A DNA stretch of 64,000 nt from a virus, in IMG/VR virus record IMGVR_UViG_3300018875_000004, positions 1 through 64,000 of that record; one strand, written 5' to 3'. The position numbers were made by a program, and so were the translations under genes. Positions 1 through 64,000 of the stretch are shown here, one piece after another; positions within the stretch are counted from its first letter, which is position 1, and each line of letters opens with the position of its first letter. A model generated the notes under the pieces. That model was not told where the DNA came from, did not search any database, and was given only the letters and a program-made list of their open reading frames with translations.

Positions 1-198
1 GTGCCTTTTACAGCCATTTCCGAGGGCTTCTCTGTGTTTGGATTCATGGATGCTGAAGTCGCCCTTAGCGATCGCGTAAACGATGGCATGGTGTCCTCGT
101 TCCAGGAGATGCTGCTGCAGGAGTCTCACAAGCCGATTCCAGCCGGCGCAGTTAAGGTCGTTACGCCACACGGTATTCGCACAAACATCATCGGGTAG
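1..198 (+). CDS. 3' end of a hypothetical protein (truncated by window edge)
   Basis: Open frame from position 1 to a TAG at 196-198, on the same strand as the downstream genes. Confidence 0.55.
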   Translation: MPFTAISEGFSVFGFMDAEVALSDRVNDGMVSSFQEMLLQESHKPIPAGAVKVVTPHGIRTNIIG

Positions 199-269
199 TT
201 GGCCGTCTGACGACGGCAAAGGCTTCTTGAAATATTAAAAACGAACCTATACCACAGGAGGTATTATAT

Positions 270-1601
270 ATGAAAACCATGGAAATGACGCATGACGCTC
301 AGCAAGAACAAGCCGCTGATTTGCAGATCGCAGACGCTGCAAGCAAAGAAAGCAAGATCACGATTAAAACATCCGCCCTGCTTAAAGCGGTGCAACGTGC
401 AGCATCTATTGTCAACCACGGACACTCTCTTGCTGTTCTCCAGAACGTTTACTTCTCGTATAGTGAAAGTGGCGTAACGCTGCGTGCCGCAAACGATCAC
501 TATTACATCGAGACGTATATCGCCCAGGAACATTGCGTATTGGAAGGCGAAGGACGTGACCTGCTGCTGCCAGCCAAGCGCTTCCTGGACATCATCAGCA
601 AACTGAGCGGCAGCAATACCACTCTGGTTGTCTCCGGCAAATCCGTTCGTATCAAATCCGGACGTGCGAAGATGGACATCACCAGCCTGGAAGCGGACGA
701 GTTCCCGGCATTCCCGACGATCAAAAAGGGCAAGTCGTTCGAGATCGATGCGCCTTCTCTGCTGCACATGTACACGGTGACGGAGTACGCAACATCTAAA
801 CTGCAAGACCAACCTGTACTCACCGGCGTATGCCATGACATTACCAAAAAGCAGTTCCGCTGCATTGCGACCGACCGCCACCGCTTCTCTCAGAACTACC
901 ATCCGACCGAAGTGGACTGCGAGGACATCCGCAGCAGCGTGCCGACTTCCACGATCAAAGAGGTCATGAAGCACCTGAAGACAGCTGACAATGTAACGCT
1001 GACTGTTGACGATAGCCATGTTATTTACAACCTGGGTGATGTGATCATCTTCTCCCGTGTTCTCGAAGGCAGCTACCCGGATACGGATAAGATCATTCCT
1101 GTATCTGCTGCAGCGACGATTACGATCCCGAACTCGGACTTCCTGGGCGCTGTGAAGCGTGCTGCGATCTTCCTTGACGAATCCGGTTCGTCTAAGATTA
1201 CCATCATGATTCACGGCAGCAACAACCAGATGCGCGTGCAAGCGGTAGACAGCGCGGACGGAACCATGTTGGAGGATATGACAACTGTCAAAGGAGAAGG
1301 CGACTTCGGTATTGCGACGATGAACGGTCGCTACCTGCTGGACGCACTCAGCAAGATTGCACCACAGTCCCATATTCAACTGAAAATCACGCCAAAAGCG
1401 CCGGTGGTCATCCGCGAGATGAACGCGCTCAATGGCGACGTGGCTGTTGTTGTTCCAGTCAAACACGCTAATGATAAGCTGACCGAGATCAACAACTTCA
1501 TGCCAAGCTACGATGAAGAAGTCGATCCGTTTGCAAAACAAGCGGAAAGCTACGCTGAGGAAGCGTCTGAAGCGAAAAACACAGAAGAAGATGCCGCATA
1601 A
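270..1601 (+). CDS. dnaN: DNA polymerase III beta sliding clamp with acidic terminal extensions
   Basis: Clamp motifs ADEFPAFP, QPVLTGV, IATDRHR, SRVLEGSYPD, MNGRYLLDAL; RBS AGGAGG. Confidence 0.93.
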   Translation: MKTMEMTHDAQQEQAADLQIADAASKESKITIKTSALLKAVQRAASIVNHGHSLAVLQNVYFSYSESGVTLRAANDHYYIETYIAQEHCVLEGEGRDLLLPAKRFLDIISKLSGSNTTLVVSGKSVRIKSGRAKMDITSLEADEFPAFPTIKKGKSFEIDAPSLLHMYTVTEYATSKLQDQPVLTGVCHDITKKQFRCIATDRHRFSQNYHPTEVDCEDIRSSVPTSTIKEVMKHLKTADNVTLTVDDSHVIYNLGDVIIFSRVLEGSYPDTDKIIPVSAAATITIPNSDFLGAVKRAAIFLDESGSSKITIMIHGSNNQMRVQAVDSADGTMLEDMTTVKGEGDFGIATMNGRYLLDALSKIAPQSHIQLKITPKAPVVIREMNALNGDVAVVVPVKHANDKLTEINNFMPSYDEEVDPFAKQAESYAEEASEAKNTEEDAA

Positions 1602-1623
1602 TCCATTTTTCTTAAAATAACTC

Positions 1624-1670
1624 TTGATTTTAGCTTGTAGCGTGTTATAATCAAAATGTAACGCGTTACA
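1624..1670 (+). promoter_or_regulatory. SigA-like promoter with operator palindrome at +1
   Basis: TTGATT-N16-TATAAT (1624-1651), then TGTAACGCGTTACA at 1657-1670; a degenerate second copy at 1636-1649. Confidence 0.75.
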
Positions 1671-1698
1671 AGCTCACACTATTAGGGAGCTGATAACT

Positions 1699-1914
1699 AT
1701 GGCAATGCCAATCGAACAACTCATGCAAAATACACCTGTACAAACTATCGTGCCAATCTTCGACTTTACCAATAAGCGGAGTGGAGACCAGGTTCAATGC
1801 GCAGACGGTCCGTATTCATTCGGGGAAAAAGTCTTCGTGGTTGAAAATGGAATGATCCAAAACGTATGGGCAGACGAAGAAGGCCAGATGGCTTTTGAAC
1901 TCGAAGGGATTTGA
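1699..1914 (+). CDS. hypothetical protein ending in a clamp-binding-like motif (QMAF)
   Basis: RBS GGGAG; first ORF after the promoter. Confidence 0.7.
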   Translation: MAMPIEQLMQNTPVQTIVPIFDFTNKRSGDQVQCADGPYSFGEKVFVVENGMIQNVWADEEGQMAFELEGI

Positions 1915-2156
1915 AGCGAATGACACCGGACGTTCAACGTTCGATCTTTGCAACTAACGCATTTGCATCGCAGTATCCGGAAGAGCATACAGCGCTTTGG
2001 CACCAGTTTGAAGAAGCTGTTCCTCAGCAGAAGCGATCCGGATACTACGGCGCAGACAACGCAGCTTACGTCAAATGGCTGCGCGAAACCAAACAACCCC
2101 TGTTCCTTTCCTTTTTGCAAGCGAGCATCGAGGGTAAACAGTTTGGACAACCATGA
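1911..2156 (+). CDS. hypothetical protein
   Basis: Overlaps the stop of the upstream ORF; AAGGG RBS-like sequence. Confidence 0.65.
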   Translation: MKRMTPDVQRSIFATNAFASQYPEEHTALWHQFEEAVPQQKRSGYYGADNAAYVKWLRETKQPLFLSFLQASIEGKQFGQP

Positions 2157-2224
2157 ATGATGCCGGGCAGGAGCCATCCTGTCACGCATGGAGCACATCA
2201 CCGCTGATTATTTATAATTGACCT

Positions 2225-2748
2225 GCGGAGGTAGGTGATGTGTTCCATGGGTAATCTTATCCCATTACCTATTGCAAGAATGTAATGCTGTGAGGCTGCT
2301 ACTACCGCAGGCTATAACCTGCTACAGTCAGATGGAATGCAGCCGTGCAGGGCCGCCACCTTGCACACATTCTTGCCTCTCATTCAGCGCACAAGTGTAC
2401 TGTCCCCCCGGTCTTAGAGGACAGCGGCTTGTAACAGAAACCGGTAAAGGAGCCGACCTTGTGCGTTGAATGAGGGTTTTGCATTAGCCTTTCCCCGTTC
2501 CCTCATCAAAAACTATGGAAGAGGCAGGTTACAGAGGTTCGCCTTCATGGAAACTCGCTTATTCGAGAGTAGGTCAGTAGGAGCTGCAGACCCGAAAGCC
2601 CAAAACGGTAAGTTTGTGGAAAGCAAAAACCAATCGATGTGACTATGCGCTGCATCGGCGTTGTTCAGAAGAGGATGTCAATCTCTGGCGAGTTTTCTGA
2701 ATCTGGACCGCGTACTACATAGCTTGCCGGCGATCTATCCCGGCATTG
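2225..2748 (+). ncRNA. large structured non-coding RNA, class uncertain (GOLLD-like candidate)
   Basis: About 520 nt without a credible ORF. Helices 2232-2240/2263-2271, 2274-2283/2367-2376, 2379-2395/2458-2474; long-range pair 2315-2322/2524-2531; kissing pair 2408-2412/2440-2444. Abuts a tRNA-like element. Confidence 0.65.
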
Positions 2749-2749
2749 C

Positions 2750-2825
2750 GCTGGGATAGCTTAACGGTAGAGCGCTCGCAGCATCCAATTGCGAGAGATT
2801 AGAGGTTCGACTCCCGTTCCCAGCT
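2750..2825 (+). tRNA. atypical tRNA-like RNA (TCC/Gly-like loop on a 7-bp anticodon stem)
   Basis: Acceptor GCTGGGA/TCCCAGC, D arm GCTT-AACGGTA-GAGC, T loop TTCGACT. T stem has two mismatches; anticodon arm CTCGCAG-CATCCAA-TTGCGAG; no encoded CCA. Confidence 0.7.
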
Positions 2826-2837
2826 TCAAAACAGACA

Positions 2838-3512
2838 ATGGGGGAAATGGACATGAGCGAAATTTCAATGGTTACAGAAGAAGTTGTGGGTGTGAATTTT
2901 GGACTGGCGATCCGCACGTTCGATAAAGAAGCCGTACTGGATGCAGAAGGCGTCAGCGATCAACAGTTCCAGTCCGTAATCGACGGATTCTTCGCTAACC
3001 TGAATGGTGTAACGCCACCGCAAAGACCAGTATCTGAGGAGGGCATCAACGAAGCTCCGGCTGCAAAGCCTGAACCGCCTGTCGAAGCTGTTCCTAAAAA
3101 TACGTCTTATGAGCCTGCGGAAGCGAAGGCAGAAGTTAAGCAAGAACCGCAACTGCCGAAAGAGCAGACAGAAGACGAATATCACTACATTACAGAAGAT
3201 CGCGTGGGTCAACTTTCTAATGATGCACCTGATCACCTTAAAACAGGAATCAAAATCATCAACCATGTTGAGCACTTCAAAACCCGCTACGTATGTCCGA
3301 AATGCGAAAAAAAAGGTAGTCGCTATATTCCGGAAGGCGCTACGTCTACCGATTGTCACCATTGTATGACGACCATGCAAGTAAAGAAAGCTGTACCAGG
3401 AGTATACGGACTAGACAGAGACGCATTCGGCAACTTCTATGTTGCAGGTAGTCAAAAGCCGGTTAAAGTGGTTTCGGTTGATCAATACAAAAAATTGAAT
3501 AAACGTTCTTAA
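2838..3512 (+). CDS. hypothetical protein with C-terminal Zn-ribbon
   Basis: CPKC...CHHC; long ORF between the two tRNA-like elements. Confidence 0.8.
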   Translation: MGEMDMSEISMVTEEVVGVNFGLAIRTFDKEAVLDAEGVSDQQFQSVIDGFFANLNGVTPPQRPVSEEGINEAPAAKPEPPVEAVPKNTSYEPAEAKAEVKQEPQLPKEQTEDEYHYITEDRVGQLSNDAPDHLKTGIKIINHVEHFKTRYVCPKCEKKGSRYIPEGATSTDCHHCMTTMQVKKAVPGVYGLDRDAFGNFYVAGSQKPVKVVSVDQYKKLNKRS

Positions 3513-3556
3513 TATAATATGATATATTCTGCCTGGCTTCGGCCGGGCAGCATTAT

Positions 3557-3638
3557 GCAGAGGTAGCGAAGTGGCTTAACGCATGGGGCGCGCGCGATTT
3601 TTAACCCCATTTCGCAGGTTCAAATCCCGCCTTCTGCT
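3557..3638 (+). tRNA. tRNA-like RNA with a 16-nt non-decoding anticodon loop
   Basis: Acceptor GCAGAGG/CTTCTGC, D arm GCG-AAGTGGCTTAA-CGC, T arm GCAGG-TTCAAAT-CCCGC, anticodon arm ATGGGG-CGCGCGCGATTTTTAA-CCCCAT. Confidence 0.7.
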
Positions 3639-3662
3639 TATCTTTTTTAGGAGGTCTTCCTT

Positions 3663-3935
3663 ATGAATCCAGGTCAAGAAGTGTTTTGGGTGTCGCAATC
3701 TCAAGGAACAACTACGAAAAAGAGAGGCCGAGTAGTAGGAACTGTCGGAAGATCCAAGAGTGCATTTAATCTTCTCCCAGAGGGCTTGCCTAAATCTCGG
3801 ATCAAGTTTCAAGAGTTCAATCTTACAGGAACCCGTGTTATTGTCGAGGTGCCACGTGGTGGAAAAAGTAAACTTTCTGATTTTTATGCTCCATACGCAT
3901 CAATGATTAAACTTGTGGAAGACACTTCCGAGTGA
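3663..3935 (+). CDS. hypothetical phage protein
   Basis: RBS AGGAGG, basic 90-aa ORF. Confidence 0.8.
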   Translation: MNPGQEVFWVSQSQGTTTKKRGRVVGTVGRSKSAFNLLPEGLPKSRIKFQEFNLTGTRVIVEVPRGGKSKLSDFYAPYASMIKLVEDTSE

Positions 3936-3939
3936 TCGG

Positions 3940-4450
3940 AGCTTCCATTTAGCACACAAGTAAAGACCGTAGATCAGCCAGGAACCTCTGCAGATAGTGG
4001 AGTGACGCGGTGTTCGTCATTAAGCGATACTGTAGGCATGTGGCGCAAGCTGCTGTGAGTCCAATTGTTCTCTGGTGCATAAGCTTAAATTTGGGATCAG
4101 GTGCAACAAGTGCCAATGTGCAGGGTAGATTACCCGAATCGGTTGCTTTGAGTTTCCGCCAAGCGGATCGGATGAATGCTTGGACAGTTCGCTGTTCATG
4201 ACCGTGAAAAACACCTTTTATCTTATATACTCAAAGACCTGCAGCTTGTGTGTTAAATGGAGTATGTGGGGCAGATTAAGCTTCCATGGACAGGACGAGG
4301 GTAGAGCTGACAAACATTTAACAGGTAGGTTCTTCAGGCATCGAGCAGGTGGGTGCCTGAAGACTATCATTAAATTCCTACAGTGCCGAAAGGCCATGGT
4401 TTGTTGTCCCTAACGTAAACGATCCGAAGCTCACAGGTGATCTGCAGCCG
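3940..4450 (+). ncRNA. ROOL-family large non-coding RNA
   Basis: Ordered segments resembling ROOL as I recall it: CGTAGATCAGCCA, GCTGTGAG, GGTAGATTACCCGAAT, GGATGAAT, CATGGTTTGTTGT-CCTAAC, AGGTGATCT. Pairings seen directly: 3944-3960/4245-4261, 3969-3976/4438-4445, 4029-4036/4377-4384. Confidence 0.8.
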
Positions 4451-4494
4451 GATAAGCGGTAAAGACCGGCACAATTTATTTCAGGAGGGCGTCT

Positions 4495-4791
4495 ATGAAC
4501 ATCAAACTGCGTAACGGGAAGGAAGCTGTATATAAATCGTCCAGGGAAACCCGGATTCCTGATATGGGTATTGATGATATGACGGAAGTTCACTCCTACC
4601 ACATTCCATGCCCTGTATGTGACCACAGCGAAGAGAACATCGCGGTGTCTCAGGATGGAATCGTGTTTCTTAACAACCAGATTATTTGTCGGTTCTGCGG
4701 AGTCTTCTTCCGGCCAGTGATAGACCCTGATTTTATTAAGCAAAAGCGCACATTGCGTGATATACTGTTATCCAACGAAGCCGGCCAATGA
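4495..4791 (+). CDS. Zn-ribbon hypothetical protein
   Basis: CPVC...CRFC; RBS AGGAGG. Confidence 0.75.
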   Translation: MNIKLRNGKEAVYKSSRETRIPDMGIDDMTEVHSYHIPCPVCDHSEENIAVSQDGIVFLNNQIICRFCGVFFRPVIDPDFIKQKRTLRDILLSNEAGQ

Positions 4792-4825
4792 GTCGGCTTT
4801 TATTAATTTGCAAAGGGGATTTTCC

Positions 4826-5158
4826 ATGACTAACCAAAAAATCATTGCAAAATTGCAAAAGAAGTATCAAAATGTAGAGGTCAGAGTTTTGGAGCAATCC
4901 GAGGCTGATGATCGTGTAGATGTTGTCGGCCTGATTTATCAGAAGAATGGGCTGCCGAGCAAACCCAGCCCCGGCTTGCTTGAAGTGAACAAAATCTGGG
5001 ATCCAAACGGAGACCGTCCGACAGGATTCTTGATCTTCGATTCATTCGAGAGAGAAGACGGCGTTGTCATGTCTATTATGGTATCGATAGACTGGTTGGA
5101 CACCATCTCAAGCCGCAAGCCGTACCTTGAAAAGTGGAAAGCTGACTTCGTGCAATAG
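4826..5158 (+). CDS. hypothetical protein
   Basis: Start moved to the ATG at 4826 behind RBS AAGGGG. Confidence 0.7.
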   Translation: MTNQKIIAKLQKKYQNVEVRVLEQSEADDRVDVVGLIYQKNGLPSKPSPGLLEVNKIWDPNGDRPTGFLIFDSFEREDGVVMSIMVSIDWLDTISSRKPYLEKWKADFVQ

Positions 5159-5172
5159 GAGGCCCACAGCAT

Positions 5173-5430
5173 ATGGATTTATTCGATTTTGCAAAAGAGC
5201 AGCAAGCTGCCGCAGCACCCGATCCGGAGTTCTACAAACCGGAGGCCGGACACCGTGTTATGGTGCCGTCGATCGGGCAAACCGGCGTAATTGATTATAT
5301 TGATCAGCGGACACTATTCGTTAATGAATACTTTCCAATCCAGGTCATTCTGGACAAACCATACGATGATTCCACGATGATTCGGACCAATCTCCGAGAT
5401 ATACAGAAGGAGGGAGAGTATGACAATTGA
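5173..5430 (+). CDS. small SH3-like hypothetical protein starting MDLFDF
   Basis: RBS AGGAGG; G-x-RV...TGVI pattern. Confidence 0.7.
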   Translation: MDLFDFAKEQQAAAAPDPEFYKPEAGHRVMVPSIGQTGVIDYIDQRTLFVNEYFPIQVILDKPYDDSTMIRTNLRDIQKEGEYDN

Positions 5431-5560
5431 TTATATGCTTAAAGCTGTGCGCCAGTCAGGCAAGCACGGTGCTGTCCAATCTTATCTTCGCAACAGGCTA
5501 GGATTGGATCAAGTAGACAATGCCGCACGGATGCGAGCATTTTTAAGAAACAAAAAATAA
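5420..5560 (+). CDS. 46-aa hypothetical protein (not in ORF track)
   Basis: MTIDYMLKAVRQSGKHG...; RBS GGAGGG, overlaps the upstream stop. Confidence 0.55.
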   Translation: MTIDYMLKAVRQSGKHGAVQSYLRNRLGLDQVDNAARMRAFLRNKK

Positions 5561-5592
5561 AGGAACAGTCTCAGGAGGAGAAGACACGAATC

Positions 5593-6426
5593 ATGCTTAA
5601 ACATTTAGAAGCCAGTGATTTGGATGCACTAATCAGTCAGCTCAAGAATACTTTTTCATTTGAAGATTGGAATAAGATACTTGTACTTTCAGATCAATTG
5701 ATAAAGTCGGTCGAAGTCATCCGGAATATATCAAAAATCACAGGTGTCCAGTTTGGTCAAGCCGAAAAAAGCCTGATGTATTATTATGGGTTTGCTTATA
5801 TGGCTGCCGGCACCGCTTATCAAAAGAAAGGCCTCTATGTTGAAGCAAGAGAGTGGATTCTCAAATACGGTGACTGGTCCTGGGTCGTTGATCCACAGTC
5901 GGAAGATTGCACCTGGATGGATTACTGGACACGTATCTCCGAAATCAATCTTGTCGTCATCGATCTCTTGATGGGCAAGCCTGATGCTTTGCGGCAGATC
6001 GTGGACTACATGTTCGCTCATCCGGAAGATGCTTTGGCTGGAATGATCACGATCCTTGAAGCTGCCAACCAAAACAACCTTAATGTCGATGCGGTCTTGG
6101 CAGAAATACCCTCTGACTTTTGGAAGAATGACGCCAGCGATGGCGTAGTCAACATGTCTTACCAGTACAAGTTCTTCTATCAGCTATCCCTATACGAACT
6201 GAAACGTAACTCGTTACATTTTAGTTTAGGTAACATCTTGCAAGCGATGAGATTAGCTGATAAAATGAAGAACGTGGAAGACTTTAGGGCATGTATTGAT
6301 GTCTACGAATCCCTTAAAGAGCAAGCAACTCCACAACAAGAGAAAGAATACAAACATATCTTAAAGGGAGCGATTAGACATGAAGAAATGGTTGCTGTCA
6401 GCATTGCTGGCATTCGGAGTACTTAG
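5593..6426 (+). CDS. RRNPP/TPR peptide receptor, Paenibacillus AloR-like, no obvious HTH
   Basis: Helical repeats with YYYGFAYM, KYGDWSW, LLMG, AGMITILEAAN; directly followed by a secreted propeptide gene. Confidence 0.75.
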   Translation: MLKHLEASDLDALISQLKNTFSFEDWNKILVLSDQLIKSVEVIRNISKITGVQFGQAEKSLMYYYGFAYMAAGTAYQKKGLYVEAREWILKYGDWSWVVDPQSEDCTWMDYWTRISEINLVVIDLLMGKPDALRQIVDYMFAHPEDALAGMITILEAANQNNLNVDAVLAEIPSDFWKNDASDGVVNMSYQYKFFYQLSLYELKRNSLHFSLGNILQAMRLADKMKNVEDFRACIDVYESLKEQATPQQEKEYKHILKGAIRHEEMVAVSIAGIRST

Positions 6427-6535
6427 TGTAACTGCAGGTGCGGTAAGCGCTGCTGAACTGGAGAAGCCGGTTTCGCCAGTTGCTTCGGGTGAAGATCAAA
6501 TCATCAAACCTCTGAACTTTGGCTGGGGCGCATAA
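6380..6535 (+). CDS. secreted signalling propeptide (AloP/AimP-like), 51 aa (not in ORF track)
   Basis: MKKWLLSALLAFGVLSVTAGAVSAAELEKPVSPVASGEDQIIKPLNFGWGA: Sec signal, linker, aromatic/Gly C-terminus; RBS AAGGGAG. Confidence 0.85.
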   Translation: MKKWLLSALLAFGVLSVTAGAVSAAELEKPVSPVASGEDQIIKPLNFGWGA

Positions 6536-6653
6536 ATAAAAAGAGTAGCCCCGGGTGCAACCAGGACTATTCAGACGCATCAAAATCATATTGGCATTCT
6601 CTTCAAAGAGGCGTATCTATCGGCGATTACCGTTAGAACAACAATAATATCTA

Positions 6654-6687
6654 AAAAAAGGCAAGGCTTACGAGTCTTGCCTTTTTT
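6654..6687. terminator. bidirectional intrinsic terminator
   Basis: AAAAAAGGCAAGGC-TTACGA-GTCTTGCCTTTTTT. Confidence 0.8.
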
Positions 6688-6703
6688 ATTTGGAGGAGAC
6701 GTT

Positions 6704-6961
6704 ATGAAGTATGAATTTCACTACCGACTAGAGAAGGAACTGAAGGCAGGGATAGACGAACAAGGAAACCCCGCGGAAGCCTATGCACAGTTCTCGTTTG
6801 AGTCACCACTTGATTTATCCGAAGAGAAGATCAAAAAGATTCACGAAGGCCCGGGCAGGCGCCAGATCGCCATGGGAGATGCGGAGTATATGAAATATGT
6901 AACGCCAATCACAAAAGAAGAATACGACCGCGAGGCAGCGGTAGAAGAGGAGACAGACTAA
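6704..6961 (+). CDS. hypothetical protein
   Basis: RBS GGAGG before ATG 6704. Confidence 0.75.
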   Translation: MKYEFHYRLEKELKAGIDEQGNPAEAYAQFSFESPLDLSEEKIKKIHEGPGRRQIAMGDAEYMKYVTPITKEEYDREAAVEEETD

Positions 6962-7659
6962 TGAACCAAATGCCGCCACTTGATTTTAATAATGCAATCG
7001 CTGATACGATGACAAAGCTTACCGAGGAGAATTATATAGGCCAAGTCATCGAGAAACAGTTGAAAAAAACCATTGATGATATCGTCGAAAGTGCGCTCCG
7101 ATCTTACAGTGATTTTGGCAAGGGACTGAAGCAGCAGGTTGAAGCGCAGCTGCAGATCAATCTTGATAAGCTGGATCTTCCAAGCTATAACGAACTCATT
7201 ATTCAAACGATTAAAAGCGAACTCGATCGAACCGTTCACGAGATGGGTGTTGCCAAGATGACGGAACAGCTGGAGGAACTTCTGGGAACGAAGAAAGAAA
7301 CGATTAATTTCTCAGAAATTCTGAAAGAGATGGTCGAAAGAGATTGCGAATTGGAAGAACTGGAGTATGAAGAAACTCATGAAATTACAGTTCATGCTGA
7401 TCCAAATTCTCGCACACTGTCATTCATCTATTTTGACCCAGAAGCAGATCAAGAGAGCTATCGATGTAAATATCGTCTGGTGCTGGATAGTGACGGCACT
7501 GTGAATAGCTTCAGTGTTCGAGACAGGGAATTTAACCACAAGGAGATCATTGGCGGTCTCTATGGCATAGAAGCTACGCTCTTCAAAGCATACACACACG
7601 GAACTAAGATCATTATGGACGACTACGAAACCGAGTTCTCCAATCCAGAGCACGATTAA
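6961..7659 (+). CDS. acidic hypothetical phage protein
   Basis: 232-aa ORF coupled to the upstream stop (TAATG). Confidence 0.8.
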   Translation: MNQMPPLDFNNAIADTMTKLTEENYIGQVIEKQLKKTIDDIVESALRSYSDFGKGLKQQVEAQLQINLDKLDLPSYNELIIQTIKSELDRTVHEMGVAKMTEQLEELLGTKKETINFSEILKEMVERDCELEELEYEETHEITVHADPNSRTLSFIYFDPEADQESYRCKYRLVLDSDGTVNSFSVRDREFNHKEIIGGLYGIEATLFKAYTHGTKIIMDDYETEFSNPEHD

Positions 7660-7686
7660 TCATCTCACTAATACGGAGGAATCCCT

Positions 7687-7911
7687 ATGAGCAAACGATA
7701 TATTCTGATTATTAAAAGAGGCAGTAAAGACGTCCGTGCGGACGATCGGAACAACCCTCGGTATGATCCGCCGCAGAAGGATGATGTAGTCCTGGAATTT
7801 GACAAGCAGCTTGAGATGGTCGATAAGGCCCGTGAGCTGCTGAATCAGGGCATGGCGATCTGCACGCGCGGAGACAGTAAGCAGCTGCGTCAGTTCAAGT
7901 CCGCGCTTTGA
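7687..7911 (+). CDS. hypothetical protein
   Basis: RBS GGAGG. Confidence 0.7.
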   Translation: MSKRYILIIKRGSKDVRADDRNNPRYDPPQKDDVVLEFDKQLEMVDKARELLNQGMAICTRGDSKQLRQFKSAL

Positions 7912-7936
7912 CAAAAGATGTAATAAATGCTATTAT
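7908..7936 (+). promoter_or_regulatory. strong SigA promoter
   Basis: TTGACA-N17-TATTAT with extended TG. Confidence 0.8.
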
Positions 7937-8043
7937 CAAGATCCCAGTAAGAACATGTGGTACTTTGCATTAACCCGTTTTTTGCGCGAGCCCTCACTTA
8001 ATACGTGGGGGTTTTATTTTATTCAATGGAGGAAACTATAGAT

Positions 8044-8322
8044 ATGAGTATGCAAAAGAAGCTGGAAAAGGCAAGACGCGAAGGTTATTTGGCTGGTCTT
8101 AAAGCCAGCGCTGCTGCCGAGGAGATCCGGAACTCATTCCTGGAAGGTATCAAAGTTGGCGCCGATGCTGCGAACCAGGTCTGGGAATCTGCGATTAAGA
8201 ATACGCCAGGTGTTGGGCCAAAAACCGTTGATAAAATCCACAATCAGGCTAAAAAAGAACATAGCGAGCGAAAAGCTGAACGTGAATCGCTTGCCGCAGA
8301 GACCTTCGTCAAGGGAGCGTAA
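8044..8322 (+). CDS. hypothetical protein with helix-hairpin-helix-like motif
   Basis: TPGVGPKTVDKI; RBS GGAGG. Confidence 0.7.
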   Translation: MSMQKKLEKARREGYLAGLKASAAAEEIRNSFLEGIKVGADAANQVWESAIKNTPGVGPKTVDKIHNQAKKEHSERKAERESLAAETFVKGA

Positions 8323-8325
8323 CCC

Positions 8326-8829
8326 ATGCCTAAAAATAAAGTATTAATAGATTCACGTAAGAAGGCGAATCTGACTATTGCTGAAGCAGCTCACCAGATC
8401 GGAATATCTTACGGAATGCTCGCCATGCTTGAAAGCGGGAGCCGGAAAGGCGGAGATGCCACAAAAACCAAGATAGCTAAATTCTACGGGAGAACTGTAG
8501 CTGAAATTTTTTTCAATGATGACAATCAAGATTTGCCAATCCAACTTGAAGACTTTATTATCTGCAAGAAGGATGGAAAAGATGCTCTTTTGAAAATTTT
8601 TATTGATGAGTATAATTCTATCGATAATGGAAATCCCACATATGGAGTCATAGACATACTTGCTTCTGAATCCACTTTCGAGGGAGTGTATACTTCGATT
8701 GAAAGACTACTGGAAGCAATTAATGATATCTATGATAAGATTGAGATTGTTAAGTCCGCAGAGCTTTTTATCGGCCGGAAGAACCTTAATTCAAGATTCG
8801 ACGGATATACACGAATAAGTGGAGGATGA
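8326..8829 (+). CDS. XRE/Cro-family HTH transcription regulator
   Basis: N-terminal LTIAEAAHQIGISYGMLAMLESG...KIAKFYG...EIFF. Confidence 0.85.
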   Translation: MPKNKVLIDSRKKANLTIAEAAHQIGISYGMLAMLESGSRKGGDATKTKIAKFYGRTVAEIFFNDDNQDLPIQLEDFIICKKDGKDALLKIFIDEYNSIDNGNPTYGVIDILASESTFEGVYTSIERLLEAINDIYDKIEIVKSAELFIGRKNLNSRFDGYTRISGG

Positions 8830-8832
8830 CTC

Positions 8833-9030
8833 ATGCGACGTTGGAGTTTCAGAAACAATGTCAGAAACGCGATACATGGCTCAGTGAGTCGATATAACCG
8901 GCAGCACAGCCAAAAGCGAAAAAAGAAACCAGTGCCACAAAATGGTATCTGGTCGTCAATCAAAATCATTTTAGGATCTATCCTGATTGCTTTCATAGCC
9001 TTTATGTACTTTTGGTATACGGGCCCTTAG
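8833..9030 (+). CDS. small basic membrane protein
   Basis: C-terminal hydrophobic helix; RBS GGAGG. Confidence 0.7.
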   Translation: MRRWSFRNNVRNAIHGSVSRYNRQHSQKRKKKPVPQNGIWSSIKIILGSILIAFIAFMYFWYTGP

Positions 9031-9208
9031 GCATTCTATTAAGATGTGTCACATGATGAATAAGCCCGCTTATTGTGCGAGCCCTCACTGAAAAGTGGGG
9101 GCTTAAACTTACCTCCAGACATATGTACAAAATCCACCTTTGGTGAACATGTCTAAATTAAAGCGTTAAAGTGGTGCAGTAAATTCAACGGTCTGGAGCT
9201 GAAAAACT

Positions 9209-9556
9209 TTGAGTCAATTAAAGAAAAAATATTACCAAACTCGCAGACAATTTCGTATCGATCTGCACGCTGCTATGAAGAACAATCCGGCGATTGCTGT
9301 CGTCGTCATTAAAACATACCGGGCCAGCTACTACATGTCGCACATCGGCAAGATCTGGTGGATGATGCGCAATCACCCTGGCTTTCGTGAAGAATACAAC
9401 AATGAGCTTTTCGGAAAGATTCTAACCGGCGAAGATGCTCTGTTTCACTCTCTCCATTTTGCTGCACCTGATATTTGGAAGAAATATTATGGAAAGATTC
9501 CTGAGTGCTTTGCTATGGGCGATGCCTTGGGTATCGCCTATCGAGTCCTAAAATAA
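9209..9556 (+). CDS. hypothetical phage protein
   Basis: TTG start after GGAG; followed by a hairpin terminator at about 9556-9587. Confidence 0.7.
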   Translation: MSQLKKKYYQTRRQFRIDLHAAMKNNPAIAVVVIKTYRASYYMSHIGKIWWMMRNHPGFREEYNNELFGKILTGEDALFHSLHFAAPDIWKKYYGKIPECFAMGDALGIAYRVLK

Positions 9557-9607
9557 AACAGAGCCGCTTCCTTAGCGGCTCTGTTTCTATTGTGCTCATA
9601 TTGTATC

Positions 9608-9790
9608 TTAATATACGTCCATCCACGGAGTCTTCTTCTTACAGCTTCTGTGCTTGGTTATAACTCCGCACTCGACATCAGTGAAACTGAATTTCTTCAC
9701 TTTCGGAACGTACTTTATTTTTGTAACATGCGTTTTGGTTATCTTCTTGAAGTACGTTTTCGGTTTTGGAATTTTGCAGCAATGCTTCAT
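9608..9790 (-). CDS. small Lys/Cys-rich protein (spore-coat-like composition)
   Basis: Strong RBS AGAGGTGA; shares the bidirectional terminator. Confidence 0.6.
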   Translation of the reverse strand: MKHCCKIPKPKTYFKKITKTHVTKIKYVPKVKKFSFTDVECGVITKHRSCKKKTPWMDVY

Positions 9791-9850
9791 GGATGATCAC
9801 CTCTTTGCAGTTTTAATCATTGTATTGCGCAACCGCGTGAGGTGATTGGA

Positions 9851-10435
9851 CTAATCCATTTTTCTCATGTAATATGGCTGATTCCTCAGCACATACCCTG
9901 AGTGAGCGATCATCGTGTACATCGTAAGCATGGAATCCGACATATCACCAATAACAGATACCGCAGTGGTTTCATCGGCATCATATGAGCTTTGGTCTTC
10001 ATACGTGTACAACGTGAATCCATATCGTTCGTCAGCTTTGATTCGATAGTACCTGTTGTAGCTTTTTTCATATTCGGTTCCCGGGCTTTGGACGATTTCT
10101 ATCACTCCATCCTCTCGGTATGTATTCCGCGAGGTGATCTTATCTGGATCTTCTGCGTTAAATATTTCCCATGTTCCATAGATGACCTCTCGATCAAAGC
10201 CGTCCGCTGAGCTGTCTACAGCTGCTACTTGCGACGGATCAGGGTCTGGTATCGATTCTGCGTCCCCTTCCTCCACTGCTTCCTGCGCGTCCACAGGCGC
10301 TTCAGGCGGCGCGTCTTCCAAAGTCGCCGTAACGGCAACAGCGTTGTCTTGTCTGCTCAGGACGACGATCGCCGTGATTGATAGGGTCACTGCAGTAATC
10401 ACAAGCATGATGGTAATCATTTTTAAAAACTTCAT
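9851..10435 (-). CDS. membrane-anchored or secreted acidic protein
   Basis: N-terminal hydrophobic segment, acidic linker, beta-rich domain starting IYGTWE; RBS AGGAGG. Confidence 0.75.
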   Translation of the reverse strand: MKFLKMITIMLVITAVTLSITAIVVLSRQDNAVAVTATLEDAPPEAPVDAQEAVEEGDAESIPDPDPSQVAAVDSSADGFDREVIYGTWEIFNAEDPDKITSRNTYREDGVIEIVQSPGTEYEKSYNRYYRIKADERYGFTLYTYEDQSSYDADETTAVSVIGDMSDSMLTMYTMIAHSGYVLRNQPYYMRKMD

Positions 10436-10602
10436 GAGGTCTCCTCCTGGGTCAAATGGTCTATCAGAAATATATCATAAGTCCCTAACCTTTGGCACAT
10501 AAACTTCGACAACTTTCAGTTGTGAGCTTTCTATAAATTGGGTATAATCTATTAAAAGGCGGGAATACTGAATCTATCATTGATAGATTGGAGGTATGCG
10601 CC

Positions 10603-10752
10603 GTGAAGAAGGAGGAAAAGAAGATGGCTATCCGCAAGGAAGACCTGATTGATACGAAGAAGAAACTCGATCGTAAGCAGCTGATTCGCTCTGTGACCAA
10701 GCAGGCGTGTCGCGAAAACGACGAAGGTCTTAGGAGGCTTTCGAAAAATTGA
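10603..10752 (+). CDS. small putative antitoxin of the Doc toxin (not in ORF track)
   Basis: 49 aa (42 aa from ATG 10624) ending ENDEGLRRLSKN; overlaps the toxin start; two GGAGG RBSs. Confidence 0.65.
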   Translation: MKKEEKKMAIRKEDLIDTKKKLDRKQLIRSVTKQACRENDEGLRRLSKN

Positions 10753-11147
10753 TTGAGCGGTTAACACCTGATGATATCAGGGACATTCATGACACTGCGC
10801 TGGAGCTTTATAACGGGCTTCCAGGCGAGAATGAGCCGGGGCTAATAGACTTTATTGCCGAAAAGCCTTTTATGGGTTTTGGCGACGAAGAATATTACCC
10901 CGGTTTATTTTTGAAGGCTGCCGTTTATATGGAAGGATTTGCTACACACCAGGTCTTCTGCGATGGTAATAAGCGAACCGGTTATTTGAGTGCGAAGGTC
11001 TTTCTTATGCTCAATGGCTACCATCTGAAGGTAACAGACGATGATCTATACAACACCACGATTGCCGTGGCCACGAAAGACATCGGTCTTCAGCAGTTGG
11101 CTGAATGGCTGGAGCAGAACTCCGTCGAAGAACCATTTGAATATTAG
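10749..11147 (+). CDS. doc: Fic/Doc (death-on-curing) family protein
   Basis: IHD..L, YPGLFLKAA, HQVFCDGNKRTG, FLMLNG motifs. Confidence 0.88.
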   Translation: MIERLTPDDIRDIHDTALELYNGLPGENEPGLIDFIAEKPFMGFGDEEYYPGLFLKAAVYMEGFATHQVFCDGNKRTGYLSAKVFLMLNGYHLKVTDDDLYNTTIAVATKDIGLQQLAEWLEQNSVEEPFEY

Positions 11148-11158
11148 GCGGTGACACA

Positions 11159-11422
11159 TTGCAAGCCTTATCCATATACTTAGCAATCGGCTCCATTCTT
11201 GGAGCCTTGTTTGTTCTATTTATTTACTACAACGCGCCACATGCGGATGAAGAATTATCTGCAGAAGAATGTAACAAGTTACAAACAACTTGGAATACGA
11301 TTTCTGCCGCTTCGGGTGGTGATCTACTTGCCTTATTCTTCTTATTCGCAATAATCGCCGTCGCGTGGCCGCTCTTTATTATTTATATCATTTATGACAC
11401 GATAACCAGTTCGAAAGGATAA
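11159..11422 (+). CDS. two-helix membrane protein
   Basis: Two hydrophobic segments. Confidence 0.65.
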   Translation: MQALSIYLAIGSILGALFVLFIYYNAPHADEELSAEECNKLQTTWNTISAASGGDLLALFFLFAIIAVAWPLFIIYIIYDTITSSKG

Positions 11423-11428
11423 TGTAAC

Positions 11429-11788
11429 ATGATACAAAATGATAAGCGTGACCTTCGGCTCCTGTATCAGCCTGGCGATCGTGTCTTCTACCGCGCCATT
11501 GCTTTAAGGCAGCCGACCGAGACGTACCGCTCAGGAACCGTCATTCGGATCACCGAGCGGCTTCTTTTCGTCAAGCCAGATCTTCCGGAGAACGAAAGAT
11601 ACCTTTCTGGAAATTCCGGCATGCTTCGCTATCCTTATATTGGTGCTATGCGTGATGTTGTTAAATATACGCCGGAGAATGCCAAGATCGTCGAGGAGCT
11701 GTCTGCGATCAATGAACTGGTGACGTCCAGTATAGAAAAAGAGCTGCTGCTGCTGAAAAAACTAAAAGGAGAGCAAATCGATGAGTGA
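11429..11788 (+). CDS. hypothetical protein
   Basis: Part of a tightly packed operon. Confidence 0.7.
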   Translation: MIQNDKRDLRLLYQPGDRVFYRAIALRQPTETYRSGTVIRITERLLFVKPDLPENERYLSGNSGMLRYPYIGAMRDVVKYTPENAKIVEELSAINELVTSSIEKELLLLKKLKGEQIDE

Positions 11789-12143
11789 TTCCAGAGATGA
11801 TGGCTTCTATGAATTATTCTGTCAGATAGAAAAAGAGAGAGATGATCTTCGAGACGGGATTCAGCGAATGAAAGAAGAATATGAGCGCATCCTTTCATCC
11901 GCACGTAATGATTTCACGGACCTTCGTTCGCAGCTGCAGGAGGCTCAGGATCTTGCCAACATGCGCTTGAAGAGTCTGGATGTAACCAATCAGTACTTGA
12001 ATGAAGCACGCGGGCAGATAAAGCTTGTTGCCTCCCATATTGCCAATCCTCGTCTGGATCCAGAGACCACCTTATCTATGTGCAGGACTCTTTTACAAAA
12101 ATGGACTACTCAACTGGAAGGCGGAAACAACAATGCAGGATAA
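11781..12143 (+). CDS. coiled-coil hypothetical protein
   Basis: RBS AAGGAG; heptad pattern. Confidence 0.7.
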   Translation: MSDSRDDGFYELFCQIEKERDDLRDGIQRMKEEYERILSSARNDFTDLRSQLQEAQDLANMRLKSLDVTNQYLNEARGQIKLVASHIANPRLDPETTLSMCRTLLQKWTTQLEGGNNNAG

Positions 12144-12948
12144 CGAAATCATCATCTTAGATGCCTGGATGCAGTTGGATCATGAAGGCAACTATATGAA
12201 TATGTATACGGATCGTAACGAAGCGATCACTAACCACCCCGATGATAATTTCATTCAAGGCTATACGCTTTCTGCCGGCTCTGATATGAACGACTTTATC
12301 GAGGACAACTTCGAGGATTTTTATCCGGAGCGCGGTGCCATGGACACGCTGCTGCGTAAGCATGATCTGATGCAGTATGTAAACGACATGACTGAGAGTC
12401 GTTGGACTCTGATTCATGTCGAGAACGGCATTCACACAGTCATGTTTCATGGGTTGCATTTGAACGCCGTCACACTGAACTTTGACGATGAATTGATGAA
12501 GATGAAATACCCTGGATGGAATAGTCCGTATGCTACAATTCGATGTCCTCATTGCCTTGCCTTATCTTCGGAGTTCAAATGGAACGTGGCCACATTGGTT
12601 GACTTCGACTCAGGCTATAATTTCACCCGTATTCAAAACATTGAAGAACACGAGCATGATACTGGATTTACTTGTCCGCAATGTTTTCGTGAATCGACAT
12701 CCAGCGAACTGAACTTCATTCCAGAAGGATATGTGCTGCTTAAATCCAACCCCGAAATTAAGATGTATCTTTCGGATGATGATGTGGTCGTCTATCTTCG
12801 TTTTGAAGGCGCGAAAGAATTGCTTAATACCAATGAGCCGTTTGCTTTTGCTATTGCCAGCGCCAAGGATATCTTCAGAGCCAACTACTTTGTCAAAAAG
12901 GAGGACTACCGTGGAGACGAATCCGGATCTGCAGCAGAAAATTCTTAA
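12133..12948 (+). CDS. hypothetical protein with Zn-finger (CPHC...CPQC)
   Basis: Start moved to ATG 12133 behind GGAAGG. Confidence 0.75.
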   Translation: MQDNEIIILDAWMQLDHEGNYMNMYTDRNEAITNHPDDNFIQGYTLSAGSDMNDFIEDNFEDFYPERGAMDTLLRKHDLMQYVNDMTESRWTLIHVENGIHTVMFHGLHLNAVTLNFDDELMKMKYPGWNSPYATIRCPHCLALSSEFKWNVATLVDFDSGYNFTRIQNIEEHEHDTGFTCPQCFRESTSSELNFIPEGYVLLKSNPEIKMYLSDDDVVVYLRFEGAKELLNTNEPFAFAIASAKDIFRANYFVKKEDYRGDESGSAAENS

Positions 12949-13189
12949 TATTATACAGCTTAATTGCGATCATGGAGCTGTCGTAAAACTGGATGAGACT
13001 ATGTACGCTTACGGTGATTCCGATACGTTCGAGATCATTATGAGCGAAGTATGGGATGATTTTGGTGTGATTCTCTATGACCGGAATTACGAAAAAGACA
13101 TTGGCGATTTGAAGGTTTCTGAATTTATTGATCGAACAATTGAACTTATAAAGGAGCATCAAGCAAATGGAAAACCCGAGAAAGCTTGA
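12911..13189 (+). CDS. acyl-carrier-protein-like protein
   Basis: GTG start after AAGGAGG; LQQKILNII...YGDSDTFEIIMSEVWDDFGV...KVSEFID follows the ACP helix pattern with the DS serine. Confidence 0.55.
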   Translation: METNPDLQQKILNIIQLNCDHGAVVKLDETMYAYGDSDTFEIIMSEVWDDFGVILYDRNYEKDIGDLKVSEFIDRTIELIKEHQANGKPEKA

Positions 13190-13427
13190 AGACGTTATCG
13201 ACCAGCTGCTGGAAGCATCGACTGACGAGAAATTCAATGAGACTCTGAAGAAGATCCGCAGCCGTATTTTCTACACCCCACCTGAAGCGATGGGATTCCG
13301 TTGGGAGGAAGTGCAAGCTGCATTAACGAAAGCTGTGCCGGTTCCGATCCCAAATGATGAGGGATACAAGCTGGTCGGCATTTTCACCAATATGACAGAC
13401 GAACAAGTCCGAAAAGCTTTCGGCTAA
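13167..13427 (+). CDS. hypothetical protein
   Basis: RBS AAGGAG. Confidence 0.7.
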   Translation: MENPRKLEDVIDQLLEASTDEKFNETLKKIRSRIFYTPPEAMGFRWEEVQAALTKAVPVPIPNDEGYKLVGIFTNMTDEQVRKAFG

Positions 13428-13439
13428 GGAGGATGAATC

Positions 13440-13916
13440 ATGCCCTACACTCCGCTTAATCCAGGTATTAAGATTCGTGTTCGTGCTGATCGTCGAGCGA
13501 AGGATCGTGCAGCTGCTGCGGTGGCTGCCGGCCAGCGCTGGGAGTTCCGGCGCGGTATGTATGGCAACACCTACGAAGTTGTCGATCATGAGAACTTCCG
13601 CTGGTACCGCCAGGATCGTCCGGTTCATAACCAGGGAGATCTATTCGAAGGAACCCTTCCCTTCTGCTGCGACTACTGCAGGCAGATCGTTGATGAAATC
13701 GATCATGTTAATTATGAGATGATCTATGAGATGAAAGTTCGCCCCAAGCTGCCGACTGCCGCATGGAGTCGATCGCTGATCCCGCTGAAGTATGCAAGAT
13801 GTGTCGCTTGTCAAAACGGACCGCTCCCCTTCCCCTCTGCCCTTGTGGGCTATCATTTAACCGAGCTTCGTCAGAATGGAGAAGTCATATTACGTCAGGA
13901 GCGAAAAGAATCATGA
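13440..13916 (+). CDS. hypothetical Zn-binding protein with QGDLF motif
   Basis: RBS AAGGAGG; CDYC...CVAC. Confidence 0.7.
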   Translation: MPYTPLNPGIKIRVRADRRAKDRAAAAVAAGQRWEFRRGMYGNTYEVVDHENFRWYRQDRPVHNQGDLFEGTLPFCCDYCRQIVDEIDHVNYEMIYEMKVRPKLPTAAWSRSLIPLKYARCVACQNGPLPFPSALVGYHLTELRQNGEVILRQERKES

Positions 13917-14155
13917 AGCAAATCGACGAATGCTTTGACCGTCACTTCGCCGGTAAAAAGCCCTTGGCCAAAAAGTGGCAGGTCCGAAGGATTGAGCACT
14001 GCCTATTCCTCTTTCACTATCACCACAAGGTCCTCGTTTATGACACTAGGGAGAAGCGTGTAGCTTTTCAGTGGTGGGAGAAACCTGCAGACAAGCGAGG
14101 TCTCGATGCAGCAAAGGAATACCTGAAGAAGCACTTTGAGTCCAGCACGGATTAA
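13913..14155 (+). CDS. hypothetical protein
   Basis: ATGA overlap with the upstream gene; RBS AGGAG. Confidence 0.65.
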   Translation: MKQIDECFDRHFAGKKPLAKKWQVRRIEHCLFLFHYHHKVLVYDTREKRVAFQWWEKPADKRGLDAAKEYLKKHFESSTD

Positions 14156-14275
14156 GTCCGTCTTCTGCCATCCGTGGTTTTTCATTTCCTGTCATGCCAA
14201 ACATCTCCTCTCGAAAGCTTGTACTCTTTTTATAACCGATTCCTCGCTTGTTGACAACCCTTTTGCCGATTCGAG

Positions 14276-14602
14276 TTATCCACAGCAGCTGCATCTTTTA
14301 TATAAGATGATGTTATATGTAATTAATAAAGAGTAATTAATAGGCTTAAAATTTTTAACCCAGGGGGTTAAATTTTTTAAGGTAGAGAGACTACCTTAAA
14401 TTTTTTAAGCTAGGGCTTATCCACAGAAATCGCTACCTTAAAAATTTTAAGCTAGTGGTTATCCACAGAATTTACTACCTTAAAAAATTTAAGGTAGACA
14501 TTTTTTTCGCTACCTTAAAAATTTTAAGGTAGTAAGTTTTCATCCCGATTTCGCTACCTTAAAAAATTTAAGGTAGACGGAAAACCTACAAATTGTGGAT
14601 AA
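14276..14602. repeat. replication origin: seven palindromic iterons, four DnaA boxes and an AT-rich segment
   Basis: CTACCTTAAAWWWTTTAAG(G/C)TAG at 14391, 14433, 14475, 14510, 14554, with degenerate copies at 14341 and 14364. TTATCCACA at 14276, 14417, 14459 and reversed at 14594. Adjacent to rep. Confidence 0.88.
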
Positions 14603-14650
14603 CTTTTTTCAAAAAAAATAAGCAGAAGGACGAATCCCTCTGCTTTTCTC

Positions 14651-15628
14651 TTACATATATGACTGCAATGTCATGATTAATACCTTTCCATTTTCGTTGC
14701 CGGTCACACGTTGATATGAATGACGTACAATTTCTGTATACCGATCCTCGATCCAAGACGAAGCCATATCGTTTGGCGCAATCACAATCAAATGTCCATC
14801 ATCTATGATCGCGAAGGTTTCCCGGAACCAAGTGTCAAACGACATTTTGCTCATGGAGTCCTTGATAATCTCCATCATGTTCTCCCAGATCTGAACTTCT
14901 TCCTGGCTGCGATTCTTCAGCAGCTCCTCCCTTTTCATTTCCATCTGGACCACTGGAGGCGCCGTAACTTTTGACTTCGGAATCTCCCTGCTGATACCTT
15001 TGCTCATGAACTTCCGCAGCTCATCGGTGTGGTCATTCTCCTCCAGAAGGATGACCTCATGCGACTCAAACAATTTCTGCATGAATCGATTGTGTGATTC
15101 CAGCAGCCAGTCCGGCAGCTCGCTGATTTGCCTTTCGCTTAGGAAGGGAATACTGGACCGGACTTTTACTCGGGTGCTGTCATTTATCCCACCCCTATTC
15201 CTGTTTTGCGACCAGAACCGCATGACGAATCCGTACTCTTCTAAGATTGTTAAGTATTTGTTGAGTGTTACCGTACTGATTCCCATCATTTCGGCCATAT
15301 GTTCGAGTGACAAGGTTGAAACATGATCATTGATGCATAAGCTCAGGTAGTTGATGTACGTAATCGTGGCTTCTGCCCCGAGGAAGTACTGCCAATACTT
15401 GAGTAAATAATTGTCGATGATCGTCTTATTCCCGGACCGATACGGAAGGGATAAACCTAGATTCTCCAGTGAAAACCCCGCAACATCTCGTTCTGTGTAG
15501 TATACCTTTTTCATCTCATCCACCCACTCCCGCACCTCCTTGCCTTTGACTTTTCGGATGCGCTCAACCTTTTGTCCGGTTCTTTCGTAGCGATAAAAAG
15601 TAATATTGCTCTTGCTGCCTGAACTCAT
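14651..15628 (-). CDS. replication initiator: central winged-HTH plus C-terminal DnaA domain-I-like region
   Basis: SLEHMAEMMGISTVTLNKYLTILEEYGFV; WENMMEII...SFDTWF...APNDMASSWIEDRY; RBS AAGGAGG. Confidence 0.82.
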   Translation of the reverse strand: MSSGSKSNITFYRYERTGQKVERIRKVKGKEVREWVDEMKKVYYTERDVAGFSLENLGLSLPYRSGNKTIIDNYLLKYWQYFLGAEATITYINYLSLCINDHVSTLSLEHMAEMMGISTVTLNKYLTILEEYGFVMRFWSQNRNRGGINDSTRVKVRSSIPFLSERQISELPDWLLESHNRFMQKLFESHEVILLEENDHTDELRKFMSKGISREIPKSKVTAPPVVQMEMKREELLKNRSQEEVQIWENMMEIIKDSMSKMSFDTWFRETFAIIDDGHLIVIAPNDMASSWIEDRYTEIVRHSYQRVTGNENGKVLIMTLQSYM

Positions 15629-15686
15629 TGCCCCAGACCTCCTTATTTCGTTGACAAGGAATGGTGAGCTCCGATATACTAGACCT

Positions 15687-15827
15687 AACCTAATAAAGCA
15701 AGACCCTTTTTTCTCTGTTTATACCAGGCCGCTTCTGATGATTCTCTCAAATTGTCAAAGATCTTTTTCGGTCTAGTATGATCGGAGTCTACCGAGCCAC
15801 CTGACCTGGGTGGCTCTTTCCTTTTTT
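15687..15827 (+). ncRNA. putative antisense counter-transcript to the rep leader
   Basis: TTGACA-N18-TATACT (15651-15680) firing away from rep; terminator GAGCCACC/GGTGGCTC plus T tract; no ORF. Confidence 0.6.
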
Positions 15828-15963
15828 AGATATTAACATATAAAGTTCGACTTTGGAATCCTAACCAAGAGTCACCATTCTACATAAAATTGAACAGCGG
15901 TTTGACAACCATTGGTTTAGTATATTATATTATACCCAACAAGTCGTTGGGAGGAAACATTTT

Positions 15964-16506
15964 ATGAATTACGTCAAGGGACTAAATGAGGTATACTATA
16001 AATCCATCATCGTAGAGATTGACCAAAAGTTTCAAGCGCTCACAAAAAAGCTCAATATGTATGCACCAGGAATGAGTCTGATACCAACACCTGTTGTTTA
16101 TGATGGAATGCAGTACCCTTACCCTTTGGCTGCAGAAGTCAGACAAGTCTATCTTTATCTGGTCGGCAAGAGTGGTTTGCCCGAGGATATTGTAGACATC
16201 CTGGAACGGATCTGTGAACTTATCTGGGACAATACCTTCCTTAACGAAAGCAGGTATTCCATTGATTGGTTAAAATGGGAACGTACTTTGATAGGCAGGT
16301 TTGTTCGATGTGCGTACATACGGTTGATGCTGGACGCTGGCGAATCGATCACAGCCAAGCAACTTTCACTCATGGTTGGGATGACACCTGCAGGCGTGGT
16401 ACGGGCGATTACCAGCGGCAGACTCCAGGCAAAGAGAGACAAAAAGGAATGGTCAATCTCAGCCAAAGATGCGATTGAATTTATCAATCTGTATCTTCGC
16501 GGCTAA
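15964..16506 (+). CDS. DNA-binding protein with C-terminal excisionase/MerR-like HTH
   Basis: ITAKQLSLMVGMTPAGVVRAITSGRLQAKR...WSIS; upstream TTGACA and GGGAGG. Confidence 0.8.
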   Translation: MNYVKGLNEVYYKSIIVEIDQKFQALTKKLNMYAPGMSLIPTPVVYDGMQYPYPLAAEVRQVYLYLVGKSGLPEDIVDILERICELIWDNTFLNESRYSIDWLKWERTLIGRFVRCAYIRLMLDAGESITAKQLSLMVGMTPAGVVRAITSGRLQAKRDKKEWSISAKDAIEFINLYLRG

Positions 16507-16548
16507 CCAAAAAAAATCTGGTTTAGGACTGATAGGGGGAAGAGAAGA

Positions 16549-16869
16549 GTGAGGGACACTGAATTTGCGGAGGAAACGCCAAGGAGGAAAAGCGGCATGA
16601 ATGACCCGGTGACGCAAATGGAGGTTGCAGACTTATCGAATGCTTCCCAAACACAAAAAGAGGCTGCCTTAGAGTTTTTGAGACATAAGACCGAGCTGCG
16701 TGATGATAGCGGAAACGTTGTGGGGAAAATCATCATGCCATATTTTGAAGGGAATATGCTGAAGGCGACGGTTAGGATTTTTAGCTCAACGATCCTAACT
16801 CGATCGATCGCAGAGGCCGCTAAAAACGTCTCTTCCGAAGTCTATGACCTGAAATACCTTCTGCAATAA
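16549..16869 (+). CDS. hypothetical protein
   Basis: Last + strand gene before a terminator. Confidence 0.65.
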   Translation: MRDTEFAEETPRRKSGMNDPVTQMEVADLSNASQTQKEAALEFLRHKTELRDDSGNVVGKIIMPYFEGNMLKATVRIFSSTILTRSIAEAAKNVSSEVYDLKYLLQ

Positions 16870-16901
16870 AAAAGAGACCTGCCATCGGGCGGGTCTTTTT
16901 T
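16868..16901. terminator. bidirectional terminator where the two arms converge
   Basis: AAAAAGAGACCTGCC-ATC-GGGCGGGTCTTTTTT. Confidence 0.8.
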
Positions 16902-16971
16902 ATGGGAACATGGGGATGTTCAAGGAGCAGGAAAAAAGGTTAGTATTTCCTATCCATATTCTACCTCATAT

Positions 16972-16985
16972 TGTAACGTGTTACA
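16972..16985. promoter_or_regulatory. operator palindrome
   Basis: TGTAACGTGTTACA. Confidence 0.7.
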
Positions 16986-17147
16986 ATAACTATTTTTCAT
17001 ATTTCACTATTCGAAAAATTCACAACAGGAAGCCAAACATCGGAAAAAACGCAATTATGCCACACCCTTCCCAGCGGCGTCAAACCTTTTTTCAGCGGGG
17101 CCAGGTATTTTACCGCCTATCGGCGGTTTCATTTAATCGATAGCATT

Positions 17148-17266
17148 AAAAAAGACCCCACGAATGAGGTCTTTTAAATCATAAGCAGGGCGGCGTATCC
17201 TGATCTCTTATAACTTGCTGAACCAGCAAGCGTGTGGGGAACCTTTCCCACCTCGAATGATTTAGT
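17148..17266 (-). ncRNA. putative small RNA
   Basis: TTTACT-N17-TATTAT promoter (17273-17301), three hairpins, terminator AAGACCTCA-TTCG-TGGGGTCTTTTTT. Confidence 0.5.
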
Positions 17267-17304
17267 ATAGTAATAATAACATAAATATCTATATAAGTAA
17301 ATAT

Positions 17305-17919
17305 TTATCTATCATCCATACGATCCATTACGATGGTCAGGATATCCTCATGAATCTCATCGATTGATTTCATGCCATCGATCACTGGTGCCTTATAGTC
17401 CATGATCTTGTAAAGCATCCGGACTTTTGTCAGCAGATTCAGGTCTGACTCGTAGCGATCGTTCACGCCTCCGTTGTGCTTCCCCTTCCGCTCCATGCTA
17501 ACCTTAGCCGGAATATCAATCACGATATTCAGATCAGGCTTCCGCATTTGCTCCTGCAGGTCAACCGACCATGGAAGCGAAACTTCATTAGCTGCTGCAT
17601 ATACCAGCTGACTCATGGTATAGCGATCGAGAATCAGAACGTCAACGCCGGCTTCTTCCATCTCGACGAATTTGCCTTGCTGCGCTTGCTTATCGGCGGC
17701 CATAATCAGCTCGATCGTTTCCTGGCTGGCTTCGTATTCTTTCCGGAGCCACTTGGCGATCAGCTCGCCGGTTGGTGTATCATATCGGTGGAACTCACCC
17801 TGCTCGACTTTCAGACCCTTCTCTCGCAAGGCTTCAGTCAGCATGCGGGTCTGTGTAGCCTTGCCGCTTTTGTCCAGGCCTTCGATGGCCACAATGAATA
17901 GTTTACCCAACGGAACCAT
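17305..17919 (-). CDS. tmk: thymidylate kinase
   Basis: IEGLDKSGKATQ P-loop, LIMAADK, ILDRY, PDLNIVID; real start probably 17910-17919 rather than 18057. Confidence 0.9.
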   Translation of the reverse strand: MVPLGKLFIVAIEGLDKSGKATQTRMLTEALREKGLKVEQGEFHRYDTPTGELIAKWLRKEYEASQETIELIMAADKQAQQGKFVEMEEAGVDVLILDRYTMSQLVYAAANEVSLPWSVDLQEQMRKPDLNIVIDIPAKVSMERKGKHNGGVNDRYESDLNLLTKVRMLYKIMDYKAPVIDGMKSIDEIHEDILTIVMDRMDDR

Positions 17920-18244
17920 CCTTCCCGTACTTGCGCATAACAGCATCCACGATTGATTCACCAGGCAGCGTTTCGATAATATGAACGCCTCCTTGCGGTC
18001 CGATGTGGCCAAGCTCAGCCAGTGCAGACCATCCGGGCTGGAGCGGGTTTTCGGCACTTGCTCTCGAATCGATCAGCTGCTTGCCAATCAGGATACGCTG
18101 CTCGGAATTTCTGGATATGGCTTCTGCGATATATCCAAGAACTCGGTTATCTTCGTCAATGCCATCCAAGACATTCTCCATAATCTCTGCATCGGTTTTC
18201 GGCAGACTCTTCAGGATTGGCAGCGGTGTAAACTCATTTATCAT
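17903..18244 (-). CDS. hypothetical protein
   Basis: RBS GGAGG; overlapping operon. Confidence 0.65.
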   Translation of the reverse strand: MINEFTPLPILKSLPKTDAEIMENVLDGIDEDNRVLGYIAEAISRNSEQRILIGKQLIDSRASAENPLQPGWSALAELGHIGPQGGVHIIETLPGESIVDAVMRKYGKDGSVG

Positions 18245-18470
18245 TTTTACGTTCCTCCGTTTGTTCCATAATGATCTGTAAAAGTTCAACTTGCACCGCC
18301 AGGGCAGCATTGGCCATCTCGCGGATATTCAGCTCTTTATCTGCAGTAACCAGCCGGATCTGCTCAAACATTTCGTCTGCTGCTTCCCCCGACCGTTCTA
18401 TCTCTGCCTGCGTCATTGCGCTTTGAAGGAGTCCTAAGAACCCCTTCGATTTGTTAAGAAATTCTTCCAT
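18234..18470 (-). CDS. hypothetical protein
   Basis: RBS GGAGG. Confidence 0.65.
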   Translation of the reverse strand: MEEFLNKSKGFLGLLQSAMTQAEIERSGEAADEMFEQIRLVTADKELNIREMANAALAVQVELLQIIMEQTEERKNDK

Positions 18471-18649
18471 GTTCTACGCTCCTCCAATAGTTCTTCGACA
18501 CTTTCAGCGGTGTCTGCCTGATCAACCAGGATGCAATACAAGGCGAGTCCGAATGCCCACATCGGGTCAACGAATTTATAAACAACCAGGATGACGCCGA
18601 TCGTGATCAGAATACGGATTCGATGGACAATACTTTTACTAATCTGCAT
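18434..18649 (-). CDS. small membrane protein
   Basis: RBS AAGGAGG; two hydrophobic segments. Confidence 0.65.
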   Translation of the reverse strand: MQISKSIVHRIRILITIGVILVVYKFVDPMWAFGLALYCILVDQADTAESVEELLEERRTWKNFLTNRRGS

Positions 18650-18696
18650 AGTTCCTCCTTTGCTCTGGGCAGATGATGACAGCCCCTCCTCAAGGG

Positions 18697-18894
18697 CTAT
18701 TTACGGTTTTTCTTCCGCGACTGCTTGGCCAGCTTGGCCTTTTTCTTTTTGCCGGTATCCTTCTTGTGCTGCGGCTTGGTTTCCATGTACATCTGTTGGA
18801 AGTTCTTCCATGCCTTCGCTACTTGCTTCCGCTCTACGTCTGTCTGCAGATCAAGCATTTCATTGATTTGATCCGGATATTGTTCCTTGTGCAT
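18697..18894 (-). CDS. small basic protein
   Basis: Lys-rich tail; GGGGG RBS. Confidence 0.55.
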   Translation of the reverse strand: MHKEQYPDQINEMLDLQTDVERKQVAKAWKNFQQMYMETKPQHKKDTGKKKKAKLAKQSRKKNRK

Positions 18895-18914
18895 CCCCTG
18901 TTCCCCCTGGCGTT

Positions 18915-19208
18915 TTATTCTGGCTTCGGGAATCGCAGCAGCTTTTCCGTCGACCAATCTTCGAACAGTTCCAGCCCGGCCGGACCCAGCGTTAACGACA
19001 GATCGATCAGAGCATCAAGCTCGGCTTCTGTGCGGTAATGCTTAATCTGGTTCCAAGTGAAGCTATCGTATCCGTCTTCGAAGCGAACCAAGTAACGCAT
19101 TTTTGTATTGGATGCTTCATAGACTGTGCCGATCTTTCCTTCATGAGGAGAGAACGGGCAAGTGACAACAACTACATCTTTAGGCTGGTAACGAATAAAG
19201 TTCTTCAT
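18915..19208 (-). CDS. SH3-like protein with C-terminal IDEAL-like helix
   Basis: GKIGTV...YLVRF; LDALIDLSL...ELFEDW. Confidence 0.65.
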   Translation of the reverse strand: MKNFIRYQPKDVVVVTCPFSPHEGKIGTVYEASNTKMRYLVRFEDGYDSFTWNQIKHYRTEAELDALIDLSLTLGPAGLELFEDWSTEKLLRFPKPE

Positions 19209-19301
19209 CGGGAGACCCCTTTCAGAGTCCCTGTTATTTTCCCTTCCGGCTTCCCTTCTTCTTCCCTGGAACAAGGATCGTCGTGCCAGTCGTCATGGCC
19301 A

Positions 19302-20348
19302 TTATTGCAATGCCAGTGTCACTGTTTTTTTATCGCCATCCCACTTCGCTACGCGTTTCAGGGCGGCTGCGGCATCGCGCGATGGAACATAAGAGTCCTT
19401 GCCGACGAGTACCGTATTGCTCATGACTTGTTCATTCAGTTGTGCCTTTTTATCCTTGTTGTTGAAGCCATAGGATACGCCTGCTACAATGGCCACTGCG
19501 CGGACCGGCACGTAAGACTGGCCATCCCTCAAGAAGCCTTTCGTGGTGAGCGGTCGCATTGTTCCACCCTTCAGCTCAACAAGCACAGAAGCTTCAATGT
19601 CAGCTGCAGGTGCGTCCGCCTTTTTATCCGGAGCTGGTGCTGCCGGCTTCGTTACAGGAGCAGCAACCTGCTTGCTGTACTTGGCTTTCAGCTGAGCCAG
19701 TGTACCATTGAACTCGTTCAGATCGACAGGGCCGCCGATACCATTGACGCGGCGGCTACCGTTTGGACGTGTGCCGCCTACTTGGCCGTCAGAATATTGC
19801 CAGAAGTCCCACTCTTTCCATGCCTTGTTGTCCGTAGGCGGCATGGAAGCAGCGTAGCGAGCCATCCATACATCGTAAGCACTGTGGCTTGCGTCGAAGA
19901 TGTCGCCAAACGAGTTGCCTGTGTAGATGATCGGCTTGCGACCGGTCAGGCGCTCCACCTCTGCGAGGAATGCTTTGGAGACCTGATTAATACCAGCGTT
20001 GCTCAGGTTATTCGGATTGTTCTCGTAGTCCATAACCAGCGGGAAATCCAGTTTATCTGTACCGTATGCGTCGTTGACGGTATTCACGAAGTGGCGGGCT
20101 TCCAGAACGGCTGCATCAGCGCTGCCGGCTAGCAGGAAGTGATAAGCACCAACCATGAGCCCAGCGGCTTTCGCTGCCTTCACATGAGACGCGAATGTCT
20201 TATCTTTGAATGTCTTTCCTTCGGTTGCTTTCAGGAAGACAAAAGCGATATTGTCAGCTGCCACCTTGGCCCAATTTACTGTACCCTGGTGGTGCGAAAC
20301 GTCAATGCCTTGCACATTTCCTGCTTTACGTTTTTGCAAGTAAAACAC
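19302..20348 (-). CDS. GH25 muramidase (endolysin) with C-terminal copper-amine-oxidase-N-like domain
   Basis: GIDVSHHQG, KATEG, GAYHF, VMDYE, WQYS, VDLN; C-terminal SYVPVRAVA; likely TTG start at 20339. Confidence 0.92.
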   Translation of the reverse strand: MFYLQKRKAGNVQGIDVSHHQGTVNWAKVAADNIAFVFLKATEGKTFKDKTFASHVKAAKAAGLMVGAYHFLLAGSADAAVLEARHFVNTVNDAYGTDKLDFPLVMDYENNPNNLSNAGINQVSKAFLAEVERLTGRKPIIYTGNSFGDIFDASHSAYDVWMARYAASMPPTDNKAWKEWDFWQYSDGQVGGTRPNGSRRVNGIGGPVDLNEFNGTLAQLKAKYSKQVAAPVTKPAAPAPDKKADAPAADIEASVLVELKGGTMRPLTTKGFLRDGQSYVPVRAVAIVAGVSYGFNNKDKKAQLNEQVMSNTVLVGKDSYVPSRDAAAALKRVAKWDGDKKTVTLALQ

Positions 20349-20361
20349 TCCTTTACCAAAT

Positions 20362-20386
20362 TGTAATGCGTTACATTTGCATTATA
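20362..20386 (-). promoter_or_regulatory. -10 box plus operator upstream of the lysin
   Basis: TATAAT-N5-TGTAACGCATTACA on the - strand. Confidence 0.7.
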
Positions 20387-20417
20387 CTATAGCTTTCTGG
20401 AGAATACGACCTTATTC

Positions 20418-20900
20418 TCAAACTTTCCACTGAGAATCCCGCACCAGCAGAGAAAGCTTGATTACTGGACGCCCTACGTCAAGCGATGCACACTCCGCTT
20501 CTCGGATGTGACCGATCACGTAGAATGACTCAGACATTAGCTCGATGCTCTTTTTGCACCGGATTAAGAACTGCGCATCCCTCAGTTCTTCAAAGACAAG
20601 ATCCACGTCAATCGTCTCCTGCTGGCGGAATCCCTTTTGCGGATGCAGGTTTTGCCAGCTGTGGTCAAAACCAGCTGCGTAGATTGGCGTCCTATTGTGC
20701 GTCAGCGTTCTGGCATAGCATCTGCGCATAAAAGAGTCTTCCTCACAGCGGATCGCCATCGAAAGATTAAATCCGGACGCAAGTCCAAAATACTTGCGGG
20801 CTGCCTCCGGCTGTATATCCATCTTCTGTTCAAACAGATACCGGAGGACGTCTTGATCGTCCTCCAGAATGCTCTCCGCATAAATGGCCATGAGTTCCAT
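20418..20900 (-). CDS. hypothetical protein, MELxxxY N-terminus
   Basis: MELMAIY; RBS AAGGAG. Confidence 0.75.
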   Translation of the reverse strand: MELMAIYAESILEDDQDVLRYLFEQKMDIQPEAARKYFGLASGFNLSMAIRCEEDSFMRRCYARTLTHNRTPIYAAGFDHSWQNLHPQKGFRQQETIDVDLVFEELRDAQFLIRCKKSIELMSESFYVIGHIREAECASLDVGRPVIKLSLLVRDSQWKV

Positions 20901-20902
20901 AA

Positions 20903-21244
20903 TCAGTTGTACTCCTTACAATTGAAGATGATTACCCAATCACCGTTATCCAGCTGCAGCTGCTCATGGTACAGGATTTGATAAGCCTGCACCGATTCAT
21001 TTAGAAAGTTCAGCACCAGAACCTTGAGGCGATCCAGCCACCCCTGCGTGACAGGCCCTTCGGATTCTTTCATAACCCAGTCTGCAATCGTCAGTGATCC
21101 TCTCATGACATTTGGGTATTCCGGATGCTTCGTAAATTCGGATACGCCCTCTATTTTCAGATCGACCACTTGCTTATTGCAATCTGTTATCCAGAGCGCG
21201 GCCGTATCGATGGTCTTTTCTGTGTATTGCTGCAGTAACTCCAT
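20903..21244 (-). CDS. hypothetical protein, MELxxxY N-terminus
   Basis: MELLQQY; RBS GAGGAG. Confidence 0.75.
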   Translation of the reverse strand: MELLQQYTEKTIDTAALWITDCNKQVVDLKIEGVSEFTKHPEYPNVMRGSLTIADWVMKESEGPVTQGWLDRLKVLVLNFLNESVQAYQILYHEQLQLDNGDWVIIFNCKEYN

Positions 21245-21258
21245 GCCTTCTCCTCCTC

Positions 21259-23220
21259 TTAACTGAACACGACGTTGAACTCAGAATCTTGAATTGGTGC
21301 GCCTGGCATCTGTGCCATTTCATCGACATACGTAATGCTGTCTACGATTAGGTCGTTGCCCGAGCGCGATCCGGAAACGCGAATCTTCCGGCCAATCATA
21401 AATTCACTCTCATGCTTCTTCCAAATCTTATTGAAGATGACCAGGCTCAGATCATCCTCTGCGGTTTCCATACGAGCTTTGCCGGTTACTTTGCCGCTGC
21501 TCTTTGCAGTGAACGGCTTCGACTCGGTGATGTGTCCGGTGAAGGCAACATTCTTCTTGCCGTCTTCGATCGTATCCCATCGGGAGCGAACGCTGACGTT
21601 AGTGCCGAGCATTTCACGTTCGAAAGCGATAATGTCGCGCTTCGATGTCTTGGCTGGAATCTCCATGTAGGAAGCGTCTCCGCGTCTTTCGAAGTATCTA
21701 CGCAGCAGCAGATAGCGGTTGTTGTACAGCGTATCGAAGCTGCCGGACTTAATCAGGTTGCTGACCTTGGTTTTGTTCAGCTTCATGGAATCGTTGCGAA
21801 CCAGGAAGTCGTCGAAGTCGTTAAACGGTCTGCCTTTGCTGATGACGTCTACGTCCTTGCTGCTGACGCCGGCGATACTGGCCAGACCATACAGAATTTT
21901 ACCCTTGCCTTCTTCACCTTCCCGAGCGGGGATTGGTGTCCAGCTATCGTTGGAATGGTTGATATCTGGCGGCAGGATGCTGATACCCATCTCTTCGCAT
22001 TCCTTCATGTAGATGACGCTGCGTGGCACGTCGTCTTTCTTGGCGCCTTCTGAGGTCGTCAGCAGGGCTGCCATGAACTCTGCCGGATAGTAAGTCTTCA
22101 GGTAAGCTGTTTGAACGGACAGGACCGCGTAGCAGGCGCTATGCGCGTAGTTAAAGCAGTAGTCACCGAACTTGATCCAGTCTTCCTTGATCTTCAGCAG
22201 GGCTGCTTCATCATAGCCGCGGCTGAGTGCTCCAGGAATGTTCTTCTCTTCGGACCCGTAAATCATGTAGCCGATCCATTCTTCCATCAGCTCATGCTGC
22301 TTCTTCGAGATCGCTTTCCGCAGGATGTCAGACTGACCGGTCGTAAAGCCGCCGAGAACCACGGATGCTTTCATAATCTGTTCTTGATAAACCCAGATGC
22401 CGTAAGTCTCACCCAAGATCGGCTGTAAGCTGTCGAATGGAAAGGTAACTTTCTCCTGCCCTTTCTTCCGGCGAATATAAGACGGAATCAGATCGAGCGG
22501 ACCCGGACGGCCAAGAGCTACGATAACCGAGATATCCTGAACATTCGAAGGTTCCATCTCTTTGATAATACCTCTGAATAGGTCTGACTCACATTGGAAG
22601 ATCCCCGATAGATTCAGTTTGTTATATACCTCTTCATAGATACGAGGGTCGTTGTAGTCGATATATTTCAGGTCGAAGTCTGCAATGCCGGCATTGATCT
22701 TGGTTTGCTTAATCAAGTCGAGCGTATTCAGCTTTAGGATATCGAACTTAACGAGGAACTTTTCAATCCAGCTCATGTCATACTGCGTGGTCGCCAAGCC
22801 TTCTTTATCCAGCCGGAGCGGTACCGTGTTGGTCAGTGGCTGCGGAGACAAGACGATTCCTCCTGCGTGAACCCCTGCGCTTCGTACATGGCCTTCCAGT
22901 GCGTTTGCGGCCTTCCACCAATCTGGATACTTGTCTGCGAACATGCGCGTCTCTGGCGACTCCTGATAAGCGCCGGTAACAACCTTGCCGTTCTTATCCG
23001 TGTACTGATCCAGTGTAATGCCTGGACGTGCAGGAATCGATTTAGCAAATGCGTCTTGATCCTGCGGACTGTATCCGAGAGCTTTACCTACAGAGCGAAT
23101 AACCGAACGTCCAGCGAGTGTGCCATACGTTCCGATCTGAGCCACATGACCAGCTCCGTATTTTTGTTTCATGTATTCCTGAACCGCGCGTGCGCCCTCC
23201 CAGGAAAAATCGACATCGAT
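21259..23220 (-). CDS. dnaE: DNA polymerase III alpha subunit, exon 2
   Basis: Begins IDVDFSW after the intron; GVHAGG, KFDILKL, GIFQCES, YQEQIM, FNYAHS, LPPDIN motifs. Confidence 0.93.
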   Translation of the reverse strand: MDVDFSWEGARAVQEYMKQKYGAGHVAQIGTYGTLAGRSVIRSVGKALGYSPQDQDAFAKSIPARPGITLDQYTDKNGKVVTGAYQESPETRMFADKYPDWWKAANALEGHVRSAGVHAGGIVLSPQPLTNTVPLRLDKEGLATTQYDMSWIEKFLVKFDILKLNTLDLIKQTKINAGIADFDLKYIDYNDPRIYEEVYNKLNLSGIFQCESDLFRGIIKEMEPSNVQDISVIVALGRPGPLDLIPSYIRRKKGQEKVTFPFDSLQPILGETYGIWVYQEQIMKASVVLGGFTTGQSDILRKAISKKQHELMEEWIGYMIYGSEEKNIPGALSRGYDEAALLKIKEDWIKFGDYCFNYAHSACYAVLSVQTAYLKTYYPAEFMAALLTTSEGAKKDDVPRSVIYMKECEEMGISILPPDINHSNDSWTPIPAREGEEGKGKILYGLASIAGVSSKDVDVISKGRPFNDFDDFLVRNDSMKLNKTKVSNLIKSGSFDTLYNNRYLLLRRYFERRGDASYMEIPAKTSKRDIIAFEREMLGTNVSVRSRWDTIEDGKKNVAFTGHITESKPFTAKSSGKVTGKARMETAEDDLSLVIFNKIWKKHESEFMIGRKIRVSGSRSGNDLIVDSITYVDEMAQMPGAPIQDSEFNVVFS

Positions 23221-24428
23221 CCTTTATACCCTCGGTTTCCCGATATTTATTAGGGGAGTAGACTATATCATCATCATATCCACGAATGAGTGGACTTAGA
23301 GCACAGCGCTTCGTTTTCACTACTGGTTCCCACACCATAGTCGTTGAACCTTGCCCTCATCAGGCTTTGGCTGCGAAGCGAAGGATTAATACCTTCCCGA
23401 TTATCCAATCCGATTCATTTTATGAGCGTTCACGTTTGGGCTTGTCTCATCCCTGCGTTGTAGCTGAATCGGCTCTAAGGACTTTCCCGCAATTCACTGT
23501 GTTACTCACACCTGCGTTTCCACAGGGGAGGACTGTGTTATTAAATGTTGATATCTTTCATGCTTACGATCCAGATAGATAGTGGCTGAGTCATACATGA
23601 GCGTTGCAAGCCTGATAACGTCTGACTGCTTTGTAACTGATAACTGCCAGTTGTTTTTGTCATCCTTGTTTCTTTTTTCAAGCTTGTTTTCATTACCAAT
23701 AATATTCATGAATCCCTTCAAGATTTCTCTTGTTCCGCAAATCTTGAGATTATAGGGTAAGTGATAATTGTCTGGACTGATGGAAAATGATCCATCGCCA
23801 TCAAAGTATCCTCTTAGAAAGTGTCTGACCAGGTGCGACGGCACTTGTTCTTCGCTCGGGAACTGGAGTTGAAGTGATTTATTCTCGATGACTCCTTTAC
23901 TCTTCAGATCGTCGAACAGTTGATCCGAAGTAACCAGCAGTCTTACGTATTCACATTCACCATATTCATTTTTTGAAGTGTAGGTATTGATTTTGTAGTT
24001 GGACTCCATGGATTTATTAATCTTTTCCAGGTGTCCTCTGTCGTCTGACTTAATTGCAATACCTATACACTTCTGTTTCGTCGAGCGAGCTGTGATATAT
24101 CCATCGGCGTATATGAATCCTAACCAGTAAGCCTTCTCTTCAGTATCAATCTCTTTAAAGAAAGAGTGATTGATTGAATATTTGCGGGAGTTTTGCTTGT
24201 TGCTTCTTGCGATCCCAGCGTGCGTAATCGTGTACGTCACCGCACCCAATGATAGGCCCATCTTTTTCGCAATTTTCAAGCTCGATAACCCGCCTTGGTA
24301 AAGCTCAATGATCTTTGCTCTGTCTTCTGTCATCTTCATCATGTTATTGCCTCCATTACAAAAGTCGATGTAACTAGATTAACATCGTTTTGTATAGGCG
24401 ACAACTAAGCTGCAACATTTAATTTCCA
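23221..24428 (-). mobile_element. group I self-splicing intron in dnaE (1208 nt)
   Basis: Exon 1 ends in U and the intron ends in G; splicing restores YPD|IDVDF. Core AATTGCGGGAA, CGCAGCC, GTTCAACGACTA, GATATAGTCT; P1 GAU|UG pairs with CAGUC. Confidence 0.93.
23506..24342 (-). CDS. intron-encoded LAGLIDADG homing endonuclease with N-terminal HTH
   Basis: AYWLGFIYADG and HFLRGYFDGDG; own RBS GGAGG; lower GC than the exons. Confidence 0.92.
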   Translation of the reverse strand: MMKMTEDRAKIIELYQGGLSSLKIAKKMGLSLGAVTYTITHAGIARSNKQNSRKYSINHSFFKEIDTEEKAYWLGFIYADGYITARSTKQKCIGIAIKSDDRGHLEKINKSMESNYKINTYTSKNEYGECEYVRLLVTSDQLFDDLKSKGVIENKSLQLQFPSEEQVPSHLVRHFLRGYFDGDGSFSISPDNYHLPYNLKICGTREILKGFMNIIGNENKLEKRNKDDKNNWQLSVTKQSDVIRLATLMYDSATIYLDRKHERYQHLITQSSPVETQV

Positions 24429-25898
24429 ATCAGGATAACCTGCACGTTCTGGATTCAGGAAACGTTCGAACATCAGGTTCCATTTGATCGGGTCGATATC
24501 GGTGATGCCGATGACGAAGGCAACCAGTGAACCAGCAGCCGATCCCCGTCCCGGGCCTACCAGGTAGCCGTTATCCTTCGCCCAGTTGATGTAATCCGCT
24601 ACGATTAGGAAGTAGTCGGCAAAGCCCAGCGGATTGATAACGCTCAGCTCGTATTGTAGCTGCTGGCAGTATTTCTCCAGATCAACCTCTGTGGTCATTG
24701 CGTAGGTGAACAATCGGTTCCAGGACAGCTTCTCCAGCTGCTGCTCGGCGGTGTCGCCTTCTTCGATGATGTATTTCGGGAATAGCGGTTTGTCCGGCAG
24801 ATCAACATTGATCATCTCTGCAATCTTCAGCGTGTTGGCGATCGCTTCATCGTCGTTCACGATCTGGCGGACTTCTTCTTCGGACTTCATCCAGAACTCG
24901 TGTGCATAAACCAGCCGGTCAGTATCATGAATACATTTATTCATGCTGGACGCTACCAGGACATCGTGAATGTCGCGGTCTTCTTTGTTTGCATAGTGAA
25001 CGTCTGTTGTTACAACTTTCGGAGTGTCCGTTTCAGCAGCCAGTCGGTCGATGATCGCGTTAAGGCGAATCTGCTCAGGAAGCCGCGTTGCCTGCTTTTC
25101 AAGATAGAAAGAATGAAACGTATCTTTGCATTCCTGTATAAAATTACGGCACTCGTCCAGATCGCCAGCCAAAGCGAAACGGGCAAAATAACTGCCAAGG
25201 CAAGCAGAAGTAGCGATAATGTGGCGACCAAGACCGCGCTCCCTAATAAAAGCCAGATCGGTGCGAGGATTACTATAAAAGCCCACAAGGTGAGCGTCTG
25301 AAATAATTTCATACAAGTCCTCCAGCCCTTGAGTATTCATGGCCATCAGGACAAGATGGAAGTTGTCGTATTTCACGAGGTCGTAATATTCTTTGCGGAA
25401 GTCGGCAATCGGATCGCCGGTTGAGAGGTCTTCTTCGAATGCTTGCGGCTCTGGGTCTTCAATCATGCCGATGTTGAATAGATCGAACTCGACTTCCGGT
25501 TCAGCTACCGCCTTCTTCTTGACGCCGCCCATCAGGAAGTCTTTCAGCAGCTCGCGGGCTTCGACTTCAAAGTCATCCGGATTATTACGCATCGCTTTGC
25601 GGAACGCCTTCCAGGCTTTATCCTTGATGCCATACTTGTCAAATATTTTTGTTTTCATTTCCTTCTGGAAGTCGCCCTTTAAGGTGCGGTCTTTGGTCAT
25701 GTATGCTTCGCAGCCGGGAATCGGTTTAATGCCTTCCTTTTTACAAGCGGTGATAAAATCGGGGATAGCCCCGCAAACGCCGTGATCTGTAATGGCGAGG
25801 GCGGAGCTACCGATTTCTTTCGCGCGCTTAACGAGTTGCTTTACAGTAGACAAGCCGTCAAGCTCGGAGTATTCAGAGTGTACGTGTAAGTGGATCAT
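24429..25898 (-). CDS. dnaE: DNA polymerase III alpha subunit, exon 1 (PHP domain and start of polymerase)
   Basis: HLHVHSEYSELDG, AITDHG, DVHY, GPGRGSAAGSLV, FERFLNPER; spliced product 1143 aa. Confidence 0.93.
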
Positions 25899-25916
25899 GG
25901 CTGTATCTCCTATCGT

Positions 25917-26210
25917 TTATTCGTTGGAGCCGCCTTCTCCGATGACATTCAGCATAGGCGCTTGACCTTGACTGCACGCTACGCGCTTCGCAATGGTTGC
26001 AGGCTGCGCAGCAGACCCAATCAGGATCGTACCGGTTGCATCATGGCTCAGGATAATCGAACGCGTTTTTCTTCCCTGCGTCAGGTCAACATAACGCTTA
26101 GAGTCCTTCGCTTCGCCCATCATTCTACGGATAGGCGAGCTGTCCGGACGGCTCACAGTGATAATTTTGCTCAGTTCTACATAGTTTCCAAATCCTACAT
26201 CGACAAACAT
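25917..26210 (-). CDS. remA: RemA/DUF370-family regulator homologue
   Basis: VGFGNYV...PDSSPIRRMM..AK...VDLTQGRKTRSII...SAAQPATIAKR parallels B. subtilis RemA (IGFGNII...PESAPIKRMI...DATYGRRTRAVV...SAVQPETVAHR). Confidence 0.85.
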   Translation of the reverse strand: MFVDVGFGNYVELSKIITVSRPDSSPIRRMMGEAKDSKRYVDLTQGRKTRSIILSHDATGTILIGSAAQPATIAKRVACSQGQAPMLNVIGEGGSNE

Positions 26211-26213
26211 TGG

Positions 26214-27074
26214 TCATCCACCTTTTGAGAAAATTTTATTTTTCTCAGCTACTTCGCGCACGAGATCTCCATTCGTGTCGCCGGCGATTACGTTCGGAAT
26301 TGGTTTTCCTTCCCGTATTGCAGTGCGGATATTCTCGACATCCATATAAGCTTCGCTGCCGAAACTAAATGGATTCGGGTTGCGGATACTGCCATCATTC
26401 TTGGCACTGTCAGAATGGCAGTAGATGTTGAAAGGACAGCTTGTGCATTTATAATTGCTCGGCGTGTATCCTTTCTCTATTGGAGGAAGCACCCGGTCTT
26501 TAGCCATCTGTATACATTCGTTTGCCTTCTTCTCAAGGAACTTCCCGTATACAGGGTCATAATCCAGATGATACTCCCAGACTTCCTGGTCATCCTTGTT
26601 TTCCACGAAAATGATCCCTTTGTGGACGCCGGACAGGTGCATGTAAAACGTAAGCTGCGCCTTATGCTCGGCTTTCGGCATATTGTTTTCCTTCATCCAC
26701 TTAAAGCTTTTGCTGAACGCACTCTTCAACTCGACCAGATACAGTTCCCCTTCCGGGTTCAGGAAGCTGGTCAATTTGATCAATGCGTCCGTGTGGCCGC
26801 TGATGTTCTCTCGTTCCAGCTTCATCTCGGCTTGTACGAGAATGCCCATGTCAGCGAACAGCTGCTCATAGCGGTGATGCAGGCTATGTCCATTTTCGAA
26901 GATTCGGATAAGCTGCGGATCAATCTCTGGTTTGGGAACCATGAGCATGTCGAACACGATTCGCCGCTTACACATACCAATTGTAGACGGATGAAGCTTT
27001 CGCATCGGTCGTGTTTCATTGGCAGCTCGCTCCAAATGGTGGCGCTCGACCATGATCTGAAGTATGCCCGCCAT
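26214..27074 (-). CDS. Cas4-like PD-(D/E)XK exonuclease with Fe-S cysteines
   Basis: PSTIGMC, GHSLH, GHTD, VELKS, QLTFY, CxxCx5C. Confidence 0.85.
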   Translation of the reverse strand: MAGILQIMVERHHLERAANETRPMRKLHPSTIGMCKRRIVFDMLMVPKPEIDPQLIRIFENGHSLHHRYEQLFADMGILVQAEMKLERENISGHTDALIKLTSFLNPEGELYLVELKSAFSKSFKWMKENNMPKAEHKAQLTFYMHLSGVHKGIIFVENKDDQEVWEYHLDYDPVYGKFLEKKANECIQMAKDRVLPPIEKGYTPSNYKCTSCPFNIYCHSDSAKNDGSIRNPNPFSFGSEAYMDVENIRTAIREGKPIPNVIAGDTNGDLVREVAEKNKIFSKGG

Positions 27075-27096
27075 TCTCCGACCTCCTTTATCTAAT

Positions 27097-27110
27097 TGTA
27101 ACGTGTTACA
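27097..27110. promoter_or_regulatory. operator palindrome downstream of TATAAT (- strand)
   Basis: TGTAACGTGTTACA. Confidence 0.7.
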
Positions 27111-27162
27111 ATATTAATTATAAACGAGTAAACGGAAGAAAACAAGAGAAAAGCGGAGATAA

Positions 27163-27432
27163 TTAAATATTATCCCCGCTCATTGCCGCTTGTTGCTCAT
27201 TTATGAAGTCTTCGAAGAGTTGCTTATTGCAAGGCATTACATTCTGATAGAACTGTGCCGGCAGAATCAGCTTATCCCCGATCGTAATGTACTTGTCTTT
27301 GTCCTTAATATCCTTGAGTCGTGTTTCCTCGACCAGTGGGAACATGTGAAGCATGCCTTCCTGGTCTACCGTGGCGATACCGGCGATTACGACATGTGGG
27401 TTATAGGTTGGTATTCTGTTCATCTCAGACAT
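27163..27432 (-). CDS. hypothetical protein
   Basis: Overlaps the end of the sigma gene; RBS AGGGGAG. Confidence 0.65.
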   Translation of the reverse strand: MSEMNRIPTYNPHVVIAGIATVDQEGMLHMFPLVEETRLKDIKDKDKYITIGDKLILPAQFYQNVMPCNKQLFEDFINEQQAAMSGDNI

Positions 27433-28196
27433 TTAATTTCTCCCCTTACGCGCTTTTCGCGGAAATGATCTACAATGCGTTTGCGAATGCGATACACTGA
27501 TCGGTGATGCAATCCGTTAATCCTGGATATCTCCCGGTCCGTCATGCCCTCTTCATAAGCCTTGAGCAAGATGAATCGTTCACTGTATGTTAGCTCTTTA
27601 AACAAATCGCTGCCGACCGCGCCGTTGAGCCACAAAACATTATCCAGATCAGTATTCTCGTCGCCTTCGATATTCAGAGGCTCGTAATAATACTTATTCT
27701 CGATAATGCTGTCAATCGGTCGATCTTCCCCCGTGCAATACTCGTCTTTGTAGGAGTATGTTTCAAGCTCCATACTTTCAAACATCCTGTCGTCCACGAA
27801 GCGTTTCAATCGATAGCGGAAGACGCTGTACAGGTAATGGCTGAAGCCGTAGCCCATATCTTTGTACTTCCTGGCTGCTTCCAGCAGCAAGATCATCAGT
27901 TCGTGTTCGATTTCGGTAATGTCATATACGCTAAAAGCGTGTCGAATGTTTCGGATAACTTCTTGGACTTTTTCAATTGTTTCTGGCTCCGAGCTTCCAG
28001 CCTTACATAAGTCCTTGATAATGTCTTGTTCTGAGATGAAACAGGCGATAAATCGCTTAGCATCATAGCTCTTAAAATCCATTTCACCGTAGATGAGAAG
28101 CCGGCTGTACCGCTTGATCAGCTTGGTATATTTGCGGATCAGCGGCGCAGCGTCCTGCTCCTCGGTATATTTACGAAGCGGTTCGTCCTTGCTCAT
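27420..28196 (-). CDS. phage sigma-70-family RNA polymerase sigma factor
   Basis: Region-2-like ELMILLLEAARKY...FSHYL; region-4 HTH LTYSERFIL...GMTDREIS...SVYRIRKR. Confidence 0.8.
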   Translation of the reverse strand: MSKDEPLRKYTEEQDAAPLIRKYTKLIKRYSRLLIYGEMDFKSYDAKRFIACFISEQDIIKDLCKAGSSEPETIEKVQEVIRNIRHAFSVYDITEIEHELMILLLEAARKYKDMGYGFSHYLYSVFRYRLKRFVDDRMFESMELETYSYKDEYCTGEDRPIDSIIENKYYYEPLNIEGDENTDLDNVLWLNGAVGSDLFKELTYSERFILLKAYEEGMTDREISRINGLHHRSVYRIRKRIVDHFREKRVRGEIKCLR

Positions 28197-28761
28197 ATTC
28201 CTTCCTCACGTCCTCCAGATCAATTTCATCGGCCTTCTTATAGATGCGAAGCTCAAAGTACGGGCGAACTTCGGAATCCTTTTCTAAATATTCGAAGTCC
28301 ATAATTCGCGGCAGCGCATAGTTATCGTCTTTGTAGATGACCTTTTCTAAGGCATCCATCATGAGTTTCAGCACATTATGCGTGTCGCGGACATGTTTGT
28401 CTGGAAAGTACGCGTACAGCTCCAGGACGATTTTTTCCTTGTCTGTCATTTCCCATCCGTTGCGGACTGCCCATCCATAAGCAAGTCCCTGCCATTTATC
28501 AAACAGTTGCTGCGCTGCTTTCGTCAGCTTCTTACCACCTTTGCCGGTGTTCAGATAGATGTGATTGACCGAAGGGTAAAATCCCATATCGCCGTTAGCT
28601 TCGACGTGCGTAATCTTCTTCTTTGCCGGTACCAGCTTGCCTTTGGCATTCAGCTTTTTCTTGATGATATATTTCTTGCCTGTTGGATCTTTCGGGTCTT
28701 TCTCCCGCTCGTAATCCATGTAGGAACCGAACATCATCATAGGTAGAATTAATGGTTCCAT
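28171..28761 (-). CDS. rusA: RusA-family Holliday junction resolvase
   Basis: PSVNHIY and RDTHNVLKLMMDAL...YKDD. Confidence 0.85.
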   Translation of the reverse strand: MEPLILPMMMFGSYMDYEREKDPKDPTGKKYIIKKKLNAKGKLVPAKKKITHVEANGDMGFYPSVNHIYLNTGKGGKKLTKAAQQLFDKWQGLAYGWAVRNGWEMTDKEKIVLELYAYFPDKHVRDTHNVLKLMMDALEKVIYKDDNYALPRIMDFEYLEKDSEVRPYFELRIYKKADEIDLEDVRKEYEQGRTAS

Positions 28762-28774
28762 GATCTGCAGCTCC

Positions 28775-29035
28775 TTAGTAGTAGATGATTCGTACATTCG
28801 CGTCGCCGGCAACCAGAACCATCGGCTTGACGATCTCCAGTACGGCTGCATGCTTGTCCGATTCTTTCATCGAAAGAGGGATTAAGACTTTATCGTAACG
28901 GCTGCCACGCATGTTTTCACTCAGCATAGCGATCTTATCGAAGCCTACCACTTCCAAAAAGCTGTGCATGTTTGGAACGCGGTGCTTTGCTTCAACGCCT
29001 TCAACGATCATAAGGATTCGATTATTCTCTGCCAT
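28775..29035 (-). CDS. hypothetical protein
   Basis: TAATG coupling to the upstream gene. Confidence 0.65.
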   Translation of the reverse strand: MAENNRILMIVEGVEAKHRVPNMHSFLEVVGFDKIAMLSENMRGSRYDKVLIPLSMKESDKHAAVLEIVKPMVLVAGDANVRIIYY

Positions 29036-29526
29036 TATTTATTCACCTTCATTTCCATCGTGGGGATGTGCATATACGTGATGATCAGAGCTTCACCGAT
29101 AAAGCGGCCTTGTTCGTCATATCGCTTGCTGTAGTTGAGGTCTCTGCCGGTAAACTGGTCAGGAGACATGCTGTATTCCTGCTGCACATATTTGAGCACA
29201 GTCGCTTCCAGGATTGCATCCCGGGTAATGTTGACCTGATCCTTCATGCGCAGCTCCGGCCAGTCTCCTTCTTCTTCTTCGATGACTTTGTTAATCGCAT
29301 CGCAGTATTCATCGAACGTCAGGCGGCATTCGCGGCCCAGTTCATCGAAGCGCTCTGGCTCCAGAATGAAGTCGATGTTGGTAATCCCATGCTCCGACTT
29401 GCGTACCATCGTGACGATCTTATCATTTTCCTTCACTTCCTCCTGCTGGCTTTCCAGGGCGAAGTTCCGTTTGGGTCCGATTCTCATTTTCCTTGATGTC
29501 TCCTTTCTTAGGTGCCAGGTCTTCAC
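29035..29526 (-). CDS. hypothetical protein
   Basis: Likely start near 29487 behind AAGGAG. Confidence 0.65.
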   Translation of the reverse strand: MKTWHLRKETSRKMRIGPKRNFALESQQEEVKENDKIVTMVRKSEHGITNIDFILEPERFDELGRECRLTFDEYCDAINKVIEEEEGDWPELRMKDQVNITRDAILEATVLKYVQQEYSMSPDQFTGRDLNYSKRYDEQGRFIGEALIITYMHIPTMEMKVNK

Positions 29527-29625
29527 TCAGTACACCGCGTCCAATATCTTCAATAATCCGGATTTGTTTCATGTTTTCACCACCGTTCTCTAGTAAAGTC
29601 TTTATATCTTTCATTTACTCGATAA

Positions 29626-29650
29626 TGTAATGCGTTACAAACACATTATA
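29626..29650 (-). promoter_or_regulatory. -10 box plus operator
   Basis: TGT-TATAAT-N5-TGTAACGCATTACA on the - strand. Confidence 0.7.
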
Positions 29651-29696
29651 ACACAAATTTACCATAAAAAAAGAGGGGATTTTTATCCCCTCAAAT

Positions 29697-30593
29697 TTAG
29701 CTGATCAGCTTATGAAGATCGATCAACCCATCACCTGTATACGCATCGCGTCCAGGGGTTGCCAGATCCTCGCAAGATACCGCCAGCTTGGCATGGAGTT
29801 CTTCTAGTGTAGGACGTGGTAAGCCATTTGCCTTACAGAATCCAAGATACAAGGCAGCACACCCGGCAATAATGGGCGTTGCCATGCTCGTTCCAGAAAG
29901 TTTGGCATAACCTCCGTCCTTATACGTAGATAGAATATCCACGCCAGGTGCCATAATTTCATTTTTAATTCCATAATTGCTGAAGTTTGCTCTCTCCTTG
30001 CCGGGAGTCATAGCGGATACAGCGATTACTTCGTCGTACATGGCCGGCCAGCCTACGCCGGTGTTCTCATTGCCGGTTGCCGCAACAATGATAATGCCTG
30101 CTGCAGCAGCGTCCTTGATGGCTTCGTGCATTTCCTGCGGCGGCTCTGCGGCACATCCGAGACTCATATTGATGACGTCTACACCGAGATTGATTGCCCA
30201 GCGGATGCCGTCGATGATGGCCTGGAAGCTGCCTGTGCCGCGATCCCCAAGCACTTTGGCTGCGTACAGTTCTGCGTTCGGCGCGATACCAATGACGCCT
30301 TCGCCATTGTCAGCCGCCGCAATGATTCCGGCAACGTGCGTTCCGTGTCCTTGCTTATCTTCCGGACCGTATGGCGAACGGGTAAAGTCCGCATAGGCTT
30401 TCAGATTCGGCAGCAGATCGGGATGATCGCGGTCAATACCGGTATCAAGAATGGCGACTTTGATACCTTGACCGGTGGTTTTATCCCATACACATGGCGC
30501 ATGTGCGGCTTCAATGCCCCAGTCGATAATGTCCTTGCGCGCATCAGCGCCAAGCGAGTGGATCAGCTTGTGATCCGGGTGGGTGATTTCCAT
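29697..30593 (-). CDS. S8 subtilisin-family serine protease without signal peptide (Isp-like)
   Basis: Catalytic triad LDTG, HGTHVAG, GTSMATP; NMSLG, AATGN. Confidence 0.95.
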   Translation of the reverse strand: MEITHPDHKLIHSLGADARKDIIDWGIEAAHAPCVWDKTTGQGIKVAILDTGIDRDHPDLLPNLKAYADFTRSPYGPEDKQGHGTHVAGIIAAADNGEGVIGIAPNAELYAAKVLGDRGTGSFQAIIDGIRWAINLGVDVINMSLGCAAEPPQEMHEAIKDAAAAGIIIVAATGNENTGVGWPAMYDEVIAVSAMTPGKERANFSNYGIKNEIMAPGVDILSTYKDGGYAKLSGTSMATPIIAGCAALYLGFCKANGLPRPTLEELHAKLAVSCEDLATPGRDAYTGDGLIDLHKLIS

Positions 30594-30639
30594 GGATTCC
30601 TCCTGAATTTTTCACCCTGTATCCTCTCTATTCCCATAT

Positions 30640-30653
30640 TGTAACACGTTACA
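30640..30653. promoter_or_regulatory. operator palindrome upstream of the subtilase
   Basis: TGTAACACGTTACA. Confidence 0.7.
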
Positions 30654-30655
30654 TT

Positions 30656-31033
30656 TTAGTTTGCAGCATTTTCTGCCATATTAAATAGGTCTTGCTCTTC
30701 CATAGCCGCAGCAATCGAACCGACCATGCGGATGTGCTGACCTTCCGGAATAGCTTTGTATACGCCGCATGTCTTGCCGCTGATTGTGCATGTGCGTTTT
30801 TCTTCGATAAAGACGCGGTAGCCTTTGACCAGCTCATTCAAGCGAGGGTGTACAAAGTTGCGGTCCCAGCCTGGGATCAGACCGGCATTGTACATTTCAG
30901 AAGCCAACTCGTTTGCTGTCAGGCCTTCTTCGTAGTTAGACAGAAACTCGTATACGTTATTTTGACGAGACTCGATAGACAGCTGAATTTGATTGAAGGA
31001 TGCTCTGCGTGTTTCTGTTGTAATATTTGTCAT
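30656..31033 (-). CDS. winged-helix DNA-binding protein with C-terminal EQDLF motif
   Basis: GLTANELA...VHPRLNELV...CTISGK. Confidence 0.75.
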   Translation of the reverse strand: MTNITTETRRASFNQIQLSIESRQNNVYEFLSNYEEGLTANELASEMYNAGLIPGWDRNFVHPRLNELVKGYRVFIEEKRTCTISGKTCGVYKAIPEGQHIRMVGSIAAAMEEQDLFNMAENAAN

Positions 31034-31062
31034 GGAAAAAACTCTCCTTTAGGTTTGGTTTA

Positions 31063-31272
31063 TTAAGAAAGTAGATTTGCGACAGAATAGATAATGCCTG
31101 TGGCGGCTACCAGGAATCCGAAAAAGATCGTGTAGATCAGCCAAGGCGGTGTGCGGTGAAAATCTATGTCTTCACTGGAAAACTGATCCGGTCGTCCTTC
31201 ATACAGAATGCGTGGCAGCGGTGACGTGGGCGGCGGGGCAGATTGGGTTTGATAGATCCGCATCAGCTCCAT
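31063..31272 (-). CDS. small membrane protein, MELxxxY N-terminus
   Basis: MELMRIY from ATG 31272 (TAATG coupling, GGAG RBS); C-terminal TM helix. Confidence 0.7.
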   Translation of the reverse strand: MELMRIYQTQSAPPPTSPLPRILYEGRPDQFSSEDIDFHRTPPWLIYTIFFGFLVAATGIIYSVANLLS

Positions 31273-32015
31273 TATCGCCACTCCATGCAGTAGTTTTGTG
31301 CCGGGCAGTTATCACAGTGGAAACCTTCCCGGGGATAATACCAACCTTCATCCATGGCTTTCTTCATCATCCTGGCTGACTTATACAGCCGCTGGTAGTC
31401 TTTCTTCTTACGATCGACGTAAATGGACTGCGAGGTCTTCAGGTGGTGAAGGACGAACGTATCGACCTCCTTTTTGTACATGGAATGGAATGCCAACGCC
31501 TGCAGGGTAATCCCCATATCTGTTCGCTGGTAAAAGTCAGTTGGCCGCTGCGCACGCGTCATGAAATTGACGATCTCATGCTTGCCGCCAGCTGCTTCCC
31601 GGATGACGGGGATGCGGCCGATGATATGGAAGTCCGTATCCATCCGCAGCCGGAAATCTACGTTGACTCCGATCGTCTTATCCGGATTGTATTGCTGCTG
31701 CCGGTGGAAGAGGGCCAGCATCCCGAAGGCTTCCAGCTCTTTCTTCCGCTGACTTTGCTTCTGGTCAAATTTGATATTGAACACTTTGTCTTTGTCATAC
31801 CAAAGACTCGTGAATTTATCCTTCAGCTGCTCCAGCGTCAGGAATCTGCCCTCATGCAAGTTCACGTAGTAATAGCTGATGGTCGCCTGCAGGACTTGCC
31901 GGAGTCCTTTGCTCTCCTCCGTTTTCAGCCGCGGCAGCTTATCGATCTTCGTAAACTTGTATTGAAGTGGGCAGGTTTTAAAGTCGTACAGCTCCTCAAT
32001 GGTAATCTCCATCAT
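31272..32015 (-). CDS. PD-(D/E)XK/AddB-like fold, catalytic residues degenerate
   Basis: CPLQY and CDNC-x5-C retained; GRIP and IVNFMT in place of GRID and IxDYKT. Confidence 0.75.
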   Translation of the reverse strand: MMEITIEELYDFKTCPLQYKFTKIDKLPRLKTEESKGLRQVLQATISYYYVNLHEGRFLTLEQLKDKFTSLWYDKDKVFNIKFDQKQSQRKKELEAFGMLALFHRQQQYNPDKTIGVNVDFRLRMDTDFHIIGRIPVIREAAGGKHEIVNFMTRAQRPTDFYQRTDMGITLQALAFHSMYKKEVDTFVLHHLKTSQSIYVDRKKKDYQRLYKSARMMKKAMDEGWYYPREGFHCDNCPAQNYCMEWR

Positions 32016-32317
32016 GGCATCAACCTTTCTACACCCACAGATTCGTTATTCTTATTCATGAAGCTCCACATCACGCGATAGTCGCCTTTGATGGTAATCA
32101 TCACGACAACTTCCAGGCGAAGCGACGGGTCAATAAGATCGCCCAGTTTCTCGCCTACTGCATCTGCGACCCGTCTATTAATGATATTGATGTTCTCGAT
32201 CGTCAACATTAGGTTCTCCATATCGTTGACGATCGACATCGTAATATCGGTAATCATTCGGTCGATTTCTTTATGATTCAGGATGGTTTGTTTCAGATAT
32301 TCCCGTAAAAGTTCCAT
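32012..32317 (-). CDS. hypothetical protein, MELxxxY N-terminus
   Basis: MELLREY; RBS GGGGAG. Confidence 0.75.
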   Translation of the reverse strand: MELLREYLKQTILNHKEIDRMITDITMSIVNDMENLMLTIENINIINRRVADAVGEKLGDLIDPSLRLEVVVMITIKGDYRVMWSFMNKNNESVGVERLMP

Positions 32318-32661
32318 GGCGCATGCTCTCCCCTGTTGTCTGATTGCATGGCTTGCATCATGATCCGCTCGATATCCGCCGCCATACGCGCCCTGGTGGC
32401 TTCGTCGTTTGGCATGCCGATATAGCTTTCCATTCTTTCATAGAGCCTTCGCTCGGCTTGGCTGCGTATGACGTCCGGAAATTCAGCATGGACGGAGGTT
32501 TCGGAAGATGGAGCGGCCATCACTTCACTGCTGAAATAAGACGCGCGCTGCGGAGCTTTGGGCTGTCTTTCGCCAAATATCCCTCGTTCACGTAATCTGG
32601 CGAGTGCGCTTTTCGCACTCTGTTGTGTGGTTTTTTCCTGATAGATTTGCATGAGTTCCAC
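32293..32661 (-). CDS. hypothetical protein, MELxxxY N-terminus
   Basis: GTG start 32661 behind GGGGG gives MELMQIY. Confidence 0.7.
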   Translation of the reverse strand: MELMQIYQEKTTQQSAKSALARLRERGIFGERQPKAPQRASYFSSEVMAAPSSETSVHAEFPDVIRSQAERRLYERMESYIGMPNDEATRARMAADIERIMMQAMQSDNRGEHAPWNFYGNI

Positions 32662-32761
32662 GCTGTTCAACCCCCAATGCTGCGCGATACGCATCGGCTA
32701 ATCTGCTGATGCTGTACGGCGGATTCTGTATCTTGCGATTATATTGCTCTATGAGTTCCAT
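32588..32761 (-). CDS. 57-aa protein, MELxxxY N-terminus (not in ORF track)
   Basis: MELIEQYNRKIQNPPYSISRLADAYRAALG...; weak RBS, overlaps both neighbours. Confidence 0.5.
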   Translation of the reverse strand: MELIEQYNRKIQNPPYSISRLADAYRAALGVEQRGTHANLSGKNHTTECEKRTRQIT

Positions 32762-32909
32762 GGCTTTTGCTCTTCAATAGTCGGATGGCACTTTCCAGCT
32801 CACCGATACGCTGGTTCATGTTGTAGCTGGTTTTCATTCGGTGCTTTTTCATAAGGCGGAGGATTCTGACTTTTTCTTCAAGGTGGCGGATCGCGTTGTT
32901 ATATTCCAT
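32739..32909 (-). CDS. 56-aa basic protein (not in ORF track)
   Basis: MEYNNAIRHLEEKVRILRLMKK...; fills the gap in the operon. Confidence 0.5.
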   Translation of the reverse strand: MEYNNAIRHLEEKVRILRLMKKHRMKTSYNMNQRIGELESAIRLLKSKSHGTHRAI

Positions 32910-32942
32910 GACCTATACCTATATGTAACCAAGAAGGCAGGC

Positions 32943-33383
32943 TTATGCCCCCTTCTGGTTCTCACTTTCTTTGCGCTGGCGCTCAATGGCAGCCTGCAGC
33001 TTTGGATATGGGTCTTCCCAGCCTTCCGGCTTCTTCACCTTGCCGTCTTCTTTGTAGTGCGGTTTGCCGTCTGGCCACAGCTTGGACATGTTCGCATGCT
33101 GCACGATATTCATCAGCTCCTGCGGTTTCACGCCCATTTCGACGAGTGTGCCGATGGCGAAGTAGATGGTATCGATCATCGCGTCTGCTTGGTCTACCAC
33201 GTTGTCGGAGTCCAGGAACTCCTGTACTTCTTCCTTGATCCAGTTCATACGCTTCTCTGCGCGCTCTGGCGTGATCAGAGTTGGCGTATCTTGATAAGGA
33301 TGGTTGAATGCTTTCTGGAAAGCTTTCACCTGCTCATATGCGTAGTCAAGGCCTTTGCCTTCATACTGTTTCATCAGTTCCAT
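32943..33383 (-). CDS. MazG-like (PRA-PH family) NTP pyrophosphohydrolase with MELxxxY extension
   Basis: VKAFQKAF.HP, IKEEVQEF, ADAMID, ANMSK, DGKVKKPEGW. Confidence 0.88.
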   Translation of the reverse strand: MELMKQYEGKGLDYAYEQVKAFQKAFNHPYQDTPTLITPERAEKRMNWIKEEVQEFLDSDNVVDQADAMIDTIYFAIGTLVEMGVKPQELMNIVQHANMSKLWPDGKPHYKEDGKVKKPEGWEDPYPKLQAAIERQRKESENQKGA

Positions 33384-33384
33384 G

Positions 33385-33594
33385 TCATTTATTCCCCTTT
33401 GGTCTCTTATTGTATTTTTCTTGTACGAATTGGAAGAATGCAGTTTGAATTTTGAGCATCTGAAGTCCGGTCATAAATAGATAGGCCCATACGTTGTAGA
33501 GGAGCCAGACCAGCCCGGCAACAATCAATGCTGCTCCCAGGGCTGCTGTAGTGTACAGAAACCATTGCAAAATGATAGCGGGTACCTCTGGCAT
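33385..33594 (-). CDS. small membrane protein
   Basis: RBS AAGGAGG; hydrophobic. Confidence 0.7.
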   Translation of the reverse strand: MPEVPAIILQWFLYTTAALGAALIVAGLVWLLYNVWAYLFMTGLQMLKIQTAFFQFVQEKYNKRPKGNK

Positions 33595-33605
33595 CGTAAT
33601 CCTCC

Positions 33606-34625
33606 TTAGCGGATGCGTCCTCTTTCAAAACGTGCTTTCATACGAGCGATCGATTCATCGGTTACTTCGGTTACGTTCAGGGCTTTGTTGTAGAAGCCCT
33701 TCTGGCTGAAGAAGTCATGTGTGATGTGTGTTGCATTGTCACCGGTACCGTTCAGCACCAGGGAGTTGATCGGCTCTTCTTCGAACATTGGATCAAAGCC
33801 CAGGTTCATGAGTGCGCGGTTTGCGTTGTAACGGACGTATGCTTTTACCTGTTCAACCAGTGGCTTCTCGCCTTCCGGCAGCAGGATGTTGTTGTACAGC
33901 TCTTCGGTGTAATTCATTTCTACTTCGTGCAGCTGGCGAAGCAGTGCGTAGGTTTTCTTCTTCACGCGCTCCTGCTGCTGCTTGTCCATCATGTTGTAGA
34001 GTTCCTGTGCCAGCACACCGATGTACAGGCCGTGAACGGCTTCGTCACGCAGGATTGCGCCGATGATTTCGCCCGAGCTGGTCATAAGCCCCTGCCCTTG
34101 CATATAAACCGGCAGGAAGAATCCAGAGTAGAATTGATAGGATTCCAGGAATACGGATGCCACACGCTGCATGAATTGATCTTCGAGTGTATTCGCCACC
34201 GCATAGTAGGAGCTGATGATGTTTACCTTCTCGTTCAGGATCGGGTGATTGGTTGCCCAATCGTCCAGTAGGTAGTTCACGTAATTACTGTCGGTAATAA
34301 CCGTTGTAAAGATTGTGGAGTATGATTTCGCATGAACATGCTCCATCATTTGCATAAAGCTCAGCGTGGATTTACGCTGCAGCTTCTTCTCCGTTGCGTT
34401 GATCGCCGGCAGCCCGACATTCCCCTGCAGAGTATCCAGACCGGTCAGACCAGCGAGAGCTTTGGAATAGCCCTCCTGGAACATGGGATGCAAGTTCTCA
34501 TAAACCTGCTTATCGTCAGAAGGAACGTGTTCTTCATCGCTCCACATCTGTGTCATATTTTGAGTCCAGATGCGCGGGGTAAACGCATCATCCGGACGAT
34601 TCCAGTTCACTACATCAATTGCCAT
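33606..34625 (-). CDS. nrdF: class Ib ribonucleotide reductase beta subunit
   Basis: LTGLDTLQ, MEHVHAKSYS, FLES..FYSGF, RDEAVHG, HDFFS; metal ligands and radical Tyr present. Confidence 0.96.
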   Translation of the reverse strand: MAIDVVNWNRPDDAFTPRIWTQNMTQMWSDEEHVPSDDKQVYENLHPMFQEGYSKALAGLTGLDTLQGNVGLPAINATEKKLQRKSTLSFMQMMEHVHAKSYSTIFTTVITDSNYVNYLLDDWATNHPILNEKVNIISSYYAVANTLEDQFMQRVASVFLESYQFYSGFFLPVYMQGQGLMTSSGEIIGAILRDEAVHGLYIGVLAQELYNMMDKQQQERVKKKTYALLRQLHEVEMNYTEELYNNILLPEGEKPLVEQVKAYVRYNANRALMNLGFDPMFEEEPINSLVLNGTGDNATHITHDFFSQKGFYNKALNVTEVTDESIARMKARFERGRIR

Positions 34626-34644
34626 CTCTTTTTATCCTCCCGTA

Positions 34645-36729
34645 TTACACTGCGCAGCTTTCGCAGTCTTCTTTTTGTAAGTCTCTGGAGCGAGTGTAAT
34701 ACAAGCTCTTCAGGCCTTTCATTTCAGCGTACATATACAAGTTTGCGATCTCAGCCGTTTCCATGTTGGAATCGACGAACAGAATGCAGCTGATACCTTG
34801 GTCAATATGAACCTGTGCCGCTGCTACAACATCGATTACGTTGTACGGATCCATGTGATACGCCGACTTATACAGGAAGTTCGTTCTTGGAGACAGGAAC
34901 GGCATTGGATAGCAAGTTTTCGCATCGCCGTAAGTCCGCGTCTCAACCTGATCGGTGATTGGCATGATCGACTGTGTAGCATTCTGGATATAGGAAATAC
35001 TCTGTGTCGGAGCGATCGCCAGGCGGTATGCGTGCCACAATCCATTTTTCATAACCTGTGGTTTCAGCGCAGCCCAGTCTGCTGGTCCTGGAAGCTTCAT
35101 GCCTTCGAACAGTTTCTGAACGGTTACGTCTGTCGGACGATAATCATTCTCTAAATAGTGGTCGAAGTATGATCCGTCCGCATAGGATGATTGCTCAAAG
35201 CCTTTGAACGTTTCGCCTTTCTCGACCGCGATCTCCATCGAACGAACCAGACTGTGGTAGTTCATCAACATGGTAAAGACGCTGATCACTTCCAGTGCGC
35301 GGTCGGATTCGTAAGGGATGCCGACGCTGGCCAGATAGCCGTGGAAGTTCATGACGCCAAGACCGGTGCTGTGCATTTCATCGTTGGCTTTCTTGACGGA
35401 AGGAACCGTTGTGTTATTGGAACGCAGGATTACGTCTGTCAGCAGGTCCATCGCATTATAGACAGCTTCCTGAATGCTCTTGTGCATCATGATGTTATAC
35501 ATGTTCAGGGAGCTCAGTACACAGTTGATGTCGCGTTTGATTTGGTCTTCCTCGAAGTAGTCGTTAATCTCCGAAGCTTCAGACAGCTGGAAGATTTCCG
35601 TACAGAGATTGCTGAACGATACATCGCCCAGGGCAGCCAGCGGATGGAACTTGTTAGCGTTCGTCTGGAACATGATGTACGGGTATCCGGATTCGATCTG
35701 AACACGGGACAGGTCATTCATGAACTTCCGTGCGCTTTCCGGCTTGGACTTACGGACATTCGGGTTATTCAGAGCATCTTCATACAGCTCATCGAAGTTG
35801 AATTTACTCATCGGCACGCCGTATTCTTTCTTGATGTCGTAAGGGCTGAAGCGAACGAAGTCTTCGCCTTTATCCATCAGCTCGAAGAATTTACGTGGGA
35901 TGATCACGCCGACCGACAATGTTTTCAGGCGGATCTTCTCGTCTGCGTTGAATTTCTTACTGTTGATCAGGTCAGGTGTATCTGGGTGGAAGATGCTTGC
36001 GTAAGCTGCGCCAGATCCTTTACGCTGCCCCATTTGGTCTGCGTAGGAGAATGCGTCTTCCATCAGCTTCGCTACAGGCATCAGGCCTTTGGCTGCGCCT
36101 TCGACGCCTTTGATTGGGTCGCCGCTTGATCGTAAATCGGTCAGGTTGACGGATACGCCGCCGCCGACTTTACTCAGCTGCATGCAGGAGTTCAGTACAT
36201 AGTTGATCGAGTTCAGGCTATCTTCTGCATGAAGCAGGTAGCAGCTGATCAGCTCGCCTCTACGGGCGCGTCCGGCATTCATATACGATGGTGTGGCTGG
36301 TTGAACGTCCTGAGCCATCAGGCTGTGCAGGTAACGTTTCGCACGTTCGAAATCGCCTTTCGCATAGAACAGTGAAGCGATAACGTTTTTGTCTTCGTAA
36401 TGCTCCAGGTATTCTTTGCGATCGTCAGTCCGCAGCGCGTAGTTCTTGTAGAACTTCGACATAGACATGTACGACTTGTGTTCAAAGTTGTAGCTTTCAG
36501 CGATGGCGTGCATCTGCTTAATTTGACTGATGTTGTATTCATGCAGCAGTTCTGGATAGTAATAGTCATTGGCTACCAGCCAGACGATGCGTTCACGGAT
36601 GCTGTTAAATCGTCTGTACTTCGCATCCACTTCTTTTTTCAGTTCTTCCATAGCCAGCTTGTCGTAATGCAGCTGGTAAAAGCCGTCAAGCTTTTGAAGA
36701 ACCATACCGTTGAGTTCCTTATGGTTCAA
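34645..36729 (-). CDS. nrdE: class Ib ribonucleotide reductase alpha subunit
   Basis: QPATP, ELISC, GGGV, SNLCTEI, APTQSIS, KSLYY, C-terminal CESC. Confidence 0.97.
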   Translation of the reverse strand: MNHKELNGMVLQKLDGFYQLHYDKLAMEELKKEVDAKYRRFNSIRERIVWLVANDYYYPELLHEYNISQIKQMHAIAESYNFEHKSYMSMSKFYKNYALRTDDRKEYLEHYEDKNVIASLFYAKGDFERAKRYLHSLMAQDVQPATPSYMNAGRARRGELISCYLLHAEDSLNSINYVLNSCMQLSKVGGGVSVNLTDLRSSGDPIKGVEGAAKGLMPVAKLMEDAFSYADQMGQRKGSGAAYASIFHPDTPDLINSKKFNADEKIRLKTLSVGVIIPRKFFELMDKGEDFVRFSPYDIKKEYGVPMSKFNFDELYEDALNNPNVRKSKPESARKFMNDLSRVQIESGYPYIMFQTNANKFHPLAALGDVSFSNLCTEIFQLSEASEINDYFEEDQIKRDINCVLSSLNMYNIMMHKSIQEAVYNAMDLLTDVILRSNNTTVPSVKKANDEMHSTGLGVMNFHGYLASVGIPYESDRALEVISVFTMLMNYHSLVRSMEIAVEKGETFKGFEQSSYADGSYFDHYLENDYRPTDVTVQKLFEGMKLPGPADWAALKPQVMKNGLWHAYRLAIAPTQSISYIQNATQSIMPITDQVETRTYGDAKTCYPMPFLSPRTNFLYKSAYHMDPYNVIDVVAAAQVHIDQGISCILFVDSNMETAEIANLYMYAEMKGLKSLYYTRSRDLQKEDCESCAV

Positions 36730-37117
36730 GTTTATTCACCTCTTCTAAGAATTTATCAACATCAGACGCAAGACCTTGCAGCTCGAACTTGTGCAGCAGC
36801 GGCACGTCGTACTGTTTAGAAATAATATCGCCGGCTCTCGCGAACATGCCGGGGCTGAAACGATCCCAGTTCCGATTGCCACTTGCGGCGACAGCAACCA
36901 TGTAAGCATGGTTATGTACCAAAAAGTCTGTGACTTCTTCCGGAACCTGGCCCATGCCGACTGTGCTTGTAATCAGAATGAAAGGATGCCGCATCCGTAA
37001 AGCAGGTGTAATCTTGATGGCTCGCATGCCTGTCTTCTTTACAAACGTTTCGACTTTGCCAGTCAGGGAGAAATAGCAGATCATGGGACGATCTACAGAT
37101 GTCTTTTTCAAATCCAT
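36719..37117 (-). CDS. nrdI: NrdI flavodoxin
   Basis: YFSLTGKVETFV, T.GMGQVP, SGNRNW, KFELQG. Confidence 0.95.
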   Translation of the reverse strand: MDLKKTSVDRPMICYFSLTGKVETFVKKTGMRAIKITPALRMRHPFILITSTVGMGQVPEEVTDFLVHNHAYMVAVAASGNRNWDRFSPGMFARAGDIISKQYDVPLLHKFELQGLASDVDKFLEEVNKLEP

Positions 37118-37138
37118 TTTATCATTACCTTCCCATTT

Positions 37139-37152
37139 TGTAACGCGTTACA
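37139..37152. promoter_or_regulatory. operator palindrome upstream of nrdI
   Basis: Perfect TGTAACGCGTTACA. Confidence 0.75.
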
Positions 37153-37257
37153 ATGTGCGCATAGACTATTTTATTCTAAATTTTTCTTGAATGAAAGACT
37201 TGACATTTAAAAAACCCCAACATATTGTGTCGGGGCCTTTCGATAGATACTACAAAA

Positions 37258-37659
37258 TCAAGCTGGGATCGACGGATAGATGCCGATTGACACCCCGTAT
37301 TCGTATTCAGCAGCAAGCACGGCTTTAATCTGTTCGATGGTCAGGCCGGTCTCCTTCAGGCGCTCATGAACGAACTGGTCACGACCTGCTTCGCTGTATA
37401 CCGGCGCATCCAGCAAGCCTTCGCTGTCTTCCATCGTATTCGCAAGCAGGCGTGTTGTCAGATCCATCATATCTTCCAGCAGCTCCAGACCACCAACATG
37501 CTCCGAGTATTCTTCCAGTGCGCGGCACAGGTATCCGCCAGCGTGGGAACTTCCGAAGGTCATGTCCGTTAGACCGGCGATCTCGTCAAACATTTCATCC
37601 TCAGCTTTACCTTTCAGGGTGTTAAGGTTATGCAGATATTGTTCGTATACTTGTTTCAT
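37258..37659 (-). CDS. hypothetical protein
   Basis: RBS AGAGG; operator copy at 37686-37699; terminator 37209-37237. Confidence 0.75.
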   Translation of the reverse strand: MKQVYEQYLHNLNTLKGKAEDEMFDEIAGLTDMTFGSSHAGGYLCRALEEYSEHVGGLELLEDMMDLTTRLLANTMEDSEGLLDAPVYSEAGRDQFVHERLKETGLTIEQIKAVLAAEYEYGVSIGIYPSIPA

Positions 37660-37891
37660 GGCTATTTCCTCTTTTCGTTTTGTTTTGTAATGCGTTACAA
37701 TTCTTCGAATCCCTCTTTATCCTCTGCTTCTTCTTCGGTTGTTTGGCAGCTTGGACAGAAAGAGACATTACAGCATGGACAGGTAGTAAAATATTCCAAA
37801 CATGACTGACAATACATATTCCTTCGTCCTTTCAGATGAAATAAATCGACCAGTTGTTCAGATCCGAAACTAAAAATCGCTTAGAAACGAA

Positions 37892-37919
37892 ACTGCGCAT
37901 AATCTTAATTATACGCCGT
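37892..37919. other. dif-like tyrosine-recombinase site (11-6-11)
   Basis: ACTGCGCATAA-TCTTAA-TTATACGCCGT. Confidence 0.5.
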
Positions 37920-38010
37920 TTTTATAGATCGATTATCCTCGTACCGATGGCCGTGAAAAGTATAATAATCGATCTAAAAGGAAAGGGCGCCAAACGCTGA
38001 TTTGGCGTAC

Positions 38011-38184
38011 TTATCCAGCGATGCTCTGCAGATAGAAGGAAATCATGCAAAGGTATGCCACCATTGCGATTCCGTCCACGACAACGCCTAGAGGAGCCTT
38101 TTCTTTCAGGTATTTCACCACGCCAAGGCCAGACATCGCGGCTGCAAAAAGCAAGAGTACGACAACGATCCAGGGGTCGATCAT
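38011..38184 (-). CDS. 57-aa two-helix membrane protein (not in ORF track)
   Basis: MIDPWIVVVLLLFAAAMSGLGVV...; ATGA overlap; terminator follows. Confidence 0.65.
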   Translation of the reverse strand: MIDPWIVVVLLLFAAAMSGLGVVKYLKEKAPLGVVVDGIAMVAYLCMISFYLQSIAG

Positions 38185-38492
38185 GCTTGGACCCCGTATC
38201 CCTTGAACAGTTTGCGGACGCTGCGCTCTGCTACTTCCAACTCGATCGCGGCCTTCTTCACTTCCGCATCGTTTGGCATCTTCTTCAGCAGCATTGCTGC
38301 ATCACTCAGCAGCTTCTGGATATTGGTGTGCAGCACAGTGAAGTCATAGGTATGTTCCTCCACTCTCGCGCGGGTTGCTGCATCGTTCTCCATCAGACCG
38401 CGGCCGATTGCTTCGACCACAGTCCCCGTTTTTACATCGATCATAACGACATCGCCGTTATCCAATTTCTTGGCTACGGTATTTTTACTCAT
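38181..38492 (-). CDS. hypothetical protein
   Basis: RBS GAGGAG. Confidence 0.7.
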   Translation of the reverse strand: MSKNTVAKKLDNGDVVMIDVKTGTVVEAIGRGLMENDAATRARVEEHTYDFTVLHTNIQKLLSDAAMLLKKMPNDAEVKKAAIELEVAERSVRKLFKGYGVQA

Positions 38493-38678
38493 GATGATTC
38501 TCTCCTCTTGTTGCCGGCATTCAACCGGTGATGATTTTGATCATGGATGTAGAGATGAAAACTGCACCCAGCAGCAGGCCGTAGATACCCACTGCGTATT
38601 CCCTTTCCTCGACAATCTTGACTGACCCCGCACTGTAAGCAAATATCCCGAGAATCAGACCTCCGATCCCAGACAGCA

Positions 38679-38972
38679 TTACTCTACTGTCGTCCAGTCT
38701 TCCGCAAGAATGTCTGCATGGGAAGGCAGCCAGCCTGGTTGCCATTGTTCTGCAGCAGTAAACTGTGCGATATACGGCTGAGAATCAAGTGGCGTATCGA
38801 CGCCGATATGCTTGGCAGTGCGGTCGTTTACTTTCGGGCCTGGCTCTTGCTGGGAGTGTGGCGGCAGGAACAGGGATGGCATCAGCACGATCCATACTCC
38901 TTGTCGATTCCAGCCTTGACGTGCTACTTTTCTTCCTGCCTTCATGACTTCAATTGCTTGTCCAAAGTTCAT
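38679..38972 (-). CDS. DUF2829-family protein (Tad2-like anti-defence sponge candidate)
   Basis: MNFGQAI..MK.G.KVAR.GWN...WQPGWLPS..DILAEDW. Confidence 0.8.
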   Translation of the reverse strand: MNFGQAIEVMKAGRKVARQGWNRQGVWIVLMPSLFLPPHSQQEPGPKVNDRTAKHIGVDTPLDSQPYIAQFTAAEQWQPGWLPSHADILAEDWTTVE

Positions 38973-39013
38973 ATGATTGCTCACTTTCTGCAGCCGTGCT
39001 GCGGTAGGTTTTT

Positions 39014-39502
39014 TTATGCGTTGACTGTTACACAATCCAGGCGAACGAATTTGTTGGCGAATGCCAGAAGGAATGCGGTGTTCGTTGGCTTCGGCTCCAA
39101 CAGCGGCGATGGAGAATTGTCTGCTTCGTGTCCTTCAATCATGCCAAGAATGGTATCGAAGATTGGACCGCTCAGGTCTTTGCGGATCGGCTGCAGCAGC
39201 GTGCGAACCATGACCGGATGGATGCGGCGGTATTGGTCGCCTGTCTCATTATGGCAAAGGTCTTGCAGCAGCACAGCCGCGCGGAAGGCGTCCGCCAGTC
39301 CAGGTGCGCCGGCTTCTTCGCCCAGCAGGCCCATCAGAACCGCGTAGGTCTTCTTGGTGTGCGACAGCAGCTCCTCGTCTTGATAGAAGCTTTCAGGTGC
39401 CATCGACAGAGCATTCACGACGAAGTTTTTAATCTCCGGCGTTTTGATTTCTTCAATCTGGTCTTTCATTTCAAGTACGGCTGGTTTCAATTCGGTTGTC
39501 AT
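39014..39502 (-). CDS. HD-domain-like protein, HD replaced by QD
   Basis: APESFY, LSHTKK, AVLLQDL, HPVMV, IEGH. Confidence 0.6.
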   Translation of the reverse strand: MTTELKPAVLEMKDQIEEIKTPEIKNFVVNALSMAPESFYQDEELLSHTKKTYAVLMGLLGEEAGAPGLADAFRAAVLLQDLCHNETGDQYRRIHPVMVRTLLQPIRKDLSGPIFDTILGMIEGHEADNSPSPLLEPKPTNTAFLLAFANKFVRLDCVTVNA

Positions 39503-39504
39503 TG

Positions 39505-39738
39505 TTATCGTCTCCCCACGTTTTCTCTTGCACAGCTTGCATGCGATTTATTGGCGATCTCCCAATCCAGGTTGATCTTCCATGATCCATTGCTGCCACC
39601 CGGTGACTTGCTGGATGGCTCCTTTACATTGAAGCCGCAGAACCGGCAGTAGACCGGCTCCTCGACAGCTTTGCGCGTTTGTTGCATCAGGATTTGCTCG
39701 AAGCTCATTCCTGGGATGCCACTATTCTTTCTGGCCAC
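39505..39738 (-). CDS. small Zn-binding protein
   Basis: CRFC...HASC. Confidence 0.6.
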   Translation of the reverse strand: MARKNSGIPGMSFEQILMQQTRKAVEEPVYCRFCGFNVKEPSSKSPGGSNGSWKINLDWEIANKSHASCARENVGRR

Positions 39739-40030
39739 TTTCCTTCACCTCTTCCGGCACGTCCGTCCAATTCATGTCGATGGCTCTCACACCATTGATC
39801 GTGCGGTCGATATCCATGAGGACGCCGATCTTATTCAGCTTGCCGTCACGATAGTATTTGACGCCTTCTCCGATAAACGGGCGGAGCGGTTCAAAGTTAA
39901 TGCGGTCTTGCTCGTGATTGTAATGAACGATTTCACCAGTCGGCAGCGTGTAGGATTCAATGAACCCTGCATTCTCTCCGACTTCCGGCACAGCAACCCA
40001 TTGGATGGTGATCCATTTCTCTTGACTCAT
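39722..40030 (-). CDS. hypothetical protein
   Basis: ATGA coupling. Confidence 0.6.
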   Translation of the reverse strand: MSQEKWITIQWVAVPEVGENAGFIESYTLPTGEIVHYNHEQDRINFEPLRPFIGEGVKYYRDGKLNKIGVLMDIDRTINGVRAIDMNWTDVPEEVKESGQKE

Positions 40031-40206
40031 GCGCGGCTTACCCGCATAGACGGAACCGAACCATCGTTTGTGCATCTCGGGTTGATATACTTGTCCTCAA
40101 AGGCAGTCACGGCAGTAAGTAAGTTGCTTTCCACACCAGTAACGCCCGCCTTCTTTGCGTCTACCAGTGATTTAATGTATTGCAGATGCTCATCGATTTT
40201 CAACAT
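40027..40206 (-). CDS. hypothetical protein
   Basis: RBS GAGGAG before ATG 40206. Confidence 0.55.
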   Translation of the reverse strand: MLKIDEHLQYIKSLVDAKKAGVTGVESNLLTAVTAFEDKYINPRCTNDGSVPSMRVSRA

Positions 40207-40228
40207 GACAGAATCTCTCCTCGTATGA

Positions 40229-40810
40229 TTATTGTTTGATTTGGTAGATGCCCAGGTGATCGGCGTCAACCAGTGTGAATTTGCCTTGACTTACGTTGTT
40301 GATGAAGTATTCCAGCTGCTGTCCGATGTATGGGATCATCTTGGATGTGTCAGCATCGGCTTCGCCCTCAGCGCGCATGATTACTTCGCCACCCGGCAGG
40401 ATGATTTTATGAACGCCGCCGTGGCCGCTTTCACATTCGACATAGAACAGTCGGAAGTCAATTCCGTCCAGGTCAATACGCTGTCTGCGGATCATCATGT
40501 TCAGGACTTTCTCGTTGTGCTTCTCGGTGTTGCAGATGGAACCTTCTTCATACAGGATGCAGCTGCGGCATTCCATGTTGGAAGAATTGAAGTTTCTGCA
40601 TTTGAAGCACAGCGGGCATTCGTGGAAACGAATGCACTCGCCGTACACTTGATGTCTTGGCATATTCAGCGGATCTTCCTTGGACAGAACCTTTCCTTTT
40701 GGCGCCTTAAAGGTCTCCTGCTTCATTTGACCGGCTTTGTATTGCTCAAGCATGTCTCTGCGATCGGTGGCCGATAAGTTGCCTTGGTAAGCTTTCTGTA
40801 AGAAATCCAT
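40229..40810 (-). CDS. Cys-rich hypothetical protein
   Basis: C..CPLCFKC..CRSC..C cluster; RBS AAGGGG. Confidence 0.75.
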   Translation of the reverse strand: MDFLQKAYQGNLSATDRRDMLEQYKAGQMKQETFKAPKGKVLSKEDPLNMPRHQVYGECIRFHECPLCFKCRNFNSSNMECRSCILYEEGSICNTEKHNEKVLNMMIRRQRIDLDGIDFRLFYVECESGHGGVHKIILPGGEVIMRAEGEADADTSKMIPYIGQQLEYFINNVSQGKFTLVDADHLGIYQIKQ

Positions 40811-40826
40811 CTGTGATATCCCCTTC

Positions 40827-41189
40827 TTATTCTTCTTCTTTGGCTTCTTCTGCTGGGTCTTCTACGCCCAGGCGGATCATGTCATTCAGAGACAGCATCG
40901 AACGCTGGTTGGCTACATTCGGGTCTTTCTCGATGGCTTTCTCCGCTTCTTCGACTTTAACTTCGAGCCAAGAGATTTCGTCGGCCATGCCTTCGATAGT
41001 CTCCTGCAGGGCTTTCAGCTTCATCGGACGTTCGTCGTCGCGGTTCTTCTGCGGCGGATTGGTGGACATCTCGCGAGACATCTCACCGTATTCCTTTTGC
41101 AGCTTGCGGGACTGCATATCCAGATCTGTAATGCGGTCGTTCATGATGACGACCAGTTGTGCTGTTGTAAAGTGTTTTCCGATTAACAT
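40827..41189 (-). CDS. coiled-coil hypothetical protein
   Basis: RBS AAGGAG before ATG 41189. Confidence 0.7.
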   Translation of the reverse strand: MLIGKHFTTAQLVVIMNDRITDLDMQSRKLQKEYGEMSREMSTNPPQKNRDDERPMKLKALQETIEGMADEISWLEVKVEEAEKAIEKDPNVANQRSMLSLNDMIRLGVEDPAEEAKEEE

Positions 41190-41200
41190 GGTAAGTCTCC

Positions 41201-42946
41201 TTATTTGTAGAATTTGATAACCAGGTTGTCGAGGTAAACCGGTATGCGGTTTGTCCAATCGATTTCCGGTTCTTCCAGAATGAATGTGACGGCTTCGCTT
41301 GCTGGCGATACGATCGTGCCGGACTTAGCCGTCACCTGAACCAGGTACTCTTTGTCCTCGATCAGGTTGGAGAGGATCGCTTCATTGACTCCCTCCACCT
41401 CAACACCAAGATAGATGCTATGGTTGAAGATGCGGAACTTGGCAGCTGGCCCGTCGTAATCCCACGTCAGCTTCACGCTGTTGTCGTCACGAACAATGGC
41501 CTTCACGTTGTACGGCGCCGGCAGCGCTTCTTCGAGTGCCTGATACATCTGCACATCGTAGATAATCCAGGATTGGTCGATCATGCGTTGATCCCACGCT
41601 TCGCCGGTATCCGGGAACGTGACGATCGGAGACGCTGCAGTCAGGCGCCAGTAGCGAGCTATCGCGTTTACACTCAGGTCAATGGATACCAGCGGCTGGC
41701 TATGGGTGCTGACGGACTCGACATACGTCCAGGTGTTGCCATCCTCAGACGTTTCAATCTCTACCAGATCCACGCCGTAGTCAGCGGATTGCAGGAAGGT
41801 AATGTTCCGCAGCCCGGTCGGAGCTTTCAAGTCAAAGCCAATCCAGGCCAGGCCGTCTACGTTACCGGCTTGCAGGGAACCCCATGCGGTTACGCCGCTG
41901 TCATCAATTACATTCTTGGCATCCCATTCACCAGCAATGCCAAGCCGATCGCCGCTGCTGAATACCTCAGCGCCCGGTGTGATATCAATATCCGTGTCTG
42001 CCACCAACATACGAATGGTTGGAACAGCAGACTCTTGTCCAATCAGGTTGATGAATTGGATCGACTGCCCGGCATTGTAGTCCACGATGAATTGCTTGCC
42101 GAAGTAGGTGATCGTCAGCTTGCCGGTACCGTTGCCGGAAATCGTCAGCTTGGATGCAGGCAGGAAGCCGTTGTTCTGGTAGAACATATCCCTTGTCAGC
42201 GTGACGCCCAGTGGAATCTTCACGGCGTGAGCCGGGCTGTCGCCCTCGTTCGTGTAAAGCATGTTGTCCTTCTGGAAGTCGAAGCGTCCTACGCCATCGA
42301 TATTCAGCCAGAAGATGGAGTCAGCCACCGGTATCACATTGCGCGGTGCGATATTCATCTCCACGGAGAATGCGGTGTACGCATCGATCTCCTGCGGCAG
42401 CACCTGCTTGAATCCCTTGAGCTGATACATCAGTCGCTCGCTGTTGTATTCGGCCGTATCAGAGCTGAATCCAATCGGGTATTCCGGTGTAGCGAACGTG
42501 GTGTAAACCAGCGTCTGCGTCAACACAGGTGGCTGGTATTCTTGCTCCAGCATCGCCAGGTTGTTTGCTTTCAGCTCGGCATTATAAGTCGGCGTGACGT
42601 GGTAGATGTCTTCGCCCAGCGGATTCGTAATGGCCGTCTTGCTGATCAAGCCGACGATGACATCCTGGGATACGTCCTTGTTGTTTTTCACATGGAATAC
42701 CCATTTGTTCTGTTCTGCAATGCGGATACGCTGCAGATCGACATCGTGACTGGTGTTGCCTGCTGGGAAGACGAATGTGCCGGTTTTGGATTCCGTCCGG
42801 ACGCTTTCGTTATCGATCAGCTCGGTAACTCTGGCAATAAAGATCATCTCAATATCTCCATTATCCCGAGCCTTGTAGCTTTGCACTTCGAAGGAAAACT
42901 CGATTCGATGTGACTTGTCTTGGTTGAAGAAGTATGCGTATTTCAT
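41201..42946 (-). CDS. beta-rich protein with discoidin (F5/8-like) and fibronectin-III domains
   Basis: NVIDDS..TAW, WIGFDL, SEDGNTW, ARYWRL; PAPYNV..VKLTW..LSNL....Y.VQVTA. Confidence 0.8.
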   Translation of the reverse strand: MKYAYFFNQDKSHRIEFSFEVQSYKARDNGDIEMIFIARVTELIDNESVRTESKTGTFVFPAGNTSHDVDLQRIRIAEQNKWVFHVKNNKDVSQDVIVGLISKTAITNPLGEDIYHVTPTYNAELKANNLAMLEQEYQPPVLTQTLVYTTFATPEYPIGFSSDTAEYNSERLMYQLKGFKQVLPQEIDAYTAFSVEMNIAPRNVIPVADSIFWLNIDGVGRFDFQKDNMLYTNEGDSPAHAVKIPLGVTLTRDMFYQNNGFLPASKLTISGNGTGKLTITYFGKQFIVDYNAGQSIQFINLIGQESAVPTIRMLVADTDIDITPGAEVFSSGDRLGIAGEWDAKNVIDDSGVTAWGSLQAGNVDGLAWIGFDLKAPTGLRNITFLQSADYGVDLVEIETSEDGNTWTYVESVSTHSQPLVSIDLSVNAIARYWRLTAASPIVTFPDTGEAWDQRMIDQSWIIYDVQMYQALEEALPAPYNVKAIVRDDNSVKLTWDYDGPAAKFRIFNHSIYLGVEVEGVNEAILSNLIEDKEYLVQVTAKSGTIVSPASEAVTFILEEPEIDWTNRIPVYLDNLVIKFYK

Positions 42947-43468
42947 TTACTTGGTGCCTCCCTTCGTCAGCGTGATCTTGAGCTGGGAGCTGTCTTTCCA
43001 CGAAGAAAGGGAAGTCCCGATGATCGCTTCCGCGCTGCCGTCTGGCTTGAGTGTGAGCCCCTGTGACTGTTCATCAAACTCAGCATTTGCTCGCAGTCCG
43101 AACAGCAGGGCAACGAATCCGCCTTGGTCAATCTCAATCTCCGACAAGGCAACCATATGGGCTTGTCCGTCCTCGATCATCTGGAGGTTGCGCTCTTTCA
43201 GCAGCTGCAGATTGCGATAGACATTCAGCTTGATGGATTCAAGGCGATTAAGCCGCCCTTCAACCACACGCTTCTTCTCCAGGTCACGCATGGCGCGTGC
43301 TGTCTCGGCTTCATCGACCACCGATTCCGTCAGCTTGTCCCATTCGGCTTCATACAAAGCAATCGCGCTTTCGAGTCTGATCTTTTGCGTAATGTCCTGC
43401 TGCAGATACGTCCGCAGATAGTTACGGTTCTGATCCGGGGTGTTGGCCATAATTCTGATTTGGTCCAC
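42947..43468 (-). CDS. hypothetical protein
   Basis: GTG start after AAGGAGG. Confidence 0.75.
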   Translation of the reverse strand: MDQIRIMANTPDQNRNYLRTYLQQDITQKIRLESAIALYEAEWDKLTESVVDEAETARAMRDLEKKRVVEGRLNRLESIKLNVYRNLQLLKERNLQMIEDGQAHMVALSEIEIDQGGFVALLFGLRANAEFDEQSQGLTLKPDGSAEAIIGTSLSSWKDSSQLKITLTKGGTK

Positions 43469-43480
43469 TTGGGTACCTCC

Positions 43481-44587
43481 TTAGCTTTGGTGAATCTTCG
43501 AGAGGAAGCGGCGCTGAGCTTCATCTTCAGCTTGGATGAACAGGGAGTAGTCCGGGATGAAGTTAAAGAATTTAGTGCTCTTCATGGAAGCGTGTTTGTT
43601 CTTGGCGAACTTCACTTCCGCGACCGGCATCTTCTTATCTTCGTCTTCGTCCAGCCAGTAGATCTCGGCTGTCTCTTCTTTGATACCGACCTCGTTGTAC
43701 ATCAGACATACCATGGTGGCTTCGTAGCGCAGCGTGATGGTGTCTTTCAAGTCATCCTCGATTGGACGTTTGCCGTTCGTTTTACGCAAGTGAACGGTAC
43801 ACATAACGACTGCATTGTAAGCTGTAGACCATTTCTTAATAGCCTTCGCTACGTAGGCATTCTTGTCATCGGAGTTACTGAACTGCTTGTCTTCGACCGT
43901 CAAGTCATTGAAAGAGTCAATCGCAATAACGATACGAACGCCTTCTTGCATAGTCATGATAATGTCTTTGATGTGCTGCTCGATCGCTTCAACGCTGGTC
44001 ATTTCATTGGAGTCAAACATCCCGAAGCGGTCTACCCTGCGATACAGGTTCTTGATCCCTTCATTCCGTTTCTCCATAATCTCTGGCTGATCCTCGTACT
44101 TCGCCGGAGACTTCGCCTGACCAATCGTAATCTGCTGGTCGTTGGCAATATAGCGCGGCATCAAGTCATTGTTGGCATCATCCAGTGAATGATATGACAC
44201 ATAAACGTTGTCGTTGAGTTCGGACATTCCCTTACATACCTGCAGCATGTACGCCGATTTACCGACGTTTGGTGCTGCGCCGAACAGAATCAAGCCCGGC
44301 TGCGCTCCGCCCTCAAAGGCGTCATCGAAGGCTTGTAGCCCCGATTTTAATCCCCCGTCTTTCCCTCTGGCCCAGGAGTGAGCGTCTACGTTCATAATGT
44401 TGCGGACCATCTTCTGCTCGATCATATTGAGCGGACGCCCGAGAATACCTTCTGCATTCTGAACGACGACCTTTTTACGGGTTTCCTCGTCGGTGCCGAA
44501 TGCGTTCGGGTCTTCGGCCATTTGGCGCTCGACCTGGTTCATGATAGCGCTAAAGTCAAATTGTCCTGGTTGTATGTGATCGTTCAT
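43481..44587 (-). CDS. dnaB: DnaB-like replicative helicase (C-terminal ATPase domain, short N-terminus)
   Basis: Walker A GAAPNVGKS, YHSLD, IAIDSF, KRPIEDDLK, FAKNK. Confidence 0.85.
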   Translation of the reverse strand: MNDHIQPGQFDFSAIMNQVERQMAEDPNAFGTDEETRKKVVVQNAEGILGRPLNMIEQKMVRNIMNVDAHSWARGKDGGLKSGLQAFDDAFEGGAQPGLILFGAAPNVGKSAYMLQVCKGMSELNDNVYVSYHSLDDANNDLMPRYIANDQQITIGQAKSPAKYEDQPEIMEKRNEGIKNLYRRVDRFGMFDSNEMTSVEAIEQHIKDIIMTMQEGVRIVIAIDSFNDLTVEDKQFSNSDDKNAYVAKAIKKWSTAYNAVVMCTVHLRKTNGKRPIEDDLKDTITLRYEATMVCLMYNEVGIKEETAEIYWLDEDEDKKMPVAEVKFAKNKHASMKSTKFFNFIPDYSLFIQAEDEAQRRFLSKIHQS

Positions 44588-44770
44588 AGCTGCTCCCTTC
44601 ATTACGGCGTTTCTCTCCCCCGTGTAATACCAACGAAACGAGTCGCAGGCATTACACAGAGGATGAAGCCTCTGTGTGTTGTGTTGGAGGTGTGAGTTTC
44701 GGGCAGGGTCCTAAGCTGCCCCTTACAGGGTTACATAAGATTAATTATGTCAAACCCTCTAAGGGATCGC

Positions 44771-45871
44771 TTAGGACTTCTGCTCTTCACCCTCTGGTTT
44801 CTTGTTCAGCTCTTTATTGAAGAGCGGACACTTATCTTTATCGCATACGCCGCTGAGTCTTGCGAAAGCTTCGCAGCCGTATCGGTATTGTCCGTTGTAA
44901 ACGGAGTTGACGATGATCTCCATATCCCGCTTGGATAAACGCGGACTGCAGTTCTCTTCACCCCATACAATCATTCGTGCCATTGCTTCGTCTCGCGGCA
45001 TGCCCTGCTGCATATAGAAGCTGGCAAGTGCGGTGCCGGAGTTATTTCGCTCGTCGATCGTCTCTCTGAAAGTACGCTCGATCATGGTCTTAATGCACGG
45101 CGGCAAGGCTTCCAGCTTCTTGATCTTGCCTTGATATTCGGTAGCCCGATTATTCCGTTCCGTCCATTTTTGAATATATTTCTCCAGTGCGATCTTTGCT
45201 CGGTTCGAAGGAATCAGTGGCGCCGGCTGTATGAACCTTGGCTCTTTCGCCAGCGCTCTGACTTCTTCCAGCGAACACTTTCTTAGTTCTTCCTGGGTAA
45301 TCGGCACTTTGAAATAGCCGCCCTTTTTGTTGAATGAATTGACCATGCGGAACATCCGCTTGTCATCATAGATGGCTGTATCCATCGTATCGAAGAGGGT
45401 GTATTTCGATATGTCCAGCGCGATCTCTCGGTAAATCTGGTTGAGGGAAACGTGCGGATTCAGCCCCAGTACGTGACCGCTGACGGTCAAGTGAATCCCT
45501 TTGTGTCCGGAATAGAATACGTTGATTTGATCCGGCTCAATCGACAGAATGTTTTTCAGGTAGCGGAAGGCGATGTATACGTCATGTCGCAGCTTGTTGT
45601 AGTCATCTTCGCTTTCCAGCGGCCGATCAAAGTCCAGGTAGAGGTCGCCCCACTTCAAGGCGTCTCTGGCATTCAGAACCCATTTACCGCGCTCATTCTG
45701 GAAGAACTCCGGATTGATGTACTGCATAACCGTTTCGTAAACGCCAATGTTTCCGTAGTGATTGCGGAACTTGACTGTTTCCGAAGGGTGCATATAATGT
45801 TTGCGTGTGAATGGGAACTTCTCCGAATTGGTGTCCGCTCCGCATTCCACAAAGAGTTGGAAACTGCTCAC
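44771..45871 (-). CDS. archaeo-eukaryotic-type primase with PriCT/PriL-like C-terminus
   Basis: LYLDFD, YSGHKGIHL, DTAIYD.KRMFR..NS, PPCI, ERNN, terminal Cys cluster. Confidence 0.85.
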   Translation of the reverse strand: MSSFQLFVECGADTNSEKFPFTRKHYMHPSETVKFRNHYGNIGVYETVMQYINPEFFQNERGKWVLNARDALKWGDLYLDFDRPLESEDDYNKLRHDVYIAFRYLKNILSIEPDQINVFYSGHKGIHLTVSGHVLGLNPHVSLNQIYREIALDISKYTLFDTMDTAIYDDKRMFRMVNSFNKKGGYFKVPITQEELRKCSLEEVRALAKEPRFIQPAPLIPSNRAKIALEKYIQKWTERNNRATEYQGKIKKLEALPPCIKTMIERTFRETIDERNNSGTALASFYMQQGMPRDEAMARMIVWGEENCSPRLSKRDMEIIVNSVYNGQYRYGCEAFARLSGVCDKDKCPLFNKELNKKPEGEEQKS

Positions 45872-46551
45872 TGCGTGATCACCTGTTTTCGTATCACTCG
45901 GTTGATTCCATGCAGCTGGTGGATATTCTTTTTCGCAAGGATGTATTCTCTTGCTTCTTCCATATATTTTTCAATATCAAAAGCATTTCGTAGAAGGCTT
46001 CGGGATTGAGTAAGCCGGGCTTTCTTCGCCACATCAATCGCAAAAAGAATTTCATCCAGATCATAGACGCCGAGTAAGTAATTGAATTTGCCTTCGTCTT
46101 GCTTAATCATGTGTGGATTGCTCTCGATGTTCATTTTCTCGTACCAATATTGCAGCAGCTCGTCCATCGTGAAGCGTTTCTTCATCTCAAGGAAGAAGGG
46201 TTCCACTTCCTGAATGTATTTTCCGTCCACTTTACGCATCTTTGGTGGCGGCGGTACTTCCCGCAGCCGGTTGTGATAGTAAAAGATGTCCGGGTTCATA
46301 ATGTTCTTCGGCGGCTTCTTGTTATCGAATATCTCTTCAAGCATGTAAACGCGTTTGACCATTTCCGGGTATAGGCGGGCAAACTCTTCGATCTCTGCTT
46401 GAATTTCTTCCAGCTCCCATCCGGCTGCGACCAGTTTCTTGATCGATGCCGTGTTCGTCCGGATGCGGCTGTCGGATCCCTGATAAGGAATACCGACGAC
46501 CGTACAAACGAACCAGCCTGCGAGCTGATAGATGATTTGATCTTCGTTCAT
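45868..46551 (-). CDS. hypothetical replication-cluster protein
   Basis: Coupled between the annealase and primase genes. Confidence 0.75.
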   Translation of the reverse strand: MNEDQIIYQLAGWFVCTVVGIPYQGSDSRIRTNTASIKKLVAAGWELEEIQAEIEEFARLYPEMVKRVYMLEEIFDNKKPPKNIMNPDIFYYHNRLREVPPPPKMRKVDGKYIQEVEPFFLEMKKRFTMDELLQYWYEKMNIESNPHMIKQDEGKFNYLLGVYDLDEILFAIDVAKKARLTQSRSLLRNAFDIEKYMEEAREYILAKKNIHQLHGINRVIRKQVITQ

Positions 46552-47861
46552 TACGCTGCAAACTTCTCCAGGAAGATATTGAACTCAGCCAGATTGCCCG
46601 GAACAAGATCGGCTGGAATAGCATCGTCTTTCTTCAAGAAATCTCTCAGGTAAGGCAAGATGTCGTTATCAGTTTTGATGCCGAGACGCGCCCGATGCTG
46701 GTGGATTTTCTGAATTTCGATTTGATCCCACTGTGCCGGAATGGCGCTTGGCTTCGGCTCTTCAGGAGAAGGAGCTGCAGCAGGTTGTTGTTGCTGGGTT
46801 TGGACCGGCGCGCCAACTGGTTGTGCAGGTTCAGCCTGGAATGCTTGCGGCGTTGCCTCCGCTTGCGGAGTTGCCTGGAATGGCTGCTCCTGCGCACTCA
46901 CGGGTTGCTGGGGCATATTACGCTGATCCCACGCATTGGCTGCTGGTGTGTTTGGCTCATGAGGGTTGAATGGAAACTGATCCTCATGCAGCTCTGGCGC
47001 TTGGTTAAAAGTCCCGTTTGCCTCGTTATTCATATCCTGCGCCCAGTTGCCTTGCTGCTGCGGCTGACCGAAAGGTTGCTGCCCGGCAAAGCCTTGCTGT
47101 GGCTGCTGGAATTGCTGCTGTTGTTCAGGTGTTGGCTGGAAGTACGATTGCTGCTGGTTCGGATCAACGTAAGGCTGACCGAATGTCTGCTGCGGCTGTG
47201 CGTACTGTTCTTGCGGAGCTTGGAAACCGCCTTGAGGTTGACCGTAGCTTTGTTGCTGGCCGTATCCTTGTTGCGGCTGGAAGCCTTGCTGCTGCTGGAA
47301 ACCTTGTTGCTGATCGTATTGCGGCTGCTGCTGGAATTGATACTGTCCGCTCTGCTGCATTTGATCGTATTGGTTCTGCTCGTAATCAGCTTCTGTTTCT
47401 ACTTTGATTTTGGAGTAGATGGATTCCCCTACACCAAATAAGGATGCAGCTTTCACAAGCACGTTGGATGCTGCTGCTTTATATGCGCTGTCTTGGTTGT
47501 CTTTACCGCCGATGGCGATCTTGCAGCCGTACTGCTCACGATGGCCAAGGCCTGGAATAAAGAGATAACCGCGGACGTGATAAACGTAACCATCGAACAA
47601 CCATGTTTTCGTATTGTCCTTATCGAACTTGTAGACTTCTTCTTTCCATTGCTCAATCAATCCGAAGTCCCAGTACGTCATACCAGATACGGCGTTGTCC
47701 AGAATCTGACGAACCGTGTTGACGCCCATGTATTTACCGCCCGGCTTGCCTTTACCGCCTGGCTTCGTTTCCAGCCATTCATCCTTACATTCCTTCAAGC
47801 TATCGCGGATCTTTTTAATCTGATCCAGCTCGGGAAGGTACTTTTCAATTGTCGCTCTCAT
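46551..47861 (-). CDS. Rad52/Sak-family single-strand annealing protein with long Gln-rich region
   Basis: KY....VRQILD, REQYG, AYKAAAS..L.KAASLFGVG..IY; RBS AGGAGG before ATG 47861. Confidence 0.8.
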   Translation of the reverse strand: MRATIEKYLPELDQIKKIRDSLKECKDEWLETKPGGKGKPGGKYMGVNTVRQILDNAVSGMTYWDFGLIEQWKEEVYKFDKDNTKTWLFDGYVYHVRGYLFIPGLGHREQYGCKIAIGGKDNQDSAYKAAASNVLVKAASLFGVGESIYSKIKVETEADYEQNQYDQMQQSGQYQFQQQPQYDQQQGFQQQQGFQPQQGYGQQQSYGQPQGGFQAPQEQYAQPQQTFGQPYVDPNQQQSYFQPTPEQQQQFQQPQQGFAGQQPFGQPQQQGNWAQDMNNEANGTFNQAPELHEDQFPFNPHEPNTPAANAWDQRNMPQQPVSAQEQPFQATPQAEATPQAFQAEPAQPVGAPVQTQQQQPAAAPSPEEPKPSAIPAQWDQIEIQKIHQHRARLGIKTDNDILPYLRDFLKKDDAIPADLVPGNLAEFNIFLEKFAA

Positions 47862-47930
47862 ATGTTGCCTCCTGTTTGCTGACTGCTTTCTTATTATAGT
47901 CTTCAAAGTAAATTGAAGCAATACTCAAAA

Positions 47931-47979
47931 TGTAACACGTTACATTCTTAATATAGCATGCTATTTACTTGCGTTCAAG
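47931..47979 (-). promoter_or_regulatory. SigA-like promoter plus operator for the replication operon
   Basis: TTGAAC-N18-TATATT-N5-TGTAACGTGTTACA. Confidence 0.7.
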
Positions 47980-48045
47980 AGCAAATACGAAAAAACGCAA
48001 GCTATTGGGAGAAAACCCGAGATAGCTTGCGTTTTATTGGTTTTA

Positions 48046-48312
48046 TTAAGCTGTCTGCTTTTTAAAGGTGCCGACAAGGTTGTGGAACGAAACCGCGATG
48101 TCGATGGTGATGGCTGCGACCTTCAGCACGAATGCTTTATCGACCGTCAGGTTGAGCGTTGCGGCGAGTTCGGCATACGTCTGACCGACTGTATCCAGAA
48201 CCGCTTGTTTCTTCGCTTCACCGTTGCCTTCGGTTTCAAACAGTCCGACGAGTGTAAATACCAGCTGTACGATCGCTGGTGTCAGTGCCAGGTATTGCAG
48301 TGCCTTTTTCAT
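48046..48312 (-). CDS. small holin-like membrane protein
   Basis: GNGEAKKQAV...IDIAV pattern; ATGA overlap with the holin. Confidence 0.6.
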   Translation of the reverse strand: MKKALQYLALTPAIVQLVFTLVGLFETEGNGEAKKQAVLDTVGQTYAELAATLNLTVDKAFVLKVAAITIDIAVSFHNLVGTFKKQTA

Positions 48313-48812
48313 TCTTGTTTGTCCTCCTGTTTGGTGTCGTTCTTTTGCGAACGATTTGTTTTATTTTCAATCTCTGACTGGACAAACGTGATCACGCTGT
48401 TGGGAATCCATTTCTCCCAGCCTGCGCGAACGGAGTTTGCTGTCAAGCTATTGAATGTGTGGAAGATAAGTCCTGATGTGACAAAGTAAAAGACAACGCC
48501 GGGGGTGTGCAGGACGTAATCGAGCATGTTGGCTGCTGCCGGAAAGCACAGGATAAACAGGGTTCTCAGTACACCGTTAATCCCATATTCAGAACTGTAC
48601 GATCCGTCTTTCTTGGAAGCAGCAATGCCGCTGATCCAATCCATAAAGATGAAGAATGCGTACACGCCAATCATGAGTTTTCGATCCTCTCCACCGCCAT
48701 AGACCAGTTCAATCACGCTTCCGGAAATAGCACCGAGGGTTGCGAACACGGCATGGCCGGTTGTATTAATATTGTCCAGCGAAAGCGTCTTGGTAAATGC
48801 GAAGCGGTTCAT
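48309..48812 (-). CDS. phage holin (toxin secretion/phage lysis family)
   Basis: MDWISGIAAS...SS..G..G, NSLTAN..RAGW..IP. Confidence 0.85.
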   Translation of the reverse strand: MNRFAFTKTLSLDNINTTGHAVFATLGAISGSVIELVYGGGEDRKLMIGVYAFFIFMDWISGIAASKKDGSYSSEYGINGVLRTLFILCFPAAANMLDYVLHTPGVVFYFVTSGLIFHTFNSLTANSVRAGWEKWIPNSVITFVQSEIENKTNRSQKNDTKQEDKQE

Positions 48813-48826
48813 CGGTTTCACCTCTC

Positions 48827-50065
48827 TTATCGTGAGTAGTTTAGGCGGACCGCATGTAAGCATGGGTTCACGCCGTTGTACATTAGCAGCTTCGTCCGGA
48901 CCCAGATCCGTTCGGCAAACTGCCCTGACCATTCGTTGTTCTTTAGCGGTGTCAGGAAGCCGTCTGCTTCTTCTCTCAGCAGTTCATACTCGAAGACCCG
49001 GCCCTCCATCAGTTGATCCAGGTTGCGGTCGATACCAAACGCGCTACGATTGAGGAAGACATGTTCTACAGACTCGATGTTGTAGATGCCGTCCATATCG
49101 AATGCCGTTAGGATCGTGCCGCCGCCTGGCTCAAACATGGTCAGGTAGACGCCGATCTCCTGCGCTCCAAGGACGAAAACTTTCTTGCCGCCGATATCGA
49201 GAGGGTTCTTCTGAACCAACGTAATCCGCACCTTCTGTACCGGCACGCTCGGGAAGAACCATCGCTTCCGCGGCGAATACTCATTACTGTTTACGGCAGC
49301 CATGTCCGGCTGCACAAAACCCTGGATGGTATTCCAAGCGCTGTTATAATGAATCTCCACATTCTTGATCTGCACGCCGCGTTCCGGATGCGGGTGAACC
49401 TGAAGCATATTGATATTCAGATTGTTGACCAAGTGGCTTGGCAGCTCGATCTCCAGGATGACATCCTCTTGATCGGGGCATTCGGCAATGTTATACGTTA
49501 CCGTGCGGTGCCAGTAGGATTCATTATCGCCATTGAAAGCGTTGAACAGGTTGTTGTCGATGACTTCGCCTTTCGTATTCGTTCGTCCGATCTGGACTTT
49601 GAGTTCCGATGGAACAACGACAGCGCCCGTCTTCTCGTTGATGGTATGCGTCTTTGGAATCTGGTGAATGAGCGGCACCGTTGCGTACCGGTAGTTTAAG
49701 TCCACATCGCAGCGCAGACTGGTTTCTCCGTTCTCCTGGGAGACGTTCGGGTAAACCGTTGTCATGTCCTGCACGAATCCGGTCTTAAAGAAGATCGGGT
49801 CATACGAGCCTGCTGATTCGATTCGATCCATTTGCGCTGCCAACTCCACGACTCTACGCTCAAGCATCATGGCGTAGTTGTGGAGTGCTGTGTTCTCTGC
49901 AAGGACAATCTGATGGGCCTCAGAGAGGTTCTGAATGTTCAGGTTGCTTTGACGATACAGCTCCACAAGCTCCAGATACTTGTCGTCTTCGTTTTTATTA
50001 TAATCCGAGGAAGAAGTAGCGCCCCGGAACTGGGCGCCTCCTGGTTTACTTGTAGGCATTCTCAT
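48827..50065 (-). CDS. virion-type protein, paralogue family (coiled coil plus discoidin-like domain)
   Basis: SSDYN...LVELY; NAFNGDNESYW. Confidence 0.75.
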   Translation of the reverse strand: MRMPTSKPGGAQFRGATSSSDYNKNEDDKYLELVELYRQSNLNIQNLSEAHQIVLAENTALHNYAMMLERRVVELAAQMDRIESAGSYDPIFFKTGFVQDMTTVYPNVSQENGETSLRCDVDLNYRYATVPLIHQIPKTHTINEKTGAVVVPSELKVQIGRTNTKGEVIDNNLFNAFNGDNESYWHRTVTYNIAECPDQEDVILEIELPSHLVNNLNINMLQVHPHPERGVQIKNVEIHYNSAWNTIQGFVQPDMAAVNSNEYSPRKRWFFPSVPVQKVRITLVQKNPLDIGGKKVFVLGAQEIGVYLTMFEPGGGTILTAFDMDGIYNIESVEHVFLNRSAFGIDRNLDQLMEGRVFEYELLREEADGFLTPLKNNEWSGQFAERIWVRTKLLMYNGVNPCLHAVRLNYSR

Positions 50066-51992
50066 AGCTCTGACGTCTCCTCTCTATTTCGGCCAGTCGT
50101 TCATTCATCTGATTCATCCGCTGCGAGGTCGGATATAAGCCCTGCATGGGTGTTTCAGCTACAGCAACGGTTACGGTGTAGTTGACTTCCATCGTCCCAC
50201 TTTGTAATACGTTACGATTTAGCTGGATATATCCGTTTTCGAGCATAAAGTCCCCAGGACTAATGAGTTCTGCTCCATTTAAGGATACCACAAGCCTGCT
50301 GAATGAGCTTTCTTCCACTCCGGGGATCAGGGGATACGCTGCCTGCTCTTTGTGCGTGGTGATTGTTTTTGTTGCAGAATACGTAATATTTTCCGATTCT
50401 GCTCCATTTTCCCCGTGAAACCACGATTTTACTGCAACGTCTTGATTCTTCGTGTGATTTTCAATAAGAATATGATTCAGTCGGATGTCCAAAATCTGCT
50501 CCTGGTGATCGGACAATACCTTCTCGGATTCGCGCTGTCCACGGTAACGGGCATTGCGCTTCATTACATTCGGGTAGTGGTAGTTATCATCCCGGCGCTC
50601 CACGATCTCCAGCTTGTAGCCATCGTCTGCTGTGGCCAGCCAGCGCAGCTCGTAGAAGCGTGTGAGTGATTGCCCTTGGTCATCATTCATAATTGCCTTC
50701 AGGATGATCGTGTATCGTTTGCGGGCATCGTACTCATGCAGTGCAGCGTGTATCTTGTATTCTCCACCGGCTGCAATCGTTACGGTATCCTGGATGCGTG
50801 TGCGGCCGTCCATGTACATAAAGGAGTCGGAGCCGACTTCCACGTTAAAGTCAACCTTCGTCCATGTCGATTCGCCGCTATTTTTGTAGATGAGCAGAAC
50901 GTCATCCTTATTTATCGGATGCTCATTCATCATCAATGAGGGGTTTACCTGAATCCGGTTGCTGTCCAGCCCTACCCATAATTCTATTCCTGGTTTTTTC
51001 TTCGGAGGCTCCACGACGGTAACGATCACGCTATCTTCTGCAGATGAACCTTCGATATTTTCTGCGCGGAAAGTGATGGTGTATGTTCCGAGCCTGTCAA
51101 AGCTCAGCACAGCCTGATCTCCGTTCTGGTTCAGAATCCCTACCCCATCTGGGATACGCCACTGACGCAGGCTGATAGCCACCGCAGAATCGGCTTTAGC
51201 ATCGAGGGTCAAACTCTCCCCTTGATACAAGCGCGTGTTGTCTTGGAGGATATCCGCCGTAATAGGCGCGGGATCGGCAACAATGATGGTGGCTGCTATT
51301 GTGAAATTTTCACCTGTTGAATTTGTCACAGTATACGTGCAGTGGTACGTGCCCGCTTGCTTGAATTTTACAGAGCTGCCCAGGTTGCTGATCGACAGCA
51401 GCGTCATGTAATCTGGGCCGGCATCGTAGAACCAGTTGTAATCTGCGATCGTTGTATCGTCGCCGTGCAGTGTGATTGTGAAGTCCACTGTGCTGCCGAT
51501 GCGAACCCGGGCTTCTGCTGGGTCGATCGTTGCGGTCAGAGGAACGTGCGGCGGCGGTGGATCCCGGTACGGTTCAATTTGATACTCTACATAGTCCTGT
51601 GCTTCCACGTATCCGATATACGGTTTCCGGTAGCGGTAGTCTGCGCGAACCTGCTGGATCGTCTTTCCGTCCACCCAGTTGCCGATGGCCACTTCCAGGT
51701 TGCTGGAGTTCGGGCCATAGCGCACTACGTCCTGCACCCAGCTCTTCACGCCGTTGTCGTAGACGTAAGCGATAGCAAGGATGCTACCAAACTTATTACC
51801 CGGTGCAGACGCTGGTGGCGCAAAGTTAACCATCCGGATCGTCAGGTTGTCTGCGCTTTGAATCTCTGGCACTACACTGTATCCCTCGGATGTGCTGATC
51901 CCGGTGTTACCCAGGACGTCAGCAAAATCCATCTCGTAAGGAAAAACAGCATCGTCATCGAAATAAAATAGAACCTTTTGTATTGTTGGCAT
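50046..51992 (-). CDS. virion-type protein with PKD/Ig-like domains
   Basis: YNW...F.QAGTY...YTVTN..G and QW...FDRLGTYTITF.AEN..G. Confidence 0.75.
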   Translation of the reverse strand: MPTIQKVLFYFDDDAVFPYEMDFADVLGNTGISTSEGYSVVPEIQSADNLTIRMVNFAPPASAPGNKFGSILAIAYVYDNGVKSWVQDVVRYGPNSSNLEVAIGNWVDGKTIQQVRADYRYRKPYIGYVEAQDYVEYQIEPYRDPPPPHVPLTATIDPAEARVRIGSTVDFTITLHGDDTTIADYNWFYDAGPDYMTLLSISNLGSSVKFKQAGTYHCTYTVTNSTGENFTIAATIIVADPAPITADILQDNTRLYQGESLTLDAKADSAVAISLRQWRIPDGVGILNQNGDQAVLSFDRLGTYTITFRAENIEGSSAEDSVIVTVVEPPKKKPGIELWVGLDSNRIQVNPSLMMNEHPINKDDVLLIYKNSGESTWTKVDFNVEVGSDSFMYMDGRTRIQDTVTIAAGGEYKIHAALHEYDARKRYTIILKAIMNDDQGQSLTRFYELRWLATADDGYKLEIVERRDDNYHYPNVMKRNARYRGQRESEKVLSDHQEQILDIRLNHILIENHTKNQDVAVKSWFHGENGAESENITYSATKTITTHKEQAAYPLIPGVEESSFSRLVVSLNGAELISPGDFMLENGYIQLNRNVLQSGTMEVNYTVTVAVAETPMQGLYPTSQRMNQMNERLAEIERRRQSYENAYK

Positions 51993-52000
51993 ATGCTACC

Positions 52001-54067
52001 TCACTTTGCTTGCAGCTGCAGCCGCATGATCTTCGGTGTAATGTGGGGAATGCTTTCGTCCCGCTTCATCGAAGCCCGGGCTACAACCTGATTATTCTGA
52101 ATAGAGCTATCAATGACTTCATAGACCAGTTGGAAGATGCAGTTGGTCGGCAGGTAGTTTAGGACAACCTGGTTTTCATAGATGGCAAAGTAGTCTCGGT
52201 TGTTTGGCGAGATATTGTAATACAGCGAATGCTCGTCCACGATTTTAAGACTATCCTTATCTGCCCTTACCCGTTTCTCCATCAGGAAGTTAAACTTGCC
52301 AAGCAGGGTTTCATTCGGCAGATTGCTGTCGGCAAAGTCTTGCCGCAGCTGCATATCGCCCCAGTGAAACAGGATTTGAATCTCACTCCAGCCGGCAGCC
52401 AGTGTCAGCGTGACTTCTTCGTTGGATGGCACCATGCGTTTGCCGTCTACATAAACTGCATACGTGCCGATTCGTTTACGGACTCCGGATACCGTCTGAA
52501 TGACAGCCAGGGATAAAGGTTCGACTCTGGCTTCTTCGCTATATACACAAGTTGTAAAGCGATACATATTGTCGGACTTTCCGCCGTTTTCCCGGCGCAA
52601 GCTCAACTGGTTGCCGATTGGAATATAGTCGGTACGGATCATCTCCGGCCGGTTATCGTACTGGGTTTTCCATGCGCTGTTCAGCGGAATCGTGCCGTCA
52701 AACTTCACATACGTCCGCTCTCTTCTCCACTGGTTAATGCCGCGCAGCAGGATTGGATTCTGGATGTCGTCAAAGCTGTCCGGCAGTGTGCCGTCTTTAT
52801 CATCCTTGAGCAGCCGGAACACCTTCATGCCGTTCTTTACTTCCTCTGTCGTTTCTGCTTGTCCGAACTCGATGTTCTTCGATGCTCGTGCGTTGAATGC
52901 CACCGTCTTGGAATACTTCGGTGTGCTGTCTTCTGAGGAGCTGATCGGATACCAGATGAGGTTATCCAGTGCAGTCGTATCATTCGTCAGGGCGACTTCG
53001 TAATCAATCGATGTGCCGAATGGAATATCGTGCGAGGCAGTCAGGGAAACCATGTTGATGTTATCGGAGCTGAAGACGAAAGGCTGCGTGATCATAACCC
53101 CTTCGCTCAGATAACTCTTCTTGGAGATGGAAATGGTTTTAGCACCAAAATAATAATTGTAGACGCCAGCCGAGTTGTCATCGTGGTCTTTCTTCTCATA
53201 CGTAAACTTGATGGCCTTCACCTTCAGCTGGGAGAAGTTCCAGATGGCTCGATCGCTGACAGACTGTTTATTATTCTTTTCCGGAAGCGGCGTAAACGTC
53301 GATCCATCCAGGGAGTACTCCACCTGAATAAGCATTGCCTTTCCGTGGTGGGCGACATATTCCACTTCGTTGATTTCTTCTTGCCCGGCCAGACGGATCG
53401 TAAGCTCTGCCTTCACCGTTCCCGGACTGGTCGTCTTGACCACATGCCACCAGGCGGTATTGACGTTATCATCGAATGCGTTGTTGATCGTCTCGATGGC
53501 CGCCGTCTTCAGGTTCGGCGTGAGCGCGGTAAACGTCGCTTGTGAGCCGTTGATCAGAACCTTATTACTCTGCCTTTGATTTTCTTTCAGTGTGATCTGA
53601 CCGTTATTCAGATCGATGGCCGTCGTGCTGTTCGCGGTATTCACCCGACTGGTATCGATGAAGTCTTCGATTACCGTATCCAGGTAGCTGCTGCCGGCGC
53701 CTGACACAAGCAGAAGCTGGTCAATCTTTTTGGAGAGCGTGGCCAGCTCATGGCTGATTTTATCCCGCTCCGTTTCCGCAAAGTTGAAGTCATTCATAAT
53801 GCGGATGGTTTGGTTAATCGTGGCGTCATACAAGTCGCCAATGTCCTGGTGGATCATCGTCACATTATCATTGTATCTTTCGCTGTCAGACTTCTCTTTA
53901 CGGAGAACCTTGAGCGGCGAAAAGGACGGAGCCCCGGGAGTGTGTTCCCGGAGCCATTGTCCCAAATGATAAGTGATGGTTTGAATACTGGGGTACCGTC
54001 CGCGCTGCAGGTAAGACCTTACGATCTTCTCGACGACGCGGGATAGCTGTGTCTGCCGGATGCCCAT
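52001..54067 (-). CDS. virion-type protein, paralogue family
   Basis: SERYN...I.QDI.DLY; NAFDDNVNTAW; YYFGAK.I. Confidence 0.75.
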   Translation of the reverse strand: MGIRQTQLSRVVEKIVRSYLQRGRYPSIQTITYHLGQWLREHTPGAPSFSPLKVLRKEKSDSERYNDNVTMIHQDIGDLYDATINQTIRIMNDFNFAETERDKISHELATLSKKIDQLLLVSGAGSSYLDTVIEDFIDTSRVNTANSTTAIDLNNGQITLKENQRQSNKVLINGSQATFTALTPNLKTAAIETINNAFDDNVNTAWWHVVKTTSPGTVKAELTIRLAGQEEINEVEYVAHHGKAMLIQVEYSLDGSTFTPLPEKNNKQSVSDRAIWNFSQLKVKAIKFTYEKKDHDDNSAGVYNYYFGAKTISISKKSYLSEGVMITQPFVFSSDNINMVSLTASHDIPFGTSIDYEVALTNDTTALDNLIWYPISSSEDSTPKYSKTVAFNARASKNIEFGQAETTEEVKNGMKVFRLLKDDKDGTLPDSFDDIQNPILLRGINQWRRERTYVKFDGTIPLNSAWKTQYDNRPEMIRTDYIPIGNQLSLRRENGGKSDNMYRFTTCVYSEEARVEPLSLAVIQTVSGVRKRIGTYAVYVDGKRMVPSNEEVTLTLAAGWSEIQILFHWGDMQLRQDFADSNLPNETLLGKFNFLMEKRVRADKDSLKIVDEHSLYYNISPNNRDYFAIYENQVVLNYLPTNCIFQLVYEVIDSSIQNNQVVARASMKRDESIPHITPKIMRLQLQAK

Positions 54068-54081
54068 TACATCACCTCATA

Positions 54082-57000
54082 TCATGGATATATACTGTTG
54101 TGTTTTTCTTTTCTTATTGTAATGTCGGAGAGCTTCGTTTGACCAGCGCTTTTTAGAAGGATGTCGCATACAGCAACGGAGCCTCCGCTGAAATCCTCTG
54201 CTGCAAGTGGGATAACCTGCAGAACGCTATTGGTTGCTGCATTCACGATCTCTACTTGCGGCAATCGATCCAGCTGCTCTGCTTTTGCCCCTTGGTAGTG
54301 ATTCACGACAAGCGTCAACACCCGGCCGACAAAGCCATCAACGGTAATGATCTCTACCTGGTTGGACCAAGGATCATCCTGCCCTGCTCGGTGAGCCGTG
54401 TAATCATAGTTCAGGTACAGTTTATTGGTGCCTTCCACATAGGATTTATAGTTTGGATACTGTGCATCCGGTGGGGAATTGTAGAATAGATGCTTACTTG
54501 AATCCCGATCGAGGAAAGCATGGAAGTCAAAGTCGGATGCTTCTGTTCCCGGAGCCACACCCCAGCGGAGCCGGAACAGCATGTCGTAGCTGTTTTCGAT
54601 ATTGCCTTCATCCGGAGACGGTGCTGGCGCCGGCACGCTGCAATCGTGTACGTTGATCTGAATCTCCCGAGTCAGTGTTCTGCCATCTGCGCCGGTAGCC
54701 GTGATGATGACCTTGCCGGAGTTCAGCTCACCAGCGTCTTCAGAAATCTGGCCAGAGATGCCTTGCAGCTGGCTGCCGTAGTTACCCATGATATCTACGT
54801 ACTGTCCGCCTGTTGCGTCAGCCATCGGCTTCAGCTGGTTGTATGGCTCACCGCTCATAGGCCCGATGACGTGCAGCTTGATATTATTTTCTTTCAGTTT
54901 ATTAATTGTTTGTGTAACGCCATACACAGAGCGACCATCCCCGTCTTTATCATGAACCGGTGCATCCGTCAGCAGGATATAGTGCCTTGCTGCTCCTGTC
55001 CGGAAGCCGTAGGTCAGTGCGCCATTGGTCGGGTCCATGATCGATTCCAACCCGGATTCGTTCGTGTCGCCGCCGCCGCTGACTGCAATCGACCGCAACA
55101 TACTGATGAAGTTGTCTGCATTGTCGGTCTGGCCAATCTTCACGATCGGCTGCCCGTCATTGACTTCGCTGTACTGGATACAGCCCAGGCGATAGTTTAC
55201 ATTGTCGGCCTGCAGCCTTGAAATGAATACGGCCAGGTTGTCTGCCACTTTGCCGATTGGTGCCGACATGCTGCCGGAGTAGTCGATCAGGAACGTAATG
55301 TCAGCCCTGCCGTTGTCCGTGGTTGTGCCGCCACCGGTACCGAATGCCGATGATGGAATCGTAAAGCGGAAGTCCTCATGTACTTCATCCCCATCTTGGC
55401 TATATACCTGGCTGCCCCGATAGGTCGCTTTGATGTTTGCAACGCTTGGGAACATTTCAGCAAAGCCGCCGATCGTCAGGGAATCCGTATTACATTGTTC
55501 GATAACAGTTGGATTCGAGGATGGCTCCGTAATCTCCAGCTTCGGATCACGCCCTGCGCCTGTCTCAGGGTCAGAGTTGTGAATCGGATCGATGGAGCAG
55601 ACCATATTTGTAAACAGGTCAACGTGCTTACTTACTACGAAGTCTCCTGTCTTGCCGATGATTGGTGCGTTGCTGTAATCGCCGGCTTGCACTTCTGCTA
55701 CCCATGGCAGATTGCTCATGGTCTTCGGCCCGCCGATCATCCACTCCTTCCGTTTTACCCCAGCCGTTTTAAAGTTAATATCCGTTGCCCATGCCGTTTG
55801 TGTCCGGTCATAGTAATCCTTGAAGATGACCCCGATACCGGTCAGCTGGATATTGTTCACGCCGGTTGCGCCCCGGATCAGCAGCGACACGCCTTTGTAG
55901 TAATCCGACCATCCAGCGACCAACCGCACGTCTCCGGCTTTTGTTGGAACCGTCAGCTCCTGGGTGACGAGCCATTCCAGCGGCACGATGTTCGTCTGCA
56001 TCTGATTATCCACGTCGCTGTAGTACTGGAAGATGATCTTGTCCAGCAGCAGGCAGTCTCGCACCGGATTCTTTGTTGGGTCGTATGGCGGCACGTCCGG
56101 GCTGGTTGGGTCATCCGTATTCGGTCCGGCATTCTCCGGATCAATGACGTCTTTGTTAATTGGACACTGGTTCGTCGTGAACTCATTCGGGAACGAGAAC
56201 TTCACGTAGTCCCCTTTGTATCCAAGGGATGGACTCATGCTGTAGTTGCCGTATGCTTTGATCTGCTGAATCCAGCGGCTGTTGTCTTTCTCAGCCGGAT
56301 CGCCAATCATACGCTCACTGTTCTTCACGCCTTCGGACTGGAAGAAGATACTGTTTGCCCATGCCGTTTTTGCATTATTGTGTTCATCCAGATAGTTAAT
56401 CCCGATGGAACTCAGCTGGAATCCGTAGCCGGTATTGTTTCCGCCGTCTCGGAACCATGCGGCAATCGTGTTGTCGTCGCCCCATCCGAACATAGCCGTT
56501 GCACCATCGCCGTTATCGATCTCATACGGCAGCCAGTCGGCAGGGATATCGAACTTCTTAATATCCTGGATGTTGGCATCGTAATACTCGACATGTAGCG
56601 TATCGAACATCAAGCAGTCTCTCACGGTTGGCCCGTTCGGATCGATGGAGCAGTCCTTGATTGTCACCGTCATGCTGTCAGATGCTTCGTTGCCTTCGCT
56701 GTCGTAAGCCTTCACCTCAACCACGAAACTGTCTCCGACTTCCCAATCCAGTGTCGGGTACCGGAAATTGAACGTCTGTTCATACGGCGATGTGGCCATC
56801 CAGAATGGGCTGTGGTATCCATCGATGACAATTGTCTCGCCTGTGCTTTCGATGCTGGCCGTGCTCACAGGACCAATCGACTTCAGGTTCTTGACGTACT
56901 TCTCCATGAAGGCGAACTGCTGCGGGAAGTTGGCTCTCAGGAAACCCGGGTTGATGATATACAGTCTGTAAGCTTCTGCAAAGCCCTCTGCCGGCTGTGT

Positions 57001-59061
57001 GCATCCGTAGGCTGTAACTGGGGCTTCCTTGCCATTGTCGAGCTTGGTGCCAGCGCTGCTCTTCTTCAGCTTGTAATACTGGCTCATGCCAGACCAGTTG
57101 ATCGCATCCCACCCGCTGATCTCCTGCCACTCTTTGTAGTCGTGCAGGTTCAGGCCGATGTCGCTGGCGTATTTATGGCCAGCATTGGAAGTGTAGTAGT
57201 CTGCTCCGTAGAACGCAACGGCGTGTCCGATTTCGTGGATGGCGACTTCTCCGGCAATGTATGGCCGGCATACGACCTGGTTTTGATCCAGTGTGTACAG
57301 GTCGGCATTGCCCAAGCTGCCGATTGGGAGCCAGTAGCTCTTGTATACGTCCAGCGGGGTCAGCGTATCACTCTGATCAGTAGATGGATTCGACGTGTAA
57401 TCAGTTGGCCGGTGCGCCATCAGGTTAATCACGCTGGCGTTCAGGGCATCAGGTTCAAAATTAATATAAGAATAGAATTGCGGAAGCTCTCCGTCCTTGG
57501 CCCATGCAGCAACACTCGGATTCGTCTTGATGTCGTTAAAGTCGATCCAGTGGTACGTGTAGGTGTTCGTCTTCGCCACCAGGTCAGACAGCGTATCGAT
57601 GATGTCTCCATCCAGGTAAGCACTCGCGCTGCTGAAGAAGAAGCAGATGTTCTTGATCTTGTAGGTCGCATAGATACTGCCCAGCTGCAGCGTGGTCAGC
57701 CCCGGGAGGTTTGTCTGCGCCCAAGACTTAAAGCTACTCCACGGCTGCGGCAGTGTCACGAGGCCCTTGAGGTTATCCTGGTGCATCTTCCAAAGGAAAG
57801 CGTGGAAGCTCTGAATGGTCAGGTCACTCTTGCTGTAGATGGCATCCTCACCCGGCGCCAGCTTCTGTCGGACGGCTTCCATAAAGTCCAACCACTCGTT
57901 GCGTCCTTTGAAGAAGTTCGGCTCGATCGTCAGTGGATAAATATATCCATTTGTAATTTGTACATTGCCGCTGAACGCTTTGTTGCCTGTCCAGTAATCC
58001 TGGTTGATGCTCGATGGCGATACGGATCCGTCTACAAAGTAGCTGATGCCATTGCTCGTTGCTGGCGGTGTTGTCGGATTCGTTGGTGTGGGATTCGTTG
58101 GTGCTGTACCGCCGCCCGATGTACTTTCATCGATCGCGCTGCCGTTAACCAGCATAACCACTTTCGTAATCGGATACGGTCCATCCACGACGCCGGATAC
58201 CATCAGGTCGTCACCGTAACACAGTTCGGTCGTCTTTGGCGTGATCGTTACCTTTAGCTCGTCCGGCTGATTTGGATTCGGGTCGTCTTTATCTGGAATG
58301 CCATCCCCATCAGAATCCTTATTTGGATCATCCTCTTCATTACAGTCAACGAAGTATACGAAGTCTGTTGTCGTTGCAGACTCTCCGTCCTGTGAGTAAG
58401 CCGTGGCCACCAGCTGCAGATACGTATCTTTCACTACGCCCCATTCGGTAAGCTGGGCCAGCGTTATGTTATCTGTGATGGCTTCCTCTGTGCTGCCGGC
58501 ATAGTTGTATTCCTTAAATGGAATCTCTGTACGAGCGGCAGAACCTTTCTTGCCGATCTTGAACTTCAGCACGACTTTAATCAGTCGGGAATCACCATGC
58601 GCTTTAGCTGTAACCTTGATTGGATAGTCGATGCCCAAGCAATACTTATCTGGACTATCTTTTCTCTCCAATATCCGGATCGTCACCTTGCCGCCTGCAG
58701 ATACGCCATCGGACGGATCATCGTCTGGTTCTTCTCCGCTACCTGGCGTACCCGGTGTGCCGTTATCGCCGCCGCCCGGATTAGAAGGGTCGGTGCCGCC
58801 TCCAGGATTACCTGGGGTGCTGCCGCCGCCACCTCCGCCAGGATTCCCGGGATTACTCCCTCCCCCGCTTCCGCCGCCCGCATCTGGGTCGGTTGGGTTC
58901 GGTGGTGTTGGTGGGAAGTAGGGCGGGTCAGTAACTTCGGTGCCGGTGTCCTTCTCCCCTGCTGCTCGTCGCAGGGAAGCTTCACTGTCAGAAGGGACGC
59001 TACCGGTATAAGCTTTGATGGTGAATCCTTTTAAGAGTGGTGTTTTATTTTTCTGCGTCAT
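54082..59061 (-). CDS. 1659-aa modular protein: Ig-like modules, Zn metalloprotease (HEIGH), vWA, YfaP-like tail
   Basis: G/P linker, DSDGDGIPD, AIHEIGHAV...EGFAEAY, FLIDYSGSM...LLTDA, LRWG...DFDFH. Confidence 0.85.
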   Translation of the reverse strand: MTQKNKTPLLKGFTIKAYTGSVPSDSEASLRRAAGEKDTGTEVTDPPYFPPTPPNPTDPDAGGGSGGGSNPGNPGGGGGGSTPGNPGGGTDPSNPGGGDNGTPGTPGSGEEPDDDPSDGVSAGGKVTIRILERKDSPDKYCLGIDYPIKVTAKAHGDSRLIKVVLKFKIGKKGSAARTEIPFKEYNYAGSTEEAITDNITLAQLTEWGVVKDTYLQLVATAYSQDGESATTTDFVYFVDCNEEDDPNKDSDGDGIPDKDDPNPNQPDELKVTITPKTTELCYGDDLMVSGVVDGPYPITKVVMLVNGSAIDESTSGGGTAPTNPTPTNPTTPPATSNGISYFVDGSVSPSSINQDYWTGNKAFSGNVQITNGYIYPLTIEPNFFKGRNEWLDFMEAVRQKLAPGEDAIYSKSDLTIQSFHAFLWKMHQDNLKGLVTLPQPWSSFKSWAQTNLPGLTTLQLGSIYATYKIKNICFFFSSASAYLDGDIIDTLSDLVAKTNTYTYHWIDFNDIKTNPSVAAWAKDGELPQFYSYINFEPDALNASVINLMAHRPTDYTSNPSTDQSDTLTPLDVYKSYWLPIGSLGNADLYTLDQNQVVCRPYIAGEVAIHEIGHAVAFYGADYYTSNAGHKYASDIGLNLHDYKEWQEISGWDAINWSGMSQYYKLKKSSAGTKLDNGKEAPVTAYGCTQPAEGFAEAYRLYIINPGFLRANFPQQFAFMEKYVKNLKSIGPVSTASIESTGETIVIDGYHSPFWMATSPYEQTFNFRYPTLDWEVGDSFVVEVKAYDSEGNEASDSMTVTIKDCSIDPNGPTVRDCLMFDTLHVEYYDANIQDIKKFDIPADWLPYEIDNGDGATAMFGWGDDNTIAAWFRDGGNNTGYGFQLSSIGINYLDEHNNAKTAWANSIFFQSEGVKNSERMIGDPAEKDNSRWIQQIKAYGNYSMSPSLGYKGDYVKFSFPNEFTTNQCPINKDVIDPENAGPNTDDPTSPDVPPYDPTKNPVRDCLLLDKIIFQYYSDVDNQMQTNIVPLEWLVTQELTVPTKAGDVRLVAGWSDYYKGVSLLIRGATGVNNIQLTGIGVIFKDYYDRTQTAWATDINFKTAGVKRKEWMIGGPKTMSNLPWVAEVQAGDYSNAPIIGKTGDFVVSKHVDLFTNMVCSIDPIHNSDPETGAGRDPKLEITEPSSNPTVIEQCNTDSLTIGGFAEMFPSVANIKATYRGSQVYSQDGDEVHEDFRFTIPSSAFGTGGGTTTDNGRADITFLIDYSGSMSAPIGKVADNLAVFISRLQADNVNYRLGCIQYSEVNDGQPIVKIGQTDNADNFISMLRSIAVSGGGDTNESGLESIMDPTNGALTYGFRTGAARHYILLTDAPVHDKDGDGRSVYGVTQTINKLKENNIKLHVIGPMSGEPYNQLKPMADATGGQYVDIMGNYGSQLQGISGQISEDAGELNSGKVIITATGADGRTLTREIQINVHDCSVPAPAPSPDEGNIENSYDMLFRLRWGVAPGTEASDFDFHAFLDRDSSKHLFYNSPPDAQYPNYKSYVEGTNKLYLNYDYTAHRAGQDDPWSNQVEIITVDGFVGRVLTLVVNHYQGAKAEQLDRLPQVEIVNAATNSVLQVIPLAAEDFSGGSVAVCDILLKSAGQTKLSDITIRKEKHNSIYP

Positions 59062-60893
59062 TGCTCATCCTCCGGTCGTTCGAATAGCATTCTCAGTCGC
59101 AGGCTGTATACTGGATATTCAGATTCGATATACCCTGCCTTATTGGTCAGCGCCTGACTGGATTTGTCCACTTGCTGGACAGTGTAGATTTTTGGCGGCG
59201 CTTCTTTCCCGCCTGCGCTGTACTCCTGATGCTCCAGTGGCGAGATTGGGTACCAGGTGGCTCCGTCATCGATGGACACAAAATACTTAATCCATTTGTA
59301 CTCCGTGCCGGGTTCCGCACTTTCAATCATCAGTGGATTATCCTCGTCCACAGACAGCGTAATCTTCTCCAGCGGCTGGTCGAAGTAATACGGCTCTGTG
59401 ACGATCTCTCCGCTCGTTTCATACTCGTAAGAGTAAATGTTAATCCCACGGATTCCGATGCAGTAGCGCCAGCCCTCGAAGCGCTCTGTGCCAATATCGA
59501 TGGTCTGTTGGGTGATCCCTCTTGATAGGGATGTGATCACATCATCCAAGATAGCGCCAGAAGCATCCTGACCTTGCAGTGGATAGTAGGCTTCGACGCT
59601 GGAGTCCTTCACGCTGACTTCGACTCCAATATCCTGCAGGGCAACCAGCGGACCGTCTACGCGCGGCAGATAGCCGGGCTTTACCTGCTTGGTGACGGTG
59701 TTCATCGCGTAATCCACATCGCCGCCTGTCTGCTGATTCTGCTCATAATACTCATGACCGATGTCGGTATAGTATTTGGTCTTCTGCTCGAACAGTACGG
59801 AGATGACCTTCGCTTTCTGCGGCGAGAAGTGGAATATATAATCATCATCTTTTTTATTTGCCCCGATAACCGATACCGGTACGCCGCTGCCATCTGAAAT
59901 CAGAATGTCTTTGACGATGGCCGTCTTCGCCCCCTGGTTCGGCGGCGTGTACATCTCCACGTCGATCGCATTCACGGTAGACGCTTCGTCGAGGACGATC
60001 TGCATGTGCAGCTTCAGCACACCGTTGTCCGGATCCCGAGCCCATTTTAATTTTTGATTTCCATTCACCTGATAATCGAAGCCGAGATTCTTGGCCACGT
60101 TCTGTTTATCATGATCGCGGACGTTGACCAGTTCGAACTCGAACCAGGTGTCGGGGTTACCATCCAGTACCGCACCGTAGGCAGCGTGGTTGTTCTTGCC
60201 GCCGACATACTGGTACGTGTAATCGTTCTGGGTGTTGCCGGCACCGACTGTCACCTCGTGGTTGTTCCCTGGGAAGCCGTTGGACTCTGTACCCAGGATG
60301 AAGCTGTCATACGTCTTGTTTCCGGGAATGATCGTTACCTGTGCGCTCTGACTCAGGTTGATGCTGTCTGTTTGCGGCAGCGTCACGATTCCGTTGTTGA
60401 TACTGGCAGCATTGCCGGTCGTCCGGTCGTAGTCGATCTTGTCGTTGTTCACGAAGTCGTTGCGGCGGAAGGTAATCTTCCCGTTCGATTGCATGTTGGA
60501 AGACAGCAGCTGCAGGTCTTTCAGCTTATCCTGAATGACGCTGAACTTGCTTTGCAGAATACTCTGCTGCACCATGTTGTGGTTGAAGTCGGTGTATAGC
60601 GCACGTCCGATGATATCGATCTCCTGATACATCATAACCAGGTCACGCTTGATCTCGTCCATCATGTTATTGTAATCTTCCGACCATGGAGGCCCGCCTT
60701 CCGGCGCAAGCCGCAGCATCATTTGCGGCTGGCCGATCGACGTGAAGAAGGCTTCGAATGCCTGGAAGACATTCTGAATCAGCTTGGTGTTGGTCTTGAT
60801 GCTGCCGTCATTGAATGCAGCATGGGCTGCATCGAACTGGGCTTTCGCCTGCTCATAGAGCAGCTGCGAGTTATTCTTAATAGGCTCACTCAT
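59058..60893 (-). CDS. virion-type protein, paralogue family
   Basis: SEDYN.MM.EI.RDL..MY; AVLDGNPDTWF; YCIGIRGI. Confidence 0.75.
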   Translation of the reverse strand: MSEPIKNNSQLLYEQAKAQFDAAHAAFNDGSIKTNTKLIQNVFQAFEAFFTSIGQPQMMLRLAPEGGPPWSEDYNNMMDEIKRDLVMMYQEIDIIGRALYTDFNHNMVQQSILQSKFSVIQDKLKDLQLLSSNMQSNGKITFRRNDFVNNDKIDYDRTTGNAASINNGIVTLPQTDSINLSQSAQVTIIPGNKTYDSFILGTESNGFPGNNHEVTVGAGNTQNDYTYQYVGGKNNHAAYGAVLDGNPDTWFEFELVNVRDHDKQNVAKNLGFDYQVNGNQKLKWARDPDNGVLKLHMQIVLDEASTVNAIDVEMYTPPNQGAKTAIVKDILISDGSGVPVSVIGANKKDDDYIFHFSPQKAKVISVLFEQKTKYYTDIGHEYYEQNQQTGGDVDYAMNTVTKQVKPGYLPRVDGPLVALQDIGVEVSVKDSSVEAYYPLQGQDASGAILDDVITSLSRGITQQTIDIGTERFEGWRYCIGIRGINIYSYEYETSGEIVTEPYYFDQPLEKITLSVDEDNPLMIESAEPGTEYKWIKYFVSIDDGATWYPISPLEHQEYSAGGKEAPPKIYTVQQVDKSSQALTNKAGYIESEYPVYSLRLRMLFERPEDEQ

Positions 60894-63357
60894 CTCTTAC
60901 CTCCTGATCGTAAGTCTGGCAACGGATAGACCAACTATAGACAGACGGTGTAACGCTCTCGTAGCCGGCGCTATTGCGGCGCAGGATGGCTTTCAATCGA
61001 ACGTCTGTTGTCAGATAGTAATAGTCCACGGTAATGTTCTTCAGCTCACCGTCAAAAGCGGATATCGGGAAGTACAGCGTGTTGCCGATCTGTGCAAAGT
61101 TCTTTCCATCATTTTCATTTTGCAGCCGGTTCTTATCGTAGGTTCCGCTGGCGTAGTCTGTAATGTTCTGGTATTCTACGCCGCCGACCCGGACGATCAC
61201 CGGATAGTAAAGCTTATCCATGCTCAGTTGGCTGCTGTCCTGCGTATAGCGGTCATCGTGCGAATTGTAGTCGAAGATTTCGCTCCGGTACACATACGGG
61301 ATATGCTGAAGCGTGACCGTGTTGTTGGCGCTCACCGCATTGAAGTATTCGCCAGTCTCACCCTGTGGATTGATATACTGCATGGGCTGCACCTTGTCAG
61401 CATCCACATCCACAAAGTACGCTTCGTTCGCTGGTTTGTAGTCCACGGTGTAAATGCTTGATGCCGAGTAATACGTCTGCCGGATCCCGATGCGTTTTCC
61501 ATCATCAGTGATGACGTACTGCTCCCCGCCGATCGGCACGCCGTCTCTGCGGACGGTCACGGTGTCTTTCGAGATAGCCGGGAAGCGGAAGCTGAAGTTA
61601 ATCGTGTTTTGCAGCAGGTAATCATCTCCGCCTACAGTGCTGCCGAGCAGCAGCTCTCCCTTGACGTAATCCTTGTTCGCCGGCATGATCGGCATCCATG
61701 CAGTCGGCTCCGGATTCTTCTTGTAGCTGATGTAATACTCGATATCGGTGATCCGTGCCTGGTCCCCATTCTCTAAATCCATATCATGGTGCTTCTCTTC
61801 GGTGGTCAGCGACATACGTTTCACGTTGCCGGATACCGGCAGCCCCTCGGAGACGTAGATTGATCGCGGCAGATACTTCCGCCCGGTGATGCCGATGTTG
61901 TAGAAGCCGTACAGGTACGACAGCTTATTGGCTGCGATGTATTGCTGGCTGAGTGTGCCTTCGCTCGCGGCCGCTTCATTCATATTGGCGCTCACTGATC
62001 GCAGCGCAAGCATCATCGGGTTTTGGTAATTGCCCATGCGGACTTGCTCCATGGCGCTCTTGGCTGCGCTCAGTACGGACTTGGCTTTATCGCCCTGCTT
62101 GGCTGCCCAATCTTGAAGGGCGCTCAGGTACTGGCTCCAGCCGGTCAGTTGATTCTTTTTATCGAACTCTGCAATACTCTCCCCCGGCTCCCGCTTGTCT
62201 GCGATCGCATCGGTACCGAGACGCTGCAGCTCTGCATTGCCGGCAATTTTATTCCATAGTTCCATGTTATTCTGTTCATCCACATTCACCAGGTAGTTCT
62301 CTTTGATGTAGTTCTCCTGACGAACCAGGATGCGCAGCTTCGCAATGTCCACCGATGGGAACTGGAATGTCATTTGACCGACCGACTTCTTGCTGCGCTG
62401 GTATGGATTCTCGTGATCCGGAGTCACCAGCTTGTAGGTCTTTCCGGCGTAGTCCGAAGACTCATAGCCGTGGATGGCCACAATCTCCAGCGGGTAAGAC
62501 GCATACGGATCGAAGGAGATTTCGGATACGGTAGTGATGCCGTTAAGCTGAATCTCCAGCTCGCACATCGCCCCATCCATTTCATATCCTTCATAGTCGT
62601 GCGTCCACAGGTCGCTGATGTCCTGCGTGATTACATCGTCAGCCAGAATGACTTCTGCCCAGAAAGTTTCCTGGGAGCCATCGATCGCATTGTTGATGGG
62701 GTTGTTCGTATTTGTGGCTACGGTGCCGATTCGGTTCAGCACCTGAATCGATGCCAGCTTCCGGCCGTAAGGGTTCTTCAGCTGGTCGATCGTCTCAAAG
62801 GAAGCCAGCTGCAGCGCATCGCTGACAATCTCGGCTCCGTATTTGCTGGCGAGAAACTGTCCGTACCGATCCTTGCGCAGGATGGCCAGATTGGTTTCGT
62901 CGGTCTCGGTATACTGCGGTGCTTTGTATTGCTCATGGACGCCTTCCACAAACCCATCTGTATTTTTCATGATCAGGGTCTGCTTATCAACTTCGGCATT
63001 CAGTGCCGATATCTTCTTGCGGATGTCAGCCAGCATCGATCTGGCCAGCCGCTGGTTATCATTCATCAGACTATCAATCTGATTCGACGCGGCAAACAGC
63101 GTGGAAAGATCGAAAGCAATCTCCTCCAGGTTGCTGTTGTATCCCTTCGAGTCTGTCTTGCCGGTTTGATGCCGAGCCTGAAAGGTTGGCGTGGCGTTGG
63201 TGGAATCCAACTGCTTCAGCAGCCGCTCCAATTCCGCTTGAAACTCGGTATCGCTTTTGATATATCCTTCTTTCTGCTTCAGCTCCAGAAGCTCCATGAG
63301 CTTTTGCCTCTGGGTCTGCGGCAGCGTGGACAGGAATTGATCTAAATAATTAGACAT
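60886..63357 (-). CDS. virion-type protein, paralogue family
   Basis: SKGYN.NL.EI.FDL..LF; NAIDGSQETFW; YLYGFYNI. Confidence 0.75.
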   Translation of the reverse strand: MSNYLDQFLSTLPQTQRQKLMELLELKQKEGYIKSDTEFQAELERLLKQLDSTNATPTFQARHQTGKTDSKGYNSNLEEIAFDLSTLFAASNQIDSLMNDNQRLARSMLADIRKKISALNAEVDKQTLIMKNTDGFVEGVHEQYKAPQYTETDETNLAILRKDRYGQFLASKYGAEIVSDALQLASFETIDQLKNPYGRKLASIQVLNRIGTVATNTNNPINNAIDGSQETFWAEVILADDVITQDISDLWTHDYEGYEMDGAMCELEIQLNGITTVSEISFDPYASYPLEIVAIHGYESSDYAGKTYKLVTPDHENPYQRSKKSVGQMTFQFPSVDIAKLRILVRQENYIKENYLVNVDEQNNMELWNKIAGNAELQRLGTDAIADKREPGESIAEFDKKNQLTGWSQYLSALQDWAAKQGDKAKSVLSAAKSAMEQVRMGNYQNPMMLALRSVSANMNEAAASEGTLSQQYIAANKLSYLYGFYNIGITGRKYLPRSIYVSEGLPVSGNVKRMSLTTEEKHHDMDLENGDQARITDIEYYISYKKNPEPTAWMPIMPANKDYVKGELLLGSTVGGDDYLLQNTINFSFRFPAISKDTVTVRRDGVPIGGEQYVITDDGKRIGIRQTYYSASSIYTVDYKPANEAYFVDVDADKVQPMQYINPQGETGEYFNAVSANNTVTLQHIPYVYRSEIFDYNSHDDRYTQDSSQLSMDKLYYPVIVRVGGVEYQNITDYASGTYDKNRLQNENDGKNFAQIGNTLYFPISAFDGELKNITVDYYYLTTDVRLKAILRRNSAGYESVTPSVYSWSIRCQTYDQEVRDE

Positions 63358-63359
63358 GA

Positions 63360-63671
63360 TTACTCTCCTGTTCTCGGTTGTGGTGGTTTAATAGAGGAGT
63401 GTCCTTTTGGTGGGGGCTTGATTGTGATCGACTCAAGAAAAATACCGTGGCACTCATCGCAGTATGGACCCATTACCATCCCGCTTTTCGTAACCGTCAC
63501 ACGATGTTTGCCTGCGTTCGCCCAATATCTTTCATTGCAAAAGTTGCATGTCCAGAATCCGACGATCCAAAGCATAAATCTATAGGTGGCGACTACGAGC
63601 AGAAGAGCCAGTCCAATGTTCCACGAAAACAAAAGCCAAAAGGCTGGTATCTTGCATAGGGTTTTCAACAT
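63360..63671 (-). CDS. membrane protein with Zn-finger
   Basis: TM segment, CNFC...CDEC; RBS AGAGGA. Confidence 0.6.
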   Translation of the reverse strand: MLKTLCKIPAFWLLFSWNIGLALLLVVATYRFMLWIVGFWTCNFCNERYWANAGKHRVTVTKSGMVMGPYCDECHGIFLESITIKPPPKGHSSIKPPQPRTGE

Positions 63672-63717
63672 ACTTATCCTCCTTTCGTATGTAAAGACAG
63701 CCAGTACGGCTGCCTTC

Positions 63718-64000
63718 TTATTTGGAGACGACTCCTGCCTGTCCGTCAAACGGCTCATACTCGTTCGTATCTGGATTCAATTTCTCCAGCACAAAGTGGC
63801 TGAGATTCGGATGATCGTTGTAGCTGAACATCGCGTGGACGTTTCCGTTTTGAACTTCGACCTGCAGGCCTTTCGGTGTAATGCTTTCCAGAAGAATGTC
63901 CTTCCGGTTTCGAGCGATGGAGTAGTCCGCCGTCCAGTTCGTTCCCTTCATCTGCTTGATGTCGCTGACGACTTCGGTCACGACAGCTTCCATGCGCTGA
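63718..64000 (-). CDS. 3' end of a structural-region gene (truncated by window edge)
   Basis: Frame open to the window edge. Confidence 0.65.
   Translation of the reverse strand, partial: QRMEAVVTEVVSDIKQMKGTNWTADYSIARNRKDILLESITPKGLQVEVQNGNVHAMFSYNDHPNLSHFVLEKLNPDTNEYEPFDGQAGVVSK

Follow-up and report, generated by a model that had tools for sequence, protein, structure and literature searches.

To our knowledge, only a handful of large bacterial RNA classes have no known function, GOLLD and ROOL among them. Both are large pseudoknotted RNAs found in phages and prophages near tRNA islands, their function is unknown, and they form cages through kissing loops, one of which had initially been taken as intramolecular (PMC12286853). 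The locus described here resembles them in its location in a phage-type element, in its tRNA-type neighbors, in its pseudoknots, and in having variable regions beside conserved ones. A phage or prophage setting was evident from the capsid, terminase, and ParM genes of related elements and from a tRNA-like element at positions 2750-2825. The locus differs in that its RNA (RNA1) had no model match, has a smaller scaffold (about 340 nt), and was found in six phage-plasmids only. The cages of ROOL and GOLLD are multimers of RNA only.

The locus is in a 64,000-nt stretch of DNA (the window), which is the first part of a 96-kb IMG/VR virus record; the dnaN protein of the window was also found on a record from a 213-kb contig. 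A 680-nt gap (2157-2837) without credible ORFs separates a small conserved ORF (1911-2156) from a 224-aa ORF, and its 3' end is occupied by the tRNA-type element. The original prediction was that positions 2225-2748 encode a discrete, pseudoknotted RNA of approximately 520 nt beside this element, either GOLLD-like or of a new class. Folding statistics and the collection of relatives agreed with a structured RNA of an undescribed family, and led to the withdrawal of GOLLD and to different boundaries. The gap encodes a strand-specific, non-coding, pseudoknotted RNA made up of a conserved scaffold and a long arm, the tip of which is exchangeable. The overall reading that was preferred, with a probability of about 0.6, is that positions 2272-2749 are the first module of an island of non-coding RNAs and tRNA-like elements, in which a scaffold with an exchangeable arm would act by its shape.

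Six elements carry the island: the window and five relatives, which were located with two protein anchors, dnaN and the small ORF immediately upstream of RNA1. The relatives are a P. urinalis plasmid (NZ_CP118109; L002), a contig assigned to Paenibacillus sp. TCA20 (L020), a P. rhizovicinus plasmid (L003), and two IMG/VR contigs (L021 and L023). These Paenibacillus elements of approximately 200-230 kb were considered to be phage-plasmids because of their capsid, terminase, and ParM genes. When phage and plasmid collections were searched at the DNA level, the P. urinalis plasmid was the sole match. Scanning IMG/VR, GTDB genomes, and JGI metagenomes for helix-arm patterns yielded only P. rhizovicinus and one chance match, an alphaproteobacterial terminator (L007). 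A helix-arm match at window position 52885, within a 688-aa ORF, was also attributed to chance. No match to the dnaN protein was found in GTDB contigs, and the RNA island was absent from the more distant Bacillus-type relatives (L005, L006, L027, L029, and L030). RNA1 belongs to an uncatalogued family of narrow range, limited to a few Paenibacillus phage-plasmids of about 200 kb.

In P. urinalis, the whole 1.6 kb is one gene-free block with the order RNA1, tRNA-Leu, a 270-nt RNA, a tRNA-like element, and a second large RNA (RNA2). The island of the window is divided by two protein genes, and that of L023 has another order of RNA modules and is divided by an ORF. The RNA1 core (2355-2480, 96%) and RNA2 (80% over about 540 nt) were more similar between the window and P. 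urinalis than the flanking genes were (55-66%; 62% for dnaN, 56% and 66% for the two small ORFs), and the tRNA-like element was 83% identical. Identity was about 52% across 2481-2640, with conserved islands within it, and essentially none across 2641-2749. Two pairs among the six carrier elements are close relatives. P. urinalis and TCA20 are 93% identical across the island and differ by clean replacements at three sites (the P1 insert, the P2 tip, and an RNA2 sub-domain), and P. rhizovicinus and L021 are about 90% identical downstream.

These comparisons place the conserved RNA at about 2272-2612 rather than at 2225-2748, and both ends of the predicted unit are specific to the window, because 2157-2271 is absent from the relatives and conservation does not extend into the tail (2640-2749). 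P1 begins 3-4 nt past the stop codon of the upstream ORF in P. urinalis and TCA20, so these two lack the stretch at 2184-2252. All three helices that had been named originally (2232-2240/2263-2271, 2274-2283/2367-2376, and 2379-2395/2458-2474) are present. The first of these has 9 bp, including one G-U, and a stronger 19-bp hairpin competes with it (2184-2202/2234-2252, Table 1).

Table 1. Features of the RNA1 operon, with positions in the window
Feature	Position	Strand	Description
Operon promoter	1624..1651	+	TTGATT-16-TGTTATAAT; sigma-70-type, 10/12 consensus, extended -10
Window-specific hairpin	2184..2252	+	19 bp, 2184-2202/2234-2252; inverted repeat I1, 89% complementary
P1 domain	2272..2378	+	Helix 2274-2283/2367-2376, 10 bp; encloses variable insert
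Long-range pseudoknot, 5' strand	2315..2322	+	UAACCUGC; predicted to pair with 2524-2531
P2 domain	2377..2476	+	19-bp helix 2377-2395/2458-2476, three-way junction on top
P2 tip	2396..2457	+	Hairpin A 2400-2405/2419-2424 and hairpin B 2425-2430/2450-2455
Pseudoknot beside P2	2470..2525	+	Predicted stem a 2470-2476/2500-2506, stem b 2487-2494/2517-2525; A-rich loop
Long-range pseudoknot, 3' strand	2524..2531	+	GCAGGUUA; 8 Watson-Crick pairs with 2315-2322
Conserved 3' block	2559..2612	+	UUAUUCGAGAGUAGGU..GUAGG.GCUGCAGA.CCGA..ACGGUA
Non-conserved tail	2613..2749	+	Hairpins, e.g. 2726-2730/2740-2744; abuts tRNA-like element
tRNA-like element	2750..2825	+	Rfam tRNA 43.8 bits; ARAGORN Gly-UCC
RNA2, second large RNA	3936..4494	+	Helix 3944-3960/4245-4261, sequence paralog of P2 helix
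Terminator-like hairpin, operon end	4777..4800	+	9-bp stem, then T run

The promoter upstream of the small ORFs was also found in P. urinalis (L002 8361-8388). On the + strand after this promoter, no terminator-like site was found before a weak one at 3926 and the one at 4777. Because the promoter and the first good terminator frame the island, the two small ORFs, RNA1, the tRNA-like elements, and RNA2 constitute one operon. The TATAAT at 2213, which had been listed with the RNA, is present in the loop of the window-specific hairpin, outside the conserved RNA; it has no -35 element and is not conserved, and the transcript carrying RNA1 therefore probably starts at the operon promoter.

The 14-bp palindrome TGTAAYGCRTTACA occurs in six copies in the 96-kb record, five in the window (1657-1670, 20362-20375, 29626-29639, 37139-37152, and 37686-37699) and one farther along the full record (79917). 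At 1657, the palindrome is 6 bp past the -10 of the operon promoter; the copies at 20362 and 29626 likewise adjoin -10-like hexamers, and P. urinalis, TCA20, L021, and L023 each have one copy at this promoter. This palindrome looks like the operator of a phage-plasmid regulator. The neighboring small proteins gave no functional hint, and no candidate partner for RNA1 was found among the neighboring proteins or in the full annotation of the P. urinalis plasmid. A Y-RNA-type reading had no support, because that annotation contained no Ro, RtcB, or RNA ligase gene.

The + strand had a fold z-score of -3.77 relative to shuffled sequences, as compared to -1.60 for the - strand. For the P2 domain alone (2377-2476) the z-score was -5.85, and P2 domains of five lineages ranged from -4.7 to -6.9. 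Comparison with the relatives supports three predicted pairings, which are P2, the long-range pair between 2315 and 2524, and the pseudoknot at 2470-2525. Covariation among the relatives was seen for the long-range pair and for stems a and b; it rests on few independent events, given that the carriers number only six and include two closely related pairs. The 8-bp long-range pair is exact, as had been predicted, and is beyond chance, a pair of this length being reached in 45 of 5000 shuffles of the window. Its counterpart in TCA20 (UAACCUA/UAGGUUA), in which G-C is replaced by A-U, was reached in 10 of 5000, and the pair is weaker in P. urinalis (AACCUGU/GUAGGUU), with 5 Watson-Crick and 2 G-U pairs. 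The strands of stem b are GCCUUUCC/GGAAgAGGC in the window and UUCUUC/GAAGAA in P. rhizovicinus and L021, and P. urinalis and TCA20 share ACCCUUU/AAAGGGU. Stem a is either GAGGG/CCCUC or GGGGG paired with CCCCU or CCCCC, and its purine run is common to the foot of P2. The P1 helix (AAGAAUGUGG/CCACAUUCUU) recurs unchanged in P. urinalis and TCA20 and thus shows conservation but no covariation. The insert that it encloses, which terminates in a hairpin (2345-2352/2359-2366), has 83 nt in the window, 195 nt in L002, and about 90 nt in L020. Register errors and pseudoknots made RNAalifold uninformative on MAFFT alignments of the 3' part.

The 3' block was 84% identical to TCA20 over 2559-2596 and contributed to an 82% match to P. 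urinalis over 2359-2595. Similar words (CGAGAGUAGG, GUAGGUG..CCGAAG) were found in L003, L021, and L023, where the alignment is uncertain. In the tail, the hairpins that had been predicted up to 2745 are present and are not conserved; across 2613-2749, identity to P. urinalis was 49% when only the aligned part was counted and 17% when all columns were. P. urinalis has other modules at this site: a covarying hairpin, tRNA-Leu, and the 270-nt RNA. The hairpin, found in five relatives and not in the window, has a conserved loop (..GCGGUGGGUGAGG..) and is at L002 9470-9505 and at about L003 9618-9655, L021 12915-12950, and L023 12385-12420, with the stems GACAACC/GGUUGUC, GAUGGCC/GGUCAUC, GAUGACC/GGUUAUC, and GAUAGCC/GGCUAUC. 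The word CGGUAAAG recurs in the loops of several modules.

A helix of 19-23 bp is present at the P2 site in the window, P. urinalis, TCA20, P. rhizovicinus, and L021, in four unrelated sequences: CUCUCAUUCAGCGCACAAG in the window and P. urinalis, GCUCUCAAU plus GACAUAUGAUCCG in TCA20, CUCCCGAAAGG plus CUCGCAAU in P. rhizovicinus, and CUCCCAAUCAG plus ACGGGAUCUG in L021. The duplexes of these five lineages have 19, 20, 9+13, 11+8, and 11+10 bp, that of the window being an extension of a 17-bp core (2379-2395/2458-2474). L002 9135-9194 matches the window tip at 95% identity. TCA20, P. rhizovicinus, and L021 lack a counterpart of this tip and carry tips of their own, those of the last two being unrelated and 53 and 86 nt long. 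No second copy of any tip was found in the sequences compared, and the search for antisense targets of the tip yielded only chance-level 11-14-mers in the wrong sense. The P2 tip is an exchangeable cassette, and its kissing-loop module is specific to the window and P. urinalis, because the other three lineages carry unrelated tips. The 95-96% identity of these two tips may reflect recent exchange as much as constraint, because TCA20, in which the flanks are 93% identical to P. urinalis, differs. In L021 the tip region (12452-12557) forms a four-way structure of approximately 100 nt that is closed by a 10-bp stem, contains a GGAAUCGGUAAAGA loop resembling a D-loop, and is loosely tRNA-shaped.

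The loop of hairpin A contains CCGGU (2408-2412) and that of hairpin B the palindrome ACCGGU (2440-2445). The complementary loops to which the original prediction drew attention are thus present, as a feature of one lineage-specific tip. The 5-bp match between them (CCGGU/ACCGG) was reached in 573 of 5000 shuffles (p about 0.11), which is not beyond chance, and there is no variation among the relatives by which to test it. A loop word centered on CCGG recurs in the tips as ACCGGU in the window, P. urinalis, and P. rhizovicinus and as UCCGGU in L021, and is not found in TCA20.

A second large RNA had been predicted 1.2 kb away as ROOL-like. This RNA, RNA2, is present and shares a helix with P2, and the region containing it (1600-5000) did not match ROOL at E≤10. 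The shared helix is paralogous to the P2 version of the window and P. urinalis and closes the RNA2 core. Across seven instances of this helix, 116 of the 119 cells were paired and 7 of the 17 pairs had changed on both sides. L023 has a closing helix of the RNA2 type (11877-11889/12259-12271) with a wholly different sequence (UUUAAUGCAUAAC/GUUAUGCAUUAAA), which keeps the usual flanking words (AAAGGCCGUAAG; GUCCUGCAG).

The main alternative to a module that acts by shape is that RNA1 is a processing spacer without a function of its own, in which P2 is an RNase III site with a freely replaceable tip and cleavage separates the mRNA of the small ORFs from the tRNA-like and RNA part of the polycistronic transcript. 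RNase III needs about two turns of double-stranded RNA and little sequence, and the intervening sequences of 23S rRNA are sporadic, exchangeable stem-loops. P2 resembles such stalks, being a sporadic, near-perfect duplex of constant length (19-23 bp, or about two helical turns in the five lineages) with a replaceable tip. Its sequence and tip have been replaced in four lineages, and it sits between the coding and RNA parts of one operon. Unlike such stalks, P2 is surrounded by conserved pseudoknots, and a spacer would leave the covarying pseudoknot, the long-range pair, and the 3' block, all outside P2, unexplained. The RNA2-type helices, at just 13-17 bp, also do not fit, nor does the invariant sequence of 8 of the 17 pairs of the RNA2-related helix. 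A processing spacer was therefore considered unlikely.

The foot of P2 suggests another alternative. The purine run GAGGG (2472-2476) pairs either with CUCUC (2377-2381) in P2 or with the downstream C tract (CCCUC), and both pyrimidine tracts track its A-to-G change between lineages; U2380-A2473 and A2473-U2503 of the window are replaced by C-G pairs in P. rhizovicinus and L021. Because stem a and the foot of P2 are mutually exclusive, the fold as drawn may be one of two states, and the pattern fits two alternating states or a base triplex. If the purine run alternated between its partners so as to control downstream processing or expression, RNA1 would be an RNA switch or leader. However, a base triplex would fit the same pattern, neither a terminator nor a ribosome-binding site is involved, and the downstream part varies, with the tRNA-like element in the window and other RNA modules in the relatives. 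There was also no recognizable ligand-type conserved pocket and no match to an Rfam riboswitch, and a switch seems improbable.

It was given equally little credence that 2355-2477 is a recently acquired mobile or recombined palindromic hairpin, with no role of its own, in an ordinary spacer. Such an origin would account for the 96% identity to P. urinalis with sharp borders against a background of 55-66%, and for the unrelated inserts at the same site in close relatives. However, every lineage has a helix at this site, and apart from the RNA2 helix there are no further copies in the 96-kb record or the P. urinalis plasmid. In addition, G-U at pair 9, the sole non-Watson-Crick pair within the 17-bp helix, is kept in six of the seven instances (A-U in TCA20), and because this pair is the same in these six it fits a + strand RNA and not terminal repeats.

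The gathering score and E≤10 were both used as thresholds in searches of Rfam 15 with the window, short sub-stretches of it, and the relatives, including a 550-nt input with the laxest filters. No Rfam 15 family was found for RNA1 even at E≤10, and therefore RNA1 is not GOLLD, ROOL, OLE, tmRNA, or phi29 pRNA and is a member of no described family. The sole matches were to tRNA and to the skipping-rope RNA (RF02924; window 17178-17261, minus strand, 57 bits, E 5e-11), which is unrelated to RNA1 and whose family, although described, has no known function. Models for tmRNA, RNase P RNA, OLE, and group I-II introns gave no match, and ARAGORN called no tmRNA. It is very unlikely that RNA1 is a diverged member of GOLLD or ROOL, with which it shares the context of a phage or prophage element beside tRNA-type genes and a large pseudoknotted fold (PMC12286853). 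Neither covariance model matched the window or the relatives at E≤10 with short inputs and lax filters, and the conserved scaffold is only about 340 nt. ROOL (RF03087) was not found at E≤10 in 2200-2749, 1600-5000, or L002 8890-10480, and GOLLD (RF01998) was found neither at the gathering score nor at E≤10; RNA1 also lacks the size and pattern of GOLLD, which has about 800 nt and a 3' half that is universally conserved, the conserved part of RNA1 being approximately 2272-2612.

The P2 domain has some likeness to the phi29 pRNA (RF00044), with its end-to-end helix, three-way junction, and two complementary loops. In the phi29 pRNA such loops pair between molecules. The P2 module differs in having no model match, in being lineage-specific, absent from close relatives, and part of a larger RNA, and in its host, a phage-plasmid of approximately 215 kb with a terminase rather than a phi29-like phage. 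A 5-bp match between loops like those of P2 occurs in 11% of shuffles.

A 65-aa ORF (2272-2469) does exist in the window, but a small protein gene can practically be discounted. P. urinalis lacks 1 nt in the best-conserved, near-identical part of the nucleotide sequence, and owing to the resulting frameshift the two products share their sequence up to CPPGL and have nothing in common thereafter; in TCA20 the region is replaced altogether. In other words, the ORF shows none of the coding-type conservation that would have argued against an RNA.

The tRNA-like element has orthologs at L002 9852-9926 and L020 12798-12872, which were not called by ARAGORN. The acceptor, D, and T arms are retained in the orthologs, as is a 7-bp anticodon-type stem, in which the changes are compensatory (CUCGCAG/UUGCGAG vs CUCGUAU/AUACGAG). 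The anticodon-type loop is CAUCCAA in the window and AAACCC in the orthologs, and no CCA is encoded. A decoding tRNA was rejected for this element, as the stem has 7 bp rather than 5 bp and a 7-nt anticodon loop with U33 is not conserved. The tRNA-like elements of the operon have lost a conserved anticodon. A second tRNA-like element in the window (3565-3630) scored 21 bits with the Rfam tRNA model, below the threshold; where the anticodon loop would be, it has a loop of 15-16 nt.

Under the preferred reading of a module that acts by shape, RNA1 would be read through from the operon promoter along with the two small ORFs. RNase P probably cuts at the tRNA-like element at 2750, which would set the 3' end of RNA1 and release it as a stable RNA. 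Among the species 1 and 2 RNAs of the phage T4 tRNA cluster and in the MALAT1-mascRNA transcript, tRNA-processing enzymes release non-tRNA RNAs. RNA1 is likewise a non-tRNA RNA cotranscribed with a tRNA-type element, here presumably processed in a similar manner, and has no sequence relation to these RNAs. The scaffold would consist of P1, the pairing of 2315-2322 with 2524-2531, the pseudoknot at 2470-2525, and the 3' block, and the arm would be a rigid P2 of approximately 20 bp with an exchangeable cassette as its tip. By analogy, RNA1 most likely acts via its shape, as is thought for ROOL and GOLLD. Its processing and stability and the role of the tip are the parts of this scheme that we infer.

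The self-complementary CCGG/ACCGGU loops of the tip could join copies of RNA1 to each other, or RNA1 to the paralogous RNA2. By comparison with the known cages, a role for the tip in multimerization is offered tentatively, and the lack of a CCGG loop in TCA20 and the chance-level loop match argue against kissing-loop assembly. A further-reaching and rather doubtful extension is that a constant scaffold displays a recognition tip, that the self-complementary loops drive type-specific assembly of rings or cages or pairing with RNA2, and that swaps of the tip set self and non-self. If this were true, co-resident phage-plasmids would be distinguished as self or non-self by tip swaps, through an RNA-only specificity system unlike any described for ROOL or GOLLD.

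The island adds a family unrelated to GOLLD and ROOL to the large RNAs of phage tRNA islands. The clean replacement of tips on an unchanged scaffold and the splitting of the window island by genes provide natural module boundaries and ready-made swap mutants. Two carriers, P. urinalis 2022CK-00829 and Paenibacillus sp. TCA20, are in culture, which makes expression, processing, assembly, and knock-out directly testable.

Two further observations concern RNA2. The loop of hairpin A (CCGGUCUU, 2408-2415) is exactly complementary to AAGACCGG (4462-4469) near the 3' end of RNA2, a match of which about 0.05 are expected by chance and which is kept in P. urinalis without covariation. Part of the RNA2 site is within a predicted stem, and there are further occurrences of AAGACC(G) at 3963 and about 4234. 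In P. rhizovicinus, a tRNA (39 bits) is located directly after the RNA2-type helix (L003 10308-10428), with an insert of approximately 50 nt.

Follow-up and report, generated by a model that had tools for sequence, protein, structure and literature searches.

An N-terminal octapeptide on unrelated proteins marks a lineage of Paenibacillus and Bacillus phage-plasmids

A short peptide with the consensus x-E-L-[M/V/I]-x-x-Y-[L/I], in which residue 1 is the initiator Met or a Ser/Thr after Met removal, begins seven otherwise unrelated proteins of a viral DNA and recurs at 7–25 gene starts in each close relative, these being ~200-kb Paenibacillus and Bacillus phage-plasmids. About 5–10% of all proteins in this phage-plasmid lineage are tagged. 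We favour the interpretation that the tag is a portable address or docking label, probably read in trans by a co-evolving partner. The window analysed here is the whole stretch from positions 1 to 64,000 of IMGVR_UViG_3300018875_000004, the full genome being 96,183 bp. A literature search found no earlier description of the motif, in line with what a first-pass annotation of this DNA had supposed.

That annotation had listed seven M-E-L-[LMI]-x-x-Y starts, and all were located, on the minus strand at 33383, 32761, 32661 (GTG), 32317, 31272, 21244 and 20900. They are the only matches to E-[LIMV]-[LMIVF]-x-x-Y after a start codon in all six reading frames of the complete genome. The DNA pattern ATGGARYTNNTNNNNNNNTAY has 6 ATG-pattern matches in the window, where 100 dinucleotide shuffles predict 0.03, and this excess together with the six-frame scan rules out a chance origin of the tags. 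Their positions agree with the two clusters described before, downstream of dnaE-C and downstream of nrdF. The claim of a clear ribosome-binding site at six of the seven held in part: SD-like sequences lie ahead of the starts, but they are strong for 21244 and 20900 only and weaker for the other five. The GTG start at 32661 is backed by a relative's orthologue, which has an ATG start with an SD, and in a syntenic stretch of the P. urinalis plasmid the independent RefSeq PGAP call makes the tagged codon the CDS start in six of six cases. The seven genes are as follows.

32943..33383, minus strand: MazG-like (PRA-PH) NTP pyrophosphohydrolase, 146 aa, by sequence; tag MELMKQY and an EGKG linker before the domain.
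32588..32761, minus strand: 57-aa ORF with the tag MELIEQY and no family found; over its 3′ half it shares DNA, in another frame, with the tagged gene that follows.
32293..32661, minus strand: 122-aa protein with a GTG start, MELMQIY; the orthologue in relative G001 (188940–189272) has ATG, an SD and MELMQEY.
32012..32317, minus strand: 101-aa protein starting MELLREY, directly upstream of a PD-(D/E)XK nuclease gene.
31063..31272, minus strand: 69-aa tail-anchored membrane protein starting MELMRIY, with a predicted C-terminal TM segment at residues 43–68.
20903..21244, minus strand: 113-aa beta-rich protein starting MELLQQY, the first gene after dnaE-C.
20418..20900, minus strand: 160-aa protein without known family, starting MELMAIY.

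The bodies behind these tags are as unrelated as had been proposed. Only the 33383 product belongs to a Pfam family (PRA-PH/MazG-like); the other six have none and give no match when compared with each other by BLAST, and the 31272 product differs again in its C-terminal TM segment. ESM Atlas look-ups for two window proteins returned nothing usable. The 57-aa ORF at 32588..32761 is the weakest gene call among the seven. Several of the others have tagged counterparts elsewhere: the 32012..32317 gene has an orthologue in G001 (189232–189537, start MELFRPY) and a syntenic tagged gene in B. licheniformis pSCDB14, that at 31063..31272 has syntenic tagged C-terminal-TM proteins in G001 and G002, and the 20903..21244 product is conserved, tag included, across the lineage.

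The MazG-like enzyme illustrates how the tag relates to the protein that carries it. Its match to PF01503 (65.9 bits, cut-off 21.3; E=4.5e-18) spans residues 19–98 and indicates that it belongs to the MazG/PRA-PH all-alpha NTP pyrophosphohydrolases. In the AF2 model the protein is helical (pLDDT 94), residues 1–11 are predicted to be unstructured and the fold begins at helix 12. More than 100 MazG-like homologues, the cellular ones among them, begin at the domain, and tag and linker are found in the phage-plasmid lineage only; the motif is hence not the native first helix of the family but, as the first-pass annotation had suggested, an extension ahead of the domain, present in this lineage alone. 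The nearest untagged homologues are chromosomal Paenibacillaceae genes (72–77% identical), and the enzyme appears to be host-derived, with the tag added later. A dUTPase bears the tag in G004 and also in B. thuringiensis plasmid pd, where its domain runs from residue 37, and dUTPase homologues of untagged phages start 30–50 residues later. Tad2-like domains are likewise found behind tags. To judge from these comparisons, the tag is an add-on to otherwise complete domains with a variable linker between.

Altogether, the 77 tagged ORFs represent at least 57 families that are unrelated by BLAST, among them nucleotide-pool enzymes, Tad2-like proteins, small tandem-array proteins, tail-anchored membrane proteins and a P-loop ATPase. 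A single hidden paralogue family is ruled out, most bodies being unrelated and three having different Pfam domains.

We compared 64 core tags, in which E2 and Y7 are fixed by construction and L3 and residue 8 are free to vary. L3 is conserved in 59 of the 64, and residue 8 is conserved as well; past residue 10 the information content of the alignment is about zero. The start codons are ATG in 47, GTG in 12 and TTG in 5. GAA and GAG are about equally frequent, all six Leu codons are used and both TAT and TAC occur, so that the codons vary at third positions and through first-position Leu changes (TTR versus CTN). The DNA upstream of the tagged starts is not conserved, and the offset variants MSELV.., MTELM.. 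and MSKELV.. retain the peptide. Selection thus works at the level of the peptide, and the protein-level conservation with synonymous codons claimed for the seven starts is borne out. Moreover, N-terminal matches number 44 against 0.67 expected from the internal rate, so the tag is strictly N-terminal. AF2 models of two unrelated folds place it outside the fold with pLDDT below 50–60. In one of these, the 20903..21244 product (pLDDT 80), residues 1–8 have a pLDDT below 50, and the first strand comes after a short helix at residues 3–9. The prediction is accordingly a short, loosely ordered helix in front of the fold. The tag does not resemble a Sec, Tat or lipoprotein signal peptide, in which a basic n-region leads into a hydrophobic core of 10–15 residues: residue 2 is acidic, four positions only are hydrophobic and the carriers have no N-terminal hydrophobic segment. 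The TM segments of membrane carriers are C-terminal.

We next consider the distribution of the tag. G001 and G002 have 11 tags each, G003 has 7, G004 has 8 and the P. urinalis plasmid has 13, with 0–1 in reversed-pattern controls. A stricter pattern occurs 24–35 times per Mb in lineage genomes and 0.24 times per Mb in 61 Bacilli genomes, placing the motif well above background. Among N-terminal three-position patterns, ‘EL...Y’ ranks first in five of five lineage genomes, with nothing comparable in two outgroups. No tags were found in 0305phi8-36, KLEB27-3, Edson, Moorella phage MTATph1 or B. thuringiensis plasmid p1. The last of these is a defective plasmid without head genes. The tagged lineage consists of phage-plasmids, and the phage collection includes no cultured member of it. 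Its untagged relatives are mostly lytic phages, apart from plasmid p1 and the Moorella phage, in which genes for an integrase and a partition protein occur. A host-genus-specific feature is ruled out by the tags in Bacillus plasmids. In the genomes compared, the tag is a marker of one lineage of Paenibacillus and Bacillus phage-plasmids. The idea of a protein-level, N-terminal label stood up in this form; only ‘phage-specific’ was too narrow a term, the whole lineage being tagged.

Residue 4 distinguishes two parts of this lineage. It is Met in 20 of 29 tags of G000 and G001 and in none of 38 in G002–G004 (Fisher p=1.7e-10), so that M prevails in one lineage and V/I in the other, and the shift is also seen inside six orthologous families. 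A partner common to all tags and co-evolving with them would be expected to leave such a trace. Part of it could come from new tagged genes descending from tags of the same genome, against which the six orthologous families alone provide a test. The natural M versus V/I difference is a built-in test of specificity.

The address or docking label that we favour would work as follows. The free N-terminal amphipathic helix would dock its hydrophobic face (L3, residue 4, Y7 and L8, plus E2) into one shared partner, and this partner would send all carriers to one place or fate. We infer that a trans-acting reader exists; since the tag occurs in two host genera, it is most likely encoded by the phage. 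Phylogenetic profiling of six tagged genomes (G001 as query, G002–G004, W04 and W06) versus three untagged ones narrowed 50 families to 19 that co-occur with the tag, and none of these stands out. An S8 peptidase is unlikely as reader, as it is also encoded by untagged relatives. A 1210-aa lineage-specific protein adjoining the tag arrays has no Pfam, PHROG or PDB match. The carriers are heterogeneous, and no single destination for them is obvious. With an octapeptide on 5–10% of the virus proteins and on dozens of unrelated folds, one recognition system would organize much of the accessory proteome. The reader's identity would give a shared fate to ~80 proteins of no assigned function at once and would show how captured host genes (MazG-like, dUTPase) plug into phage biology. 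The peptide may also offer a minimal tag with which to steer cargo in phages of Bacillus and Paenibacillus.

The closest known parallel is the capsid targeting sequence of T4, a portable peptide of ~10 residues at the extreme N terminus of small phage proteins that evolve fast and are otherwise unrelated, some of them countering host defence (PMC3012670). The tag is similarly a short N-terminal peptide (8-residue consensus) on unrelated proteins (77 ORFs, at least 57 families), but it has far more carriers per genome (10–25), including enzymes, membrane-anchored proteins and a P-loop ATPase, and belongs to a different host phylum and phage lineage. The T4 peptide ends in a prohead-protease cleavage site, L/I-x-E. 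No protease site is conserved after the tag, where Glu occupies position 9 in 16 of 64, although a protease of the lineage's own may differ in specificity. We know of no similarity in sequence between the T4 targeting peptide and the tag. Encapsulin cargo-loading peptides and the head propeptides of giant phages are further short terminal peptides that send diverse cargo inside an HK97-fold shell; the former are mostly C-terminal with another consensus, and the latter are longer and defined by protease sites. The tag lacks these features of both.

By analogy with these systems, the label may serve in capsid loading, a specific form of label reading in which the tag would bind the prohead scaffold or core, and accessory and counter-defence proteins would be packaged and injected with the DNA. 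More broadly, the octapeptide would be a general cargo address, with one phage-encoded receptor and a common destination, most attractively the prohead, for co-injection of changeable counter-defence and nucleotide-pool proteins, and with a co-evolving residue-4 specificity. We put both forward tentatively, as possible rather than probable. Carriers that are small, diverse, arranged in tandem arrays and different between relatives, some of them Tad2-like, are consistent with such cargo; genes for a portal, a protease-like protein and a major capsid protein are present in the genomes, and plasmid p1, devoid of head genes, has zero tags. However, neither a conserved residue nor a cleavage motif is seen past residue 10, the structural block of G001 (about 74–150 kb) contains zero tagged genes, and tail-anchored membrane proteins and a P-loop ATPase are among the carriers. 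Moreover, tailed relatives with homologous heads (0305phi8-36, Edson, the Moorella phage) are untagged. If true, a prohead address would mean that capsid targeting of the T4 type exists a second time, independently and on a much larger scale, among Gram-positive phage-plasmids, and it would supply a tag ready for use in protein delivery.

The tag may instead be a handle for turnover or remodelling, again a form of label reading. An AAA+ unfoldase, either the VAT/Cdc48-like ATPase of the lineage itself or host Clp/Lon, would grip it and so adjust how much of an accessory protein is present, or in what state, for example in plasmid maintenance versus lytic growth. Its strict dependence on a free N terminus fits this, as does a single-AAA protein of 550 aa that has a VAT/Cdc48 D2-like module (PDB 5g4g, E=2.5e-49); it is 58–63% identical in every tagged genome tested, and three untagged relatives lack it. 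The tagged genes lie among replication genes, which a plasmid prophage would probably express too, and the division between phage-plasmids and mostly lytic untagged relatives points the same way. Nevertheless, the ATPase is part of a widespread AAA + DUF1257 + DUF2997 module that is not known as a tag reader, 18 other families co-occur likewise and no partner protease was identified, the S8 peptidase being shared with untagged relatives; nor did any likeness to known degrons emerge. We regard this explanation as rather unlikely, but it and capsid loading are the leading models of a concrete kind.

A third form of label reading, in which the carriers are drawn to some other hub, for instance the replisome, is doubtful, and functions of other kinds make up the remainder. 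The ssrA-type tags, the clamp-binding QL[SD]LF and the PIP box Qxx[LIM]xx[FY][FY] are all peptides of about eight residues, few of them fixed, often terminal and read by one hub, and we take the spacing of the tag's hydrophobic residue 4 and aromatic residue 7 to recall the PIP box. The bacterial beta-clamp-binding consensus, QL[SD]LF or QLxLxL, is an extended peptide with alternating hydrophobics. The tag does not conform to it, its hydrophobics at 3, 4, 7 and 8 having a helical and not an alternating spacing. A DnaN-like clamp co-occurs with the tag, as do 18 other families, and DnaE is untagged.

It is distinctly improbable that the first eight residues act in cis, setting translation efficiency or timing in the ribosome as a nascent peptide without a docking partner. 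The motif begins right at the start codon, is about as long as the peptide held in the upper exit tunnel and is conserved as amino acids, but the MS-, MT- and MSK-offset variants shift it relative to the start codon, an M versus V/I lineage difference is unexpected with a conserved ribosome and most genes of the same operons are untagged. Very little probability attaches to the tag as a historical residue, left without present function where new genes arose by duplication or capture of an existing gene start. Some carriers are true paralogues inside tandem arrays and tags are concentrated in a few genome regions; yet L3 (59/64) and residue 8 are conserved though free to vary, and a neutral residue would have decayed, given that orthologues share 22–46% identity in their bodies and that most bodies have no relationship to each other. 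The MazG-like enzyme, of host derivation, and the dUTPase have also retained the tag that they acquired. Finally, a DNA or RNA element (operator, recombination site or translational-repressor site over start codons), with which dispersed sites positioned at gene starts would agree, can be dismissed almost entirely given the synonymous variation including TTR versus CTN, the ATG, GTG and TTG starts and the unconserved flanks.

One carrier, the tagged P-loop protein, has weak Terminase_6N matches only, and its identification as the true large terminase is unsupported. Near its gene lies a separate, well-conserved gene that is a candidate large terminase.

The first-pass annotation had described seven unrelated genes sharing an N-terminal peptide tag, and all seven starts are present in the window:

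33383, minus strand, start of the MazG-like enzyme (32943–33383)
32761, minus strand, start of a 57-aa ORF (32588–32761)
32661, minus strand, GTG start of ORF 32293–32661
32317, minus strand, tagged start
31272, minus strand, tagged start
21244, minus strand, tagged start
20900, minus strand, tagged start

A six-frame scan of the entire 96,183-bp genome for a start codon followed by E-[LIMV]-[LMIVF]-x-x-Y found none beyond these. Searched as a DNA pattern, the ATG form occurs 6 times in the window, where dinucleotide shuffles predict 0.03. This window is the arm of a large phage that serves replication and nucleotide metabolism; its other genes include a GH25 lysin, a RusA-like resolvase, an S8 peptidase, two PD-(D/E)XK nucleases and nrdF, together with a dnaE interrupted by an insert that bears a LAGLIDADG sequence. 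Two of the tagged ORFs, 32588–32761 and 32293–32661, share ∼70–100 nt read in different frames; the 57-aa ORF, the upstream one, may be either a gene in decay or a true overlapping gene.

The tag (residues counted from the initiator Met) has the consensus M-E-L-[V/M/I]-x-x-Y-[L/I], hydrophobic positions 3, 4, 7 and 8 sharing one helix face. Its placement is N-terminal: 44 matches fall in the first four residues, where the internal frequency would give 0.67. In AlphaFold models of two unrelated carriers the tag lies outside the fold, with low confidence. Residues 1–11 of the MazG-like enzyme (mean pLDDT 94) are unstructured and the domain begins at helix 12; in a 113-aa beta-rich protein (pLDDT 80), residues 1–8 score below 50 and a short helix (residues 3–9) precedes the first strand.

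Conservation is at the level of protein, as originally proposed. Among 64 core tags the start codon is ATG (47), GTG (12) or TTG (5), Glu is encoded by GAG (36) or GAA (28) and Tyr by TAT (45) or TAC (19), and all six Leu codons are in use. Information content is high at residues 1–4 and 7–8 and about zero beyond residue 10, and DNA upstream of tagged starts is not conserved. In the variants MSELV, MTELM and MSKELV the peptide is retained but sits at a different distance from the start codon. Synonymous codons, upstream DNA and offset variants thus show that selection acts on amino acids, not DNA or RNA. All tagged orthologues keep Tyr7 and nearly all keep Glu2 and Leu3, a few having Asn2 or Met3 instead; their bodies are 22–46% identical, the MazG-like enzyme excepted.

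In relatives located via DnaE, many small ORFs bear this motif too. Whole-record counts of the ATG pattern are 11, 11, 7, 8 and 3 in the related phage-plasmid records G001–G005 (G005 is 61% complete), with 0–1 for reversed-pattern controls, and 13, 9, 3 and 1 in plasmids of P. urinalis (DnaE 79.5% identical), B. thuringiensis (pd), B. licheniformis (pSCDB14) and B. halotolerans. Including GTG/TTG starts and close variants, tagged ORFs number 7 in the incomplete full record (G000), ∼24 in G001, 24 in G002, 12 in G003, 10 in G004, ∼10 in pd and ∼9 in pSCDB14, counts that are approximate because genes were called with a simple purpose-written caller, of which pattern counts are independent. In the syntenic stretch of the P. 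urinalis record, RefSeq places the CDS start at the tagged codon in six of six cases. Under a stricter pattern, G001–G004 have 24–35 matches per Mb; the rate across 61 Bacilli genomes is 0.24 per Mb. In an unbiased count, 'EL...Y' ranks first among three-position N-terminal patterns in five of five lineage genomes, and two outgroups have no comparable pattern. Across 39 viral loci with a MazG-like homologue, the five lineage loci hold 4–7 tags each and the other 34 one in total.

By source name, the hosts belong to Paenibacillus or, in the case of some plasmids, Bacillus. Given that its major capsid protein shares 50% identity with the one from phage 0305phi8-36, the lineage is a sister of that phage group; no cultured member was found in the phage collection. 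The motif is absent from 0305phi8-36, KLEB27-3, Edson, Moorella phage MTATph1 or B. thuringiensis plasmid p1. Plasmid p1 (strain lyx16; G008:C2, L118–L125; 145 kb), whose DnaE is 50% identical, retains genes for the tail and for replication but has no terminase, portal, protease-like or major capsid gene and is missing an arm of ∼45 kb; it looks like a defective derivative.

The carriers are as unrelated as first supposed: stripped of the tag, 77 ORFs from five genomes (median length 110 aa) form at least 57 families unrelated by BLAST. Those that the lineage conserves together with the tag are the MazG-like enzyme, the gene that comes first after dnaE, a protein encoded upstream of a DUF6094 methyltransferase and SNF2 helicase, and a P-loop protein with weak likeness to terminase ATPase. 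The last adjoins an Alp7A-type actin (L013:8294–10959; G001 68294–70959), a pairing that would be consistent with plasmid segregation of a phage-plasmid. Tail-anchored membrane proteins account for four syntenic carriers. G001 and G002 also contain tandem arrays of 6–14 small genes (G001 57187–58671; G002 105960–110383), each 50–113 aa and starting with the tag, few detectably paralogous, a few kb from a 1,210–1,227-aa lineage-specific protein. The structural block of G001 has no tagged ORFs.

That the tag is an extension ahead of the MazG-like domain is upheld by >100 homologues that begin directly at the domain; tag and linker occur only in this lineage, the linker varying in length and sequence. 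The nearest untagged homologues (72–77% identical) have an unrelated N-terminal extension and a chromosomal infB-pnp neighbourhood, the Paenibacillaceae gene (L115:10001–10423) lying just downstream of an infB-rbfA-truB-ribF-rpsO-pnp cluster. The phage gene therefore looks host-derived, with the tag added afterwards, and recent capture from the host is suggested. A dUTPase is tagged in G004 and in pd, its domain starting at residue 37 in pd; the homologues of Edson, Moorella phage MTATph1 and p1 begin 30–50 residues later. In two tagged Bacillus-plasmid proteins (L134:18382–18816, pd; L143:6222–6608, pSCDB14) a Tad2-like domain (Thoeris anti-defence) scores above the Pfam cut-off. One tagged G001 protein has a Tad6 match below threshold.

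Residue 4 distinguishes sublineages. It is Met in 20 of 29 tags of G000 and G001 against none of 38 in G002–G004 (Fisher P=1.7e-10), which have Val, Ile or Thr; other fragments favour Leu. The same split, without overlap, is seen inside six orthologous families. Co-evolution with a single shared partner predicts such parallel change across unrelated proteins. New tags may in part have descended from those already in a genome, but this does not explain the split among orthologues.

We therefore lean towards the tag being an address or docking label read in trans. The one specific form with a direct precedent is a T4-like capsid-loading signal, comparable to the T4 capsid targeting sequence (PMC3012670). 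It would suit small, diverse accessory proteins, but no cleavage motif follows the tag, and we consider this form unlikely. A handle for an unfoldase or turnover, drawn from co-occurrence, would agree with the need for a free N-terminus and with life as a phage-plasmid, and seems rather improbable. We disfavour a nascent-peptide effect in cis, a functionless relic of gene birth and an element acting at the nucleic-acid level. No description of the motif was found in papers on 0305phi8-36, a comparative review of jumbo phages or the wider library searched.

For a label read in trans, candidate readers come from 19 G001 families present in all other tagged genomes tested (G002–G004, pd and pSCDB14) and missing from three untagged relatives. 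They include a DnaN-like clamp, a primase, a ThyX fusion, an SNF2 helicase with methyltransferase, the 1,210-aa protein adjoining the arrays (no database matches), a 173-aa gene directly after the major capsid gene, and a VAT/Cdc48-like single-AAA protein with DUF1257 and DUF2997 neighbours. This last module (L011:5068–7837; G001 25068–27837) is 44–63% identical across all tagged genomes and is missing from the untagged relatives. Co-occurrence does not single out one candidate because p1 lacks entire gene blocks, head genes among them.

Two further features of the window were observed. The two ORFs of dnaE (21259–25898) flank an insert (∼23173–24404) encoding a LAGLIDADG endonuclease (ORF 23506–24342), and a ∼70-nt stretch within it (∼23205–23277) matches many Firmicutes phages at 84–90% identity, as would be expected of a group I intron core. 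The S8 subtilase (29697–30593) lies within the replication module without a signal peptide and is conserved in tagged and untagged relatives alike.
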